Below are positions 1 to 63,781 of a DNA stretch of 63,781 bases, piece after piece. The first letter of the stretch is position 1. Each line of letters begins with the position of its first letter. A program made the translations under genes and the position numbers. The notes beneath the pieces are model-generated. The model worked only from the letters and a program-made list of their open reading frames with translations, was not told where the DNA came from and searched no databases. The stretch comes from a virus. Its lineage: Duplodnaviria; Caudoviricetes. The stretch is from positions 1 through 63,781 of IMG/VR virus record IMGVR_UViG_3300047409_000439; one strand, given 5' to 3'.

Positions 1-112
1 CGTCGATGCCTATTACATCATGCAGGAGGACCGCAAGCGCTCCTACAATCAAGAGCGGGCGCTGATTGCCTCCGCCGAACCGCACGACATCATCTCCTGG
101 TTCGCCGCCCAG
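1..112. repeat. Terminal direct repeat (circular assembly overlap), copy 1
   Basis: Bases 1-112 equal 63670-63781 except C110 vs G63779. Confidence 0.95.
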
Positions 113-727
113 AACAAGCATCTGGAGAAGCAGATCGCAGCGACGCTGGACTTGTACAGCGCTTCCAAGCCGGAAGGGGTCTGGGCACGAAGGCAATGCG
201 GTATCGGTCCCATCATCTCGGCGGGGCTGTTGGCGAACGTCAGTTTGTTCAAGCCCAACGGCGAGCGCGCGACAGCAGCCAACCTCTGGCGCTTTGCCGG
301 TATGGACCCGACGAGCAAATGGGAGAAGGGCAAGAAGCGGCCTTGGAACGCCTCGCTGAAAGTCTTGTGCTTCAAGATCGGGGACAGCTTCGTCAAGACC
401 TGCAACAACGAGGACAGCTACTACGGTCCCGTCTACAAGAAGCGCAAGGAGCTGGAGATCAGCAGGAACGAACAGTTCATGTTCAAGGAGCAAGCGGCTA
501 AAATTTTGGAGGTCAAGAAGATCGACAAGAAGACGGAAGCGTACAAAGCCTACATCCAGGGCAAGCTGCCCGACGCCCATATTCATGCCCGCGCCCGGCG
601 CTATGCCGTCAAGCTGTTCCTGTCGCACTACTTAGAGACAGCACAGCGGCTGCACGGCATCGAGCCCGCGATCCCATACATCATCGCGGTCGCCGGGCAC
701 GCCGATTACATTCCGCCGCCGCCCTGA
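1..727 (+). CDS. tasA: Nop-domain/IS110-like RNA-binding protein, TasA-like (3' part; gene starts at 63581 and crosses the junction, 271 aa total)
   Basis: IS110 C-terminal/Nop-like motifs GIGPIISAGLLA, LWRFAGMDP and HARARRYAVKLFLSH. No N-terminal DEDD RuvC domain and no HNH motif visible. Flanked on both sides by dual-repeat arrays. Confidence 0.85.
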   Translation, partial: VDAYYIMQEDRKRSYNQERALIASAEPHDIISWFAAQNKHLEKQIAATLDLYSASKPEGVWARRQCGIGPIISAGLLANVSLFKPNGERATAANLWRFAGMDPTSKWEKGKKRPWNASLKVLCFKIGDSFVKTCNNEDSYYGPVYKKRKELEISRNEQFMFKEQAAKILEVKKIDKKTEAYKAYIQGKLPDAHIHARARRYAVKLFLSHYLETAQRLHGIEPAIPYIIAVAGHADYIPPPP

Positions 728-1948
728 ACCAAAGAGATTGTGTCAAACCAAGTAGCTGGAGTGAACCAAAGTGAGAGTGTCAAACCAATGGATACGAGTG
801 AACCCCTACTGATGCGTCAAACCATATTGGCAGCGTGAACCAAGATGCCCGAGTCAAACCGAGAATCTTGCGTGAACCATTATCCTTGCGTCAAACCATA
901 TTGGCAGCGTGAACCAACATACGGGAGTTAAACCATATGTGCGGAGTGAACCAGTGCAACTGCGTCAAACCATGTTGTCCGCGTGAACCAAGTATCGCGT
1001 GTCAAACCTCTGAAGCGGAGTGAACCATAGCATACGTGTTAAACCGAGAATCTGGCGTGAACCAAAATGCGCGTGTCAAACCCAACAGCGCGGAGTGACC
1101 CATCCCCTCGGCGTCAAACCATGTCCTTAGCGGGAACCAGAATACGAGCGTCAAACCATAATCTCAGTGTGAACCATCTGATTGTGTCAAACCAATAGGA
1201 AGCGTGAACCAATGAGCAAGTGTCAACCCAAGTTGCGCGTGTGAACCAATTCAATTGCGTGAAACCATGTTTGACGAGTGAACCAGTGCTGGAGTGTCAA
1301 ACCAAATTGTGTGAGTGAACCATCGCGAGGATGTAAAACCAAAATACATGAGTGAACCATTGACGATGTGTCAACCCAAGAGACATGAGTGAACCGCCAT
1401 CGCAGCGTCAAACCAACATAATTGCGTGAGCCATCATCACAGCGTCAAACCATCATAGGAGTGCGAACCAAAATACATGTGTCCAACCAATCAGGAAGTG
1501 TGAACCAACCTATTTGCGTCAAACCAATCAATAAGCGTGAACCAACTTTCCTGTGTCAAACCAATCAGGAAGCGTGAACCAAGTTAAAGGAGTCAAACCA
1601 AGTGTACTGCGTGAACCAAACATGACGTGTCAAACCATGTTAACCGCGTGAGCCAAATTCGGTGCGTCAAACCAATGTTGTCGGCGCGAATCAACGATCC
1701 CCGCGTCAAACCAAAGTCCTTGTATGAGCCAAGATCACTGCGTCAAACCTAGAGCGCTGTGTGAACCATGTACAACGTGTCAAACCAAAGTACGAGTGTG
1801 AACCATAACTGGAGTGTCAAACCAAAGAACGAGTGTGAACCGCAATACCGGCGTTAAACCATAGAGGAGGAGTGAACCAAATCACCGGGGTCAAACCAAC
1901 CCTATCGCGTGAACCAAGATTGCCGTGTCAAACCAAATTGCTTGTGTG
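725..1948 (+). ncRNA. TIGR-like dual-repeat guide array 2 (33 units of ~37 nt)
   Basis: GTCAAACC cores at 742, 779, 816 ... 1890, 1927 (period 37, a few 36-39), alternating with GNGTGAACC and separated by variable ~9-nt spacers. Confidence 0.92.
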
Positions 1949-1962
1949 CAACGGAGACCATC

Positions 1963-2124
1963 ATGAAATTCGTATTCCTATTCGGCCTGCCAATTGTCCT
2001 AATCTTTTACCTTTTCGTCTTGATCAATGAGATTTCCAAAGGCGATTGGACAATGCTGATCATCACGGCTTTCCTGCTTATCGTGATCTACGCCAACGAC
2101 GATACGCCGTTCTCGGGAATTTGA
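1963..2124 (+). CDS. Small membrane protein (53 aa)
   Basis: AACGGAG RBS then ATG at 1963; two hydrophobic segments. Confidence 0.6.
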   Translation: MKFVFLFGLPIVLIFYLFVLINEISKGDWTMLIITAFLLIVIYANDDTPFSGI

Positions 2125-2126
2125 GC

Positions 2127-3164
2127 ATGACAGACTGGCAGCGTATCCTGACCCAGCACGGCATTCCCTTCGCCGACAAAGGCCGCAACCTGTATGTCAA
2201 ATGCGTCTTCTGCGGCACGGCGGACGAGGGCCAGCATCTCGGCATCAGCACGACGGGACGGGGCTGGGGCTGCTGGCGCAACGCCAAGCACCGGGGCAAG
2301 TCGGAAGTCCGGCTGCTCGCCGCCCTGCTGCGGGTCGATCCGCTGCGGGCCGCAGCCTTACTGGGGAGGCCCGCTGGCGGGCCGGTCGCGGACCTGGACC
2401 TGGGCGGCAGCGTCCGGCGTTTGCTGGCTGACGCGCCTCCGGAGGCTGCGGGCGAGGCGCTCAGCCTGCCGCCCGAGATCAAGCCGCTCTCCGGGAGCCG
2501 GACCTGGGAACGCGGCATCTTCCTGGACTACCTCAAGGACCGGGGCTACCAGCCCAAGGATGTCTGGCTGCTGTGCGAGGAATTTCACCTGCACTACGCC
2601 ATGACAGGTCCGTTCGCGTACCGCCTCGTGCTGCCGGTCTATGACGAGACCGGATTGAAAACCTGGACCGGACGCACCGTCAGCCAGAACACGCAGCCGC
2701 GTTACTTGACGCTCTCAACGCACGCGGACAGCAAGCTCGCGGAAGAAGGCATGCCGCTGGCGCGCGCGCCGATCACGGATATGCTGTTCCAGGAGGATCA
2801 TCTGTTCTCCGTACCGCAACAGACGCTCGTTGTCTGCGAAGGGCCGTTCGACGCCATGCGGGTCGCCTTCGCGCACCGACGACGCAGCGTGTCGGCGACC
2901 TGCCTGTTCGGCAAGGTCCTCTCGGATGTTCAATTCGACAAGCTGGCGCAGCTGGCGCAGTATAGCGACCATAAATTCCTGCTGCTCGATTCCGATGCCC
3001 GGTTATCCGCTTTCGGGCTCAATGACAGATTAAGCAGCCTGGGCTTTCATGCCATCCATCTGCCGGGAGAGTACAAGGACCCCGGCGACGAACGCCTCGG
3101 TTTCGCGGACCTGCGGGACTTGATCGAAGCCGAGATCGAGAAACATCAAGGGAGGACTATTTGA
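2127..3164 (+). CDS. DNA primase (Zn finger + TOPRIM)
   Basis: CVFC...H...CWR zinc-binding domain; TOPRIM motifs CEGPFDAM and LLDSD; start reassigned to MTDWQ. Confidence 0.85.
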   Translation: MTDWQRILTQHGIPFADKGRNLYVKCVFCGTADEGQHLGISTTGRGWGCWRNAKHRGKSEVRLLAALLRVDPLRAAALLGRPAGGPVADLDLGGSVRRLLADAPPEAAGEALSLPPEIKPLSGSRTWERGIFLDYLKDRGYQPKDVWLLCEEFHLHYAMTGPFAYRLVLPVYDETGLKTWTGRTVSQNTQPRYLTLSTHADSKLAEEGMPLARAPITDMLFQEDHLFSVPQQTLVVCEGPFDAMRVAFAHRRRSVSATCLFGKVLSDVQFDKLAQLAQYSDHKFLLLDSDARLSAFGLNDRLSSLGFHAIHLPGEYKDPGDERLGFADLRDLIEAEIEKHQGRTI

Positions 3165-3694
3165 GACCGGAACGCCTGCACCATATCGACAAGGGCATGA
3201 TGGCTTGGATCGAAAACACGGCGCGGAAGAACCGCTGGCGCTGTGCCGCCTGGATGGGCTTGGACGACCTGATCCAGGAAGGGTATTTCTGTTATGCCAA
3301 GGTGCAAGCCAGATACCCGGCCTCGCTCAGCCGGGCGCAGCGCATGGCCCTGGTCAAGACGGCGTATACCAACCGGCTGCACGATTTGAGCAAGGCCAAG
3401 ACCCGCCAGCTCGACGATCCTGTCCCGCTCCAGGACGGGCAGACCGTCGCCGACGCTCTGGAGACGCTGCTGCCCGGCGAACCCGAAGCGCAGACCTTCG
3501 GCGTGATGCTGTCCAGCCTGCCGCGCGAAATTCAAGAGATGCTGTCCATCCTCGTAACCGCCGCGCCGGACATGGTTTTCGCCAAGGGACGCCCGGAAGG
3601 GATCAACCGCTATCTCTGGCGCTTGATCGGGCAAGAACCCTGCGGCATCGATCTGTACAGCGCGTTCTGTAATCACTTCGGGCTCGTGCCATGA
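3161..3694 (+). CDS. Sigma-70 region 2-like putative phage transcription factor
   Basis: DDLIQEGYFCYAKV resembles the sigma region 2 DLxQE motif; GGAGG RBS before TTG. Confidence 0.5.
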   Translation: MRPERLHHIDKGMMAWIENTARKNRWRCAAWMGLDDLIQEGYFCYAKVQARYPASLSRAQRMALVKTAYTNRLHDLSKAKTRQLDDPVPLQDGQTVADALETLLPGEPEAQTFGVMLSSLPREIQEMLSILVTAAPDMVFAKGRPEGINRYLWRLIGQEPCGIDLYSAFCNHFGLVP

Positions 3695-3764
3695 CCTAGA
3701 CATATAGCCCAACCCTCTGATAGACATCTGCGTTTAACGAACGACAACACGAAGGAACTACCCT

Positions 3765-4559
3765 ATGACGACAAGTGCAGCGGAATTGGAGTTGCTCAAA
3801 CTTGCCAAGCTCAAGCCCTATAAGCGCGGCGACCGGCAGGCCTTCCTGACCGATTTGCTCAACGGCTGCGACAAAACCCTCGACGCCATGAGCAAAATTG
3901 ACGCCAACAAGGCGTATGATGCGTTATCGGTCGAGGCCAAGGAATGGTATCAGAGCTGCATCGACCGCCAGGACGCCAATCCGGAGGCCGAACTTCCCGA
4001 GTTCGAACTGGAAACGGAAGACGAGGACGAGGAGGAAGATGAGCGGGCTGACGCTGACGATAACGCCGCTGACGGCGACGGGGGCGATGCTCTCGATATT
4101 CCCTTCAATGCCGATGACGACGAGCCGGTCGCCAAGAAGCGCCCCGGCGTGCTGCAAGGGGCCAAGGCCAAGCTCAAAGCCAAGCCCAAAGCCCCCGAGG
4201 CTCCGGGCCGTTCCCGCTTCGCGGCCAAAAAGCCGGAAGCGAAGCCCGAGGCAGCCCGTCCCCGAGGATGGGTAGGCAGAGAGATCGTCAAGGAGAAGCA
4301 GCAAGCCGGTAAGCCTGCTGCTGCCGCTGCCGCCAACGGCAAGAGCGCCCTCGGCAAGCGCGGCCAAGGCATGATCGAAGCGGCGATCCCGACGCTCTGG
4401 AAGCACCCGAGCGACTCGATCCCGAACCTGCGCCTGCGTCTGGAAAAGAAGAACATCATGCTGAGCGAGGTCACGATTGGACAAACCCGCCGCGATCTTA
4501 TCCGCAGCACCAAGTTCTTCGTCGCCGCAGGCTTGCTGCCGAAGAACCCGTTCGTCTGA
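3765..4559 (+). CDS. Hypothetical protein with acidic and Lys/Ala-rich regions
   Basis: AAGGA RBS; long ORF in operon orientation. Confidence 0.7.
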   Translation: MTTSAAELELLKLAKLKPYKRGDRQAFLTDLLNGCDKTLDAMSKIDANKAYDALSVEAKEWYQSCIDRQDANPEAELPEFELETEDEDEEEDERADADDNAADGDGGDALDIPFNADDDEPVAKKRPGVLQGAKAKLKAKPKAPEAPGRSRFAAKKPEAKPEAARPRGWVGREIVKEKQQAGKPAAAAAANGKSALGKRGQGMIEAAIPTLWKHPSDSIPNLRLRLEKKNIMLSEVTIGQTRRDLIRSTKFFVAAGLLPKNPFV

Positions 4560-4584
4560 GTTTCATCCGTATAACTCTCATCTG

Positions 4585-4617
4585 GAGCCCTCGTAAGCCG
4601 ACCGCTTACGGGGGCTC
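4585..4617 (+). terminator. Intergenic hairpin (terminator or processing stem)
   Basis: GAGCCCTCGTAAGC/GCTTACGGGGGCTC 14-bp stem with one G-U pair; no strong U-tract. Confidence 0.45.
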
Positions 4618-4646
4618 AAGTATGTTTAGGCTAAAGAGGATTTCCG

Positions 4647-5702
4647 ATGAAGCTGGACCGCGCGCCGTTCTTGCAGGCCGTGACGCTCTGCAAGCCTGCG
4701 ATAGCCGACAAATCGATCATTCAGGAACTGACCTTCCTGTTCTCGGACGGCGCGACCCTGACCGCGTACGACGATGTCATCGGCATCCAGGTTCCCTTCG
4801 CCAGCGGCCTCGTCGGCGGGGTCAAGGGCACGCTGCTGCTCGGCATGCTGGAGAACGCAACGGCCAAGCAGATCGAGATCGAACAGGACAACCCGGACGA
4901 GGTCTTGCTCAAATCCGGACGCTTCCGCGTCACGCTGGCGCTGCTGCCCGCCGACCGGGCGGTGTACCAGCTGCCCAAGGGCAAGGCCAAGCCCTTCCGC
5001 CTGTCCCTGAGCTTCTATGAGGCGCTCAAAGCCTGCCTGCCCGCTCTCAGCAGCAAGGCCGTGCTCCCGGACCAGCTCGGCATCTCCATCGCGCTGCATG
5101 ACAGCTTGCGGTTCTTCGCGACCGATTCGAATACCATGGCCTTCGCGACGATGAAGCACAATTGCGATCAATGGCCCTTCAAGCAAGGCTTGCGGGTCAT
5201 CCTGCCTGCTGCCTTCGCCAAGCAGCTGATCGACATCGGCACGGACGGGACGACCCTATATCTGACCGCGAACGAGGCTCTCGCCGAAACCGATAAAGGT
5301 ATCAAGCTGTTCTCCCGCCTGATCTTCAGCCCCAAGCCGCATGACTTTCAGCGTACGCTGGAGGCCGAGATGAAATCCGTCCAATTGTTCACCATCCCGC
5401 CCCGCCTGGAGACCATGCTGGACCGCGCCTTGCTGATCTTCGAGCATCACCCGGAGAAGCTGATCGCGGCCCAGCTCCAGATCAAGGACGGGACTTTGCG
5501 CGTAGCGGCGAAGACCAAGCATGAAGCATTGAACGACAGCACCAAACTGGACGAGATACCGCAGGACAAGACCGCGCTCGTCGTGCCCAAACGCCTCAAG
5601 CGCGTCCTGCCGCTGGCGGAGCGCATGGGCCTCACCGAAAACGGCGTTGTCCTGACCGGCAAGAACGTGATCTATCTGGTCGCCAATCATAGCGAGGCAT
5701 GA
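4647..5702 (+). CDS. DNA polymerase III beta-like sliding clamp
   Basis: 351 aa; beta-clamp-like N-terminus, FFATDS and VILPAAFAKQL segments; adjacent to polymerase and clamp loader. Confidence 0.7.
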   Translation: MKLDRAPFLQAVTLCKPAIADKSIIQELTFLFSDGATLTAYDDVIGIQVPFASGLVGGVKGTLLLGMLENATAKQIEIEQDNPDEVLLKSGRFRVTLALLPADRAVYQLPKGKAKPFRLSLSFYEALKACLPALSSKAVLPDQLGISIALHDSLRFFATDSNTMAFATMKHNCDQWPFKQGLRVILPAAFAKQLIDIGTDGTTLYLTANEALAETDKGIKLFSRLIFSPKPHDFQRTLEAEMKSVQLFTIPPRLETMLDRALLIFEHHPEKLIAAQLQIKDGTLRVAAKTKHEALNDSTKLDEIPQDKTALVVPKRLKRVLPLAERMGLTENGVVLTGKNVIYLVANHSEA

Positions 5703-5705
5703 CGC

Positions 5706-8270
5706 ATGGGCTGGTTCGCAAGCGGCATCGGAGCCGCACGGCGGCACAACAAGGAACCGTCACTGGCATTGCTGCATCGCTTGCAATGCCGCATCTGTCC
5801 CTTGGACAAGCTCAAGGAGAACCGGCATCCGCACATTCCGGCGCAAGGCGCGGAACGGCCTTTGATCTATGTGCTCGGCGAAGCGCCGGGCCGGGACGAG
5901 GACCGGGACAATCAGCAATTCATCGGCGCGTCCGGACAGGTCCTGCGCGAGGAATTGCCGGAGTATCTCTTGCCGCAAATCCGCTGGAACAACGTCGTAC
6001 GGACCCGGCCCAAGGATAACGAAGACCCGACCCCCATCGAGATCGAATGCTGCCGTCCTTCCGTCGCCGGAGACATCGCTGCGAGCAAGCCCAAGGCGAT
6101 CCTCGGCTTCGGCAACATCGCCTTGAAATGGGCAACGCAGCATTCCGGCATCATGACCTGGAGGGGCAGGAGAACGCCGGTCAACATCGACGGGCATGTC
6201 TGCTGGTATTATCCCATGCAGCATCCCGCCTCGATCCTGCACGAGCCGCACGAGGCCAAGAAGGACAGCCTGCATCGCGTCTTCAGATCGGACTTGGCCA
6301 AAGCCATCGCCGAGATCGACAGCCTGCCGGAGCCCGAAGTGCATGACCGCGAGGTTGCCGGATACGGCGTCGAATTCGCCTACGGCAACAAGGAAGGCGA
6401 TCTGCAACGGGTCGAAAGTCAGCTGCGCTGGGCCATGAAGCAGGAGGAGGTTGGGCTCGACCTTGAAACCAAGGGCTATCGTCCGTATGCGGAAGGGTCC
6501 AAGATATTGACCCTGGCCATCGGCTCCCGCGACAACAGTTTCTCCGTCGCGCTCGGGCATAAGCAGGCCAAATGGAGCCGCTCCGACCTCAAGCACTTGC
6601 GCGACTTGATCCGGGAATTCCTGCACAGCAAGGTGCGCAAGATCGTGCATTTCCTGCGCTTCGAAATGGAATGGCTCGCCGACCGCTATGGCTGGGACGT
6701 TGTCTATGCCGGGCGTTGGGGCGGCACGGAGACCCAAGCCGCCGTCATCGACGAGCGCTCCGGCGCGATGTCGCTGGATTTCCTCGTGCAGCAATATTTC
6801 GGCTTCGATCTGAAGGCCTTATCGCCGCTGAACAAGCTCCAGCTCGATAACGAGCCCATCGAGGACGTGCTCAGCTACAATGCGATGGACGCCAAATATC
6901 ATTATCTGCTCTGGCAGATGCAGAACGAGATCATCAAGCAGCGCAAGTTCGAGCATCTCTATGACGAGATGATCGCTCGCGTGCCGTCCTGCGTCCTGAC
7001 GCAATTACGCGGCATCCCGGTCAATCCGCAGATCGCGGCGACGCTGGCAACCAAATACGAGCAGCAGATCGAGGCCGCCCGCGCCGATGTCATGGCCGCG
7101 CCGCAGCTCAAGCAATTCCGCAGGCATTATGCAAAGGAAGGGATCAAGGAGTTCAAGCCGCTCTCCGACGATCATTGCGTCAAGCTATTCCGTCATGTCC
7201 TCGGCTACAATGAAGGCCTGTCGAAGCTGCCGGGGCGGGATCATAAATTCGCCGTCGATGAAGAAGTTCTGAAGCAGATCGGATTGCCCATCTGCTTTGA
7301 CATCCTGCGTCTGCGCAAGGCCTCGAAGCGCCTGAGCACCTATATCTACCGCAACAACGAGAAGAAGACGATTGTCTGGCCCGATGGGCTGCTGCATCCC
7401 AATTTCAATACCGTCAAGGTGCGGACCAAGCGCCTCTCCGCCGACGAGCCGAACTGCCAGAACATCCCCAAGCGCGACGAAGACGGCAAGGAAGTGCGCG
7501 CCCAGATCGAAGCTCCGGAAGGTCTGCTGCTTTGTTCCGCCGACCATGGCCAGATACAGGCACGCGGCATCGCCATGTCCTCCCAAGATAAACAATTCTG
7601 TCAAGCCTTATGGGAACGCTTCGACGTGCATGGCTATTGGGCCGAACGCATTGCCAAGGCCTATCCGCGCCGCGTCGATAACGTCACCAATTTCAAGGAC
7701 GAGGCGGGCAAGAAGGTGCTGAAGAAATTCCGTGCCGACATCAAGAACCAATGGACCTTTCCGCTGTTCTTCGGAGCCCGCATGGAGCGGGTCGCCGAGG
7801 AACTGCATATTCCGGTCAATGTCATAGAGCCGGAATTCAACGCCTTCGAAAAGATGTTCGCCGGGGTCTTTCAATGGCACGAGGAGTTGATCAGATTCTA
7901 CAACCGCAATGGCTACGTCGAAGACCTCTTTGGCTTCCGCCATCATGCGCCCCTATCCAAGAACGAGATCATCAATTCGCCCATTCAAAGTCTGGAGGCG
8001 CTGTTCGTCATGCGCGGCATGAACCAGCTCTCGCGTCATGCCGCGCAAACCGGGGATTGGCATTATCAGCCCATCGCGCAAATCCATGACGACCTGACTT
8101 TCCTCTTGCCAGAGAGTAACATCGATGTATATGTACAGAAGATCGTCACCGAGATGTTGAACGTGACCTTTCCCTGGGTCAACATCCCGATGACCTTGGA
8201 AGTCGCGATAGGCCCGAACCTGTTGGACATGAAAGAATGTCTGGTTGCCTCAAGCGACGATTGGAAGTAA
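5706..8270 (+). CDS. polA: Family A DNA polymerase with N-terminal uracil-DNA glycosylase-like domain and 3'-5' exonuclease
   Basis: UDG family 4 motifs GEAPGRDED..FIGASG and HPASILH; exonuclease DLET and YNAMDA; polymerase RLSADEPNCQNIP, ADHGQIQAR, INSPIQS, IHDDL. Confidence 0.92.
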   Translation: MGWFASGIGAARRHNKEPSLALLHRLQCRICPLDKLKENRHPHIPAQGAERPLIYVLGEAPGRDEDRDNQQFIGASGQVLREELPEYLLPQIRWNNVVRTRPKDNEDPTPIEIECCRPSVAGDIAASKPKAILGFGNIALKWATQHSGIMTWRGRRTPVNIDGHVCWYYPMQHPASILHEPHEAKKDSLHRVFRSDLAKAIAEIDSLPEPEVHDREVAGYGVEFAYGNKEGDLQRVESQLRWAMKQEEVGLDLETKGYRPYAEGSKILTLAIGSRDNSFSVALGHKQAKWSRSDLKHLRDLIREFLHSKVRKIVHFLRFEMEWLADRYGWDVVYAGRWGGTETQAAVIDERSGAMSLDFLVQQYFGFDLKALSPLNKLQLDNEPIEDVLSYNAMDAKYHYLLWQMQNEIIKQRKFEHLYDEMIARVPSCVLTQLRGIPVNPQIAATLATKYEQQIEAARADVMAAPQLKQFRRHYAKEGIKEFKPLSDDHCVKLFRHVLGYNEGLSKLPGRDHKFAVDEEVLKQIGLPICFDILRLRKASKRLSTYIYRNNEKKTIVWPDGLLHPNFNTVKVRTKRLSADEPNCQNIPKRDEDGKEVRAQIEAPEGLLLCSADHGQIQARGIAMSSQDKQFCQALWERFDVHGYWAERIAKAYPRRVDNVTNFKDEAGKKVLKKFRADIKNQWTFPLFFGARMERVAEELHIPVNVIEPEFNAFEKMFAGVFQWHEELIRFYNRNGYVEDLFGFRHHAPLSKNEIINSPIQSLEALFVMRGMNQLSRHAAQTGDWHYQPIAQIHDDLTFLLPESNIDVYVQKIVTEMLNVTFPWVNIPMTLEVAIGPNLLDMKECLVASSDDWK

Positions 8271-8346
8271 CGGGGTGTAGCTCAGTTGGCAGAGCAGGCG
8301 GCATATAACCGTCAGGTCGCCGGTTCGAACCCGGCCATCCCTACCA
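8271..8346 (+). tRNA. tRNA with anticodon TAT (Ile, AUA-reading), atypical A33 and C1:U72
   Basis: 76-nt cloverleaf: D arm GCTC/GAGC, anticodon stem GGCGG/CCGTC with loop CATATAA, T arm GCCGG-TTCGAAC-CCGGC, encoded CCA. Confidence 0.85.
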
Positions 8347-8385
8347 TCGCTGTCCATGACCCTGCATACACGGGAGTTCTTGTCT

Positions 8386-9309
8386 ATGACCTTGCATACA
8401 AAGTACCGCCCGGAGAGCTTTCAGGAGGTCGTCGGCCAGGACCTCGTCATTGCCGCGCTGCAAGCGGTCCTCAAGGAGAAGCGCAGCCAGACCTTCCTGT
8501 TCCATGGCCCGTCCGGGACCGGCAAGACGACGCTCGCCCGCCTCTGCGCCCTGGGGCTGGGCTGTGTCCCCGGCCAGTCGATCATCGAATTCGACGCCGC
8601 GACCTATACCGGCATCGACGACATGCGCGAGATCGTCGCGACCAATCTGATGAAGCCGCTCGGCGGCGGCAACCGGGCCATCATCATCGACGAGGCCCAT
8701 AGATTGTCCGCTGCCGCCTGGGCCTCCATGCTGAAGACCCTGGAGGAGCCGCAGCCCTGGCTCTACTGGTTCCTCTGCACGACCGAGCTGGGCAAGGTCC
8801 CGGCCAACATCAAAACCCGCTGCACGGCCTTCGAGCTGCGGCTGGTCGATCAGGATACGCTGTTCGAGCTGCTCAACGGGATCGTCGAGAAAGAACGGCT
8901 GACCATCGAGGACGGCATCCTCGACCTCTGCGCCAGAGAAGCCGGAGGGTCGCCGCGTCAAGCCATCGTCAACCTCGGTATGTGCCTGCACGCGCAAGGC
9001 CGTCAAGACGCTGCCGCGCTGCTCAAATCCGCCGTCGATAGTAGCGAGGTCATCGACCTCTGCCGGGCCTTGGCCAAGCGCGAGCCCTGGCTCCGGGTCA
9101 AACCCATCCTGAGCGATCTGCAAAGCACCAATCCGGAGAGCATCAAGGCCGTCGTCTGCGCCTATATGAGCAAGGTCCTGCTCGGCGCGGCCAACCCGCG
9201 CGACGCCGGGCTGGCGGCGGAGGTTTTATCCGCTTTCATCAGTACACCCTTCTCGCCCGGAAGCGGCTTTGCGCCGGTTCTGGTCGCCTGCGCCAAAGTG
9301 CTTTTATGA
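8386..9309 (+). CDS. Clamp loader (DnaX gamma/tau-like AAA+ ATPase)
   Basis: KYRPESFQEVVGQ, Walker A GPSGTGKTT, Walker B IIDEAH, LKTLEEP; alternative start at 8356. Confidence 0.9.
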   Translation: MTLHTKYRPESFQEVVGQDLVIAALQAVLKEKRSQTFLFHGPSGTGKTTLARLCALGLGCVPGQSIIEFDAATYTGIDDMREIVATNLMKPLGGGNRAIIIDEAHRLSAAAWASMLKTLEEPQPWLYWFLCTTELGKVPANIKTRCTAFELRLVDQDTLFELLNGIVEKERLTIEDGILDLCAREAGGSPRQAIVNLGMCLHAQGRQDAAALLKSAVDSSEVIDLCRALAKREPWLRVKPILSDLQSTNPESIKAVVCAYMSKVLLGAANPRDAGLAAEVLSAFISTPFSPGSGFAPVLVACAKVLL

Positions 9310-9355
9310 CCGCAGTATGTTTAGTCTTGAGACCTAGCAAAGCAAGGAACCTGAA

Positions 9356-9850
9356 ATGCCCATGACGATTGAAGACCTCAGAGAATATGCCGAGATCAGC
9401 AAGTACACGCTCGACGATGACAACATCAAGCAGCTGCAACTGATGCATGACGCAACCCAAAGCTACGCCGTTGCCGAAGAAGCCAGAAGCCTCGCCAAGC
9501 TCGAAGCCGAGGAACTGTATGCCAGACTGGACGCCGAGTTGCGCGCCGGAGCTGCCGAACGCAACGAGAAGATGTCAGAAACCCAGATCAAGATGCAGAT
9601 CGCCTTGAACCCGGAGATGATGGAAGCCGAGCGCCGCTTAATCGCCCGCGAGCGGACCAGGAACGACTGGTCCGGCGCGGTCAAGACCATCGAAGCACGC
9701 GGCTATTCCATGACCAATATGGGCAACCTGTATCAAGCCAACTACTTCAGCCGGGAATCGAGCGGCAAGGCCCGCGAGTACCAGAAGGACGATAGAGCCG
9801 AACGCGCCCGCAGCTTGAGACCGCAACGCCGGGGCTCCTGGGAGAGCTAA
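9356..9850 (+). CDS. Coiled-coil protein, possibly UvsY-like recombination mediator
   Basis: Helical 164-aa protein (KMSETQIKMQI) located before SSB and RecA. Confidence 0.45.
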   Translation: MPMTIEDLREYAEISKYTLDDDNIKQLQLMHDATQSYAVAEEARSLAKLEAEELYARLDAELRAGAAERNEKMSETQIKMQIALNPEMMEAERRLIARERTRNDWSGAVKTIEARGYSMTNMGNLYQANYFSRESSGKAREYQKDDRAERARSLRPQRRGSWES

Positions 9851-9853
9851 AGC

Positions 9854-10027
9854 ATGCTGATCCTATGCATCATCGCCGAGACGATGCTGGTCCTGCTGGG
9901 CTGTGTCTTCGCCCTCGGACTGGCCTATGCACTAGGACGGGCAGCCTCGCTGGGCTGGTATAAATCCAAATTCGAGCACCTTAAAAACATGATGCGACTG
10001 ATCGAAGAAAAGGAACCCAAGGAATGA
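9854..10027 (+). CDS. Small membrane protein (57 aa)
   Basis: ATG at 9854 to TGA overlapping the next ATG; hydrophobic N-terminal half. Confidence 0.5.
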   Translation: MLILCIIAETMLVLLGCVFALGLAYALGRAASLGWYKSKFEHLKNMMRLIEEKEPKE

Positions 10028-11193
10028 GTACAGAGTTTCGTTACCGAGGCCGTGACGTTAAGGACGTACGGGAGCGGGCCGAACAGCAAGGCGGCTCCTT
10101 CGACCGCTATACCGATTCGGCCATTCCCATGTTAAGGGTCGGCAAATCGCATACGCTTCGCATCCTGCCGCCCGCCTATGACATCGACATCGATAGATGG
10201 GGTAAGAACTGGAGCATTCCGATTTACGTCCATTACAATATCGGGCCGGATAAAGGCACGTATCTCTGCCTGCAACGCATGGAGCAGGGCGATTGCCCGA
10301 TCTGCGAGGCCCGCGCGGAGCAGAATTTGCAGGAAGGCGAGCCCGATCCCTTGAAGCCGACGCTGCGCTATCTCTGCTTCGTCATCGACCGGGACAACGA
10401 GCGCGAAGGGCCGATGCTCTGGGCGCTGCCTTGGACCATCGAGCGCGAGATTCAATCCTTGTCCCTCGACGGCAAGGAGGGCCTGCTGCCCATCGATCAT
10501 CCCGATGACGGCTATGACATCAGCTTCAGCCGCGAGGGCAAGGGCATCCAAACCAAATGGGTCGGGGTCAAGATCGCCCGGCGTTCTTCTCCGATCAGCG
10601 ACAACCCCAAGACGCAGAAGGCATGGCTCGCCTTTATCGAGGAGAACCCGCTGCCGGACACGTTGCATTTCGAAGACTATAAATATCTCGATAAGGTGTA
10701 TCGTGCCAAGACCCCAAAGAAAGACGAAGACCGCCGCCGCGCACAGAACGGCGACGACGATGACGACAGACCGGCACGGCGCGAACGCGCTGACCGCGAT
10801 GACGACGCGAGACCCGCTGCAAGAGCGGGCCGGGACGATGCTGACGAAAGGCGTGATCGTCATCCGCCTGAACGCGCTGGACGATATTCCGCTGATGCGG
10901 AAGCTGAGGATATTCCGGAGAACGTACATCGACGCTCTGGAAGCAAGGCTGAAGCGGACGCTGACGTTAAGCCAGCTCGCCGCCGGGGCAGAGAAGCAGC
11001 GGAAGAAGACGAAGCCGACGAAGCCGATCCTGCTCCTGAAGCAAAGACCCGTTCGGAGGCGGCACGCGAGCGGGTCAACAAGCTGAAATCCGGCGCGGAC
11101 AAGAACGGCAAGGCGGATGACGCCAAGGCCGAGCCGCGCGAGCGGCCCCGCCGCCGGGCGCGGGACGAGGACGAGGACGAAATCCCGTATTAG
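10024..11193 (+). CDS. ssDNA-binding protein, T4 gp32-like
   Basis: LRILPP, YVH, CL...CPICE, GYDISFSREG; acidic tail ending DEDEIPY. Confidence 0.8.
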   Translation: MSTEFRYRGRDVKDVRERAEQQGGSFDRYTDSAIPMLRVGKSHTLRILPPAYDIDIDRWGKNWSIPIYVHYNIGPDKGTYLCLQRMEQGDCPICEARAEQNLQEGEPDPLKPTLRYLCFVIDRDNEREGPMLWALPWTIEREIQSLSLDGKEGLLPIDHPDDGYDISFSREGKGIQTKWVGVKIARRSSPISDNPKTQKAWLAFIEENPLPDTLHFEDYKYLDKVYRAKTPKKDEDRRRAQNGDDDDDRPARRERADRDDDARPAARAGRDDADERRDRHPPERAGRYSADAEAEDIPENVHRRSGSKAEADADVKPARRRGREAAEEDEADEADPAPEAKTRSEAARERVNKLKSGADKNGKADDAKAEPRERPRRRARDEDEDEIPY

Positions 11194-11201
11194 GATAGGC
11201 C

Positions 11202-12206
11202 ATGCGGCCCGTACGCAAAACCAAGGGGGGCGGCAAACCGCCGCCCTCCGAGGACATCGCCTTTGTCAGCAGCGGCTGTACCGTGCTCGATCTGATGCTC
11301 GGGGGCGGCTGGCCGCTGGGCCGTATCTTCAACATCGTCGGCGACAAGAGCACGGGAAAGACTTTGCTCGCCATCGAAGCCTGCGCCAATTTCAACCGCA
11401 AATATCCAACCGGACGCATGTGCTACAGGGAAGCCGAGGCGGCCTTCGATCAGCAATACGCCGCTTCCATCGGCATGCCGGTCAAACGCATCTCCTTCGT
11501 CGGCGACCGGCCTTTCGACACCATCGAGGATTTCTACGAGGACCTCAACGAGCAATGCGATATTGCCCTGAGCAAGCGGACGCCGGGGCTGTACATCCTC
11601 GACAGCCTGGATGCCTTGACGGACGAGAGCGAACAAAAGCGCGAGTTCGACGCGGCCTCTTATGGCGGCGGCAAATCGAAGAAGCTGTCGGAGCTGTTCC
11701 GGCGTTCGGTGCGCAAGATCGAGCAGGCCCATATCGCGGTCGGCATCATCTCCCAGGTGCGGGCCAATATCGGCGTCGCCTTCGGGCGCAAGACGACGCG
11801 CAGCGGCGGCAAGGCGCTGGATTTCTACTCCTCGCAGACCATATATGTTTCCCATGTCGAAACTCTGTACCGCATCGTGATGGGCGACCGCATGGCCTAC
11901 GGGGTCCGCATCCGGGTCAAATGCGACAAGAACAAAGTCGCGCCCGCGTTCAGAGAATGCGAGTTTCCGATCTATTTCGGATATGGTATCGAGGACCTGA
12001 TCGCCAGCACGGAGTTTCTCATCAGTACGGCCCGGACCAAGGCCGCCGACCTCTCGGAAAGCGACGCCAAGAAGCTGATCAAAAGCTGTACGACGATGCG
12101 AAACGAGGACTATAACAAGCATCTCGCCGTCATCAATGCGGCGGTGCGTTCGGTCTGGCACGAGCGCGAAGCCGCCATGAAACCGTCAAGGAGTAAATAC
12201 ACATGA
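11202..12206 (+). CDS. recA: RecA/UvsX-like recombinase
   Basis: LDLMLGGGWPLGRI, GDKSTGKT, LDSLDAL, SGGKALDFYSS, KNKVAP. Confidence 0.93.
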   Translation: MRPVRKTKGGGKPPPSEDIAFVSSGCTVLDLMLGGGWPLGRIFNIVGDKSTGKTLLAIEACANFNRKYPTGRMCYREAEAAFDQQYAASIGMPVKRISFVGDRPFDTIEDFYEDLNEQCDIALSKRTPGLYILDSLDALTDESEQKREFDAASYGGGKSKKLSELFRRSVRKIEQAHIAVGIISQVRANIGVAFGRKTTRSGGKALDFYSSQTIYVSHVETLYRIVMGDRMAYGVRIRVKCDKNKVAPAFRECEFPIYFGYGIEDLIASTEFLISTARTKAADLSESDAKKLIKSCTTMRNEDYNKHLAVINAAVRSVWHEREAAMKPSRSKYT

Positions 12207-12568
12207 AAGGCAGACCCGGAATTCCCAAGCGCGCGACGCTGCATCCCATCCTGGTGCGGCTGTTCGAGGAGGCGAGCAAGCAAGGCATCACGCTGCAAGA
12301 CATCGCCGCCGAGACCGGCATGGCTCGCGAGACGCTGGGCCATTGGAAACAGCGGCGGCGCGAACCGGCCCTGATCGCGGTCGAGCAGGCCCTCAACGCC
12401 GTCGGCCTGCGCTTGGCGCTGGAGCCGCTGGCGCAGCCCAAGCCGCGTCCTGTCCATGTCCGCAAGCCCAACGCCTCGAAAGGCGAGCTGCGGCTCAAGG
12501 CAGGCCGTCCGCAGCGCAATCCGCTGGGCCAAATGCAGCAGCGCTTCCGCGAAGGCTTGCATAGCTGA
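12203..12568 (+). CDS. XRE-family HTH protein
   Basis: TLQDIAAETGMARETLGHWKQRRREP. Confidence 0.75.
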   Translation: MKGRPGIPKRATLHPILVRLFEEASKQGITLQDIAAETGMARETLGHWKQRRREPALIAVEQALNAVGLRLALEPLAQPKPRPVHVRKPNASKGELRLKAGRPQRNPLGQMQQRFREGLHS

Positions 12569-13104
12569 TGAAACGAGGCGGGGGGAATGCCAAGGGCAGC
12601 GCCTTCGAGCGCTGGACCTGCGAGAAACTGTCCCGCCTCGTCGATCCCGAAGGCAAGGAAACGCATTTCTGGCGCACGAGCATGTCCGGCGGGCGTTCGA
12701 CGCTGCAACGCCGCAAGGGGGTCAAGAACGAGGCCCAGCTCGGCGACATCGCTTGCATCACGAAGCATAAGCAGGCGCAGCATCTGACCAAGCTGTTCCT
12801 GATCGAGTGCAAGCATCTCAAACGCCTCGATCTGGAAGGCTCGCTGCTCAAGGGACGCGGCAGGCTGCATCGCTTCTGGGCGAAACTCGCCGAGGAAGCG
12901 GAGGCGACCGACCGGCATCCGCTGCTGATCGCCAAGCAGAACAATTTCGGCACGCTGCTGTTGAGCAGCCATATGGGCTTTACGATGCTGCGGCGGCTGT
13001 ATCCGGTCACCTACTTTCTGACGACGCTGGCCCTGGCTGACGAACAGACCATCCGCGTGTCCTGGTTTCATGATCTGTGCAAGACGGAGGACGACGATCC
13101 ATGA
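12568..13104 (+). CDS. Holliday junction resolvase (PD-(D/E)xK, Hjc-like)
   Basis: KGSAFER, GDI and IECK motifs. Confidence 0.8.
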   Translation: MKRGGGNAKGSAFERWTCEKLSRLVDPEGKETHFWRTSMSGGRSTLQRRKGVKNEAQLGDIACITKHKQAQHLTKLFLIECKHLKRLDLEGSLLKGRGRLHRFWAKLAEEAEATDRHPLLIAKQNNFGTLLLSSHMGFTMLRRLYPVTYFLTTLALADEQTIRVSWFHDLCKTEDDDP

Positions 13105-14084
13105 CCCTGCTGCTTTGTGCCGATCTGCATCTGACCAGCAAGCCGCGCGACGAGGACCGCTGGAAGCTGTTCCCCTGGCTCTGCCAGCAGATGCGGGAGA
13201 AACGCATCGACGACATTGCGATCCTGGGCGATTTGACCGACGCCAAGGACCGCCATGACAGCATCCTCGTCAACCGCCTCGTCGCCAATCTCAAGACCCT
13301 TGCCAAGGTCGGGCGCGTGTTCATTCTCAGAGGCAATCATGACTTCATCGACGAGCAGCATCCCTTCTTCCGCTTCCTGCATCGCCCGCCCGACATCAAT
13401 TACATCAACACGCCGACGCTGCATTTCTTTCACGATTTCTCTGCGCTCTTTATCCCATGCACGCGGGACGGAGAGTTGTTCAAGAGACAAGCCCAAGAGA
13501 CCAAACAACCGGAGTACATCCTGACCCATCAAACCTATGACGGCTGTCTCTCGGAGAACGGAACGAAGTTGAACGGCATTCCTCCATCCGTCTTCAAAGA
13601 TTATCCGGGCCGGGTTTGGTCGGGCGACATCCATACGCCGCAAAAGGTCGGCAAGAAGATCGAGTATGTCGGAGCGCCGTATCCGATCAAATTCGGCGAT
13701 TTGTACAAACCGCGCTGTGTCCTTCTATCCGCAACCGGGAGCGAGGACCTGCATTTCCCGTTTCAACAGAAACTGCTTGTAGAAATTGGTTCGGGAGAGA
13801 TGCTACCGCTGCTGCCGGAGGGGGCGCAGATCAAGCTCCGCGTGCATCTGCGGCGGCGCGATCTGGCGGACTGGCGAAGCCTGCGGGCAGGGCTCCAGGA
13901 GCAAGCGCTGGCGGCCAAGCTCGACCTCGTGAGTATCGAGCCAGCCTGGACCCCCGAGCGGGCTGTACGGGCTTCTGAGGAGGTCCTGCAAACACAATCC
14001 AAGGTTGAAATCGTTAAGGACTACGCGCAGCGCAAGAAGCTCGACAAAGCCCTGACGGCCTACGGCGTAAGCCTGCTGTCATGA
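13101..14084 (+). CDS. Mre11/SbcD-like metallophosphoesterase nuclease
   Basis: ADLH, LGDLTD, GNHD, THQ, GDIH motifs. Confidence 0.9.
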   Translation: MTLLLCADLHLTSKPRDEDRWKLFPWLCQQMREKRIDDIAILGDLTDAKDRHDSILVNRLVANLKTLAKVGRVFILRGNHDFIDEQHPFFRFLHRPPDINYINTPTLHFFHDFSALFIPCTRDGELFKRQAQETKQPEYILTHQTYDGCLSENGTKLNGIPPSVFKDYPGRVWSGDIHTPQKVGKKIEYVGAPYPIKFGDLYKPRCVLLSATGSEDLHFPFQQKLLVEIGSGEMLPLLPEGAQIKLRVHLRRRDLADWRSLRAGLQEQALAAKLDLVSIEPAWTPERAVRASEEVLQTQSKVEIVKDYAQRKKLDKALTAYGVSLLS

Positions 14085-15847
14085 AACTGTGCTTTGAAAG
14101 CCTGCATCTCACCAACTTCAAGTCCTTCAGCGGCAAACACGTTTTCCCTCTCGATAGAGGTCCGGCGCTGGTCTATGTCGCCGGGCAGAACGAGAGCGAT
14201 CCTGAGCTGGGAGCCAACGGCGTCGGCAAAAGCACGCTGTTCGATGCCCTGCTTTGGGTCCTCTACGGCAAGACCGGCAGGGACAACCGGCCTGGAGCCT
14301 CGGTCGAACCCTGGGACGGCGAGCCTGCAACGAAAGTGTCATTACATCTGGTCGTCCAAGACGATGCCGTGACCATTACGAGATCGCGCAATCCGAACGC
14401 CTTGACGGTGCAATACCTCGACGCGGCGAAGACGACGGTCACGCAAGACGAGATCGACAGCATCTTGGGCATGACGGAGAGCATGTTCCGCTGCGCCGTC
14501 GTCCTGTCACAATTCGGCTCGCTGTTTCTCGATCTGAAAAGCGAAGCGCAATCGCAGATGTTCACCGATGCACTCAACCTCGATCAATGGCTGGAGGCAA
14601 GCAAGCGCGCGGGCGAGCGCAAGAAGACCTTGGCACAAGCGCTGAACGCCTTGACGCTCGGGCTCGCCAAGGCGGAAGGCCGTCTGGAAGAACTCAAGGC
14701 GCAGATGCAGCAGGAACGCCTCGCCGCCAAGGATTTCGACCGGGATTTACTGGAGCGCGTCGCCGCGCAGAAATATCTGCTTCAGACGACGGTCGAGGAG
14801 TTGCGCAGCCTGCCCGACGCCGCGACCGGGATCAAGCAGCTGGAAAAAGAGCTGCTGATTCTGGTCCAGGACCGCGCCAAGGTCGAGGCGCAATATCATG
14901 CCGCCCAAAAAGACATCACCAAACTGACGGCGACCCTGACGCAATACCGCAAGGCCTCGAAAGCCGAAAAACCGCTCTGTCCGGAATGCGGTCAAAGCGT
15001 CAGCGCGGACCATCTCGACCGCAAGCTCGAACTCCTGCAAAAAGAGTATACTCAAACCGTCGCGACCAAGGACAAGCTGTATAAGACGCTAGGTCCCTTG
15101 GACGAGCGCGTGCAGAAGCGGCGCAGCGAGATCAACCGTCAGCAGATCACCTTGAACAAGATGCTGGTCTTGCAGACGGACATCAAAGCTCAGAAAACCG
15201 TATTGGAGGACCTGACCCGGCAGGTCAACACGCATCGCCAGAAAGCCGAAACGCTGAAGGCCGCATTCACCAAGCTGTACAAACAGGTTGCCGGGGACAA
15301 GGCGGAGATCGCCGAACAGACCAAGGCGTTAGGCATGGCGGAGTATTGGGCCGGAGCCTTCAAGGAAATCCGGCTGGAGCTGATCGACGCGGTCTTGACG
15401 GAGTTGAGCCTCGCCGCGACCCAACACGCCGAAGCCTTGGGCCTGTCCGGCTGGCGCATCGCCTTCGCGACCGAGCGCGAGACCAAAAGCGGGTCGCTTT
15501 CCGCCGTGTTCAACGTGCTGCTCTATCCCGATCAGGACGAGCCTATCCGCTTCGAGGCGTATTCGGGGGGAGAGAGCCAGCGGCTTCAACTTGCCATTGC
15601 CTTCGGGCTGTCGGAGATCGTGCTGGCGCGGGCGGGGGTAACAGTCAATCTCGCGGCCTTCGACGAGCCGACAAGGGGCTTGTCGGCGGAAGGGGTCGAG
15701 GCCTTGCTGGAGCATCTGGCGGACCGCGCCAAGACGCTGAAGCAAACGGTTTATGTCATTGAACATCATAGCCTGGAGCGCGGCGCGTTCGATCAGACCC
15801 TGCTCGTACGCAAGACGGCGGCAGGTTCGCAGCTCAAGGAGATTTAG
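14081..15847 (+). CDS. Rad50/SbcC-like ATPase
   Basis: NFKSF, GANGVGKST, CPEC zinc hook, YSGGE, FDEP. Confidence 0.92.
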   Translation: MKLCFESLHLTNFKSFSGKHVFPLDRGPALVYVAGQNESDPELGANGVGKSTLFDALLWVLYGKTGRDNRPGASVEPWDGEPATKVSLHLVVQDDAVTITRSRNPNALTVQYLDAAKTTVTQDEIDSILGMTESMFRCAVVLSQFGSLFLDLKSEAQSQMFTDALNLDQWLEASKRAGERKKTLAQALNALTLGLAKAEGRLEELKAQMQQERLAAKDFDRDLLERVAAQKYLLQTTVEELRSLPDAATGIKQLEKELLILVQDRAKVEAQYHAAQKDITKLTATLTQYRKASKAEKPLCPECGQSVSADHLDRKLELLQKEYTQTVATKDKLYKTLGPLDERVQKRRSEINRQQITLNKMLVLQTDIKAQKTVLEDLTRQVNTHRQKAETLKAAFTKLYKQVAGDKAEIAEQTKALGMAEYWAGAFKEIRLELIDAVLTELSLAATQHAEALGLSGWRIAFATERETKSGSLSAVFNVLLYPDQDEPIRFEAYSGGESQRLQLAIAFGLSEIVLARAGVTVNLAAFDEPTRGLSAEGVEALLEHLADRAKTLKQTVYVIEHHSLERGAFDQTLLVRKTAAGSQLKEI

Positions 15848-16073
15848 GTTTCTTCTTCGGCTTCTTGTGCATGGCCAGAACGTCGCGGCGCTCGTCCGGC
15901 GTGTTGATGCTCATCTGGACGTTGCAATGCTTGGGCCAGCCTTCGCGCATGCAGACGATGCTGTTGACGGCTTCGCTATGGCCGCAGATATGACAATATA
16001 CGCGATTGCGCCGGAGCTTGGGATTGGCGGCAACGATACCGGCAAGAATACGCAGGCTTTCTTCGTGATCCAT
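15834..16073 (-). CDS. Small Cys/His (putative Zn-binding) protein
   Basis: MDHEE start; CHIC...GWPKHC. Confidence 0.55.
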   Translation of the reverse strand: MDHEESLRILAGIVAANPKLRRNRVYCHICGHSEAVNSIVCMREGWPKHCNVQMSINTPDERRDVLAMHKKPKKKPKSP

Positions 16074-16081
16074 GACAACTT

Positions 16082-16225
16082 CCGGAAAATAAGGCACGGA
16101 CGGGGTCTGCTCCGAGCGAGGGGTCCGGGGGGACGACCCGCTATCCAACCCCATCCGTGTTCCATGCCGCAACTCACAGCCAACGGAGAGAAGCCTGCAA
16201 GCGCGGCGACAGAACCTTATTTCGG
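16082..16225 (-). ncRNA. Candidate structured intergenic RNA
   Basis: Nested stems on the minus strand: GAAATAAGG/CCTTATTTT, CACGGATGGGGT/ACCCCGTCCGTG, GGGTC/GACCC, GCCGC/GCGGC. Confidence 0.35.
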
Positions 16226-16597
16226 TGTCGGCAAATCAACGACTACATGACGTTCTCCGTAGCCCGAGATATAGACCATGACCAGGGCTTTGTGAGTCGG
16301 AGTCCCCGGAGGGAGCGGAGGCCAAACCGTGTCTGGCGGCGGGTCCGGAGGGACGATGGGAGGATTTACCCCCGGCGGCCAGCCTTGTCCAGGGGGGAGC
16401 GCAATCGGATGGCTGGGACGCCCAGGACCGCCCGGCAAGCCTTGGTCAGGATGGCCGGGCTGGCCCGGCAAACCATGAGATGGATGGCCGCCGCCGGGAA
16501 GCGGCTGGCCGGAGGGATACGTCGGCGGGTAGGAGGGCAATTGACCGGGAAGCCCTCCCGCCAATTCGCCCAACGGTACGAGCAACACGACTTGCAT
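16217..16597 (-). CDS. Proline/glycine-rich repeat protein
   Basis: AGGAG RBS; PSHGLPG, PDQGLPG, PSHPIALP repeats. Confidence 0.65.
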   Translation of the reverse strand: MQVVLLVPLGELAGGLPGQLPSYPPTYPSGQPLPGGGHPSHGLPGQPGHPDQGLPGGPGRPSHPIALPPGQGWPPGVNPPIVPPDPPPDTVWPPLPPGTPTHKALVMVYISGYGERHVVVDLPTPK

Positions 16598-16632
16598 ATG
16601 CAGTCTCCTTCTTGGTTGAACCCCTACCCTCT

Positions 16633-16875
16633 TTAACGCCGGACTGTGAACAATCCGGAACAGGTCAATAGATCAAATACGAAATAGATGACGGCGATGG
16701 CGACGACGGCCCAGACGATGATCTGGAGAATGCGCAGGATCATGCCGCCATCGGGAGGCGAGCCGAACTGCGCCAGCAGCCAAGGCACGACCAGATTGAC
16801 GATGGCGACGAGCGCAACGACGAGAACGAGCCAGATCAGGAATTGTTGCAGCAAAGCGGGGGTGAAGCAAGCCAT
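16633..16875 (-). CDS. Two-TM membrane protein (holin candidate)
   Basis: Two long hydrophobic helices and a basic C-terminus; at the end of the late operon. Confidence 0.55.
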   Translation of the reverse strand: MACFTPALLQQFLIWLVLVVALVAIVNLVVPWLLAQFGSPPDGGMILRILQIIVWAVVAIAVIYFVFDLLTCSGLFTVRR

Positions 16876-16884
16876 GGGAGTACC

Positions 16885-19800
16885 TCATCGCGGGTTGGCA
16901 TTGATCAAACCTTGAGCGCGTTTGAACATCGGCATAGGTTGCATGACAGCCTCGCGCAGCTTGTCGGTAAAATCGATCCGGTGAACGGGGACTTTCTCGA
17001 TCTTGGTATCGAGATAGGCCTTGGCCTCGGCCTCGGTATCGAACCGCATGCCATAGGACATATAATTATTGTTCTTGACCATCCATTGGCCATGCGTCGT
17101 CTGATCCGGAGGCGTGATATGCCAGCCCTCTTTATTGATCGGCAAGTCCGCTGACTTAACCTTGGCCCCCGCTTTCTTCGCGTAATCGTTCATGAACCAG
17201 ATCGCCCGCTTGTCATAGATGTTGGCAAACCGTTTCTCCATCCGTGCCCGTTGCGCCCCATACGTCGGATAGCGAGTGAGCTGGGTCTGGGCCGTATCCC
17301 AGCTGATGCCGTCATAGCCATGCTCCGCCGCGTAACGCATCATGCGCTTCAGCACGAGTTCGTTCCAAGTGTCCGGGAACGGCGCGTTGGCGACATGCCC
17401 GCCGCCATACCGCGCCCGCTGATAATTGACGCTCGCTTCATCAAAGGCCTTCCGGGCGGCGAGCAGCTCCGGAGCGTTGGCATCAAGATCATGAAAAGCC
17501 TGTATCTGGTCCGCCGTGCCTTTCATCAGCAAATCGGTTGTCGTCGTATACGTCCCTCCGGACGCATCCTTCACAATTTGCGTGCGGGCTTGCTCCAAAC
17601 GGGTCAGGGCCTGATCGCGGGCCTCCCCCGCTTTGATAAGCGCCCCGCTGATGTTGTTTTGCTTGACGGACCTGAGCCCGAGCTGTTCCCCCTCATTATG
17701 CCAATCCGATTGCATCTCGGCCAGATGAATATACCGCTTGCCGGTCATGGGATCGGTACGGACATCGAAACGGATATGGGCGAGGATGTTGGGTTCGAGC
17801 ATATGCATGCCCCGGAAATTGAGCACGTCGGGCTTGCCGGTCAGCGCATCGGCGGCGTCCTGAGCATCCCTCCGGTTATCGTATGGTGTCCTATCATAAT
17901 AATCGTTGGTTCTATTGTCCCAAAGCCGGAACTTGCCATGAAAGTCGCCTAGATACCGATTATCCATAACATCGATAGGAACATCTCGATGCGGCAGCAG
18001 CATCAGCAATTCGCGCGGCTCGGTTCCGCCATGCAGCGAATACGTCTGGGCGTAAGGAGCCCTCGGCGTATTCCGAATCTCTGTGTCGATGTCCCTTAGA
18101 CGGTTGTTGATTTCATGAAGGCGGGGCGTAGCCTTCGCGGCAAACCTATCAGCGTCGGTAAACAATCCCGACATCCGCAAGCGGCCATTCTCGTCATGAA
18201 GCCCCCGCGCCTCATCCTCCAGCTGCTTGTACTCAGCCAGCAGCTTAGGATCGGCAGCGCCTCTGTAAATCTCCTTGAATTCGATCTGATTGGACCGCAA
18301 ATGATCGAGAATTTCCTGTTTCGTGACTTTCTGTCCGGCGCGTTGGGCGAACCAATCGTTCAGCTCGCGCCATTCGATTTCATCGGGTTTGACTTTGGCA
18401 AGTTTGGCGTTGTCGCTTTTAAGGAAGCCCAGCCATTGCGCAGCCGGGGCTTTATCCTGCTTACTGGCTTCAACAAAGCGCTCCAGCGCCGAATAGAACA
18501 CCGTCGCGGAATCAGGCGCACTGGTCCGCTGGAAACTCGCCGCGTCCGCATTGATCAGACCGCGATCATGCGCGCCGCTCTCGCGGCCTCCGATTTCGCC
18601 GCTCTCGATCTTGCGGAAGATGCTATCGACGGTATGAAAGCCTTCGCCCTTGAAGGCGTTCTTGATCGCCTGGAAGAAATCCTGCAAGCGGGAAACCAGA
18701 TGCTGAATACCTTGCGGAACGCCGTCCTTGAGCCATTTGGGAAAGGCGAAGGCGATGCCTTCCTCGCTCTGATAGGCTGGGCTCTGCCCCGGATATTTGC
18801 CTGCGATGTCATGCTCGGCGTTCCAGGTCTTCTCCGCCTCGCGTTCCAGCATCGCCCATTCGGACGGCTTGAACAGGCCGCTCGGGCTGGAGGCATCCAA
18901 AGCCTTCAGGGCATGAATGACCTCATGATTGACCGCGCTAAGGGGGTCGTCCTGCATCGCGACGGTAATGACATTCTGCCAATACATCGCGGGTTGCGAG
19001 ACCCGCTGCCCGCCCGCGCCCAGCTCATGAATGGCATCGACGACATGGACCCCGACATCGTGCAGGTTGAGCGCGTCGAGCCGGGCGCGGGCGGCTTGCG
19101 CGACGGCTTCGCGCTTGGCCTCCATGCCCGGCGTATAGACCAGCTCGACCTTGCCCCCGGCATAGGGTATGGCTTCCGCGCCGGGCGGCAGGACAGCGCC
19201 TTCCGCTCCGCCGCGCCGCTGGAAGCGGGGCTGACCCTTGGTTAAAACGTCTTCCCTCAGCTTGTCGGGAATCTCCAGCGACCGGGCTGGAATAGTGTCC
19301 AGCTTATACGATAATTCATTCTCAGCTTCTTCCTTACTATCATACAATTCGCTGTTGCCATGCTGGTCACGCAGCTCCCATTCGGTTTCGCCATAAGCCG
19401 GGTCGGGATCGATAATCTGCCATTTCTCCGGATTATGGGGGATCGAATCCATATTGAGTTTGGTTTTCCATTTCTTGACGTAATCGTTGATCGCATTTTG
19501 CGCGACCTTGTCATAGTAATCCAACATGCCCTGAGACCCGTGCGTCTGTCCGATGCTGTCAAGATCGTATTCGACCCCGAACTCATGCGCGTCCGGTTCA
19601 TCGGGATCGTAATTGACATAATTGCCCTGCGTATCTCTGTAACCCTCGCGCTCGACCATCTCCCGCGCGATGCCTTTGCCGTAGATATCCGCGACCTTTC
19701 CCGCCGTGAAGGTTCCAGATAACTCCTTGACGCCAATCCGGTCGCCGTCCGCGTTTATTGCCTGCACCGAAAATCTGCCGTCAGGCAGCGGTTCATACCG

Positions 19801-22206
19801 AAGGGTCTCGACTTCATGGACAAGATAACTCTTATAGCGATCGACATTGGTCGCACCGACATCGAAGTAGACTTTCTTGTAATTCATATCCGCCGCCCAG
19901 CGGAGTATCTGTTTGGTCAGGAGCGTTGTCCAAGCCGGGGTCGATTTGAACGGGGCGTCCGGGACAGGTCTGCCTTTCGGATGGAAGCCGCGTGCCTTCA
20001 GCATATTCTCCTGCGCTTCTTCATTGGCCTGCTCGGACTTACGATAGTCCTCGTCATCAATCTCACGCCTCTGAAACTCCCGTTTTTCGTCATCCGTGCC
20101 GTGCTGGAACAGATCGTCCTTGTCGGCATAATTGCCGGAAATCTCATGCACAAGGCGGGTTTGTTCTTTATCAAAGGTTGTTTTAGCTTGACCCAGAGCC
20201 TCACGCGCGGCGGTCTGAGCCTCCGGCGTATCAACGACACCCTTGACGCCAATCTGTTTGAGCTTCTGCAACCAATCCGATTGCATCTCGACGACAACCG
20301 GATGCACTTCGCCCGTACCGGGGTCTCTGACCAGGACCGTGCGGTAATGTCCTATGACATCCTTGATATGCGGCCAATGGCTTCGGTCAAAAGGTTCCGG
20401 TTTCGTGTTTATCGCTTGATGATAAGCCTTGTAGGTCTGCTCCGTCTCGGCCAGCAAACGGTCGGCGTCAGGAACCGCAGCGCGCAATTGATTGAGATCA
20501 TGATTCAGCATGCTCCCGTCTTGCGCGCCATATAACCCTCTAACCGCTTGGCTCCGGGTCAGCCCTCCAGCCCGCATGTATTCGGTTATCAGCTTGTCAT
20601 AGGCATTATCGCTGGCCTGCTCCAACGCATCGATCTTGGCCGAGGCATCAGGCCGCTTCAAAACCTGTAAATGTATCTGATACTCATCTCCCGGATGGGC
20701 ATAACCCTCATATTGCGCAGGCGGATTTTTGAGCCTGGGGCGCAGCGCGGAAATCTGGTTATCGATATCCTGGACCTTGGTCTGAGCCTGCGCCTCGGCT
20801 TCCTTGGCCGTCGCCAGATGCTCGTTGGCCTCTTGCCATCTGCCCGCATCGATCAGCTCGCGGTCCTTGGCCGCGAAATCGGCCTTTTGCTGGTTCAGAA
20901 TATCATGCTTCTGTTGCTCCAGATCGTTGATTTCCCGCCATACCTTAAAATTGGTCCCGCCGAGGACGACCTCCTCAATCTCGACGTTATGCGCTTTGAC
21001 ATGATCAAGAATCTCCTGCCGCGATACGGATTTTACGCCTTGAGCTTTTTTGTCGTTCAAAAACTCCTTCAACAGGACCTGTTCAAGTTCATCGACTTTG
21101 ATCCCTTTCCAGCCTTTGATCGTGTTCAACCATTGATCGGGCGGAGCTTTCTCCTGGACCTTTATCTCGGGATTTTTACCCTCCAGCGCGTTTTCCAATG
21201 CGGAATAGAGCGGCGGCGCGTCCGGCGCTCCGCTGCGCTGGAAGCGCGGGTCTTCACTCAACCGGCTATTGATCAAGCCCGGCAGCGTCGGCTGCGCCGG
21301 ATTGACCGGAAGAACGTCCTCATACTGATTGATCAAGCCCTTCCGTCCGATGGCGGCATTGCCCTCCGGATGGACTTCGCTCATGTTGCGCAGCATCTCG
21401 CTTTCGGCGAGCGAGCTGATGGCGTCTCCGGCGCGGCGGGCCTCGTCCCGCTCCATGCCGGAGAATTGCAAGGTCTCGGCAACCGTCGCGCCAATCCCGG
21501 CAATGGCGGCATTGGTCGCTCTCGATGAAACGTCAAGCCCGGCTTTGGTCAATTGATCGAGATCGGCTAGACCATTATATAGAATAGAAGCCGCGCCTTG
21601 CACCAATCCCGGCTTGGACGTATCGATGCCAATCGCTTTCAGGTTTTCATATACCTTATTATGTAATTCCTCACCTTCCTTGCCGAAGCCTGCAATCGGC
21701 TGAGTACCGAACGCAGCTTTGGCGGCTCCGGAAACGCCTTTGCTGAAGATCGAGGTTTGCGCTGCGAGGCCTTCGCTCTCGCCCGCCGTCGCGAGACTGT
21801 CCAGCAGGCCGCGTTTATGCGAGCGCATGAATTCCGCTGCGCGCTCGTCGGTATCGAACGCGCCGTAATGCTCGCCGGTCTGCTGGAAGCGCTTCGCCGC
21901 ATCGCCCAATTCGATGCCATCGCCAGAAGGGGGCTTGTCTCCAGGCAGTGTAGGAAGCACGTAATGCTTTTCAATTCCTTCGCTGTCGGTCAACTGATTA
22001 GTAGACCAAGCATCTCCCGCCCGACTTGGATCGAGCGTCGGCTCGTCGCCGGGGATCATGCCATTAGGCTTGACCCCTTTCGACAGCGCCAGCGGAGAGA
22101 GCACAACCCGGTCATGCGGCGCGTCATAATCGAAGGGCGGCGCGTCCTTGGGATCGAACGGCGGTATCTCGTCCCGCTCGGGATCGAAGAAGGGAATAGC
22201 GCCCAT
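16885..22206 (-). CDS. Large internal virion/ejection (polyvalent) protein with a duplicated domain and central HExxH
   Basis: 1773 aa; two copies of YSALE...EMQSDW...APF; NHEVIHAL between them. Confidence 0.8.
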   Translation of the reverse strand: MGAIPFFDPERDEIPPFDPKDAPPFDYDAPHDRVVLSPLALSKGVKPNGMIPGDEPTLDPSRAGDAWSTNQLTDSEGIEKHYVLPTLPGDKPPSGDGIELGDAAKRFQQTGEHYGAFDTDERAAEFMRSHKRGLLDSLATAGESEGLAAQTSIFSKGVSGAAKAAFGTQPIAGFGKEGEELHNKVYENLKAIGIDTSKPGLVQGAASILYNGLADLDQLTKAGLDVSSRATNAAIAGIGATVAETLQFSGMERDEARRAGDAISSLAESEMLRNMSEVHPEGNAAIGRKGLINQYEDVLPVNPAQPTLPGLINSRLSEDPRFQRSGAPDAPPLYSALENALEGKNPEIKVQEKAPPDQWLNTIKGWKGIKVDELEQVLLKEFLNDKKAQGVKSVSRQEILDHVKAHNVEIEEVVLGGTNFKVWREINDLEQQKHDILNQQKADFAAKDRELIDAGRWQEANEHLATAKEAEAQAQTKVQDIDNQISALRPRLKNPPAQYEGYAHPGDEYQIHLQVLKRPDASAKIDALEQASDNAYDKLITEYMRAGGLTRSQAVRGLYGAQDGSMLNHDLNQLRAAVPDADRLLAETEQTYKAYHQAINTKPEPFDRSHWPHIKDVIGHYRTVLVRDPGTGEVHPVVVEMQSDWLQKLKQIGVKGVVDTPEAQTAAREALGQAKTTFDKEQTRLVHEISGNYADKDDLFQHGTDDEKREFQRREIDDEDYRKSEQANEEAQENMLKARGFHPKGRPVPDAPFKSTPAWTTLLTKQILRWAADMNYKKVYFDVGATNVDRYKSYLVHEVETLRYEPLPDGRFSVQAINADGDRIGVKELSGTFTAGKVADIYGKGIAREMVEREGYRDTQGNYVNYDPDEPDAHEFGVEYDLDSIGQTHGSQGMLDYYDKVAQNAINDYVKKWKTKLNMDSIPHNPEKWQIIDPDPAYGETEWELRDQHGNSELYDSKEEAENELSYKLDTIPARSLEIPDKLREDVLTKGQPRFQRRGGAEGAVLPPGAEAIPYAGGKVELVYTPGMEAKREAVAQAARARLDALNLHDVGVHVVDAIHELGAGGQRVSQPAMYWQNVITVAMQDDPLSAVNHEVIHALKALDASSPSGLFKPSEWAMLEREAEKTWNAEHDIAGKYPGQSPAYQSEEGIAFAFPKWLKDGVPQGIQHLVSRLQDFFQAIKNAFKGEGFHTVDSIFRKIESGEIGGRESGAHDRGLINADAASFQRTSAPDSATVFYSALERFVEASKQDKAPAAQWLGFLKSDNAKLAKVKPDEIEWRELNDWFAQRAGQKVTKQEILDHLRSNQIEFKEIYRGAADPKLLAEYKQLEDEARGLHDENGRLRMSGLFTDADRFAAKATPRLHEINNRLRDIDTEIRNTPRAPYAQTYSLHGGTEPRELLMLLPHRDVPIDVMDNRYLGDFHGKFRLWDNRTNDYYDRTPYDNRRDAQDAADALTGKPDVLNFRGMHMLEPNILAHIRFDVRTDPMTGKRYIHLAEMQSDWHNEGEQLGLRSVKQNNISGALIKAGEARDQALTRLEQARTQIVKDASGGTYTTTTDLLMKGTADQIQAFHDLDANAPELLAARKAFDEASVNYQRARYGGGHVANAPFPDTWNELVLKRMMRYAAEHGYDGISWDTAQTQLTRYPTYGAQRARMEKRFANIYDKRAIWFMNDYAKKAGAKVKSADLPINKEGWHITPPDQTTHGQWMVKNNNYMSYGMRFDTEAEAKAYLDTKIEKVPVHRIDFTDKLREAVMQPMPMFKRAQGLINANPR

Positions 22207-22209
22207 CGG

Positions 22210-23910
22210 CTATTGCTCCAATCTGCGTTGCGGGACCATGACCCCGTTGACCATCATGTAGACATGCCCGTTCTGGATGGCCTGCTCCCCTTCCCTGAAT
22301 ACCGGACGTTGCGGCATGGGCAGCGGCGTGTTGATCATGCCGCGCCGTCCGGTCGCGATGAAATTCTTGAGCCGGTCTACATTGCCCTGGCTGATGCTAT
22401 CGGCGATTTTCTGTGCGCCGATCCCGGCTAATCCTACCCCCGTCGAAGCAATCAAACTCTCCCCGCTATGCCCTAAAGCGGAGCCGCCGCCGAGGGCCAG
22501 AAGCTCAGCCCCCAGCGACCAAGCGTTATGCGTCGGCGACAGCACCCCAATTCTGCGGGCGACGTTCTGAAGGTTCGTGCCATGGACAAGCGCCCCCATG
22601 ACCTCGCGCTCATCCGCATTGAATTGCCGCGCGGCTCTTGGATTGTTCAATATCTTGGCGAACTGTGTCCTGACGGCGTTGTCGAACTTGTTGCGGGATT
22701 GATGCGCCCCGCTGGGAATAAGGTCGCCATGCCCGGCGGCGTTCTCGGCCTTCCGCATCGCCGCTTCGACGGCTTCAAGTTTAGCCCCGCGCGAGAAAAA
22801 ATTGCGCGCGTCGAACAAGGCCGAGCCTTCCGGCGCATTCAACCCCCGGACATAATCGTCGATCCCATCGATGATGACATGCGCCGCCGCCCGCTCGCTC
22901 TTTTCCGGACTATCAAGAACATGACGCATGACCCGGCGCGTCACGTCGATGTCCTTGAACGAGATATCCCCCGGATACTGATCAAGCTCCTCGAAAACGG
23001 TCCGGAGCGCCGTCGCCGTCTTCGGCTGAAGCGCCGGGCGGTACGTCACTTCCCGATGGGCCTCGGCAACGGCGCTGTTGAGAGCGCCGACCAGCCCCGC
23101 CTTCGGGACCGTTGCGCCGGTCGCTTCCGACGCTAGGTAGGCGTCCGACGCCATGGCCTTGTACATCTCGGAAGTCGGAACCGTGCCCCTGACCGCACTC
23201 AGCTTTGCCCCTGCCGCGCCCAGGACGGCCCCGGTAAGGCCGCCCGTGCCCGCCTGCTGGGCTTTGGTGATCCAGTAGTCCCGCTCGGTCTTGGGCGGCT
23301 CCTGGACCGGCTGGAGGGCTCCATAGACCGCCCCGCCGGTCCCGCTCTTGAGCGTAGCATTGCCGACCGTGCCCAGAACCTGCGCCTCCGGCAGGACCTC
23401 GCCGAGGCCGGGCATGGCGATGGCTCCGCCGAACTCGCCCGTCCGCCGCAGCGCCATCGACGCTCGGGGGTTGGGGCTCGCGGCATCGACGCGCTGACCT
23501 GCGGCCTCGTAGTCCGCGTTTTGCCGTCCGATGACCTCATCGACATGATTGGCGATGCCGTGCAGCATGGCGGACAGCGAATTGGGCGCGGGCTTGCCCG
23601 TTCCCGAGCCTTTGACGGGATAGGTCGGCAAGAGATCGCTGGCCGCCGCCGCGCCATGCGCCGCCAGCGACTCCGCGCCCTGTCCCAGACGCAACAAGCC
23701 TTGATACGGAGCCCCGATGGCGGGATTGGTCCGTATCTTGTCTGCGATGGAGGGCGGCGGCGTATACCTGCGGCGGAAAGCTGGAATATCGTCCGGCGTC
23801 AAATCCCGGAAGCCGTCCGGCGGCGGCGGTAACAGATCGTCATGCGTGATATCACGCAGACCTTCCGGCATCGGGTCTTCGATATCGGTCAAGGCTGGTA
23901 CTCCGTCCAT
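22210..23910 (-). CDS. Internal virion/DNA-ejection protein
   Basis: Gly/Ala-rich helices (GTGGAVYGALQP, GGLTGAVLGAAG); position in the ejection cluster. Confidence 0.7.
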   Translation of the reverse strand: MDGVPALTDIEDPMPEGLRDITHDDLLPPPPDGFRDLTPDDIPAFRRRYTPPPSIADKIRTNPAIGAPYQGLLRLGQGAESLAAHGAAAASDLLPTYPVKGSGTGKPAPNSLSAMLHGIANHVDEVIGRQNADYEAAGQRVDAASPNPRASMALRRTGEFGGAIAMPGLGEVLPEAQVLGTVGNATLKSGTGGAVYGALQPVQEPPKTERDYWITKAQQAGTGGLTGAVLGAAGAKLSAVRGTVPTSEMYKAMASDAYLASEATGATVPKAGLVGALNSAVAEAHREVTYRPALQPKTATALRTVFEELDQYPGDISFKDIDVTRRVMRHVLDSPEKSERAAAHVIIDGIDDYVRGLNAPEGSALFDARNFFSRGAKLEAVEAAMRKAENAAGHGDLIPSGAHQSRNKFDNAVRTQFAKILNNPRAARQFNADEREVMGALVHGTNLQNVARRIGVLSPTHNAWSLGAELLALGGGSALGHSGESLIASTGVGLAGIGAQKIADSISQGNVDRLKNFIATGRRGMINTPLPMPQRPVFREGEQAIQNGHVYMMVNGVMVPQRRLEQ

Positions 23911-25196
23911 TTCTTCGTCACGATGTCCCGATAGAAGAACTTACTGCCGTCCGTTTTGAGCTGCTCGCCATGCGGTCCGGTCGGCAGCGGCGCTCCGGTG
24001 ACCGGAACGCCCGCGCCGGTAACCGGCGCAGTTTTTGCTTCCCCCTCGTCCAGCGCGGCCCGTATCTTCTGGGTCATCTGCTTGACATCCATGATCGGAT
24101 AGAGCGAAGGAGGAATGTTCTGCTCCTTCAATTTCGCTACCGCCGATTCGTAGAGCGGCTGCACCCCCTTCTCATAAGCGTCATAGGTCGCATCGGAGAT
24201 TTTCTTGATCTGATTTCTCTGTTCGGGCGACAGAATTCCGGCATGCTCATGAAAGCGGTTGATCATGATGTTCAACCAATCGGAGTACGACGCCGAGCCG
24301 GTAATCAGTTTGACCTGGGCCTCGGTCACCGCGCCGCCGCTGTTCGACAGCTTGATCAGGCCGTCGAGGGCTTCCTCGTCGCCGGTGCCGGGGTTGGCCA
24401 GACCGGATTTGATCTTCTCCAGATAGGGCAGGGCATCCAGCGCCAGTTTGTACTGCGAGCTGGACGTTTCCGGAGATGCGATGCGGACGGCGACGCGCGA
24501 CAGCATATCAGCTTGCTTCGGCGTCAATTTGTTGGGGTTGGCTTGCCGGAGGTCCAAGATGGCCTTGCCGACCGCGTTGCGTAAGCCGGACGGCTCGTCG
24601 GTGATGTTGTTCAAGTTGTAAATGTTGGCCATGACGTTTTCAGCATGCAGATCGGCGAGCTGATCCAAGGTCACGCCCGGACCCAATTTCGCCAAATCCG
24701 CTTCCATCTTGGCGGCGGCGAGGGCTTGCTGTTTCTTCGTCGCTCCGGCTATCGAGGCCGGAGAATACTCGGCGGATTGCTGCGCCTGAGCGTTGATCGC
24801 GGCTTCCTTGCCTCTCAGGGCCAAGGCCTCCGGAGTACTCCGGACGGCGAGTTGCGCCTCCTCGTTGGCCCTGGTCGTCGCGGCTTCTTCCTCGGGGGTC
24901 TTGCGTTCAGCCGCTGCGACAGCCGCCTTGCCTGAAATGGCTTTGGGCGACGTATCGATGTCAAGCCGTGCCTGAGCTATCGCCTTCTCCTTATCGACCG
25001 CCGCCTGCTGCGCCTCGGGGCTGATGCTGCGGCGGAAGGTTTCGGCTTCCCGGCTGCGCAGCAGCTGATCGGACAACAACAGGTTCTGATGCTCCAGCTC
25101 GATCTGCATCTGCTGCAATCCGGCATCGTGCGCCCAATTGGAAAGCGCGCCGCCCATCGCCGACAAACCCCCCGCGATATTGATCATGCCGACCAT
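23889..25196 (-). CDS. Internal virion/ejection protein
   Basis: N-terminal GGLSAMGGAL followed by coiled coil; gene order. Confidence 0.65.
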   Translation of the reverse strand: MVGMINIAGGLSAMGGALSNWAHDAGLQQMQIELEHQNLLLSDQLLRSREAETFRRSISPEAQQAAVDKEKAIAQARLDIDTSPKAISGKAAVAAAERKTPEEEAATTRANEEAQLAVRSTPEALALRGKEAAINAQAQQSAEYSPASIAGATKKQQALAAAKMEADLAKLGPGVTLDQLADLHAENVMANIYNLNNITDEPSGLRNAVGKAILDLRQANPNKLTPKQADMLSRVAVRIASPETSSSQYKLALDALPYLEKIKSGLANPGTGDEEALDGLIKLSNSGGAVTEAQVKLITGSASYSDWLNIMINRFHEHAGILSPEQRNQIKKISDATYDAYEKGVQPLYESAVAKLKEQNIPPSLYPIMDVKQMTQKIRAALDEGEAKTAPVTGAGVPVTGAPLPTGPHGEQLKTDGSKFFYRDIVTKKWTEYQP

Positions 25197-25784
25197 CTAC
25201 ATGCCTCCATTGATGATACCGCCTTGCGGGCTGGGCGGGGGCTGAACCTGCCGACCGGGCGGCGGCGGGACCTTGGTGAAACCCGCATGCGCCTTGATCT
25301 TCTCCATCCGGACCGGGTCCTGAATAATCTCATGCGTCTTGGCGGCGGCATGCTGCATCATCTGCGGCGTGATCTTGAACGCGGCGAACAAGGTGTTGGT
25401 GAAGATATGGACCGCCCGCGAAAGGATCGCTGACGTAAGCGGCGGAATGAGCTTGCTGCGCTCCGCGAAACCGAGCGCCTTCAGCATCAGGACCATGGCC
25501 GCCGGAACCAGGGCTTGCATCGGCATCGCGCCGCGTGCCTGCTTGCGCATCATCAGAACCAAGCCGATAGCGCCTACGGCGCAATCATGGATCGGGTCTT
25601 TGCTGTCCTTGAGCTTGTACAAGATACCATTCGTGCCGCCGTCTATGCCTGCCCGCATGCCCGCGACGACAATCTTCTTGTAATTGGTCCGCATCTGCGG
25701 CGTGAGCTGGGTCTCGATACGCTGCTCCAAGGCGGCGAGCAGCGGCGAAGCGCTGGGAGCTTCCGGCGGCGGCGCTTTCATCAT
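25197..25784 (-). CDS. Hypothetical virion-associated protein
   Basis: Translationally coupled within the structural operon. Confidence 0.6.
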   Translation of the reverse strand: MMKAPPPEAPSASPLLAALEQRIETQLTPQMRTNYKKIVVAGMRAGIDGGTNGILYKLKDSKDPIHDCAVGAIGLVLMMRKQARGAMPMQALVPAAMVLMLKALGFAERSKLIPPLTSAILSRAVHIFTNTLFAAFKITPQMMQHAAAKTHEIIQDPVRMEKIKAHAGFTKVPPPPGRQVQPPPSPQGGIINGGM

Positions 25785-26878
25785 AACCGGGGAACTCCCG
25801 TAACGAGTTGCGAGGACGGCGAGATGTTGATCATGCCTTGACCTGGAGCAGAGGGCGGCGGCTGGCCCGCAGGCGCTCCCGTCACAGGCGCGGAAGCAAC
25901 AGGCCGCAGCTTCGCGACCGGCATCCCGCCTTGCATATTGGAAAGCTGCTGGTTCATGATCGCGGCGTTGGCGCGATTGGACTCGGCTTGCGAATTCAGT
26001 TGATTGATCTGCGCGGGCGTAACCGGATTGAACATGCCTTGAACCAAGGACGATCCGGCCTGGATCAAGCCATACGAGACCATCTGGTTCTCATGCGCGA
26101 ACGATCCGATATCCTTGAGCATGCCCTGGAAGCCGCCAACCGGGATTTCCGCCAGCTTGGGGGCTCCCGTAACGCCCGGCGGATTGGTCGATATTCTCAA
26201 TTTTGTAGGATCGACGGGAAAGTCTGAACCCGTCGGCCCGGAAGGCGTCTCCGATGGTATGACCGGGTCCATCTGCGTCGCGTCAACGATAGGAACACCT
26301 TTCGGCGTTGTCCGACTGAAGCCCTTAGTGAAATTATCGCCTGACGGCGGTACGCCTCCGCCGAAACCGCCGCCGACATCACTCATGCTGGCATCATTTG
26401 CGGCAAGCTGTATTTCTTCAGGCGGGTTCGGAACCGGAGCAGGCGTATTGACGGAAACCTCGCCCAGCGGCGAGACCTCGACCGGCTGGACCGCCAAGGC
26501 GTCGAGCATGTCAGTGCTGGCCTGTCCCGTTCCGATATCGCCCAGGACTTTAGGCGTGATATCGACGCTGCTCGGTATCTGCGTCGCCAGCTCCGCTTCG
26601 GACGGTCCGAACATGGAGGCATTGCCATTGATCAAACCCGCCGTTGACGCCAGCCCGCCGATGGCCCCGATGCCAGCCATGACCAGCCCCGCCGTCTGCA
26701 AGTTCTTGTCACGGGCAACGACGCCGATGGTGCCGACAGTCGCGCCGACGGCGGCGACGAGCGTCATGGCTTCCGCGACGTTCAACGCCATGAAGCCGCC
26801 CGCCATCAACGTGCTGAGCGCCCCGCCTGCCGCGCCCCAGGCAATCGCCGTACCGATAAGCGGAATGACTACGGGCAT
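25781..26878 (-). CDS. Internal virion protein with hydrophobic N-terminus
   Basis: Gly/Ala-rich membrane-like N-terminus typical of podovirus ejection proteins. Confidence 0.65.
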   Translation of the reverse strand: MPVVIPLIGTAIAWGAAGGALSTLMAGGFMALNVAEAMTLVAAVGATVGTIGVVARDKNLQTAGLVMAGIGAIGGLASTAGLINGNASMFGPSEAELATQIPSSVDITPKVLGDIGTGQASTDMLDALAVQPVEVSPLGEVSVNTPAPVPNPPEEIQLAANDASMSDVGGGFGGGVPPSGDNFTKGFSRTTPKGVPIVDATQMDPVIPSETPSGPTGSDFPVDPTKLRISTNPPGVTGAPKLAEIPVGGFQGMLKDIGSFAHENQMVSYGLIQAGSSLVQGMFNPVTPAQINQLNSQAESNRANAAIMNQQLSNMQGGMPVAKLRPVASAPVTGAPAGQPPPSAPGQGMINISPSSQLVTGVPRL

Positions 26879-27237
26879 GGTTTGACCTCATCGATACGAT
26901 AGAAGATGTCATGCTCGTCTTCATGCGTCTTATAGAAGCCGAGCTTCTCGTTGAAGCGCTGTTGGCGCTTGTCCTCGACCGGCGTTCTGGTGCAGGCGTA
27001 GCCATGCTGCTTGATGAACGCGCTCAAGGTCTCGCGGATGAATTTCAGGGACATCGGTTGTTTGGTTCCCAGACTGAGAAAATGAAACTCCGGTCCCTTG
27101 GCCAGGAACACGAAGGCGGGCGTGACCAGAACCTGATCGTATTGCTGAAGACCGGCGGCGAACTGCTCCCGGTCGATGAAGACATTCGGCTCCGCCTGAC
27201 GCCAAAGCGCTTCGATCAGAGCTTCGTCCAATATCAT
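26869..27237 (-). CDS. GNAT-like protein of the virion module
   Basis: RFNEKLGF resembles GNAT motif B; such genes sit among podovirus core genes. Confidence 0.55.
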   Translation of the reverse strand: MILDEALIEALWRQAEPNVFIDREQFAAGLQQYDQVLVTPAFVFLAKGPEFHFLSLGTKQPMSLKFIRETLSAFIKQHGYACTRTPVEDKRQQRFNEKLGFYKTHEDEHDIFYRIDEVKPCP

Positions 27238-28916
27238 GCCGGTCCGAGATAATACGGATTGGATTTATCCAGCGGCAAACCCCAGCCGTAATTCTGGGTC
27301 GGCGGATTGGACGCTTGATACTGTAGAATTTGATTGGTCTGCTGTTCCGTCGTCGCGTTGGACGTATTGTACAGGCCCAAATCCTGCGAATAGGTCGCGA
27401 CTTGCTCAGGCGTCGCCGGAGGCGGCGCGTTGGCGGGGTTCGCATTATAATTGCTGAAGCTCAAGAGCGACTGCATTCCCGGAATGCCGCTGATCTGGGA
27501 CATGATATTGAGCCCATCGTTCAGCTGCGCGACGATATCGTTGAGCGCGTTGGTCTTCTGCTGCTCGGTAAGGTCCTTGTTGTTGAGGATTTGCGCCGAC
27601 GAGGCCAAGGATTGGGCATACATGGACGCCGCGCCTTGCGAATTGGCCAGCAGCATCTTGTTGCTCTCGCCCATGGCTTCGATCTGGGTCTTGATCCGGC
27701 CATCGGCGAGCACCGTCTGAAGATTGCCGTCGTTCTGCATCTGCTGGACGATCTGAGAGTTGGCGTTGTTCATCGACGCAATCGCCTCCTGCGTCGCCGA
27801 GACCTTGTCCTGCAACGTCATTTGCGTGCTGCTCTGAATGCCCGCGATATACTGCGCCGAAAGATTGTTGGCGCTGGCGAGCGCGAGGCTGGCGGCGGCG
27901 GCCTTGTCCTGCACGGAGAGTTGGGTTTCGGATTGCAGTTGTCCGAGATAGGTCTGCAAGCCTACCTGACTTTGCTGGATGATCTTCTGGGTCTCGTCCT
28001 GCATCTGCTGTGCCGACAAGGTCGTATCTTGTTGAATGCGGGCGATCTGCTGCGCATTCGTGTTGTTCATATTAGCGATGATCTGCTGACTTTGATTGAC
28101 CTTGTCCTGCGCCGTCAGGGTCGTATCGGAATTGAGCTGGGCGATCTTCTCCTGCGAGGCGGTTTGCAGCGCGGCCAGCAGCTTCGAGGTCTCGCTCTGC
28201 TTGTCCTGGACGGTCAGCGCGGTATTGCTTTGGATGTCGGCCAGGACCCGGCTGGTCTGGTCCTGCATCTGCTGCGCCGTCAGCGTCGTATTGCTTTGCA
28301 ATTGCGCGATCCATTGCGAGGTCGCGGCCTGCAAAGTTGCGATGTCCTTGCTGCCCGCGATCTGCTGCGCCTGCTGAGCAAAGGTATTGGCCGCCGTCGC
28401 CTGGAGGTTGGCGGCGGCGTTGGCCTGCCCAGCGTTATACTGGCTGGTCGCCGTGCCGAGCTGGGCGTTCTGTAGCGCGGCGGCGTTCTGTGAAGCTGCA
28501 CCGAACTGGAGCGCGGCATTCTTGGCCGTCGTCGTATCGGTCGCGGCCTTAGCGTAGGTCGCGGCGTCACTGGCGGCAATCGGGGTTGCTGCGGCGATGA
28601 CGGCTTGCTGTCCCGCCGTGACCCCGATGCTGGAGTTGATCAGGCCGCGCTGGGCCATCTGCTCGCGGGCGGAGGTCTCCGCCTGCTGCATCAAAGGCGA
28701 GCCCGTCGCGATGATGTCCTTGAGGTTCTTCGCCGTCGTCTGTTCCGGCGTGACCTTGAAGGCCTCCGGGTCGTACGAGGTCGCGGGCGCGGCCTGAGCG
28801 CTCGCTTGCGCCGGGTTGTAGCCGGTAACCTGCCCGACGCCGGGCGCGGTCGTATTCGTCAAACCGGGCGGAGCCGTGCTGTTGATCAAACTCGGAATGT
28901 TATATGGATCAGCCAT
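27234..28916 (-). CDS. Gln-rich coiled-coil ejection/pilot-like protein
   Basis: Repeats such as IAQLQSNTTLTAQQMQD and IAQLNSDTTLTAQDK; start MADPY. Confidence 0.7.
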   Translation of the reverse strand: MADPYNIPSLINSTAPPGLTNTTAPGVGQVTGYNPAQASAQAAPATSYDPEAFKVTPEQTTAKNLKDIIATGSPLMQQAETSAREQMAQRGLINSSIGVTAGQQAVIAAATPIAASDAATYAKAATDTTTAKNAALQFGAASQNAAALQNAQLGTATSQYNAGQANAAANLQATAANTFAQQAQQIAGSKDIATLQAATSQWIAQLQSNTTLTAQQMQDQTSRVLADIQSNTALTVQDKQSETSKLLAALQTASQEKIAQLNSDTTLTAQDKVNQSQQIIANMNNTNAQQIARIQQDTTLSAQQMQDETQKIIQQSQVGLQTYLGQLQSETQLSVQDKAAAASLALASANNLSAQYIAGIQSSTQMTLQDKVSATQEAIASMNNANSQIVQQMQNDGNLQTVLADGRIKTQIEAMGESNKMLLANSQGAASMYAQSLASSAQILNNKDLTEQQKTNALNDIVAQLNDGLNIMSQISGIPGMQSLLSFSNYNANPANAPPPATPEQVATYSQDLGLYNTSNATTEQQTNQILQYQASNPPTQNYGWGLPLDKSNPYYLGPA

Positions 28917-28972
28917 TTTACCTTCCTTCAACAACACGGCCCGATTGGTTTAACGCGAAGCGTGCCTTAGCT

Positions 28973-29650
28973 TTATAAGGCTAAAGCCCCATTCGGCTTC
29001 CTGCGGAACAGGAACATCAGCCCGAGCAAGCTCGCCCCTAACACAGCCCCGGAAGCGGGTTCCGGTACTCCAACAGCGACGGTCGAGGAGGAGACCGTGC
29101 CGGAGAAGCTGGCTCCGAAGCTGCACAAGGTCGAACCGCAGATAGCCAACGCCGGATTGACGTTGGAGAAGCTGAGGTTGAACGTACTCGGAGCCCCCAG
29201 ATTGGACGCCGCAATCACGCCCGAAGTCAGATTAAGCGTGTCCGGAGGATTGCTGACGTTGACAACCAGACCAGGACCTCCCAGAGCGCCGATAGCGGCG
29301 TCCTGGAACGTGCCCGAGAGGTAGTTGACGCCCGCGCAACCGGCAAGGCTGGTCAGGCAGAACGAGCCATTGAAATGCTGCACGACCAAGCCGAATGCCG
29401 TTGCCGCCGGATCAATGCTGGCTGCCGTCAAGCCGAAATTGGCAATGATGGGCGTAACATTGCCAAACAGCTGGCTGATGTTGATGTTGGCGTTGGCGCT
29501 CAACGTCGTTGCCGTATTCGCGCCGTTCGCCGTTGCTACGATGGTATTGCTGCCCGACGTTTGACCGAAGGCGCTGAGCTGGATCGGTACAGCTTGGGCA
29601 GGAACAGTCCAGGCTAAAGCTCCAAGGCCCATGATGATAAGACGTTTCAT
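28973..29650 (-). CDS. PEP-CTERM sorting-domain exported protein
   Basis: Signal peptide MKRLIIMGLGALAWTVPAQA; C-terminal VPEPASGAVLGASLLGLMFLFRRK. Confidence 0.88.
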   Translation of the reverse strand: MKRLIIMGLGALAWTVPAQAVPIQLSAFGQTSGSNTIVATANGANTATTLSANANINISQLFGNVTPIIANFGLTAASIDPAATAFGLVVQHFNGSFCLTSLAGCAGVNYLSGTFQDAAIGALGGPGLVVNVSNPPDTLNLTSGVIAASNLGAPSTFNLSFSNVNPALAICGSTLCSFGASFSGTVSSSTVAVGVPEPASGAVLGASLLGLMFLFRRKPNGALAL

Positions 29651-29751
29651 TGTCATTACTTTCTCCATCTGCCCCATGAGATTGTCCATTCGCCTACCGG
29701 AGGCTAGAACAGTAGACACATAATACATACTGCACGGCTTACGCGGACGGT

Positions 29752-31830
29752 TCAGCCGTAGAATTTCGTGACGAGCCAATTTATCGTTTGGGTTACGCCG
29801 GAATTTTGCTGCCCGTACAAACCAAGGCCCGAAACCGAGATTAGCAACAGCGATCCTTGGTTTATGAGAGCGGCACGCGCATCCAAACCATCACAAACAA
29901 CTACCGCACAAGCGGAATAACTCGCTGTGCCAACCCCATAAAGATAGGCATGAACAAGCCAAAGCCCTGTTGAAAAGGAAATGCCGGAATTGACCAGTGT
30001 ATTTGAAGCAACAGGCGTTTGGTTGCTCTGCGTGCTGTATCCATAACTACAACGCAACGCTCCCGTAGTCACGCTAACATCGCCGTTCGCTTCAATTCGC
30101 ATACGCAGAGCGTCTTGCGTATGGAAATAGATCGGGGTCGCGGAGCGTGTCGCCAATGTAAGACCGCCAAAACCATTTGCATATAAGACCGTGCCGCTCG
30201 GTCTAAAAATAGTGCTTGTCCCATAACCCGATCCGCACAGCATAAGAATGCCGCTTGTCGCGTCATTACCCATTTGAAACATTGCAGACGCGCCGTTACC
30301 CGTATTAACATTTCTAATAAAGCAACGGGTATCTGTGTTCTGATTTAATTCGATATGAAGGGAAAATAGAGGGTTATTCGTCCCGATCCCGACATTGCCG
30401 CTCGCGTCGATCCGCATGCGTTCGACGCCTGCCGTCAAAAACAGCATCGCGTCAGGAGCGCCGCCATTATTCACGCTCCCATAGACAACCTGACCTCTGG
30501 GGACGCCTGCATTATTAAGAAAACTGATACCGCAATACCTCGCTTGTCCAGGAGACACATCCCGAAACCGGACAATCGCGTTGGCAGTATCGGCTGCAGT
30601 CTGTATCATTACCGCATCAGGTTTGCTGGCATCAGTCTGGATATGCAGCAAATCGGTCGGATTGGTAAGATTGATCCCGACAAAACCATTGGAGTCAATC
30701 CGCATGCGTTCCGGAGTAGCTCCAGGCGTAGAAGGTGCAGCCGATCCGGAACGGAAGATCATCGCCGAACCGCCGCCGCCGCTCTCCAGCGTCAAGCCAG
30801 CGCCGCCCGGAAGTTCATAAATTCGGGACGCAGTAACGCCATCGCCATCACGGTTGAATTGTATATCCCCGCTCTTGGCTGAATTACCGAGGATCAAAGA
30901 ACCGGGAGCTAGTTTGAGGCTTCCTGTTTCTATCAATTGCGCAGCGAGGATAAAGGAGGAATTGTTCAAGACATAAAACGAGAGGCCGCCATACGCATTG
31001 CTGATATGATACTCCCCGATCCGGCCAACGCCTGGACCGCCAACAGCATTGCAAATCTCCAGCATACCTCCGTTTATGGACACATCGCCCGACCCATTGT
31101 TGATGATCATACGCTGCGTTGAATTTCCTACCGTTGTTGTTCCCCCTCCGACCAGGAACACGAGAGGCGCATAGCGGCTCTCTATGTACGTTGCAGCAGC
31201 AGAGGCAAAGATACCGCCAGCAGCAAGGCCGTCCGTCTGCCGGTTTAAGGTCAGCGTACCAAGCGAGCCTGTTTTCCCTAAAGTCAAAGGTCCCGTTGCG
31301 CTGATCGCTCCTGTCGTATCGATCCGCATCTTTTCCGTGCTGTTGCCGGTCGCGAACAGCATGGGACCGCTGCCGCTCGATATTCCCAAGCCAGCACCGA
31401 AGGAAGCCAGATACCCAGCATTCGGTAGCTGGACGCCAGACGCCGCAACGTTATCGCCGAGATGATAAAGCGCGGAGTAACTGGAACCAGCGGCGACCCG
31501 GAAAGACGCCGCAGCGTTGACCCCCGGATTGGGATTGGTAAACCGTAACGTCGCGCTGGCATCGACGCTTTGTGCAATATCGACAAAAGCTCCAGGCGTA
31601 CTCGTCCCGATCCCGAGAAGGCCGCTGCTTGTGATAATCATACCGGGCGCGGTCGTGATGCCGGTCGCCGTGAAGTTGTTGATCAGGAACGTGCCGGGAG
31701 CGCTGCCGGTAAAGTCGGGGAACTTGTCGAAGCCGCCCTGAATGGCGAGGAACTCGCTGCGTACGGGCTGGCTTGCGCCGAACGAGGAGGTTGCGGGCGT
31801 GCCGGAAGCAACATAGAACGGGTTTGTCAT
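29752..31830 (-). CDS. Tail fiber protein
   Basis: Repeated E[KR]MRIDxxGxVGIG and GIGTxxP motifs. Confidence 0.85.
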   Translation of the reverse strand: MTNPFYVASGTPATSSFGASQPVRSEFLAIQGGFDKFPDFTGSAPGTFLINNFTATGITTAPGMIITSSGLLGIGTSTPGAFVDIAQSVDASATLRFTNPNPGVNAAASFRVAAGSSYSALYHLGDNVAASGVQLPNAGYLASFGAGLGISSGSGPMLFATGNSTEKMRIDTTGAISATGPLTLGKTGSLGTLTLNRQTDGLAAGGIFASAAATYIESRYAPLVFLVGGGTTTVGNSTQRMIINNGSGDVSINGGMLEICNAVGGPGVGRIGEYHISNAYGGLSFYVLNNSSFILAAQLIETGSLKLAPGSLILGNSAKSGDIQFNRDGDGVTASRIYELPGGAGLTLESGGGGSAMIFRSGSAAPSTPGATPERMRIDSNGFVGINLTNPTDLLHIQTDASKPDAVMIQTAADTANAIVRFRDVSPGQARYCGISFLNNAGVPRGQVVYGSVNNGGAPDAMLFLTAGVERMRIDASGNVGIGTNNPLFSLHIELNQNTDTRCFIRNVNTGNGASAMFQMGNDATSGILMLCGSGYGTSTIFRPSGTVLYANGFGGLTLATRSATPIYFHTQDALRMRIEANGDVSVTTGALRCSYGYSTQSNQTPVASNTLVNSGISFSTGLWLVHAYLYGVGTASYSACAVVVCDGLDARAALINQGSLLLISVSGLGLYGQQNSGVTQTINWLVTKFYG

Positions 31831-33941
31831 ACTCTAACTCCGCGACGTTGCGTATAGTGATAGATGATGCTGTTGATGGTATAGGTTGGAATGAAATCGG
31901 TTGAGGAATAAATCGTCAGTTGAATATTCTCCGCCGTGCCCCCGATATCCATGTCGGAAGGCGCAAGCGTAGAGCCGTCCCAAGTGAATTGATCCCAAGT
32001 GAATTGATCCCAATTCTGCGCTAACGCGAACGATGAAACAAAGGTCAAATCCAATGGCTGCGCGACGAAAGGCAATTTCCAATTGAGGTTGTAGCCCAGC
32101 ATCACTTCCGCATAGCCATTGCCTTGCATCTCGATAGAGAGCGCCCGGAAGCGTTTCAGCACGCGCGGGCTGCGCAAGTTGTCCCAAGCCAGCGTCAGAT
32201 ACGAATTAATCGGCTGGCCATCGAAGCTCGTGCCGATATCCATCTGATAGACATAGCCCAGATTATCGCTGCTGCCGAAATAGATTTTCTCCGCGCCGGT
32301 CGAGACATTGCTCACATCGATGCAGTTGACGGGATTGGGAAACTGAACCGGAATTGCGCCCAGATACTGCTGGTTGACCATCGTCAGATACAAGCCGTAA
32401 CCGTCCTTGAAGAAGACGCGATACTGACCCTTGGTATGAAACACGCAGGAGGTTGAAATCTTCGTCCGCTGCTGAATGATGAAGGGCAAAAGGTTCTTGG
32501 TCAGCGAGGAGCTGGCGAAGTTGCCGAAGTTCAACGTCGTCTGAACTGTGATCACGCCCAGCGAGTCGAAGACAAAAACATCGAACAGATTTTGGATGCT
32601 GCCAGGGAGAGCGCCGATGCCTGTGTTGAACGTGACGTAGTTGAAGGTCGTGCGATCTGTGCCGTAGAGGAAGGCTGTGTTCTCCGCTTGGAAGACAGCC
32701 AAGGTTGCTGTCGTCTGTGCGCCCGGCACAGTAACCATTCCCGTCACTGTGCCGCCGGTTGCAATCTCCCAAGCCCCGTCCGTCGCTGTCCATTTGAACG
32801 GCTGCGCCGGAGCGCTGCCGATAATGGAGCCTTGCAGCGAAAAGATCAGATAGCCCTTATGACAGACGACATGTTTGGGCGCATCGGGGTTGGCTCCGGT
32901 CGGGATCGGGGTATACGTGACGCCATCGAACTCATAGCCTTTGTTGACGCCGTCGCAGCCATAGACCTTCTGCTGGCCGCTGGCGCTGCTGAAATTGTAC
33001 TTGTCATGCTCCCATACGCCCCCCGGCAGGAGCGTGATGGCTGTCTGCGCGCCGGAGAGGGTCAGCACGCCCCCGCTGCTCGACGTTGCTGCTCCGGCTG
33101 CAAAGTTGCCCCCTGTTGGATTGGACAGTACGAGCGTTCCAGCAGCACTGCTTGCGCCCGTCGTGCCCGTAGACCAGACAACTCTGAGAATGGTTGCATG
33201 GACTGCGCCTTGCGTCAGCGTATCGCCTTGAAGGGGCAAGACGCTGCTCGCTGTAAACGCGATCTGATTGTTGAGCGCGACAGAAGTCCAGCCTGACGTG
33301 CTCGCTTGATATAAATTGACCGCCGTGCCGCCCGCATTAGCGCGAAAGGCGAAGACCTTATCCTGGTTCCCGACGACGAGATGAAAAACATCCAGTATGG
33401 GACCGGAGCCCGGAACTGGATTGATCAGCGCGCGATAGACATTGGCTGCCGCTGCCGTATACATCGCATTCTGTTTGCCGGTAATGGTCGCGAGCGCCGG
33501 AATGGGAATGCCGACATCGTTCGCGCCATCATGGACCATATGCGTTGTATCGAAATTGCCCAGCACTTGCGTCAGCGCGACATACGTCGCGCCCGGCATC
33601 TGGCGTACGGCGACGACCTTGCCCGTCGCAACCGAAACATCCTGATTGAGCACGTCGCCTACAGCGGGTTTGAACAGGAAGGCGGTAAACTGGACGATGA
33701 CATAACCCGCAGCGGAAGGCGCGAACTTGCCGTCGAAGCGTTCATAGCCTTCGATGCGGGCATATCCGCCCGCTTGCGTGCATTCGTAGTTCTGCGCTGT
33801 CCGCAAGCTGCCTGGAGGCAGGGACAAGCTCGGCGTGACGAGGTCCAAACCGCCCGGATAGGGGATACCGGAACGGGTCTGACCGCCGCCTAAGCGGGTA
33901 ATGGCATATTCGGTTTTGGGGAATTTGGCGCGGGCGTTCAT
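31827..33941 (-). CDS. Tail nozzle/tubular protein B-like (P22 gp10/T7 gp12 position)
   Basis: 704 aa, beta-rich; GGLDL start, GTSFDG..I, WDQFTWD; follows the adaptor gene. Confidence 0.65.
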   Translation of the reverse strand: MNARAKFPKTEYAITRLGGGQTRSGIPYPGGLDLVTPSLSLPPGSLRTAQNYECTQAGGYARIEGYERFDGKFAPSAAGYVIVQFTAFLFKPAVGDVLNQDVSVATGKVVAVRQMPGATYVALTQVLGNFDTTHMVHDGANDVGIPIPALATITGKQNAMYTAAAANVYRALINPVPGSGPILDVFHLVVGNQDKVFAFRANAGGTAVNLYQASTSGWTSVALNNQIAFTASSVLPLQGDTLTQGAVHATILRVVWSTGTTGASSAAGTLVLSNPTGGNFAAGAATSSSGGVLTLSGAQTAITLLPGGVWEHDKYNFSSASGQQKVYGCDGVNKGYEFDGVTYTPIPTGANPDAPKHVVCHKGYLIFSLQGSIIGSAPAQPFKWTATDGAWEIATGGTVTGMVTVPGAQTTATLAVFQAENTAFLYGTDRTTFNYVTFNTGIGALPGSIQNLFDVFVFDSLGVITVQTTLNFGNFASSSLTKNLLPFIIQQRTKISTSCVFHTKGQYRVFFKDGYGLYLTMVNQQYLGAIPVQFPNPVNCIDVSNVSTGAEKIYFGSSDNLGYVYQMDIGTSFDGQPINSYLTLAWDNLRSPRVLKRFRALSIEMQGNGYAEVMLGYNLNWKLPFVAQPLDLTFVSSFALAQNWDQFTWDQFTWDGSTLAPSDMDIGGTAENIQLTIYSSTDFIPTYTINSIIYHYTQRRGVRV

Positions 33942-34042
33942 CGCTGTCCTATCAGGAGGAAGATGATCGTGCTGAAAAGGGTGCCGCAGAAGCCGCCAGC
34001 GATGAAGCCGAACCAGAACACAAGGGCGCGGGCTTCGTTCAT
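33938..34042 (-). CDS. 34-aa single-TM peptide
   Basis: MNEARALVFWFGFIAGG...; ATGA overlaps with both neighbours. Confidence 0.45.
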   Translation of the reverse strand: MNEARALVFWFGFIAGGFCGTLFSTIIFLLIGQR

Positions 34043-34758
34043 GCCAAGGCGGCGGCCATGCGGGCGCGCGGGCCGTATTGCCGTTCGAGTTGGGTCAGCA
34101 GCTCGCCGAAGCCGTCGAGGCCGCGCTCCATGACCTCGGGCGCAGCCTCGTAGGAGCCGTAAAAGATCATGCCTTTGTAGACGATGGCCATATGATATTG
34201 CGGCGGCAATCCGACCGGAATATCCAGATCGGCGGTCATCGCCGAGGGAGCCTGATAATAGTCTCCGGTGACCGTATACTGACCATTCGAAGGCGGGCCG
34301 ATGCAGAGCGATTTGTCGGGACCGATGGCGAGGGCGACGGGCCGGGTTTTGACATCGCGATTGGCCCCGTACATATAGGCGTCGCGCCAGAAATCGTAGC
34401 GGATATCGGTCATGAAGATTTCCGATCTCGGCCCGACGCTCGTCGTATAGTTGCGGAAGCTGGCTTTGGCCCATTTGCCGCCGAACAATAGAGGATCGAG
34501 GCCTATGGTCCCTGGCCCGGTGCCGAGCGGGATCGAGGCTTGCCCCGGATCGGGCACGAAACTGACGCCTTGGCCGAGCAAAGAACTCGACCGCATCCAT
34601 TCCCAATCGTCATGCAAGGTTTGCAGCTCGTTCCAGGATGTATTGACCCAATTGACGAAGCGCTGCTGTTCGCCCTGCTGATTGAGCATGCTGTTCAGCG
34701 TGACATTGGTCGCGCCGCATTCGGTCGCTAAGCGCTGGCCGAGCTGGAGATAGTTCAT
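34039..34758 (-). CDS. Head-tail adaptor (tubular protein A-like)
   Basis: MNYLQLGQRL...WVNTSWNELQ...WEWM, LPPQYHMAIVY. Confidence 0.7.
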   Translation of the reverse strand: MNYLQLGQRLATECGATNVTLNSMLNQQGEQQRFVNWVNTSWNELQTLHDDWEWMRSSSLLGQGVSFVPDPGQASIPLGTGPGTIGLDPLLFGGKWAKASFRNYTTSVGPRSEIFMTDIRYDFWRDAYMYGANRDVKTRPVALAIGPDKSLCIGPPSNGQYTVTGDYYQAPSAMTADLDIPVGLPPQYHMAIVYKGMIFYGSYEAAPEVMERGLDGFGELLTQLERQYGPRARMAAALA

Positions 34759-34765
34759 ATCCGCC

Positions 34766-35281
34766 TCAGTAGTTGCGCCGCCGCATCTCGGTCAGCCATG
34801 CCCGGCCCTTCGGGTTCCTGTCTTCGAGCACCTGGAAGGCTTGATAGGCCGAAGTGAAGCGGTTGATCCGGTTCATCGGGGTCTCGTCGCCCGGTTTGCC
34901 GAAATCGGTTGTGATCTTGTCCTGCTTGGCCTTGATCAGGACAGCGAGATACTTGCGCTTGACCGTCAGCTCAACGCTGACCGGGATATACGGCAGCTCG
35001 AACCAGCGGCCCTTGAAATACACTTCGCAGCCCTTGCCGTTGACCCAGATCGGAATGGCGGTCGCGGCGTTTGCTTCCGTGCTCGGATCGAGCCGGATGA
35101 CAACAGGTTCTTCGTTGAAGGCGATTTCATCCAGCAACTCGCTGTTGCGGATAAGCGATTCGTCGGCCCGCACGACATTGCGCGGATGGATCAGGACATC
35201 GCCGATGATGGGCTCGGCTTGTTCAATGGGAAAATCTTCCGAATGCACCTGTTTGCGGCGCAGCGGGATCGGTCTCGGCAT
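34766..35281 (-). CDS. Hypothetical protein (structural cluster)
   Basis: ORF between decoration and adaptor genes; start MPRPIP. Confidence 0.6.
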   Translation of the reverse strand: MPRPIPLRRKQVHSEDFPIEQAEPIIGDVLIHPRNVVRADESLIRNSELLDEIAFNEEPVVIRLDPSTEANAATAIPIWVNGKGCEVYFKGRWFELPYIPVSVELTVKRKYLAVLIKAKQDKITTDFGKPGDETPMNRINRFTSAYQAFQVLEDRNPKGRAWLTEMRRRNY

Positions 35282-35408
35282 GAAGCGGTCTTTCTCTTGA
35301 AGGAAGGCGGACAGCGGTATGCCTGTGCGCACAGACAACACCCGCCGCCCGTCCCCATCCTTTCACATCAAATCAAAGCGCTGATACGGCGCGTTCTGCA
35401 CGCGCCGG

Positions 35409-35891
35409 TTAAGCGATTTGCGGACGATCAGGAATGCAAATCACGTCCTGGAAAACCTGGGTAACGCCGGTTGCGGCATTGGCGCTGGTGCCGAAGACCC
35501 AGCCGCCCGCCGCCGCCGTCGGCCCGGCTTTGACCATGATATAGCCAATCGGACAGAAGTCGTTCGGCGGGCTGCCGAAGTTGGGGGCGTTGATGAAATT
35601 GAGACCCGCATCGAGCGGCGCGATGGTGCCTTGCACGCATTTGACATTGCCCGCTGCATCATAACCGACGAGATAGACGCAGCCATTGTTGGGTAGGAGC
35701 GGCAGGAACGGATTGCCGGTCGCGGCATCGGTCGTCGGGGTCGGCGCATTGGCCAGCGCCGCCTTGGAATAGGCCTTGCTGCGGATGCTGTAGAGGGTCG
35801 TGCCGGTCGTGACGAGCGTGCTCGTCGTGCCCGCCGCCAGCGCCGCCTTGCTCAAGCACAGAGTAACCGGAGGATAGGATTGAAGGTCCAT
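35409..35891 (-). CDS. Putative capsid decoration protein
   Basis: Ala/Thr/Gly-rich, downstream of the capsid gene; PIGYIMV similar to its neighbour. Confidence 0.55.
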   Translation of the reverse strand: MDLQSYPPVTLCLSKAALAAGTTSTLVTTGTTLYSIRSKAYSKAALANAPTPTTDAATGNPFLPLLPNNGCVYLVGYDAAGNVKCVQGTIAPLDAGLNFINAPNFGSPPNDFCPIGYIMVKAGPTAAAGGWVFGTSANAATGVTQVFQDVICIPDRPQIA

Positions 35892-35906
35892 TTGCCGTTG
35901 CCTTTC

Positions 35907-36425
35907 TTAGCTGGCGAGAGTGTTGGGATTGAACCCGCCGACAGGCGAGACAAAGACCGCGTTGGGAATGACGGTCGCATCGTCCAGCGGCGTCGTGCCG
36001 CCGACGAAATTCCCGGTGCCGGTCGGATTGATGACGATATACCCGATCAGCGCTTTGTTCGCGGGGAAGTCCGGGAACGAACTCGACGCCAGCGTCGCGC
36101 CTTGGCCGCCCATCGCACTCGTCTTGACGCCAGCCGCGTCGATGAAGAAACAGAACACGTTCCATTTCCCGTTCTGGACCGTGCCGACGAGGGCAGGCAT
36201 GTCGGTGCTGGCCGGGAGCGTGACGAGGTCGCCGTTGACGCTGAACACGGTCGCGGCTGGACCGGATTTGGCGACGGGGTTCGTCGCCGATTTGATGACG
36301 AGGCCCGCGCTGCTCATCGCCTGATTGGACGTGCTTTGATACAACGGGGTCATGATCTTTCGAATGGCTTCCTGCGTTGCGCTGTCGCGTATCGCCTGAA
36401 GCAAACGGGCTAAACTTTCCGCCAT
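35907..36425 (-). CDS. Putative capsid decoration protein (paralog-like of 35409-35891)
   Basis: Start MAESLAR after GGAG RBS; LIGYIVI, FVGGTT. Confidence 0.55.
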   Translation of the reverse strand: MAESLARLLQAIRDSATQEAIRKIMTPLYQSTSNQAMSSAGLVIKSATNPVAKSGPAATVFSVNGDLVTLPASTDMPALVGTVQNGKWNVFCFFIDAAGVKTSAMGGQGATLASSSFPDFPANKALIGYIVINPTGTGNFVGGTTPLDDATVIPNAVFVSPVGGFNPNTLAS

Positions 36426-36439
36426 GGGTTCTACTCCTG

Positions 36440-37513
36440 TTAGGTCAGGACTTTGGAGCCGGTGTAGCCGACCGCCATCCAGCCCTGGTTTTCGATCATG
36501 ACGGCCTTGTACCAGATGGTTCCGGCATAGCCGCGCTGTCCCATGGGATCGGATTTGGACTTGTCGCCGGGCGGCAGGAAGGTCGGGTTCAAGGATTCCT
36601 TGCCGCGTACCGCGATCTGGCCCCAAGCGTCCTGCGCCGTGACGATGAAGGGATAGACATCGATCAACGCGCCGGTCGTGCTGTACAGCCCGGTTGCGCC
36701 GACCGGCCCGCCGCCGTCCTGGATACTCGGCAGATCGGGGCTGGTGATGAAGCGGAAGCGCTCGCATTTGCCGATTTCATTGGGCATCGGCGTGCCGGAC
36801 GCATAGCGCTCGGAGGGGGTGAAGTTGGGAATGTCGCGGATATCCGGTTCCAGATCGGTATGACAGTATACCGTAAAACCTTCCGCGACCGGATCGGTGC
36901 CGTATTTGCCGCTCGCGCCCAGGACCCGATTGACCGGCTTGCCATGGTTGGCTTGCAGGTTCTTAGCGATCTTTCGGATCATGCCGAGCGTCAATGCGCC
37001 GCTGACGCTGCCGACGCTGTTGGCTCCCGCGCCCGCATAATAGACATTGGTGCAGGCTTTCAACGCGCCGTAGATGATCATCTCGTTGACGAAGGTGACG
37101 CGCTCGCCGATCTGTTCGATCATCGCCTTCGGGATATCGTCTTCATACAGATCATAGGTCTTGTCGGAGAAGCCGTAGAGACAGCCGTACTGTTGAATGA
37201 CGACAGTGATGTCCTGCGGCACGATGCTGTCCGGCCCCGGCGTGACGCCTTCCTGGATTTGATGGGCCTGGATGACGGCCTGATCGCGGTTGCCGATGCC
37301 GTCCTGGAAGAAGCGGTTGATGGTATTCTGATTGAGCGCCGTTGCGCCGTACGGCAGCCAGCGTCTCGCGACATAGGTATCGGAATTGTTCTTGGGCAAT
37401 TGAATTTGCCGTCCGGTCTTGCCCAGGACTTCGACCGGCACGGCATGCGCCAGAATTTGCCCCTTGAACTTGTTGATTCGACCGGGGGTCAAGGAGAAGG
37501 TTTGTAAAGCCAT
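36440..37513 (-). CDS. Major capsid protein, N4-gp56 family
   Basis: EGVTP, QQYG, HTDLEPDIR, EIG..E..RF, SKSDPMGQRGY motifs. Confidence 0.9.
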   Translation of the reverse strand: MALQTFSLTPGRINKFKGQILAHAVPVEVLGKTGRQIQLPKNNSDTYVARRWLPYGATALNQNTINRFFQDGIGNRDQAVIQAHQIQEGVTPGPDSIVPQDITVVIQQYGCLYGFSDKTYDLYEDDIPKAMIEQIGERVTFVNEMIIYGALKACTNVYYAGAGANSVGSVSGALTLGMIRKIAKNLQANHGKPVNRVLGASGKYGTDPVAEGFTVYCHTDLEPDIRDIPNFTPSERYASGTPMPNEIGKCERFRFITSPDLPSIQDGGGPVGATGLYSTTGALIDVYPFIVTAQDAWGQIAVRGKESLNPTFLPPGDKSKSDPMGQRGYAGTIWYKAVMIENQGWMAVGYTGSKVLT

Positions 37514-37531
37514 GATAGGGTCCTCGTTGGG

Positions 37532-38377
37532 TTAGCCTTGCGCGAAGCCTTCATCGAAGTCGTCGTCGGGCGTTCGCGCACGAATGGCCGTGTTGCCTGC
37601 TGTCGTTCTAGGCGGAACAGCGTTCGCAATCCGGTCGCGACGTGCGGCCTTCACTCCGTCAACCGCCTTCGCCTTCATGGCGGGTTGAGGTCCCTTCGGC
37701 GGCGGCTTCGCCGTCTCGGCTTTGAACAAATCGATGGCCCGCGCAATCGCTCGCGCGGAGTTGGACGTATTGATCTTGGTTTGATAGGCCGCGTCCTTGG
37801 ACGCCAGCCATTTCCTGAACGGATGCTCGGGATCGGGGGTTTCGTTCGCCTTGGGCGCACCGACGAGGTCGCGCCAATCGGGATAATCCTCCTCCAGATC
37901 GATCATCGCCTGTTCTTGCAGACGCTTGATGATCAAGGCTTCGCCGGTCAGGCGCGGCTGCGGCTCGACCGGGGCGGGCTTGGCATCGCCGCGCAAGGTC
38001 TTCAGCTGCTGCTGCAACTCGCCGATGGTGCCGAAGGCCTTGGACAACTGGCGATCCTGCTCCGGGACCTTCTGCTCCAAAGCGCGCAAGCGGGCGATCT
38101 CGTCCGGAGACAGCGGGCCGGAGGCAGGTTTGGCCGGTTTGGGGCTCGCCGCCGGGCTTGCCGCCGGGCTGGGCGGGGTTTTGGCGGCGGCGGGGGGCTT
38201 GACCGCCCCGGACGCCGGTTGGCCGCCAGCGGGCGGCTCCGGGGGCTTTTCCGGGGCTGGCTTGGCCTCAACCGGAGGTATTTGGCCTTGCTGCGGTGCA
38301 ACCGGCTTGCTACCGGCGGCGAAACCGGATTCAAAATCGGCGTCGCCGTCTTCGTCTTCGTCATCCGTACCTGTCAT
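37532..38377 (-). CDS. Scaffolding protein
   Basis: Directly upstream of the capsid gene; Pro-rich linker, coiled coil, YPDW. Confidence 0.7.
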   Translation of the reverse strand: MTGTDDEDEDGDADFESGFAAGSKPVAPQQGQIPPVEAKPAPEKPPEPPAGGQPASGAVKPPAAAKTPPSPAASPAASPKPAKPASGPLSPDEIARLRALEQKVPEQDRQLSKAFGTIGELQQQLKTLRGDAKPAPVEPQPRLTGEALIIKRLQEQAMIDLEEDYPDWRDLVGAPKANETPDPEHPFRKWLASKDAAYQTKINTSNSARAIARAIDLFKAETAKPPPKGPQPAMKAKAVDGVKAARRDRIANAVPPRTTAGNTAIRARTPDDDFDEGFAQG

Positions 38378-38384
38378 GACATCC

Positions 38385-38594
38385 TCATCGGGAAGCCCGG
38401 TCTGTTTCCAGATCGAGCAAATACTTCAGGATCGTGATCTCGCCTCTGAGCGAGGCGGTCACGATGGGATCGAACGGCGTGTCATTGCTCTCGCGCCGGG
38501 TTTGCAGCATCAGCGCGAACTGCTGCTTGAGCCTGCGCCATAAGACGCTGTCGCGTTCCTGCGGCGTCAGGACGAACTTCTCGGGGGCGATCAT
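38385..38594 (-). CDS. Small protein between portal and scaffold
   Basis: 69 aa, TASLRGEI; coupled to the portal stop. Confidence 0.6.
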   Translation of the reverse strand: MIAPEKFVLTPQERDSVLWRRLKQQFALMLQTRRESNDTPFDPIVTASLRGEITILKYLLDLETDRASR

Positions 38595-41449
38595 TCGCCT
38601 TGTTCGAAGGCGCGGCCCGCGCCCGCCTTGCCGGGCAATTGAACCGGCGGCGCTTCTATCGTCAGCTTATGCTTCTTCATGTCATGCTTGCGCTCGGCCT
38701 CGGCGTCCGCGATCTCGGTCTTACGATCCTCGGTGCGATGCTCATCCTCCAACGCGCGATCTTCGGTTCGATGATGATGCTCCAGCTGACGCTCGGCGGT
38801 GCGATGCTGATGGTCTAATTGCTGCTCTGTTGTTTGCTGTCTCTGGGCCAGGGACAATTCGGCTTGCGTGCGTTGTTGTTCTAATTGCCGGTCGGCTTGC
38901 GCGTTGGCCAAGGCATGCTGACGTTCTTCGACGCGGTGTCCGGCATCGACGGCATGATCGAGCTGGTTCATCTTCATGGCCGCGTTCAACTTCATCGTCT
39001 CCTTGACCAGCTCGGCCTGCACCTGACTGAGCGCGATGTTGCGCTTGTTGGCGTGCTCCAGCATGGCGATCTGCTTCTTGGTCTCCAGCTCGCGCATGCG
39101 GACCTGGGCGTCCGCCGCCGCCTGCTGACGCTCGGTCTCCGCCCGCATGGCATCGGTCTTGGCTTGCATGCTGTCGAGATTGTTGGCGGCTTGCGCGATC
39201 TGCAATTCGTTCTGTGCGCTGCGCTGTTCGCTGGATTGGCTGGCGGCGAGCTTCTCCCTCGCGACCTGGGCATTGATCGTCGCGACTTCGATCTGGGGCG
39301 CTTTGGGCTGGGGCTGGCTCGCCATGTTCTCCAGCTCCTTCTCGCTGTAGGCGAGGTCCTGCGGATGAATGCGCTTGCTGCGCAGCATCATCTTGGCCCA
39401 GCGTTTCGGATCGAGGCCGTAATTGGGGTTGAGAACCATGTTGCCCATCTGGGCAATGGTCTGATCCTGGATGGCGCGTTCGACCAGGGCCGAGGAGCCA
39501 TGCGCTTCGATCTGATATTCGCCCTTCTCGTCATCCGGGACATCGGGATCGAGCAACAGCCATTCGTAATACTGCCGGATGAGAGGCTCTGTAACATAAT
39601 CGTCGAAGCAATAGCCGATGCTGCGCAGCAGCTGATTGGCGTTGGTGTCCTGCAACTGGCTCGCGCCATAGGTTTCCGGGGTCGTGACGCCGGTCTGGCC
39701 CTGGGTGATCAGGGGAATGCTGGTGCTCTCCTCGGCCAGCTTCAAGCTGTACTCGACGATCTTCATCAGAGGATCGGTCGTGTTGGGCAATTGAAAGACG
39801 GCGAAGGCGTCCTTGACGCCGTTGGGGGCGGAGGCGCTGCCGCGTTTCATGTACCAGAGCTTGTTCGGGGATACCGTCCAATCGCCGTCCGCCGGTTCGA
39901 CCGCGCTGACATCCATGACGGTCTGCGGCCCGGCGGCGATGCCCGCGTTGTCCATCATGGCGCGGGTCGCGCCGTTGATCATGCGCTGAGGCGCGACGAG
40001 CTGCTCGGGAATGCCGACCCCCGCCCAGGAGCCGGTGCGTCTCTGCCAAGGCATCGCATGATAGGGATACGCGCCGCTATCCAAAGGATTGATCGTCGCC
40101 CGGACGGGCTGGTCGTCGATCAGAGTGACGATGGCGAAGACGATGTCCTTGCCTTTCGGGACATCGGAGGTCTGATTGCCCATGGTGTACAGAATGTCGA
40201 TCTCGTCCTTGGTCAGCGCCCCGTAATAATACCAGACCTCGTAACGGGTATCGCGCTTCTGCTTTTCCCGGTTGGAGGGATCGGCGTTGTTCATGTCGCT
40301 GGCCTGCTTGGGGCCGCGCTCCAGGCAGAAATCGATGCGGTCGGCGATATAGCCGCGCTCCTTCTTCAAGGCGCGGACCTGCTTCTCGGTCATGTAATCG
40401 CGTTCGAAGACGTAATCGCCGTCATGAATACATTCGCCGCACGCCGGATCGGGAAAGAAATCCCAGGGCTTGATCCATTTGACGGCGGGCTTGACGCGGT
40501 TGACCATGTTGACGCTGACGCCGCTCTTGTCCTTGGACAAGGCGATGGCCCGCTGGGTGCGCGGGAACGGGCCTTTGAGCACGCCGACGCCCAATCTGGC
40601 GCTGTCATAGATGACCTTGCGTATCTCGGCGGCATACTGGCTCTCGACCAGCCAATCGTAGATGCGCTTCTCCGCCGCCTTGGCGGCCTTGTGCGCGATC
40701 TCGATCTTTTCCTCGGCGAGGTCCTTGACCGTCAGCGGCATGCGGCTTTGCGGTTGCGGAGGCGTCCCTGCGCCGAGGGGGCTCGCAGCGGGAGCGCCTC
40801 CGCCAGGAGCCGCCTGGGGCGGGGCTTGAGCGGCCCCTTGCGGAGCAGGAAAGGGAAGAACCTGCCCCGTTTGCGGTTGTTGTTGACCGGGTTGACCGGG
40901 TTGTTGCTGCTGCTGCAAGGCTTGCAGCTGACGCTCGTTGGCCGTGCTCGGACGGGTCAGCGGCAGGCCGGTCTCGTCATGCAGCACTTGCGCCCGGTTC
41001 TCCTTCGCCTTGATCAGCTCGGGATCGGGCGTCTCCTTGATGGAAAAGGCCTTGTCATCGACCGGCAGCAGTATCTCGGCCAGCTTGGCGGCTCCGGCAT
41101 CGACGTATCGGGAGGTCAGGCGCACGAAGATGGTGCTGCGGCTGCTCTCGATCTTCTGTTCGCGTCCGGCGCTGACCGGACCTTCCATGGACATCGGCTT
41201 GGTCCATTTGCTGGAGGCCCATTCAAGGCGGTTGGCGTCGTCGATGCCGAGATACGCCTCCTCGCACGCGATCCAAGTGCCTTCGATGTTGGACGCGGAG
41301 CGGGCCTGCTTGGCTTCCTCGCGCTTGCCGGTCAGCACAATCGCCAGCGCGGCCAGCATCTCCTTGGTTACGACATGGGGCTCGATCAGCTCGCGGACTT
41401 CGTCCGGCAGCGCGTCGAGGTCCTGGCGTGTCGCCTTCGTCTTAGCCAT
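38591..41449 (-). CDS. Portal protein
   Basis: LGVGVLKGP, PWDFFPDP, GVGIPE, QRMINGATR; long C-terminal coiled coil. Confidence 0.88.
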   Translation of the reverse strand: MAKTKATRQDLDALPDEVRELIEPHVVTKEMLAALAIVLTGKREEAKQARSASNIEGTWIACEEAYLGIDDANRLEWASSKWTKPMSMEGPVSAGREQKIESSRSTIFVRLTSRYVDAGAAKLAEILLPVDDKAFSIKETPDPELIKAKENRAQVLHDETGLPLTRPSTANERQLQALQQQQQPGQPGQQQPQTGQVLPFPAPQGAAQAPPQAAPGGGAPAASPLGAGTPPQPQSRMPLTVKDLAEEKIEIAHKAAKAAEKRIYDWLVESQYAAEIRKVIYDSARLGVGVLKGPFPRTQRAIALSKDKSGVSVNMVNRVKPAVKWIKPWDFFPDPACGECIHDGDYVFERDYMTEKQVRALKKERGYIADRIDFCLERGPKQASDMNNADPSNREKQKRDTRYEVWYYYGALTKDEIDILYTMGNQTSDVPKGKDIVFAIVTLIDDQPVRATINPLDSGAYPYHAMPWQRRTGSWAGVGIPEQLVAPQRMINGATRAMMDNAGIAAGPQTVMDVSAVEPADGDWTVSPNKLWYMKRGSASAPNGVKDAFAVFQLPNTTDPLMKIVEYSLKLAEESTSIPLITQGQTGVTTPETYGASQLQDTNANQLLRSIGYCFDDYVTEPLIRQYYEWLLLDPDVPDDEKGEYQIEAHGSSALVERAIQDQTIAQMGNMVLNPNYGLDPKRWAKMMLRSKRIHPQDLAYSEKELENMASQPQPKAPQIEVATINAQVAREKLAASQSSEQRSAQNELQIAQAANNLDSMQAKTDAMRAETERQQAAADAQVRMRELETKKQIAMLEHANKRNIALSQVQAELVKETMKLNAAMKMNQLDHAVDAGHRVEERQHALANAQADRQLEQQRTQAELSLAQRQQTTEQQLDHQHRTAERQLEHHHRTEDRALEDEHRTEDRKTEIADAEAERKHDMKKHKLTIEAPPVQLPGKAGAGRAFEQGE

Positions 41450-41765
41450 GCGTCAGCGTCTCTTTGACGACGGCCAGCTTCTTTTCTTCGAGCAGTTCAC
41501 ATACTCTGCCGTAGACGAGAGGGCCTTGCACGGAGCCGACCGCTTCCTTGAGCTTGACGATCTGCTCGAAACTCAGATCAGGCATATCCTCGTTGAGCTT
41601 GAGCGCGAGCTGGAAGCGGTTGAACTTCTCGACCGCTGCGATGTCCTGCTCCTTGGGGATCAGCAGCGCTTCCTGGCAGGCGTCCCGAAGCAGGAAGGGT
41701 TTGCCGTCTCTCAGCGCGGGCTTGTTGTGCAAATCCCGGATCGGCTGGGTCATATCGACGAGCAT
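41442..41765 (-). CDS. Hypothetical protein
   Basis: 3' part of ORF-track entry, start MLVDMTQP; coupled to portal. Confidence 0.6.
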   Translation of the reverse strand: MLVDMTQPIRDLHNKPALRDGKPFLLRDACQEALLIPKEQDIAAVEKFNRFQLALKLNEDMPDLSFEQIVKLKEAVGSVQGPLVYGRVCELLEEKKLAVVKETLTHG

Positions 41766-41767
41766 GA

Positions 41768-42142
41768 TCAGCCTCCCGACCGGAGCGCTTGCGGGGCGAG
41801 CGCGAAGACCGACATGGTCAACTTGACGCCGACGCCGCCGACGACGCGGGGCTTGAACAGCAAGGTATGCTGAAGCAAAGCCGTGATGCTCTCCCCGTTG
41901 ATGTTGATCTGGGCGTTGTCGGCATATCTGAGGCTGACCCAATTGACGCCGTCGTTGGAGCCTTCGACTTCGACGAGGCCGCCGCCGAACGTGCCGAAGA
42001 CCATGATCGATTTGACCGAATGATTGGGCAGCCGCGCCGGGAAGCAGGCGATGCCTTCGGGCACGTCCGTCCAAGTGACGATCAGCGCGGAGCCGTCGCC
42101 CTTCTCGGACACGTCCGTCATGGATGGATTGATCTCGGCCAT
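41768..42142 (-). CDS. Hypothetical beta-rich protein
   Basis: GTFGGG..VEGSNDGVNW; GAGGAG RBS. Confidence 0.65.
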   Translation of the reverse strand: MAEINPSMTDVSEKGDGSALIVTWTDVPEGIACFPARLPNHSVKSIMVFGTFGGGLVEVEGSNDGVNWVSLRYADNAQININGESITALLQHTLLFKPRVVGGVGVKLTMSVFALAPQALRSGG

Positions 42143-42151
42143 GCCGTCTCC

Positions 42152-42439
42152 TCAATGCTTGGTGATGGAATTGACGTTGACGAATTGCTGGCTGATCTCG
42201 ACCAGCTTATCTATCGCTTCGCCCATCTCGGGACTGTTGGTCGTCTCGCAGACCGCGAGTTCGACGAGATTGGCATCGGTCGCCGCCAGCTTGATCTTGC
42301 CCGCTTGCGTCACTTCTGCCGTATACCAGCCTCCGCCAACGAGAAAGTTCAGCGCCTTGTGCTCGACGCCGAGCGAACGCTCGACATGCTGGACAGCGGC
42401 CTTGCCGTTGGGAAACTTGCGCAGAAAGGGAATGCTCAT
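42152..42439 (-). CDS. Hypothetical protein
   Basis: Coupled ORF in operon. Confidence 0.55.
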   Translation of the reverse strand: MSIPFLRKFPNGKAAVQHVERSLGVEHKALNFLVGGGWYTAEVTQAGKIKLAATDANLVELAVCETTNSPEMGEAIDKLVEISQQFVNVNSITKH

Positions 42440-42636
42440 GCTATCGCGTCCAGCTTATCCAAGAAGGCGTTGAGCAGTTCGAACAGATCGTAGCGCGCGC
42501 CGTCTTTAGTGACCAAGACAAGATAGCCCATCTTATCCTTGTCCAAGGGCGCGACGCCCAAGCGCCTTGCTAGTCCGGGCAGCTGAACCAGATGATTGCT
42601 ATCCTCGCTGAAGCGGATCAACTCAGGCATCGTCAT
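42436..42636 (-). CDS. Hypothetical protein
   Basis: Coupled ORF in operon. Confidence 0.5.
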   Translation of the reverse strand: MTMPELIRFSEDSNHLVQLPGLARRLGVAPLDKDKMGYLVLVTKDGARYDLFELLNAFLDKLDAIA

Positions 42637-42820
42637 TATAATCCGTATACGAATGACGCGGCGCGCGCTGTCCGGCCTCGTAATAGCGTTCGCATTCCTC
42701 GCGCACGATGCGGAACAGCGCCTCAGAGGCAGGCTTGCCGTTCCGCATCAGCACGGCGTAACGCTCCTGTACGCGCTCGTTGCGCAGGAGCGCATGCTCG
42801 ACGGTCTCGTACGTGCTCAC
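42623..42820 (-). CDS. Hypothetical protein
   Basis: Coupled ORF in operon. Confidence 0.45.
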   Translation of the reverse strand: MSTYETVEHALLRNERVQERYAVLMRNGKPASEALFRIVREECERYYEAGQRAPRHSYTDYNDDA

Positions 42821-43119
42821 GCTTCCGCGTCGGCCAGCTTGTCGCGCAACAAATAACCTTCGAACGACCAGACCTTTCGCACGGCTTGTTCCCGCGCCAG
42901 TTTGCGTCCGAGTTCGGCGTTGAAATTGGTTGGGCTGGCTGGCGCACTCTCGCCCGTAACAAAGAAGCCGTTGCGCAGCTTGAGAATACAGATCGTCAGG
43001 ATGCTCTCATGTACGAAATAGGTTTCTTCCGCGATCTTGCCTTCGATGCTTTTCAACGTCACGCGAGGGGCGACGGCGACCTTCTCCGCTTCGGCGTCGC
43101 TGAGGTCCAGAACATCCAT
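42817..43119 (-). CDS. N4 gp49/Sf6 gp66-family protein
   Basis: TICILKLRNGFFVTGESAPASPTNFNAELGRKLA...W..EGYLL. Confidence 0.8.
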   Translation of the reverse strand: MDVLDLSDAEAEKVAVAPRVTLKSIEGKIAEETYFVHESILTICILKLRNGFFVTGESAPASPTNFNAELGRKLAREQAVRKVWSFEGYLLRDKLADAEA

Positions 43120-43161
43120 CTTGCACGTCCTTCCGTATACCCGGTTTCCGCCGGGCGCGGT

Positions 43162-44526
43162 CTATGACAGCATGCCCATGCCGGGAATGCGGCTTTGATA
43201 GGCAGGCACGCGCGGAGCCTTGAACTTCTCGCGCTCGACGACATCGGGGAATAGATCGGTCAAACCCCAGACCAAGGCATCGACCCTATCGGGACTGTAG
43301 TTGTCGCTGCGGTCAGCCGCGCGTTGCGGCGTGAACATGATCATCTGATCTTCGAGGGTCGGCAGCGTGCCGACATGATGGACGAGGCCTTGCTCGTACA
43401 AAGCGCTGATCGGTTCGGCCCGGACATACTTGCCGCGCGTCGCCTGCACCAGTTTGACCGGCACGTTCTCGTTGACCGATTGAATGACCATGCGGACCAT
43501 CTCGCCGCCTTGATTGGCTTCCGCGACGATGCAGTCGGCGCTGTAGCGCTTGTACGCGCCGACCGCCTTGCGCGCCCAGGTATCGGGACTGCCGCGTACG
43601 CTCCAATCGTCGAGCACATAGGCTTCCTTGCTCTTGGCCTGACCCGACACGATGACGCCTGCCTCGTTGGCATCCTCGTTGTCGTCGCTGGAGGTCGAAG
43701 GATCGACACTGACGACGATGCGGACAAACTCGGGGAGGGGGCCATGCCGGGTGATGTCGTGCCTGCTCTCGTCGAGGCCCCGGCGGGTCCAGAGGGCTCC
43801 AGGAACGTCGCCGAGTATCTCGGCCTCCAGCTCCTGCCTGCCCAGCCTTGTGCCCGCGTAGCGGTCGATCACGGCCTGTTTGAAGCTCGGGGCGATGTTG
43901 GCGAGGTTGTCGATGGTCCGGCCTCGCGTAACCTTGACCCCTGGGGTATTCATCAGCCGCTTGATCAGCGGGATCGGGCGGGGCGTCGTCGTCGCGATCC
44001 AATGCGGATGCTGGCCTAAACGCAAACCCAGCATGGCCTGATCGAAGACGGCTTCGGCATAACGGTATTTGGCCAGCTCGTCGAACCAGATCAGATCGTG
44101 CTGCGGCCCTCTCAACTGATCGGGCTCCCGCGCATCGTACAAGGTCGCCTGCACGCCATTGGGCCAAGTCAACCGGCGCTTGGAGGGTTCGTAGATCGGA
44201 CGCATCCAAAGCGGGGAGCATTCCAGGATGCCGCTCTCGCCCTCGACCAGCACGTCTCTGCCATCGGCGGAGGTCTCGGCAACCAGCCCGATGCGCTTGA
44301 CCGTGCCCGCCTCGACGACCTTGCGGACGTACTCCGCGCCGGTTCTGGTCTTGCCCCAGGCTCTCCCTGCCAGCATCAGCCAGCCGAACCATTCGCCCTC
44401 CGGCGGCAGCTGTTCCTTCCGCGCCCAGAACTCCCAGCGGTACTGTAAAGCCAGCGCTTCTTCCGCGCTTAAACTCGCTCTAAGACTTTTCAGTTGGGCC
44501 TGGGAGAAGTCTTGAAAATTTCGCAT
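43162..44526 (-). CDS. terL: Terminase large subunit
   Basis: AGRAWGKTRTGAE, LRGPQ, WFDELA, TTTP, SVDP, SPDRVDALVW. Confidence 0.95.
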   Translation of the reverse strand: MRNFQDFSQAQLKSLRASLSAEEALALQYRWEFWARKEQLPPEGEWFGWLMLAGRAWGKTRTGAEYVRKVVEAGTVKRIGLVAETSADGRDVLVEGESGILECSPLWMRPIYEPSKRRLTWPNGVQATLYDAREPDQLRGPQHDLIWFDELAKYRYAEAVFDQAMLGLRLGQHPHWIATTTPRPIPLIKRLMNTPGVKVTRGRTIDNLANIAPSFKQAVIDRYAGTRLGRQELEAEILGDVPGALWTRRGLDESRHDITRHGPLPEFVRIVVSVDPSTSSDDNEDANEAGVIVSGQAKSKEAYVLDDWSVRGSPDTWARKAVGAYKRYSADCIVAEANQGGEMVRMVIQSVNENVPVKLVQATRGKYVRAEPISALYEQGLVHHVGTLPTLEDQMIMFTPQRAADRSDNYSPDRVDALVWGLTDLFPDVVEREKFKAPRVPAYQSRIPGMGMLS

Positions 44527-45085
44527 CCAACATCCTGTTAGCGTCTATTATCAGCGTTTGTATAACATCCTGTCTTTGCTCATTATCCTTCCCGTACAAC
44601 CCGATATGACGCATCGCCTTCTCCAAGGCGTCGTTCTTGTTATGCAGCTTGATCCGCTTCGTTGTTATTCTCTGTCCGTTTTGGGTCGTGCGATACTCTG
44701 TATCGATCTGCGCAATGGCGGCCCGCATCTCCGGCTCCATGTCATGAATGGATTTGAGCGTGCCGTCGTCGTTGAACATCCGGATTGGATCGCAATAGGC
44801 AATTCTCGCGACCTCTCTCAAGGTCCTATTCACCGTCAAGCCGGTCAGCGCGGCCTGCTCCTCGTCATGGGCTCTGATCGTCTCCTGCACATCCGGGCGT
44901 CTGAGCATCCGCATGCCCTGTAAAGCCGAGCACTTGACCCCATACCCAGCCGTGATCGCAGCCTGCTTCGCGTTCCTGCCGTTCCTGAGATATTCAAGAA
45001 TGAACGCCCTCAGCCGCTTCTCGTATTCGAGAAAGCCCCTGGGGTACTGATGCAACTCCCGCCTGAGCCGTTGCGGTCTCGGCAT
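44480..45085 (-). CDS. terS: Terminase small subunit
   Basis: FILEYL...NAKQAAITAGY, LREVARIAYCDP, KLHNKNDALEK. Confidence 0.85.
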   Translation of the reverse strand: MPRPQRLRRELHQYPRGFLEYEKRLRAFILEYLRNGRNAKQAAITAGYGVKCSALQGMRMLRRPDVQETIRAHDEEQAALTGLTVNRTLREVARIAYCDPIRMFNDDGTLKSIHDMEPEMRAAIAQIDTEYRTTQNGQRITTKRIKLHNKNDALEKAMRHIGLYGKDNEQRQDVIQTLIIDANRMLDAKFSRLLPGPTEKS

Positions 45086-45090
45086 TGTCT

Positions 45091-45309
45091 CTATGACATC
45101 CCGCTTTGATTGATGATGCCGGTCTGCTTGCGCTTGGTATTGGCGGTCTTGTTGTTGGCCCGCTTGTTGGCGGTCGCTATGGCGACGCCTTCCGGCACGC
45201 CCTTCTTCAGCATCGCATTGGCCTGCTTGGCAGCTTGACGGGCGGCGGCAGGACGTTTGACCAGTTTCTTGTTGTGCTTCGTCGCGAAGCTCTGCGCATC
45301 CCAAGGCAT
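45091..45309 (-). CDS. Small basic protein (ChaB/YdaT-like pattern)
   Basis: MPW...ANAMLKKGVPEGVAIATA. Confidence 0.55.
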   Translation of the reverse strand: MPWDAQSFATKHNKKLVKRPAAARQAAKQANAMLKKGVPEGVAIATANKRANNKTANTKRKQTGIINQSGMS

Positions 45310-45314
45310 GGTGT

Positions 45315-45770
45315 TTACTGCGCTCCTGTCGCCGGGACCGGCACGGCCTTCGACGGCGAGGCGGCGGAGCCTCCGGCAAAGCCTTGCTCGAAATTCTCGT
45401 CGTCGCTGCCCTCGTCGCCGCCCGCTTCGGACTGCTTGACGAGGTCGAGCACGCCTTTCAACAGGGCTCCGACACTATCGAAGCTCTCGCCCTGGCTTTG
45501 CGGGCCTGCGCCTTCCTCTGCGGGTTCTCCGCCTTCCTCTGCGGGGGCTTCTCCGGGTTCGGGCTCATCGCCCGCGATCAGCTGATAGCTGCCGTCCGGG
45601 TTCTTGAGGATCGTCGCAATGACCTGCGGGGCTCCGCCTTGGTCATCGGGGGCGGCCTCTGCCGCTTCGGGCGTATCTTCTTCGGGCGGGGCCTCGTCTC
45701 CGGCGTCCGCTTCGTCGTCCATCGTGTCGTCTTCCTCGTCTTCCGGCGGCACGGGCGGGGTTCTGGCCAT
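45315..45770 (-). CDS. Acidic protein with scaffold-like FExGFA motif
   Basis: AAGGAG RBS; start MARTPP; DDENFEQGFAGG. Confidence 0.65.
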   Translation of the reverse strand: MARTPPVPPEDEEDDTMDDEADAGDEAPPEEDTPEAAEAAPDDQGGAPQVIATILKNPDGSYQLIAGDEPEPGEAPAEEGGEPAEEGAGPQSQGESFDSVGALLKGVLDLVKQSEAGGDEGSDDENFEQGFAGGSAASPSKAVPVPATGAQ

Positions 45771-45869
45771 GATCGGACACTCCTTCGTTGGACATTTTTG
45801 GGATATTTCGGATAGCTGCCGCACGCGCGGGGCATACGGTCGCGCCTGACACAGTTTGCCCGTCAACGC

Positions 45870-46376
45870 CTACAGCGCGAGGCGGACGTTCTCCTTGGGC
45901 AGCTTGACGGGCAGCGGCACGCCCGCAAACTCCAGCAATACCGATAAGCGATTGGCGGTGACATCCTGCACCTGAGCGAGGCGGTCCTTATACGGACCAA
46001 GCAGGATTTGAATAAGCTGGCCCGGCTCTATCGCCTTGGGGGCCTGATCAACCGGGGTCTGCGCCAGCTCCGTCAAACGGGCTTGCAGATCGCGCATGTC
46101 CTGATTACGGATATGCGGCGCTTTGACCGTGCTCTCGTACCAGCCGACGAAACCCTTGACCCCGCGCGTGCCCAACACGCTGCGGCGTTTCTGCCATTCC
46201 ATCCGGATAAAGAGATACAACCGGAAGACCGGGACATTCTGTGCGATGCGGCGGCCCGTACTGTCCCGCTTATAGGCCTTGATCAACGGCAAATAGACCC
46301 GGAAACCCTGACGTTCCAAGCCCTTCGCGGCATAGGCTTCGCGTTTGGGCTCCGTGCGCAGGACATACCATTCCAT
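45870..46376 (-). CDS. nusG: NusG/RfaH-family antiterminator
   Basis: NGN domain WYVLRTEPKRE...VYLP...YLFI; KOW domain GQLIQILLGPY. Confidence 0.88.
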   Translation of the reverse strand: MEWYVLRTEPKREAYAAKGLERQGFRVYLPLIKAYKRDSTGRRIAQNVPVFRLYLFIRMEWQKRRSVLGTRGVKGFVGWYESTVKAPHIRNQDMRDLQARLTELAQTPVDQAPKAIEPGQLIQILLGPYKDRLAQVQDVTANRLSVLLEFAGVPLPVKLPKENVRLAL

Positions 46377-46449
46377 TCCGCCGCCCGTCAGAACATGAAG
46401 AACGAGCCTCTTAACGCAGACTGGCTTAAGATGTAAAGCGGCTTGCCGC

Positions 46450-46809
46450 TTAAAGTGAAAAGTCTTTCCCGGTCAAGCGTTTGTAAAGGGTTTGCGCGAT
46501 CATCCTGGCATGTTCATCGGGCGCGGCATGGATGCTTTGCTCCAGATGCTGCACCATGGCGCGGGTTTCGGCCTCGCTTCTGGCCTTGTCATATTCCTTT
46601 TTCTCTTTTTCATACAAGGCTTTAAGCGCGTCCAAGCTGAGCTTGCGGGTCTCCTCCGTAAACGGATGAAAACTCTGCGTGCCGAGATACGGCTCCCTGG
46701 TGCGGTCGCCGATATGATCGATCTGGAGACTGACCCTGCCATTGACGGTATTGACCTGGATGCGGGCCGGAGGGTCGCGGTTATCCTCTAGTACGATAAG
46801 CTCTGTCAT
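46450..46809 (-). CDS. Hypothetical protein
   Basis: GGAGG RBS; operon orientation. Confidence 0.55.
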   Translation of the reverse strand: MTELIVLEDNRDPPARIQVNTVNGRVSLQIDHIGDRTREPYLGTQSFHPFTEETRKLSLDALKALYEKEKKEYDKARSEAETRAMVQHLEQSIHAAPDEHARMIAQTLYKRLTGKDFSL

Positions 46810-46983
46810 CGGACAGCCTCCCTATACTCCAACAATTCAATCTCTCGCGCTACATCCAAGAGCTTAGCCTCGTAATCGACCGCCAGACGGCAATCGCCAA
46901 TCAGTTGCGCCGCAATCAGGCGAACCTTGTCGGCTAAGGGCGTTGGTTTGGAGTAATCATGGTCCTCGGGCGCACTCAATATC

Positions 46984-47544
46984 CTATCTCCCTGCACTCG
47001 GGTTGAGCCAAGATCGTACTTTGCGGGAATCGCTCCCCGATTGCTGTAAAGGGAGATTGAATTTTCCCTGCCATGCCGCCCAGGCGCGCATGACCGCACC
47101 CGTGCCAGGGAAAAGGTCGATCAATTCGTCTTCAGGCCGAGCGGCGGCGAGTTCGAAGGCCCAATGGCATACCTTCTCAGGCTTAACCCCTGTGAGCCCG
47201 CGCTTCATCGTAATCGGCTCCATGATCCAGTCGCGCATCACGAGGCGCTTGCTGACGACCGGCTTGCGGAGCGCTTTGATGTAAACCGGCTCCCAGGCAT
47301 AAGCGACGGACACGTTGCGCTTGAAGGCGGCGAACTGCTTGACCCAGATGCCTTTACGCGCCCCGGCCTTGCTCATCAGCGGGGCCAGGATTTCCTCGCT
47401 ATGATTTGCCGCAGACGCATGCAGAACCCAGCCGTCGAAATTCGCCTCAAGCCGCTTGACCAGAGCAATATGATCGACCTCGCGCTTCTCGACGTAGAGA
47501 TGAGCACAACCGATATAAGGCGGGTCGGCGTAACCTAAACGCAC
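46984..47544 (-). CDS. Small DNA amino-methyltransferase (N6A/N4C type)
   Basis: Catalytic ADPPY at the N-terminus; SAM-binding DLFPGTG near the C-terminus; KP motif. Confidence 0.75.
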   Translation of the reverse strand: MRLGYADPPYIGCAHLYVEKREVDHIALVKRLEANFDGWVLHASAANHSEEILAPLMSKAGARKGIWVKQFAAFKRNVSVAYAWEPVYIKALRKPVVSKRLVMRDWIMEPITMKRGLTGVKPEKVCHWAFELAAARPEDELIDLFPGTGAVMRAWAAWQGKFNLPLQQSGSDSRKVRSWLNPSAGR

Positions 47545-47865
47545 TCAACCTCGCTTCCGGGGCAGGATCAAGGCCAAGAACAAGCCAATCGAAAAGCCGC
47601 AGATCGAATCGATCATCAGCGTCGTGTTATTCAGCAGCATCCAGCTTCTCCAATTCCTCCTTGGTCAATATCCGGCGCAAGGCGACGAGCTTATTCAACG
47701 CCTTCATCTCCTTCAACCGTTGATAATACCATCGCGCCAGCTTCAGATTGAGCTGTTCCGGGGTATCGGCCTTGCGCAGCAGCTCCAGCACGCGGGCCGC
47801 CGCATAGATCGGACCCCAACCCAGCGCGACGATATGGTCCCAAGGCGGCATCGGAGGGTTTGTCG

Positions 47866-48768
47866 TCATTCGAACGCTTCCGGCAGCGGGGCGCAAGCCT
47901 CGCTCATCAGCGTCTTGCGATACTGCTTCCAGCCGACGTAATTTCCATGCTCGTGCGGGGCTGCCCATCTCGCCGTCATCTCGAAATAGCGGTCGGGCGT
48001 CGCCTGATGCTCCGCCGGGCTGGCATGGATAGGCTGGCTGCCGACCAGCCTCTCGTACAGCTTGAGGTCTTCCGCGACCGTGCTGCGCTGGCCGGTCTCA
48101 TAGCTTTCATACGAGACCCTGGCACAGCGCGCGACGCTGACCTTGAGCAGAACATCCTTATACGATGGGACCATGTCCGTCATGCCTGCGAAGGCTTGGG
48201 CGACGAACCTCTCGTCCTCCAGCTCGATGAACGGCAGATGCCATTGCCCTAGTTTCAGCTCCTTCGGCTGGCTCGCCTTGCGGGCTTCCCATATGGCAAG
48301 CGCCAAGGCGCGCATCTCCGGCTGGGCGTCCCGATGCAATCTCAGGCCGAAGAAATTGTCCCATTCCGTCGCGCTGGCGATGACGTTGATATGGCTGAAC
48401 GGCTCCAGCAAACGGTTGACGATCTGCTTATGCAAGCCCTGCCGCTCGAACGCCTCCGCCATCTCGACGGCATGAATCGCCGCCTCCTTCCAAAGCACCT
48501 TGCAGAACGCCGGGTCCTCGTGCTCCTCGACGGCCTGCATGCCTTTCTGGTTCTTGCCCCAAAACACCGGCTCGGCCCGCAGCGCGTCCTGCTCGACCTC
48601 TGCGATCAGCTTATGGACCGGGATCGCCCGGCTGCTGCTGGCGTTGCGGGACAGCATCCGATGGGTCATGAACTCGCCATGGATGAATTTGGGATAGCGC
48701 AGCTTGCACGTCGTCAGCCGCTTGCCCTGCGCATTGACGCTGTCGCAGATCACGGTTGCCTCGATCAT
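47866..48768 (-). CDS. thyX: Flavin-dependent thymidylate synthase (Thy1/ThyX)
   Basis: EFMTHRMLSRNASSSRAIP, HKQIVNRLLEPF, AQPEM, SVARCARVSY, HASPAEH. Confidence 0.9.
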   Translation of the reverse strand: MIEATVICDSVNAQGKRLTTCKLRYPKFIHGEFMTHRMLSRNASSSRAIPVHKLIAEVEQDALRAEPVFWGKNQKGMQAVEEHEDPAFCKVLWKEAAIHAVEMAEAFERQGLHKQIVNRLLEPFSHINVIASATEWDNFFGLRLHRDAQPEMRALALAIWEARKASQPKELKLGQWHLPFIELEDERFVAQAFAGMTDMVPSYKDVLLKVSVARCARVSYESYETGQRSTVAEDLKLYERLVGSQPIHASPAEHQATPDRYFEMTARWAAPHEHGNYVGWKQYRKTLMSEACAPLPEAFE

Positions 48769-49048
48769 AAACGGTCGAACGCCCTCCATAGCATAGCGAC
48801 GATCAGAGCAATGCCCAGCAAGGTCACGACGGCGAGGCCGATGTCTTCCAGCATGGTTGTCCTCAACTCCCGTAGAGGGCGGCAATGATGGGGTTGCCCG
48901 TTTTCAGCGCGTCGTGCTTCGGAAATTCCTCGCGCATGCACTTGTCACAAACCAATCCGAGATGCTGAAAACGCTCGCCAACCATGAGTTCGGTTGCCGA
49001 ACCGCTGATGATCTTGAAACAGAATTCACAGACTGGAACGTAAGCCAT

Positions 49049-49258
49049 TTACGCCTCCTCTAAATTGCAATATTTGGCCGCAGCTATCAGCTCTTGGATT
49101 AGCTCATTTACTTCAGCGCGGGATTGCAGCACGCTCCTGCGGTCGTCCATGATGACATAAACCCCCCAAGGCCAAACAACGCCCTTTTGGTTTTCCGCCG
49201 TAAGTTTGACAGCTTCCGTTTTGGACACTGCCGAAACATCGATGTAGTCTCCCAGCAT
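49049..49258 (-). CDS. Hypothetical protein
   Basis: GGAGG RBS; short ORF. Confidence 0.45.
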   Translation of the reverse strand: MLGDYIDVSAVSKTEAVKLTAENQKGVVWPWGVYVIMDDRRSVLQSRAEVNELIQELIAAAKYCNLEEA

Positions 49259-49512
49259 TATCTAATCCCTCCAAAAGAAATGGCCAATTATGATACCCAG
49301 ACCGAATACCCCGATGACCAAGAGGGTAAAAATGAGCATGTTATAACACTCGTTCATCTCCATATTGTCGCTAAGACAGGCATAGCTTCCTCGATCTTGA
49401 TCCGCAGCGCCTTCATCTTGGCAGCCCGCTTATGATCTGATGACCAGTGCCATTCCTCATTCAGCAGCAAGGCGTAGACAATCTCACGCCATTCGTCCTC
49501 GTCGAGGTCCAT

Positions 49513-49947
49513 CTACGCCTCGAAATACTTGCGCCGGACCTCGTCCGCATGCGCCCTGCCGCGCACGACGCCCGCGTCCTTGACCCCGACCATGTCCGGC
49601 GGCGGTAGAGGAATATCCTGCTTGAGCGGACGCCAAAGATGCAGACAGTTCGGATGGTTGTTGACGTAACTGCTTTCGGGCGGATGCAATTGCATGACGG
49701 CCTCCTCGGGCAGCCAGAACAAATCTTTGACGAAACACATTTCCCGCCAATTGGGCATGCGCCTCTCCAACGAGACACTGACATGCTCCCAACCCTTGCC
49801 GACGCCGGATATCATACGCAAGACCATGCCTTGATAGATCGCCATGAAGCAGCCGTTGTTCGTGCCGGTCGCGGCCCGCCCGACGATGTCGATCTCCAAT
49901 TCCCGATGGCGCAGCCGTTCCAAGGCTTCATTGGGGGCGGGCCTCAT
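49513..49947 (-). CDS. Conserved phage protein (WEHVSVS...HPNCLHLW family)
   Basis: WEHVSVS, PNWREMCFVKDLFW, YVNNHPNCLHLWRP. Confidence 0.75.
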   Translation of the reverse strand: MRPAPNEALERLRHRELEIDIVGRAATGTNNGCFMAIYQGMVLRMISGVGKGWEHVSVSLERRMPNWREMCFVKDLFWLPEEAVMQLHPPESSYVNNHPNCLHLWRPLKQDIPLPPPDMVGVKDAGVVRGRAHADEVRRKYFEA

Positions 49948-50231
49948 GCACTCTCCTTGCCCCCTTGAATGAGCTTGAGCTGTTTATTGCTCAAAACCGG
50001 CTGGCCGGTCGCGGTCCAAACCGGATTGCGCGATACGCCCAGCACGGAGAGCACGCAATCGGCGGTGATGTTCCAAGGCCGCTTGGTGTCTCCGTTCAGC
50101 CAGTTGCGGATGGTCTGAGGCCGCACGAAGGCTTTCTCCGCGACCGCGTTGATATCGGCTTTGGTCTGCTGAAAGGCGGTCCGGATCAGATCGATGACCG
50201 GGTCCTTGTCGATACGTCTATAATCCTTCAA
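49944..50231 (-). CDS. XRE/Cro-like HTH protein
   Basis: VAEKAFVRPQTIRNWLNGDTKRP; TTG start after AACGGAG RBS. Confidence 0.7.
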   Translation of the reverse strand: MKDYRRIDKDPVIDLIRTAFQQTKADINAVAEKAFVRPQTIRNWLNGDTKRPWNITADCVLSVLGVSRNPVWTATGQPVLSNKQLKLIQGGKESA

Positions 50232-50496
50232 TGCTGTTCTCCGTTTGCATATTTCCATTGGGCCAAAGCAGACCATACCGAATTCTATTGGGCCAAAGCA
50301 GACCATCCCGGCATGACCATTCCAGCACGCACAAATCCCCGCCATCGGTAATCATGAGGCGGGTAACGCTGCCATGCTGGCTCATCTCCCGCGCCCGCGC
50401 CAACGCTACCCCCAAGAGGACGTGCCGCCGCTCGGCGCGATACTTATCGGACCTGTCCCAAACATAGAGGCTGTACTCGGCTTCTTGCTTCGTCAT
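50218..50496 (-). CDS. Hypothetical protein with duplicated GLLWPN tail
   Basis: ACGGAG RBS; ITDGGD. Confidence 0.55.
   Translation of the reverse strand: MTKQEAEYSLYVWDRSDKYRAERRHVLLGVALARAREMSQHGSVTRLMITDGGDLCVLEWSCRDGLLWPNRIRYGLLWPNGNMQTENSIEGL
50257..50306. repeat. 20-bp direct repeat, 30-bp period
   Basis: ATTGGGCCAAAGCAGACCAT at 50257 and 50287. Confidence 0.85.
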
Positions 50497-50723
50497 TGTT
50501 TTCTCCGTTTGTCATGAATTGGATTGCGGCATTTTGTACCCTTCTGAAACGACCAGCCGCAAACCGGACATTCCATCCAGCAATCGCATGCGCCATGCCT
50601 TGCCCCGCAAACCGTGCAGGACAACATCGAGGTATCGCCGCGCAGGAAATTGGCCAAGGCATCCATTCCCTCCTGCTGGGACGGTGCGGGCTTTTGGCTT
50701 TTGCGGGGCGGTCGTCCTGTCAT
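50493..50723 (-). CDS. Small Cys-rich (Zn-ribbon) protein
   Basis: CTVC, CDC, CPVC, CRNPIH. Confidence 0.55.
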   Translation of the reverse strand: MTGRPPRKSQKPAPSQQEGMDALANFLRGDTSMLSCTVCGARHGACDCWMECPVCGWSFQKGTKCRNPIHDKRRKQ

Positions 50724-50971
50724 GCGTATAAAGCCTTCGCGGCCCAGCTGATCGATTGCTCCAAGGCGGTTACCGCCAAGGCGATATAGCGTGCTCTACG
50801 CGCATCGCTCGGCGGCAAACTCCGGATCAGGTTTTCCAGCTCGGTTGCTCTTAAAACCAAACTCGTCTGAACCGACTGTTCTTGAGGCAGCAACTCCCGT
50901 GTATTCAAGCTGAAGCGAATCAAAGGATTGGAAAGGTCGGTGCTGAACCGGGCATCGAAGGTATCGGGCAT
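50720..50971 (-). CDS. Acb2/Tad1-like helical-hairpin protein (putative nucleotide sponge)
   Basis: REL..QEQ...RATELENLI...RYIALAVTALEQSISWAAKAL. Confidence 0.55.
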   Translation of the reverse strand: MPDTFDARFSTDLSNPLIRFSLNTRELLPQEQSVQTSLVLRATELENLIRSLPPSDARRARYIALAVTALEQSISWAAKALYA

Positions 50972-51025
50972 GGCGGCGTTCCTTTCACATTTTGCCTAAC
51001 TGAATCAAACATACTAGGGCAGGTT

Positions 51026-51054
51026 TTGACAGCGCTTTCCGGCTTCGCTAGGCT
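51026..51054 (+). promoter_or_regulatory. Sigma70 promoter
   Basis: TTGACA-17 bp-TAGGCT. Confidence 0.7.
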
Positions 51055-51059
51055 CGCTG

Positions 51060-51335
51060 GTTCGTGCATTGTCTGGCGCTAAGCGGACGGGGCAATGCGC
51101 ACGGAGCCGGTCCTACCGAAGGCTAACGCAGCATAGGACCTAGAGCAGGAGCGGAAGCTGGTTATGCTCGATTGCTGCGACCCAGGTTTGATCTGGGGAA
51201 AGAAACCGGCAAACGAGGGCATCAGACGAACCTCGTGCATCTGAGAACGCGACGCATCAAAGTCTGTTTTCGCGTTGCGTAGCTCCTCCTCCTGGTCTCC
51301 TTCGTCTAGGACACCGGGCTGGAGGAGCTATGCAT
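51060..51335 (+). ncRNA. Candidate structured ncRNA or leader
   Basis: Six consecutive hairpins directly after the promoter, with G-U pairs favouring the + strand; no ORF. Confidence 0.4.
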
Positions 51336-51494
51336 CATCCTCCGCTCTGCATGGGTTTATGGCTTGGGTTAGGGTTAGAACTAGCCTAGAGCTGAATTGA
51401 AGTTCAGCTTTAGTCATTTGAACTTCAAAAGCCGGAATTGCGTCCTAAGCCCTGGGAGTATGTTCAGCTTAGGGCTTAGGAAACCATACAGGAT

Positions 51495-52007
51495 ATGGAA
51501 AAGACGGAATTTGAAAAATTGACCTCACGGCTCGCGGAGCTGAGCCCGGAGCAGGTCACCAGTCTTTTGCAGCGCATCCGTCTGCTGCATAAACGTTCAA
51601 TAGACAACAACGCGGAAACCCTGCCGGGCGAGGATTGGCTGCTGCAAGGCATCGTCATCAAGCTCAAGCGGGCGGGGCTGCTCTCCGAGGCAGGCATGCC
51701 CGTGCTGCTGCGCTCGAAAGGCTATGCCGCCTATCGCAAGCGTTCCGTGCAGCTGCGCCAGGACCTCGACGGCCTGCTGGCCAAGCACAGCAACCGCTCC
51801 GCTGCCCGCTTGCTGCTCGCCGGTCTGGTCGCTTCGGCCCTGCTCGGCTGGCTCGCCGCCCGCCGCATCCCGGCGACGCCCAACCTGCTCCTGCTCAACG
51901 CGGATAAAGCCTTCACCGCCTTGAGCGAACAATGGCCCGGCTACATCGAAGCCAATCTGTTCCATATCGTCGTCTCCGGCCTGCTCCAGAAAGAACCTCA
52001 AGCATGA
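51495..52007 (+). CDS. Hypothetical protein
   Basis: AGGA RBS; coupled to the next gene. Confidence 0.65.
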   Translation: MEKTEFEKLTSRLAELSPEQVTSLLQRIRLLHKRSIDNNAETLPGEDWLLQGIVIKLKRAGLLSEAGMPVLLRSKGYAAYRKRSVQLRQDLDGLLAKHSNRSAARLLLAGLVASALLGWLAARRIPATPNLLLLNADKAFTALSEQWPGYIEANLFHIVVSGLLQKEPQA

Positions 52008-52816
52008 CCCAGGACATGATCGTGCAATTCGCCGATACCGATAAAGGACCTTCCGCCTATGCGCGGCTGGCTCCCGATCAGCTGCTGCTCGGCGGCATCG
52101 ACTACACCCTGGCCAGCGACGGCCCCTTCGCGGGCGTGCCTGCCCTGAGCTTGCGCCTCGCGGGCTGCAACCGGGGCAGCAAATTCATGAACGGCTGCGA
52201 CTTCTGTGCAACCGATTTCCGCTTCGCGCGCGGCAAGCCCTTGACCTTCCGCCAGATCGAAGAACAAATGATTGAAACCTCCGGCATCTTCTCCAGCAAA
52301 CGTTTATTGGTCGTCCTCTCCGGCGGCGAGCCCATGCTGCAACCCCATCTCGTACACTTCCTGCACTATCTGATCGCGCACAACTGGAGCGACATCGTCA
52401 TCGAAAGCAACGGCGACGCCTTGGCCAAGAACTTCTCCGCCTTGGCCAAGGACCATATCACCCTGATCGTCTCGCCCCGCGCCTTCGTCTCGTACAAACT
52501 CCCGGACGAGGCCATCCTGTACGCGGCGGATTATCTCAAATTCATGATCTCGTCCGAGGCCGGTCCCTACTATGACGTGCCCTTGAGCTACGTTGCCGCT
52601 TGGTCGCACTTGAACCGCGACAGCAGCACCATCTTCGTCGCCCCCATCAACGTCTACGCCCGTCCTCTGTTGGACGAGGAAACCCCCTGGCTGTTCGATC
52701 AGACCGTGCTCGACATGGGCAAGACCCGCATCAATTACCGCCGCGCCGCTATCCTGGCCAAGGAGCGCGGCTATCGCGTCGCCTTGCAAACCCCTCTCTT
52801 TCTTGGCCTTTCCTGA
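52004..52816 (+). CDS. queE: QueE-like radical SAM protein
   Basis: G.PA..LRLAGCN, Cx9Cx2C, LSGGEPMLQ, IESNG, VSPR, ALQT. Confidence 0.75.
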   Translation: MTQDMIVQFADTDKGPSAYARLAPDQLLLGGIDYTLASDGPFAGVPALSLRLAGCNRGSKFMNGCDFCATDFRFARGKPLTFRQIEEQMIETSGIFSSKRLLVVLSGGEPMLQPHLVHFLHYLIAHNWSDIVIESNGDALAKNFSALAKDHITLIVSPRAFVSYKLPDEAILYAADYLKFMISSEAGPYYDVPLSYVAAWSHLNRDSSTIFVAPINVYARPLLDEETPWLFDQTVLDMGKTRINYRRAAILAKERGYRVALQTPLFLGLS

Positions 52817-52954
52817 ACGCAGTATGTATCCGATACGGAGGCTTGGGCCAGACCGCCCCCCGGCAACCCCGGCCTAAGCCTCCGAGAAGGGCGCTTGCCT
52901 CGCCTGACCCCAAGCCAAGCGTCCTTCGCCCCTTAGCCTCAAAGGAGCCTATCC

Positions 52955-54358
52955 TTGGACAGGTTGTCCGTGCCGTTACAGGAATCCCTGCTCGCCCTGA
53001 TCGCGACCAATTCCAAGGAAGGCAAGATCGCCGCCGGGCTCCTGAGCGCCGAACGCTTCGACGCCGCGTACAGCGAATTCGCTTCCCGTCTCATCGCCTA
53101 TCATAAGAAATACGACAAGGCTCCCGGCGTCGCCCATCTCGACGATCTCGCCGACGACATTCTGTCCAACGATAAGCACAAACAGCATAAACAGACCATC
53201 CGCACCATCGAAGGCATCCTGAACAACGCCGCGAGCTTGAACCCGGCCTTCCTGCTGTCCAAGGTCAACGAGTTCGACGACACCCAGAGATTGAAGACCG
53301 CGCTGTTGGAGGCAAGCGAACGCTATCAGAACGCCGACGCCTCCCGCGTCAGCGACATCCGCGCCATTCTCCAGCAGAGCTTGAAGCCGTCGCTCGACAA
53401 TACGGGGCAGGGCGTGTTCCTGTCGGAGCATCGCAAGACGTTATCGTTCCTCGACAAGCAAGGCGTCGCGTATCTGACCGGGATACCGGAATTCGACCGC
53501 AACAATTTCGGGCCGCGCGCCGGGCGCATCTGGCTCATGATCGGACCCAAGGGCTGCGGCAAGAGCTGGTTCTGCATCGACGCGGGCAAACGCTGCCTGA
53601 TGCAGCATGCCAAGGTCGTCCATTACACGCTCGAAAACTCCTGGGAGGAAACGGCGGGACGGTATTATCAGAGCTTCTTCGCCATCGCGCAAAAGGACGA
53701 GCGCATCACGACGACCAAGATGGAGCTGGACGCGCTCGGACGCATCGTCAAGGCCCAGCCGGAAAGCCATGCTCCGGTCTTGAGCCTGAGCGACGCCGCC
53801 ATCCGTTACAAACTCAGCAAGAAGATACGCGAACAAAGCCCCCGCTTCGGCAATCTGTTCATTCAGGAATTCCCCGCCGGGTCGCTGACCCTCGATCAAT
53901 TGGACGCGCATCTCGAATGGCTCGAACTGGTGCATAACTTTGTTCCCAACGTCCTGATCCTGGATTATCCGGACTTGATGAAGCTACCGGGCGAAGACAA
54001 GCGCATCGCGCTCGGCAACACCTTCGTCGCCTTGCGCGGGCTGTTGCAGCGCCGCCAGCTCTGCGGGATATTCCCGACCCAGGGCAACCGCTCCTCCTTG
54101 AACGCCAAGACCGTGCAGACGAGCATGATCTCGGAGGACGTATCGAAGATATTCACGAGCGACATGGTCATGCTGTACTCGCAAACCCCCGCCGAGCAGG
54201 CGCTCGGCTGGGCGCGGCTGACCGTCGCCAACAACCGGGGCGGCAAGGACAAGTTCACCGTCGTCGTGTCGCAAAGCTACCCGACCGGGCAATTCGTGCT
54301 CAGCAGCGCCCGCATGGGCACCAATTACTTCGACCTCGTGCCGGACCCCGGAGCATGA
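52955..54358 (+). CDS. dnaB: Replicative DnaB-like helicase
   Basis: GPKGCGKS, YTLE, LDYPDLM, TQGNR, ISED, NNRGG. Confidence 0.85.
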   Translation: MDRLSVPLQESLLALIATNSKEGKIAAGLLSAERFDAAYSEFASRLIAYHKKYDKAPGVAHLDDLADDILSNDKHKQHKQTIRTIEGILNNAASLNPAFLLSKVNEFDDTQRLKTALLEASERYQNADASRVSDIRAILQQSLKPSLDNTGQGVFLSEHRKTLSFLDKQGVAYLTGIPEFDRNNFGPRAGRIWLMIGPKGCGKSWFCIDAGKRCLMQHAKVVHYTLENSWEETAGRYYQSFFAIAQKDERITTTKMELDALGRIVKAQPESHAPVLSLSDAAIRYKLSKKIREQSPRFGNLFIQEFPAGSLTLDQLDAHLEWLELVHNFVPNVLILDYPDLMKLPGEDKRIALGNTFVALRGLLQRRQLCGIFPTQGNRSSLNAKTVQTSMISEDVSKIFTSDMVMLYSQTPAEQALGWARLTVANNRGGKDKFTVVVSQSYPTGQFVLSSARMGTNYFDLVPDPGA

Positions 54359-55911
54359 ACATCCATCCCGATTCGATCCGCGAGTTCCTGAGCCGGACCA
54401 GGGACGCCCATGACGGGCTGAAACGCCTGCCGGAAGCCCGCCTGCGGCAGGAACTGGCCGACCTGGGCTTTGCCCCCGCCCTGCGGGCAAGGCCGCTCCT
54501 GACCCATCAGACGGTCTGCGCGCTGCTCGGGATCGCCTATCCCGCCTTTGCCTTCTGGCTCGACATGGGGCTGGGCAAAAGCAGGCTGGCCCTGGAGCTG
54601 ATCCGCTACCATGTCCAGAAGGGCGAAATGAAGGGGGCGCTGATCCTGGTCAAGTCCGACGCGGCGGTCATCACCTGGGAAGACCAGATCGCGGAATGGG
54701 GCTTCGATCTGCCCTACCGGCTGCTGCTCAAGGGGACCTCGTCGAAGGACAAATGGACGGCCCTGGAAGGGTTCGAGGAAGGCGTCATCATCGGCTCCTA
54801 TGGCGGGGTCACGCGCATGCTGACCAAGCCCGGCCTGTCTCCCAAGGGCAAAGGCAAGCTGGTCTTCGACGAGCCCGCGCTCAAGCGCATGCGGGGCCTC
54901 GTCCAATGCCTCGTACCCGACGAAGCGACGATGCTGGCCAACGCCGATTCGCTGATCTCGCGCCTGTTCCATCAATTGCGCAAATCGGCTCCCTTCTGCT
55001 GGCAGCTCGCCGGTATCCCGTTCGGGCGCGATCCCGCCATGATGCACCGGCAGCTGTACTTGATCGACCAAGGCGAAACCCTGGGCGATACGCTGGGGCT
55101 GTTCCGCGCCGCGTTCTGCAAGGAGACCAAGAACCGTTTCGGCTTTTCCGAATATGTCTTCGACCGGACGAAGGAACAGCTGCTGCATAAGATCGTCAAG
55201 CATCGCAGCATCTCATACAGCGAGGCGGAATGCCTCGACCTGCCGAGGGTCGTGCAAGCCCGCGCCCGCGTCCATCTCCCGGACGAGGCGACGGCGTATT
55301 ATGCCCGCTTCATCGCCGAGATACGCAAGAGCAAAGCCTCGTTCCAAGTACGCAAGAACGCCTTCATCCGGATGCGTCAGATCAGCTCGGGTTATGTCGG
55401 CTTCACGGACGATCTGACCGGCGAGCGCTGTGAAATCGAATTCGCCGTCAATCCCAAATTGGAGCGCTTGCTGGAGCTGGTCGAGCAAGTCCCCGAGGAC
55501 CGCAAGTTCGTCATCTTCTGCGAGTACATCCATTCCGGGCGCTTGATCTGCGACGGCTTGACCAAGCTCGGCATCGGGCATGACTGGCTCTATGGCGGCA
55601 CGGCGGATTTGCGCCAGCTCAACGAGCGCTTCAATCATGATCCGAAATGCCGGGGCCTCGTCATCGGCCATAAGGTCGGGGCATATTCGCTGAATCTTCA
55701 GGCGGCGAACTATGTCTTTATCTTCGAAGCGCCGGTCTCGCCCATCGACGACCGGCAAATGCGCAAGCGGGTCGCGCGCCAGGGCCAGACCCGCGTCGTC
55801 TTCGAAACCGATCTGCTCTGCATTGGCACCGTCGATGACCGCATCCTGGCGTTTCATCGCCAAGGCCAATCGCTGTTCGACGCGATCATCAAGGACCCCG
55901 GCATTCTATGA
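54355..55911 (+). CDS. SNF2-family helicase
   Basis: DMGLGKS, PDEA, MRQISSG, NPKLERL, SLNLQAAN, RVARQGQ. Confidence 0.88.
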   Translation: MNIHPDSIREFLSRTRDAHDGLKRLPEARLRQELADLGFAPALRARPLLTHQTVCALLGIAYPAFAFWLDMGLGKSRLALELIRYHVQKGEMKGALILVKSDAAVITWEDQIAEWGFDLPYRLLLKGTSSKDKWTALEGFEEGVIIGSYGGVTRMLTKPGLSPKGKGKLVFDEPALKRMRGLVQCLVPDEATMLANADSLISRLFHQLRKSAPFCWQLAGIPFGRDPAMMHRQLYLIDQGETLGDTLGLFRAAFCKETKNRFGFSEYVFDRTKEQLLHKIVKHRSISYSEAECLDLPRVVQARARVHLPDEATAYYARFIAEIRKSKASFQVRKNAFIRMRQISSGYVGFTDDLTGERCEIEFAVNPKLERLLELVEQVPEDRKFVIFCEYIHSGRLICDGLTKLGIGHDWLYGGTADLRQLNERFNHDPKCRGLVIGHKVGAYSLNLQAANYVFIFEAPVSPIDDRQMRKRVARQGQTRVVFETDLLCIGTVDDRILAFHRQGQSLFDAIIKDPGIL

Positions 55912-56240
55912 CGTTCCAAGTCATCTATGACGCGGCGCTGGCGCAGCGGGTGCAGGACCTCGCCGCTGCGGGCTGGTCGGCGGGCAAGATCGCCAAGCTG
56001 CTCGGCAAGACCCGCAGCAGCGTCGCTTCGTTCTGCAAGCGCCATCAGATCAAGCTGCATGGCCGTCCGCCCGGACGGGTGAAACCGCCGCCCCCGCCCG
56101 AGCCGCTCGCCATCTATGCGCAATGCCTTTGGCCGGAGCCCTGCGAGGGCTTACGCGAGAACAGCAAGAAGCCGTACTGCAAGGAGCATAACCGCCGCGC
56201 GTATGTCCCGCCCAAGCTGCATGACATACCCAAAGTCTGA
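55908..56240 (+). CDS. gcrA: GcrA-like cell-cycle regulator
   Basis: HTH GWSAGKIAKLLGKTRSSV; C-terminal CLWP...KPYCKEHNRRAY. Confidence 0.8.
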   Translation: MTFQVIYDAALAQRVQDLAAAGWSAGKIAKLLGKTRSSVASFCKRHQIKLHGRPPGRVKPPPPPEPLAIYAQCLWPEPCEGLRENSKKPYCKEHNRRAYVPPKLHDIPKV

Positions 56241-56243
56241 CGC

Positions 56244-56273
56244 TTGACAAGCTAACAGAGTATCTCTTATAAC
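56244..56273 (+). promoter_or_regulatory. Early promoter/operator P1
   Basis: TTGACA AGCTAACAGAGTATCTCT TATAAC. Confidence 0.85.
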
Positions 56274-56304
56274 TCTCCTCGTTGAACAACAACGGAGAGA
56301 ACAA

Positions 56305-63781: not shown

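Follow-up and report, generated by a model that had tools for sequence, protein, structure and literature searches.

The question raised by this locus is how one half of a two-part RNA guide comes to recur within an array, each time beside a different partner. The locus lies in what we call the window, that is, the whole 63,781-nt stretch of viral DNA analyzed here, and an initial annotation made from its letters alone had proposed that such arrays diversify by recombination between short repeats, with half-spacers being shuffled, or else that the guides are directed at a set of related targets. The route by which TIGR arrays acquire spacers is still given as unknown in the available text of Xu et al. 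2026 (bioRxiv 10.64898/2026.09.09.750476).

Arrays and tas gene of the locus

Structurally, the window carries two arrays that flank the tas gene on both sides and on the same strand, with 47 units in all: an upstream array of 14 units (63053..63579, + strand), and a downstream array of 33 units of 37 nt (724..1953, + strand) that is built from the same two repeats. Each unit consists of an edge repeat (GNGTGAACCA), an 8-nt spacer A, a loop repeat (GNGTCAAACCA) and an 8-nt spacer B, with a period of 37 nt, and this pattern fits 44 of the 47 units at up to three mismatches, with no other match in the window. The first repeat of the upstream array is CCGAACC at 63053 and its last is GTGTTAC at 63573, while the downstream array opens with CTGAACC at 724, a 5′-cut edge within the tas stop codon, and closes with GTGCAACG at 1946, a degenerate edge (1946–1953). 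A cut repeat of the GTGAACC type is found at the start and the end of both arrays, as expected for the boundaries of a dual-repeat TIGR array, which has a 5′-cut edge repeat at its start and a 3′-cut edge at its end in the part of Faure et al. 2025 (PMC12045711) available to us. We therefore assign the GTGAACC-type repeat as the edge and GTCAAACCA as the loop, since by that published rule arrays begin and end with a cut edge. Both repeats terminate in CCA; the edge contains UG (GUGAACCA), and the loop (GUCAAACCA) has no UG at the corresponding place. In the same available text, the CCA end of a TIGR repeat is called box C and the UG start box D. Unit 21 is unusual in that both of its repeats are degenerate (GCGAACC and GTCCAACC). 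No rho-independent terminator was found on the + strand between positions 1 and 2300, and the next ORF begins at 1963, 10 nt past the downstream array; a terminator after the array is called typical, not defining, for dual-repeat TIGR-Tas in the text available to us (PMC12045711). An Rfam scan of positions 1–2200 returned only a chance miRNA match (E = 0.49). Dual-repeat TIGR-Tas transcripts are processed, by cuts in the edge repeat, into tigRNAs of about 36 nt, and each 37-nt unit of the window is predicted to give one tigRNA, which should have two 8-nt guide halves.

The tas gene is split across the ends of the record, with its 5′ part at 63581..63781 (+ strand; ATG at 63581, from ORF calling on the record) and its 3′ part at 1..727 (+ strand; stop TGA at 725–727). 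Window bases 63670–63781 repeat bases 1–112 (99% identity over 112 bases), so the tas reading frame resumes at base 1, and because the first and last 112 bases of the 63,781-base record match, the genome is circular or terminally redundant. The complete gene has 271 codons, and its 271-aa product is a TasA-type protein made up of a Nop domain alone. Searched against the PDB with phmmer, the window Tas matched TasH chains (21kl among them) at E = 2.8e-7 and, more strongly, 9mty_A, the TasR model published by Faure et al. 2025 (PMC12045711), at E = 1.2e-14, in each case only with the C-terminal (Nop) halves of these proteins: residues 36–240 align to residues 116–320 of TasR and 116–302 of TasH. 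In a protein of 271 aa, that alignment leaves no space for a nuclease at the N terminus. The window protein has neither an HNH nor a RuvC domain, as defines the TasA subclass, and a Pfam scan of the window Tas fragment found no significant family and no nuclease match. Since only the Nop halves of TasR and TasH align, we class the protein as a TasA (Nop without nuclease). Its C-terminal GHADYIPPP aligned with GHVDYIKPP of TasR in the phmmer search, and a C-terminal Tyr/His loop of Tas proteins is described in the available part of Xu et al. 2026 (bioRxiv 10.64898/2026.09.09.750476). TasA proteins are RNA-guided repressors according to the same partial text, and a repressor role is assumed for the window TasA.

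Taken together, the region is, by its sequence features, a dual-repeat TIGR array that would serve the nuclease-free TasA of a soil phage, and the initial annotation's reading of a split-guide array is thus borne out in this more specific form. The locus is accordingly a member of the known dual-repeat TIGR-Tas family, TasA subclass. Arrays of this family have two distinct alternating repeats of 8–12 nt, spacers of about 8–9 nt and a period of about 36 nt, and lie next to tas, as do those of the window. As far as the available texts describe dual-repeat TIGR-TasA (PMC12045711; bioRxiv 10.64898/2026.09.09.750476), the window resembles it in its solo Nop protein, its arrays on both sides of tas, its two alternating CCA-ending short repeats with two short spacers per unit of ~36 nt, its phage origin and its lack of adaptation genes. 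Against these same partial descriptions, the window differs in its unit of 37 nt (with 8-nt spacers) rather than about 36, owing to one extra base in the loop repeat; in a loop repeat that begins with GUC and not UG; in its 47 units, where TIGR arrays are said to have “most often 5 to 15” (PMC12045711); and in having no terminator downstream, unlike the typical dual-repeat TIGR-Tas. As an experimentally studied reference, the SpTIGR-TasH of Salicola phage CGphi29, whose tas gene is matched by the window Tas at E = 1e-6 (tblastn), has a Nop part 25.7% identical over 72% of the query and an array that, like the window's, has 8-nt spacers and 10-nt repeats, with an edge of the ..GCGAGCCA type and a loop of the ..GACAACCA type. 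It is unlike the window in that TasH has an N-terminal HNH nuclease, absent from the window protein, and in that its array, of about 12 units, closes with a terminator hairpin.

Duplicated spacer segments in the window

The repeated words on which the initial annotation rested were all found exactly where it had placed them, and all but one of the sets join spacer-B segments of the downstream array (all + strand). The word ATATTGGCA at 824 and 898 marks a pair in which the segment of unit 3 (824..834) has a copy in unit 5 (898..908), with 11/11 letters shared and identity extending over 31 nt across both flanking repeats. The word GAGAATCTT/G at 861 and 1046 pairs unit 4 (861..871) with unit 9 (1046..1056) at 10/11 letters, both segments opening with a G, a letter seldom seen there, and ATGTTGTC, at 972 and 1675, is common to unit 7 (972..982) and the 12-nt segment of unit 26 (1674..1685) with a one-base shift. 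Units 21 (1489..1499) and 23 (1563..1573), which carry AATCAGGAA at 1489 and 1563, are identical at 10/11 letters, and the 10-nt segment of unit 13 (1194..1203; AATAGGAA at 1194) equals them less one C, and equals the form of unit 21 in a related strain. The words AAAGTACGA/AAAGAACGA at 1787 and 1824 belong to the adjacent units 29 (1787..1797) and 30 (1824..1834), again with 10/11 letters in common. The remaining word, AAAATACAT, occurs at 1341 and 1470 and joins different spacer classes, with spacer B of unit 17 (1341..1351) matching spacer A of unit 21 (1470–1480) at 10/11 letters.

Statistically, these matches were judged against a column-wise permutation within each spacer class, a null that keeps the 5′ A bias along with all other positional biases, and the segment comparison was made on the inter-repeat segments of exactly 11 nt, 89 of the 94 in all. 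Five pairs had at least 10/11 identical letters against 0.85 expected, a number reached in 1 of 2000 permutations, and this excess lay in the B–B pairs (4 versus 0.2 expected, 0/2000 permutations), with no A–A pair (0 versus 0.25). The single A–B pair, that of AAAATACAT, was at chance level (0.41 expected; 674/2000 permutations). The initial annotation was right that this word follows each repeat type, at 1341 and at 1470, but the match itself is no more than chance would give. Exact 8-nt cores across both arrays gave 3 pairs versus 0.13 expected (0/2000 permutations), and words of at least 8 letters shared within the downstream array gave 5 pairs versus 0.44 (0/1000 permutations). The 8-nt core alone showed no excess at up to one mismatch (5 pairs versus 3.0 expected; 376/2000), and since such cores alone are at chance, one-mismatch pairs count only with their flanking letters included. 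Among B–B pairs, similarity at up to 0, 1, 2 and 3 mismatches was found 2, 4, 16 and 55 times versus 0.05, 0.82, 7.7 and 43.7 expected, and A–A pairs in the window showed no excess at the same thresholds. No internal duplicates were found in the upstream 14-unit array. The duplicates would have had little meaning had they been no commoner than the 5′ A bias predicts, a proviso of the initial annotation, and the excess holds under the permutation that keeps that bias. Its remark that the spacers beside the duplicates differ each time also stands, as the adjoining half-spacers differ at 4–7 of 8 letters, no less than background pairs do. Spatially, the five B–B pairs are separated by 1, 2, 2, 5 and 19 units, closer than random pairs (P = 0.03; mean distance quantile 0.256), and the window by itself amounts to about five duplication events.

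The stretch is present in nine soil metagenome runs, none of them recorded as RNA, and contigs of four of these were compared with it. The 31-letter word shared by units 3 and 5 (813–843) has a depth of 29 in the likely source run, versus 12.7 in its flanks, which fits two copies. Contigs from a second study cover 500–854, 1115–1367 and 1396–2200, and contigs from a further study cover 1488–1638 and 1671–1821, in both cases with zero differences. This doubled depth, together with the difference-free contigs from two other studies, argues that the duplicates are not assembly errors. A related strain from another study (X3, depth 2.6) is represented by one contig in which an extra 37-nt unit stands between units 22 and 23; these 37 letters include seven that have no match anywhere in the window, and the piece has 4 mismatches, so that its B half may be an inexact copy. 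At unit 21, three changes cluster within 16 nt of the same contig (1484 C>A, loss of a single base at 1492, and 1499 T>C), and their joint effect is a loop and spacer B that agree exactly with unit 13.

Duplicates and unit junctions in related arrays

A search for the exact repeat pair of the window hit 1 locus among viral contigs and 73 among metagenome contigs, each with a single match and none with an array. No close relative sharing these repeats emerged, although records near the window may be absent from the collections searched; one locus with an exact repeat-pair match (L011) was considered as an array and rejected, as it reads as a coding region. Relatives of the Tas protein, at 44–58% identity, are common in viral contigs, with 7 found by a single-protein search and 335 by a profile. 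The best 80 of these 335 were analyzed, all on metagenome-assembled contigs from one Tas clade, and a purpose-built chain parser, eye-checked on only a few loci, recovered arrays in 78 of the 80, with about 2,400 clean 8-nt half-spacers; dropping ten redundant loci left 68. Null sums over these arrays ignore shared ancestry and are therefore conservative.

Across the 68 arrays, half-spacers of the same class were duplicated exactly 24 times where about 0.5 was expected (A 14 versus 0.19; B 10 versus 0.33), and at up to one mismatch 36 times for A (5.1 expected) and 25 times for B (5.8 expected). Exact duplicates across classes numbered 0 versus 0.38 expected. Copying between spacer classes is thus unsupported, given the chance-level A/B match of the window and no exact case in the relatives. 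A copying bias specific to spacer B, visible in the window, is likewise not borne out, since A duplicates are at least as common as B in the relatives (14 versus 10 exact), and the window's restriction of copies to spacer B, which has no counterpart there, may be due to chance. Two big related arrays, L004 (112 halves) and L010, showed no excess of duplicates. Among 61 duplicate rows, 34 have an unrelated partner (at least 4 mismatches) and 17 the same partner (at most 2). The exact duplicates confined to one half (n = 15, of which 13 in relatives and 2 in the window) lie nearer each other than random pairs do (p = 0.006; mean distance quantile 0.294), and their flanking repeats differ at 1.6 positions versus 3.4 in background pairs (p = 0.0018). 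For four of the half-only duplicates related arrays exist, and in 3 of the 4 the relatives carry one unit and a single copy of the half, so that the second unit is a derived addition in these cases. A unit of L146 combines the A half and loop variant of one unit with the B half of another, and is absent in L152, L143 and L145.

Evolutionarily, related arrays differ in a manner that follows the unit. We took every half-spacer exactly common to the two arrays of a pair, in 10 pairs of related arrays, and compared its neighbors in each array. Across the loop repeat, the neighbor was kept (at most 2 mismatches) in 99 of 101 cases, with 0 intermediate and 2 unrelated (at least 4 mismatches), whereas across the edge repeat it was kept in 68 of 115, with 6 intermediate and 41 unrelated. 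This difference in breakage (Fisher p = 1.2e-11) had the same direction in 10 of 10 comparisons. When unique events were tallied over 22 array pairs, the partner across the loop was within 2 mismatches in 186 of 194, and the across-edge neighbor was at least 4 mismatches away in 145 of 297. Edge-repeat variants at positions 1, 3 and 4 go with the upstream unit and those at positions 7, 9 and 10 with the downstream unit, which places the breakpoints inside the edge repeat. Alignments of related arrays contain insertions and deletions of whole units, single units copied to new places, and spacer changes of 1–2 letters. Arrays change mainly by whole tigRNAs (A–loop–B). The initial proposal that arrays diversify by shuffling half-spacers is not supported in general by this comparison, in which the loop partner is kept in 99/101 cases, the edge neighbor is unrelated in 41/115, and it is whole units that move. 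Chimeric guides are almost never a difference between related arrays, while edge junctions are freely broken.

Within arrays, half-only duplicates outnumber whole-unit duplicates (34 versus 17 rows), which fits poorly with rare loop breakpoints unless whole-unit copies vanish faster.

Routes of array change

We think it rather likely that the repeated halves are physical copies of spacer B made inside the array, and that gain, loss and exchange of whole units dominates in the longer term. Physical copying, rather than repeated capture, is indicated because the duplicates respect spacer class, carry their flanking repeat variants with them, are closely spaced, and are derived where polarity can be read. 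Mechanistically, short-tract copying in register between nearby units would duplicate single spacer-B segments inside the array: two copies of the array would mispair during replication or recombination, and misaligned recombination or template switching would start in one flanking repeat and end in the other, such that the copied tract is bounded by both. Every such copy would yield a chimeric guide that couples an older B half with an A half unrelated to it. The initial annotation, in proposing recombination at the short repeats, was right in kind, and that proposal is supported by the local, within-class occurrence of the duplicates, the co-copied flanking variants (1.6 versus 3.4) and the derived state in 3 of 4 cases. 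The half-spacer copies would nevertheless be a minor and mostly recent by-product, with the longer-term course of an array set by whole A–loop–B units that are gained, lost and exchanged at edge-repeat breakpoints, and by point changes in spacers. As for the rarity of loop breakpoints, two explanations are possible, namely that they seldom arise or that chimeric guides are lost, and loss of chimeric guides would mean selection on guide pairs.

A copy of 8–28 nt requires two switches within repeats of 10–11 nt, and no such reaction is documented for these arrays. The initial annotation had noted the lack of a Cas1-like gene, and our Cas1 search of the record agrees, with no match where the same search was positive in 7 of 14 control genomes. 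Searches of the phage for a reverse transcriptase, RecT and ERF also found none, and with no RecT/ERF-type recombinase, the copying enzyme would be another phage protein or one of the host's.

The direct repeats of CRISPR arrays permit deletion, duplication and exchange of units, and duplicated spacers mark such events. The TIGR arrays studied here are similar in that direct repeats allow units to be lost, duplicated and exchanged between them. They are unlike CRISPR in that the window repeats are only 10–11 nt long, are of two kinds and come without Cas1, whereas CRISPR-Cas has a Cas1 integrase and one kind of repeat of about 25–36 nt or more, so that the locus does not classify as CRISPR-Cas; in that the guides are bipartite, so that a breakpoint in the loop repeat would make a chimeric guide; and in that breakpoints are strongly biased to one kind of repeat, the edge.

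Several other accounts of the repeated halves were weighed. An unlikely one, though it draws on processes that do occur, is that a whole unit was duplicated in tandem or nearby and that one half was then replaced or changed fast by spacer turnover. Whole-unit duplicates are present in the relatives (the 17 of 61 rows whose partner is within 2 mismatches; e.g., L108, L131, L145 and L152), they are likewise local (mean distance quantile 0.254), and spacers do drift between related arrays, where, of 194 across-loop partners, 29 differ at one letter and 11 at two. Few intermediates between whole-unit and half-only duplicates were seen, however; in the half-only duplicates, the copied half is exact and its partner is off at 3–7 of 8 letters, the range of unrelated halves (background mean 5.86). 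Replacement of one half with its partner kept is itself rare between related arrays (2/101), and in one of these two replacements the new half is a near-copy of another unit's half.

It is also conceivable, if distinctly doubtful, that arrays are built and rearranged in modules that correspond to the mature tigRNA (half edge, spacer A, loop, spacer B, half edge), with half copies as rare slips. Guides would then be acquired by a dedicated route of insertion at the edge repeat, RNP- or RNA-templated and free of Cas1, rather than by homologous recombination sorted by selection.

Functional reuse, in which halves are kept or repeatedly captured because the guides target a family of sites with a common half-site, we consider quite improbable. 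In its favor, spacer-B likeness in the window exceeds chance at 2–3 mismatches (16 versus 7.7; 55 versus 43.7), with a loose family of the form ATCA..GGA, and TasR can act where one half of the site matches perfectly and the other at only 6 of 9 letters, according to Faure et al. (PMC12045711). The partner halves are unrelated, though, and the duplicates are local in the array and carry flanking repeat variants. In addition, no crossing between A and B classes is seen in the relatives (0 versus 24 same-class), even though swapped spacers work in vitro, as reported in that same partial text (PMC12045711). We further searched the phage's own genome with the true A/B pairings, and with each B joined to the next unit's A, in both orientations, with gaps of 0–2 and at most 2 mismatches, alongside 20 shuffled sets. 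True pairings matched the genome no oftener than shuffled ones, there being no excess of self-targets (e.g., 3 and 6 versus 3.95 and 4.15 at 2 mismatches). The sole one-mismatch match, a candidate at 55042, falls within the decoy rate and was set aside. The second proposal of the initial annotation, of guides aimed at a family of related sites, is accordingly not supported, on account of the unrelated partners, the 0 cross-class versus 24 same-class duplicates and the co-copied repeat variants.

Lastly, that the duplicates arose by chance among short A-rich words, or through misassembly of metagenome reads over repetitive DNA, is very improbable and largely refuted: one-mismatch 8-nt-core pairs (5 versus 3.0) and the A/B match are indeed at chance level, and the Logan contig from the likely source run is interrupted precisely where the 31-nt repeat lies, but the exact and 10/11 matches exceed all or nearly all permutations, the 31-letter word has double depth, contigs of two other studies are identical over units 21–23 and 29–30, and the same excess appears in independent related arrays.

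Duplicated half-spacers and unit-level inheritance are not described in the available main text of Faure et al. 2025, Xu et al. 2026 and Guan et al. 2026, whose supplements may show them, and among the papers listed by full-text literature searches on tigRNA arrays none was on array dynamics. The half-spacer copying and unit modularity reported here add new information on the open question of how TIGR arrays change, and the copied half-guides of this soil-phage array provide a first look at such change over time. They yield rules that can be tested, namely inheritance of A–loop–B blocks, breakpoints at edge repeats, point drift of spacers, and occasional half copies between nearby units whose chimeras rarely persist. 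If selection removes chimeric guides, most guide pairs in long arrays must have real targets, and if such guides are seldom formed in the first place, there is a mechanism specific to edge repeats; either outcome would narrow the search for the route by which these arrays gain guides.

Record ends and polymerase extension

The first 112 bases of the record recur at its end with 99% identity (63670-63781 versus 1-112), so the phage genome is circular or terminally redundant, though the record is classed as linear; the ends of the record also interrupt tas, which runs from 63581 across them to 727 on the + strand. Elsewhere, a family-A DNA polymerase (5706-8270), ~34% identical to Vibrio siphophage polymerases, carries a GEAPG motif in its N-terminal extension, which may resemble uracil-DNA glycosylase family 4.

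Array-gene junctions and solitary loop repeats

Both TIGR arrays abut their neighbouring genes tightly (63040-63583 and 1946-1965), and no promoter-like or terminator-like sites were found on the + strand between the arrays and the adjoining genes. The upstream array begins at the stop codon of the ORF at 62102-63064, and its final degenerate edge (GGAGTGTTAC) supplies the GGAG lying ~8 nt 5' of the tas ATG; likewise, the final degenerate edge of the downstream array (ending in CAACGGAGACC) provides a GGAG ahead of a small ORF starting at 1963. Outside the arrays, the loop repeat GTCAAACCA occurs as two exact solitary copies, on the + strand at 60928-60936 and on the - strand at 26878-26886, whereas the expectation for the entire window is 0.31 matches. 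The + strand copy lies where the gene block leading up to the arrays begins; after it come ACGGAG and, at ~60952, an ATG, an arrangement similar to the end of the upstream array.

Unusual arrays in relatives

One relative (L004 / L111) has an array of ~64 units at 3760-6040, far more than the 5-15 given as usual in PMC12045711, and another (L008, 4100-6050) has three small arrays scattered among protein genes. At L120, our chain parser returned a single chain of 92 half-repeats (3548-5192) that continues through the tas coordinates (4001-4714), which may be a parser artefact or may reflect repeat units within the gene, as Xu et al. (bioRxiv 10.64898/2026.09.09.750476) describe for some loci.

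Half-spacer resemblance and unit bounds

Unit 21 of the downstream array (1463-1499) is degenerate in both edge and loop (GCGAACC and GTCCAACC), and both its halves resemble other half-spacers, A that of unit 17 B (a match at chance level) and B that of unit 23 B. In a related strain (run X3, a single contig at a depth of ~2.6), unit 21 has a canonical loop and the B half of unit 13. A loose spacer-B family sharing ATCA..GGA (AATAGGAAGC, ATCATAGGAGT, AATCAGGAAGT, AATCAATAAGC, AATCAGGAAGC and AATCATGGAGT; segments at 1194, 1452, 1489, 1526, 1563 and 63301) accounts for part of the B-B excess at 2-3 mismatches, and may represent older copies or a common target motif. In related arrays (L086-L165), edge-repeat variants at positions 1, 3 and 4 are co-inherited with the upstream unit, and those at positions 7, 9 and 10 with the downstream unit. 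The published mature tigRNA arises by cleavage midway along the edge repeat, and the unit that moves in these related arrays has bounds identical to it.
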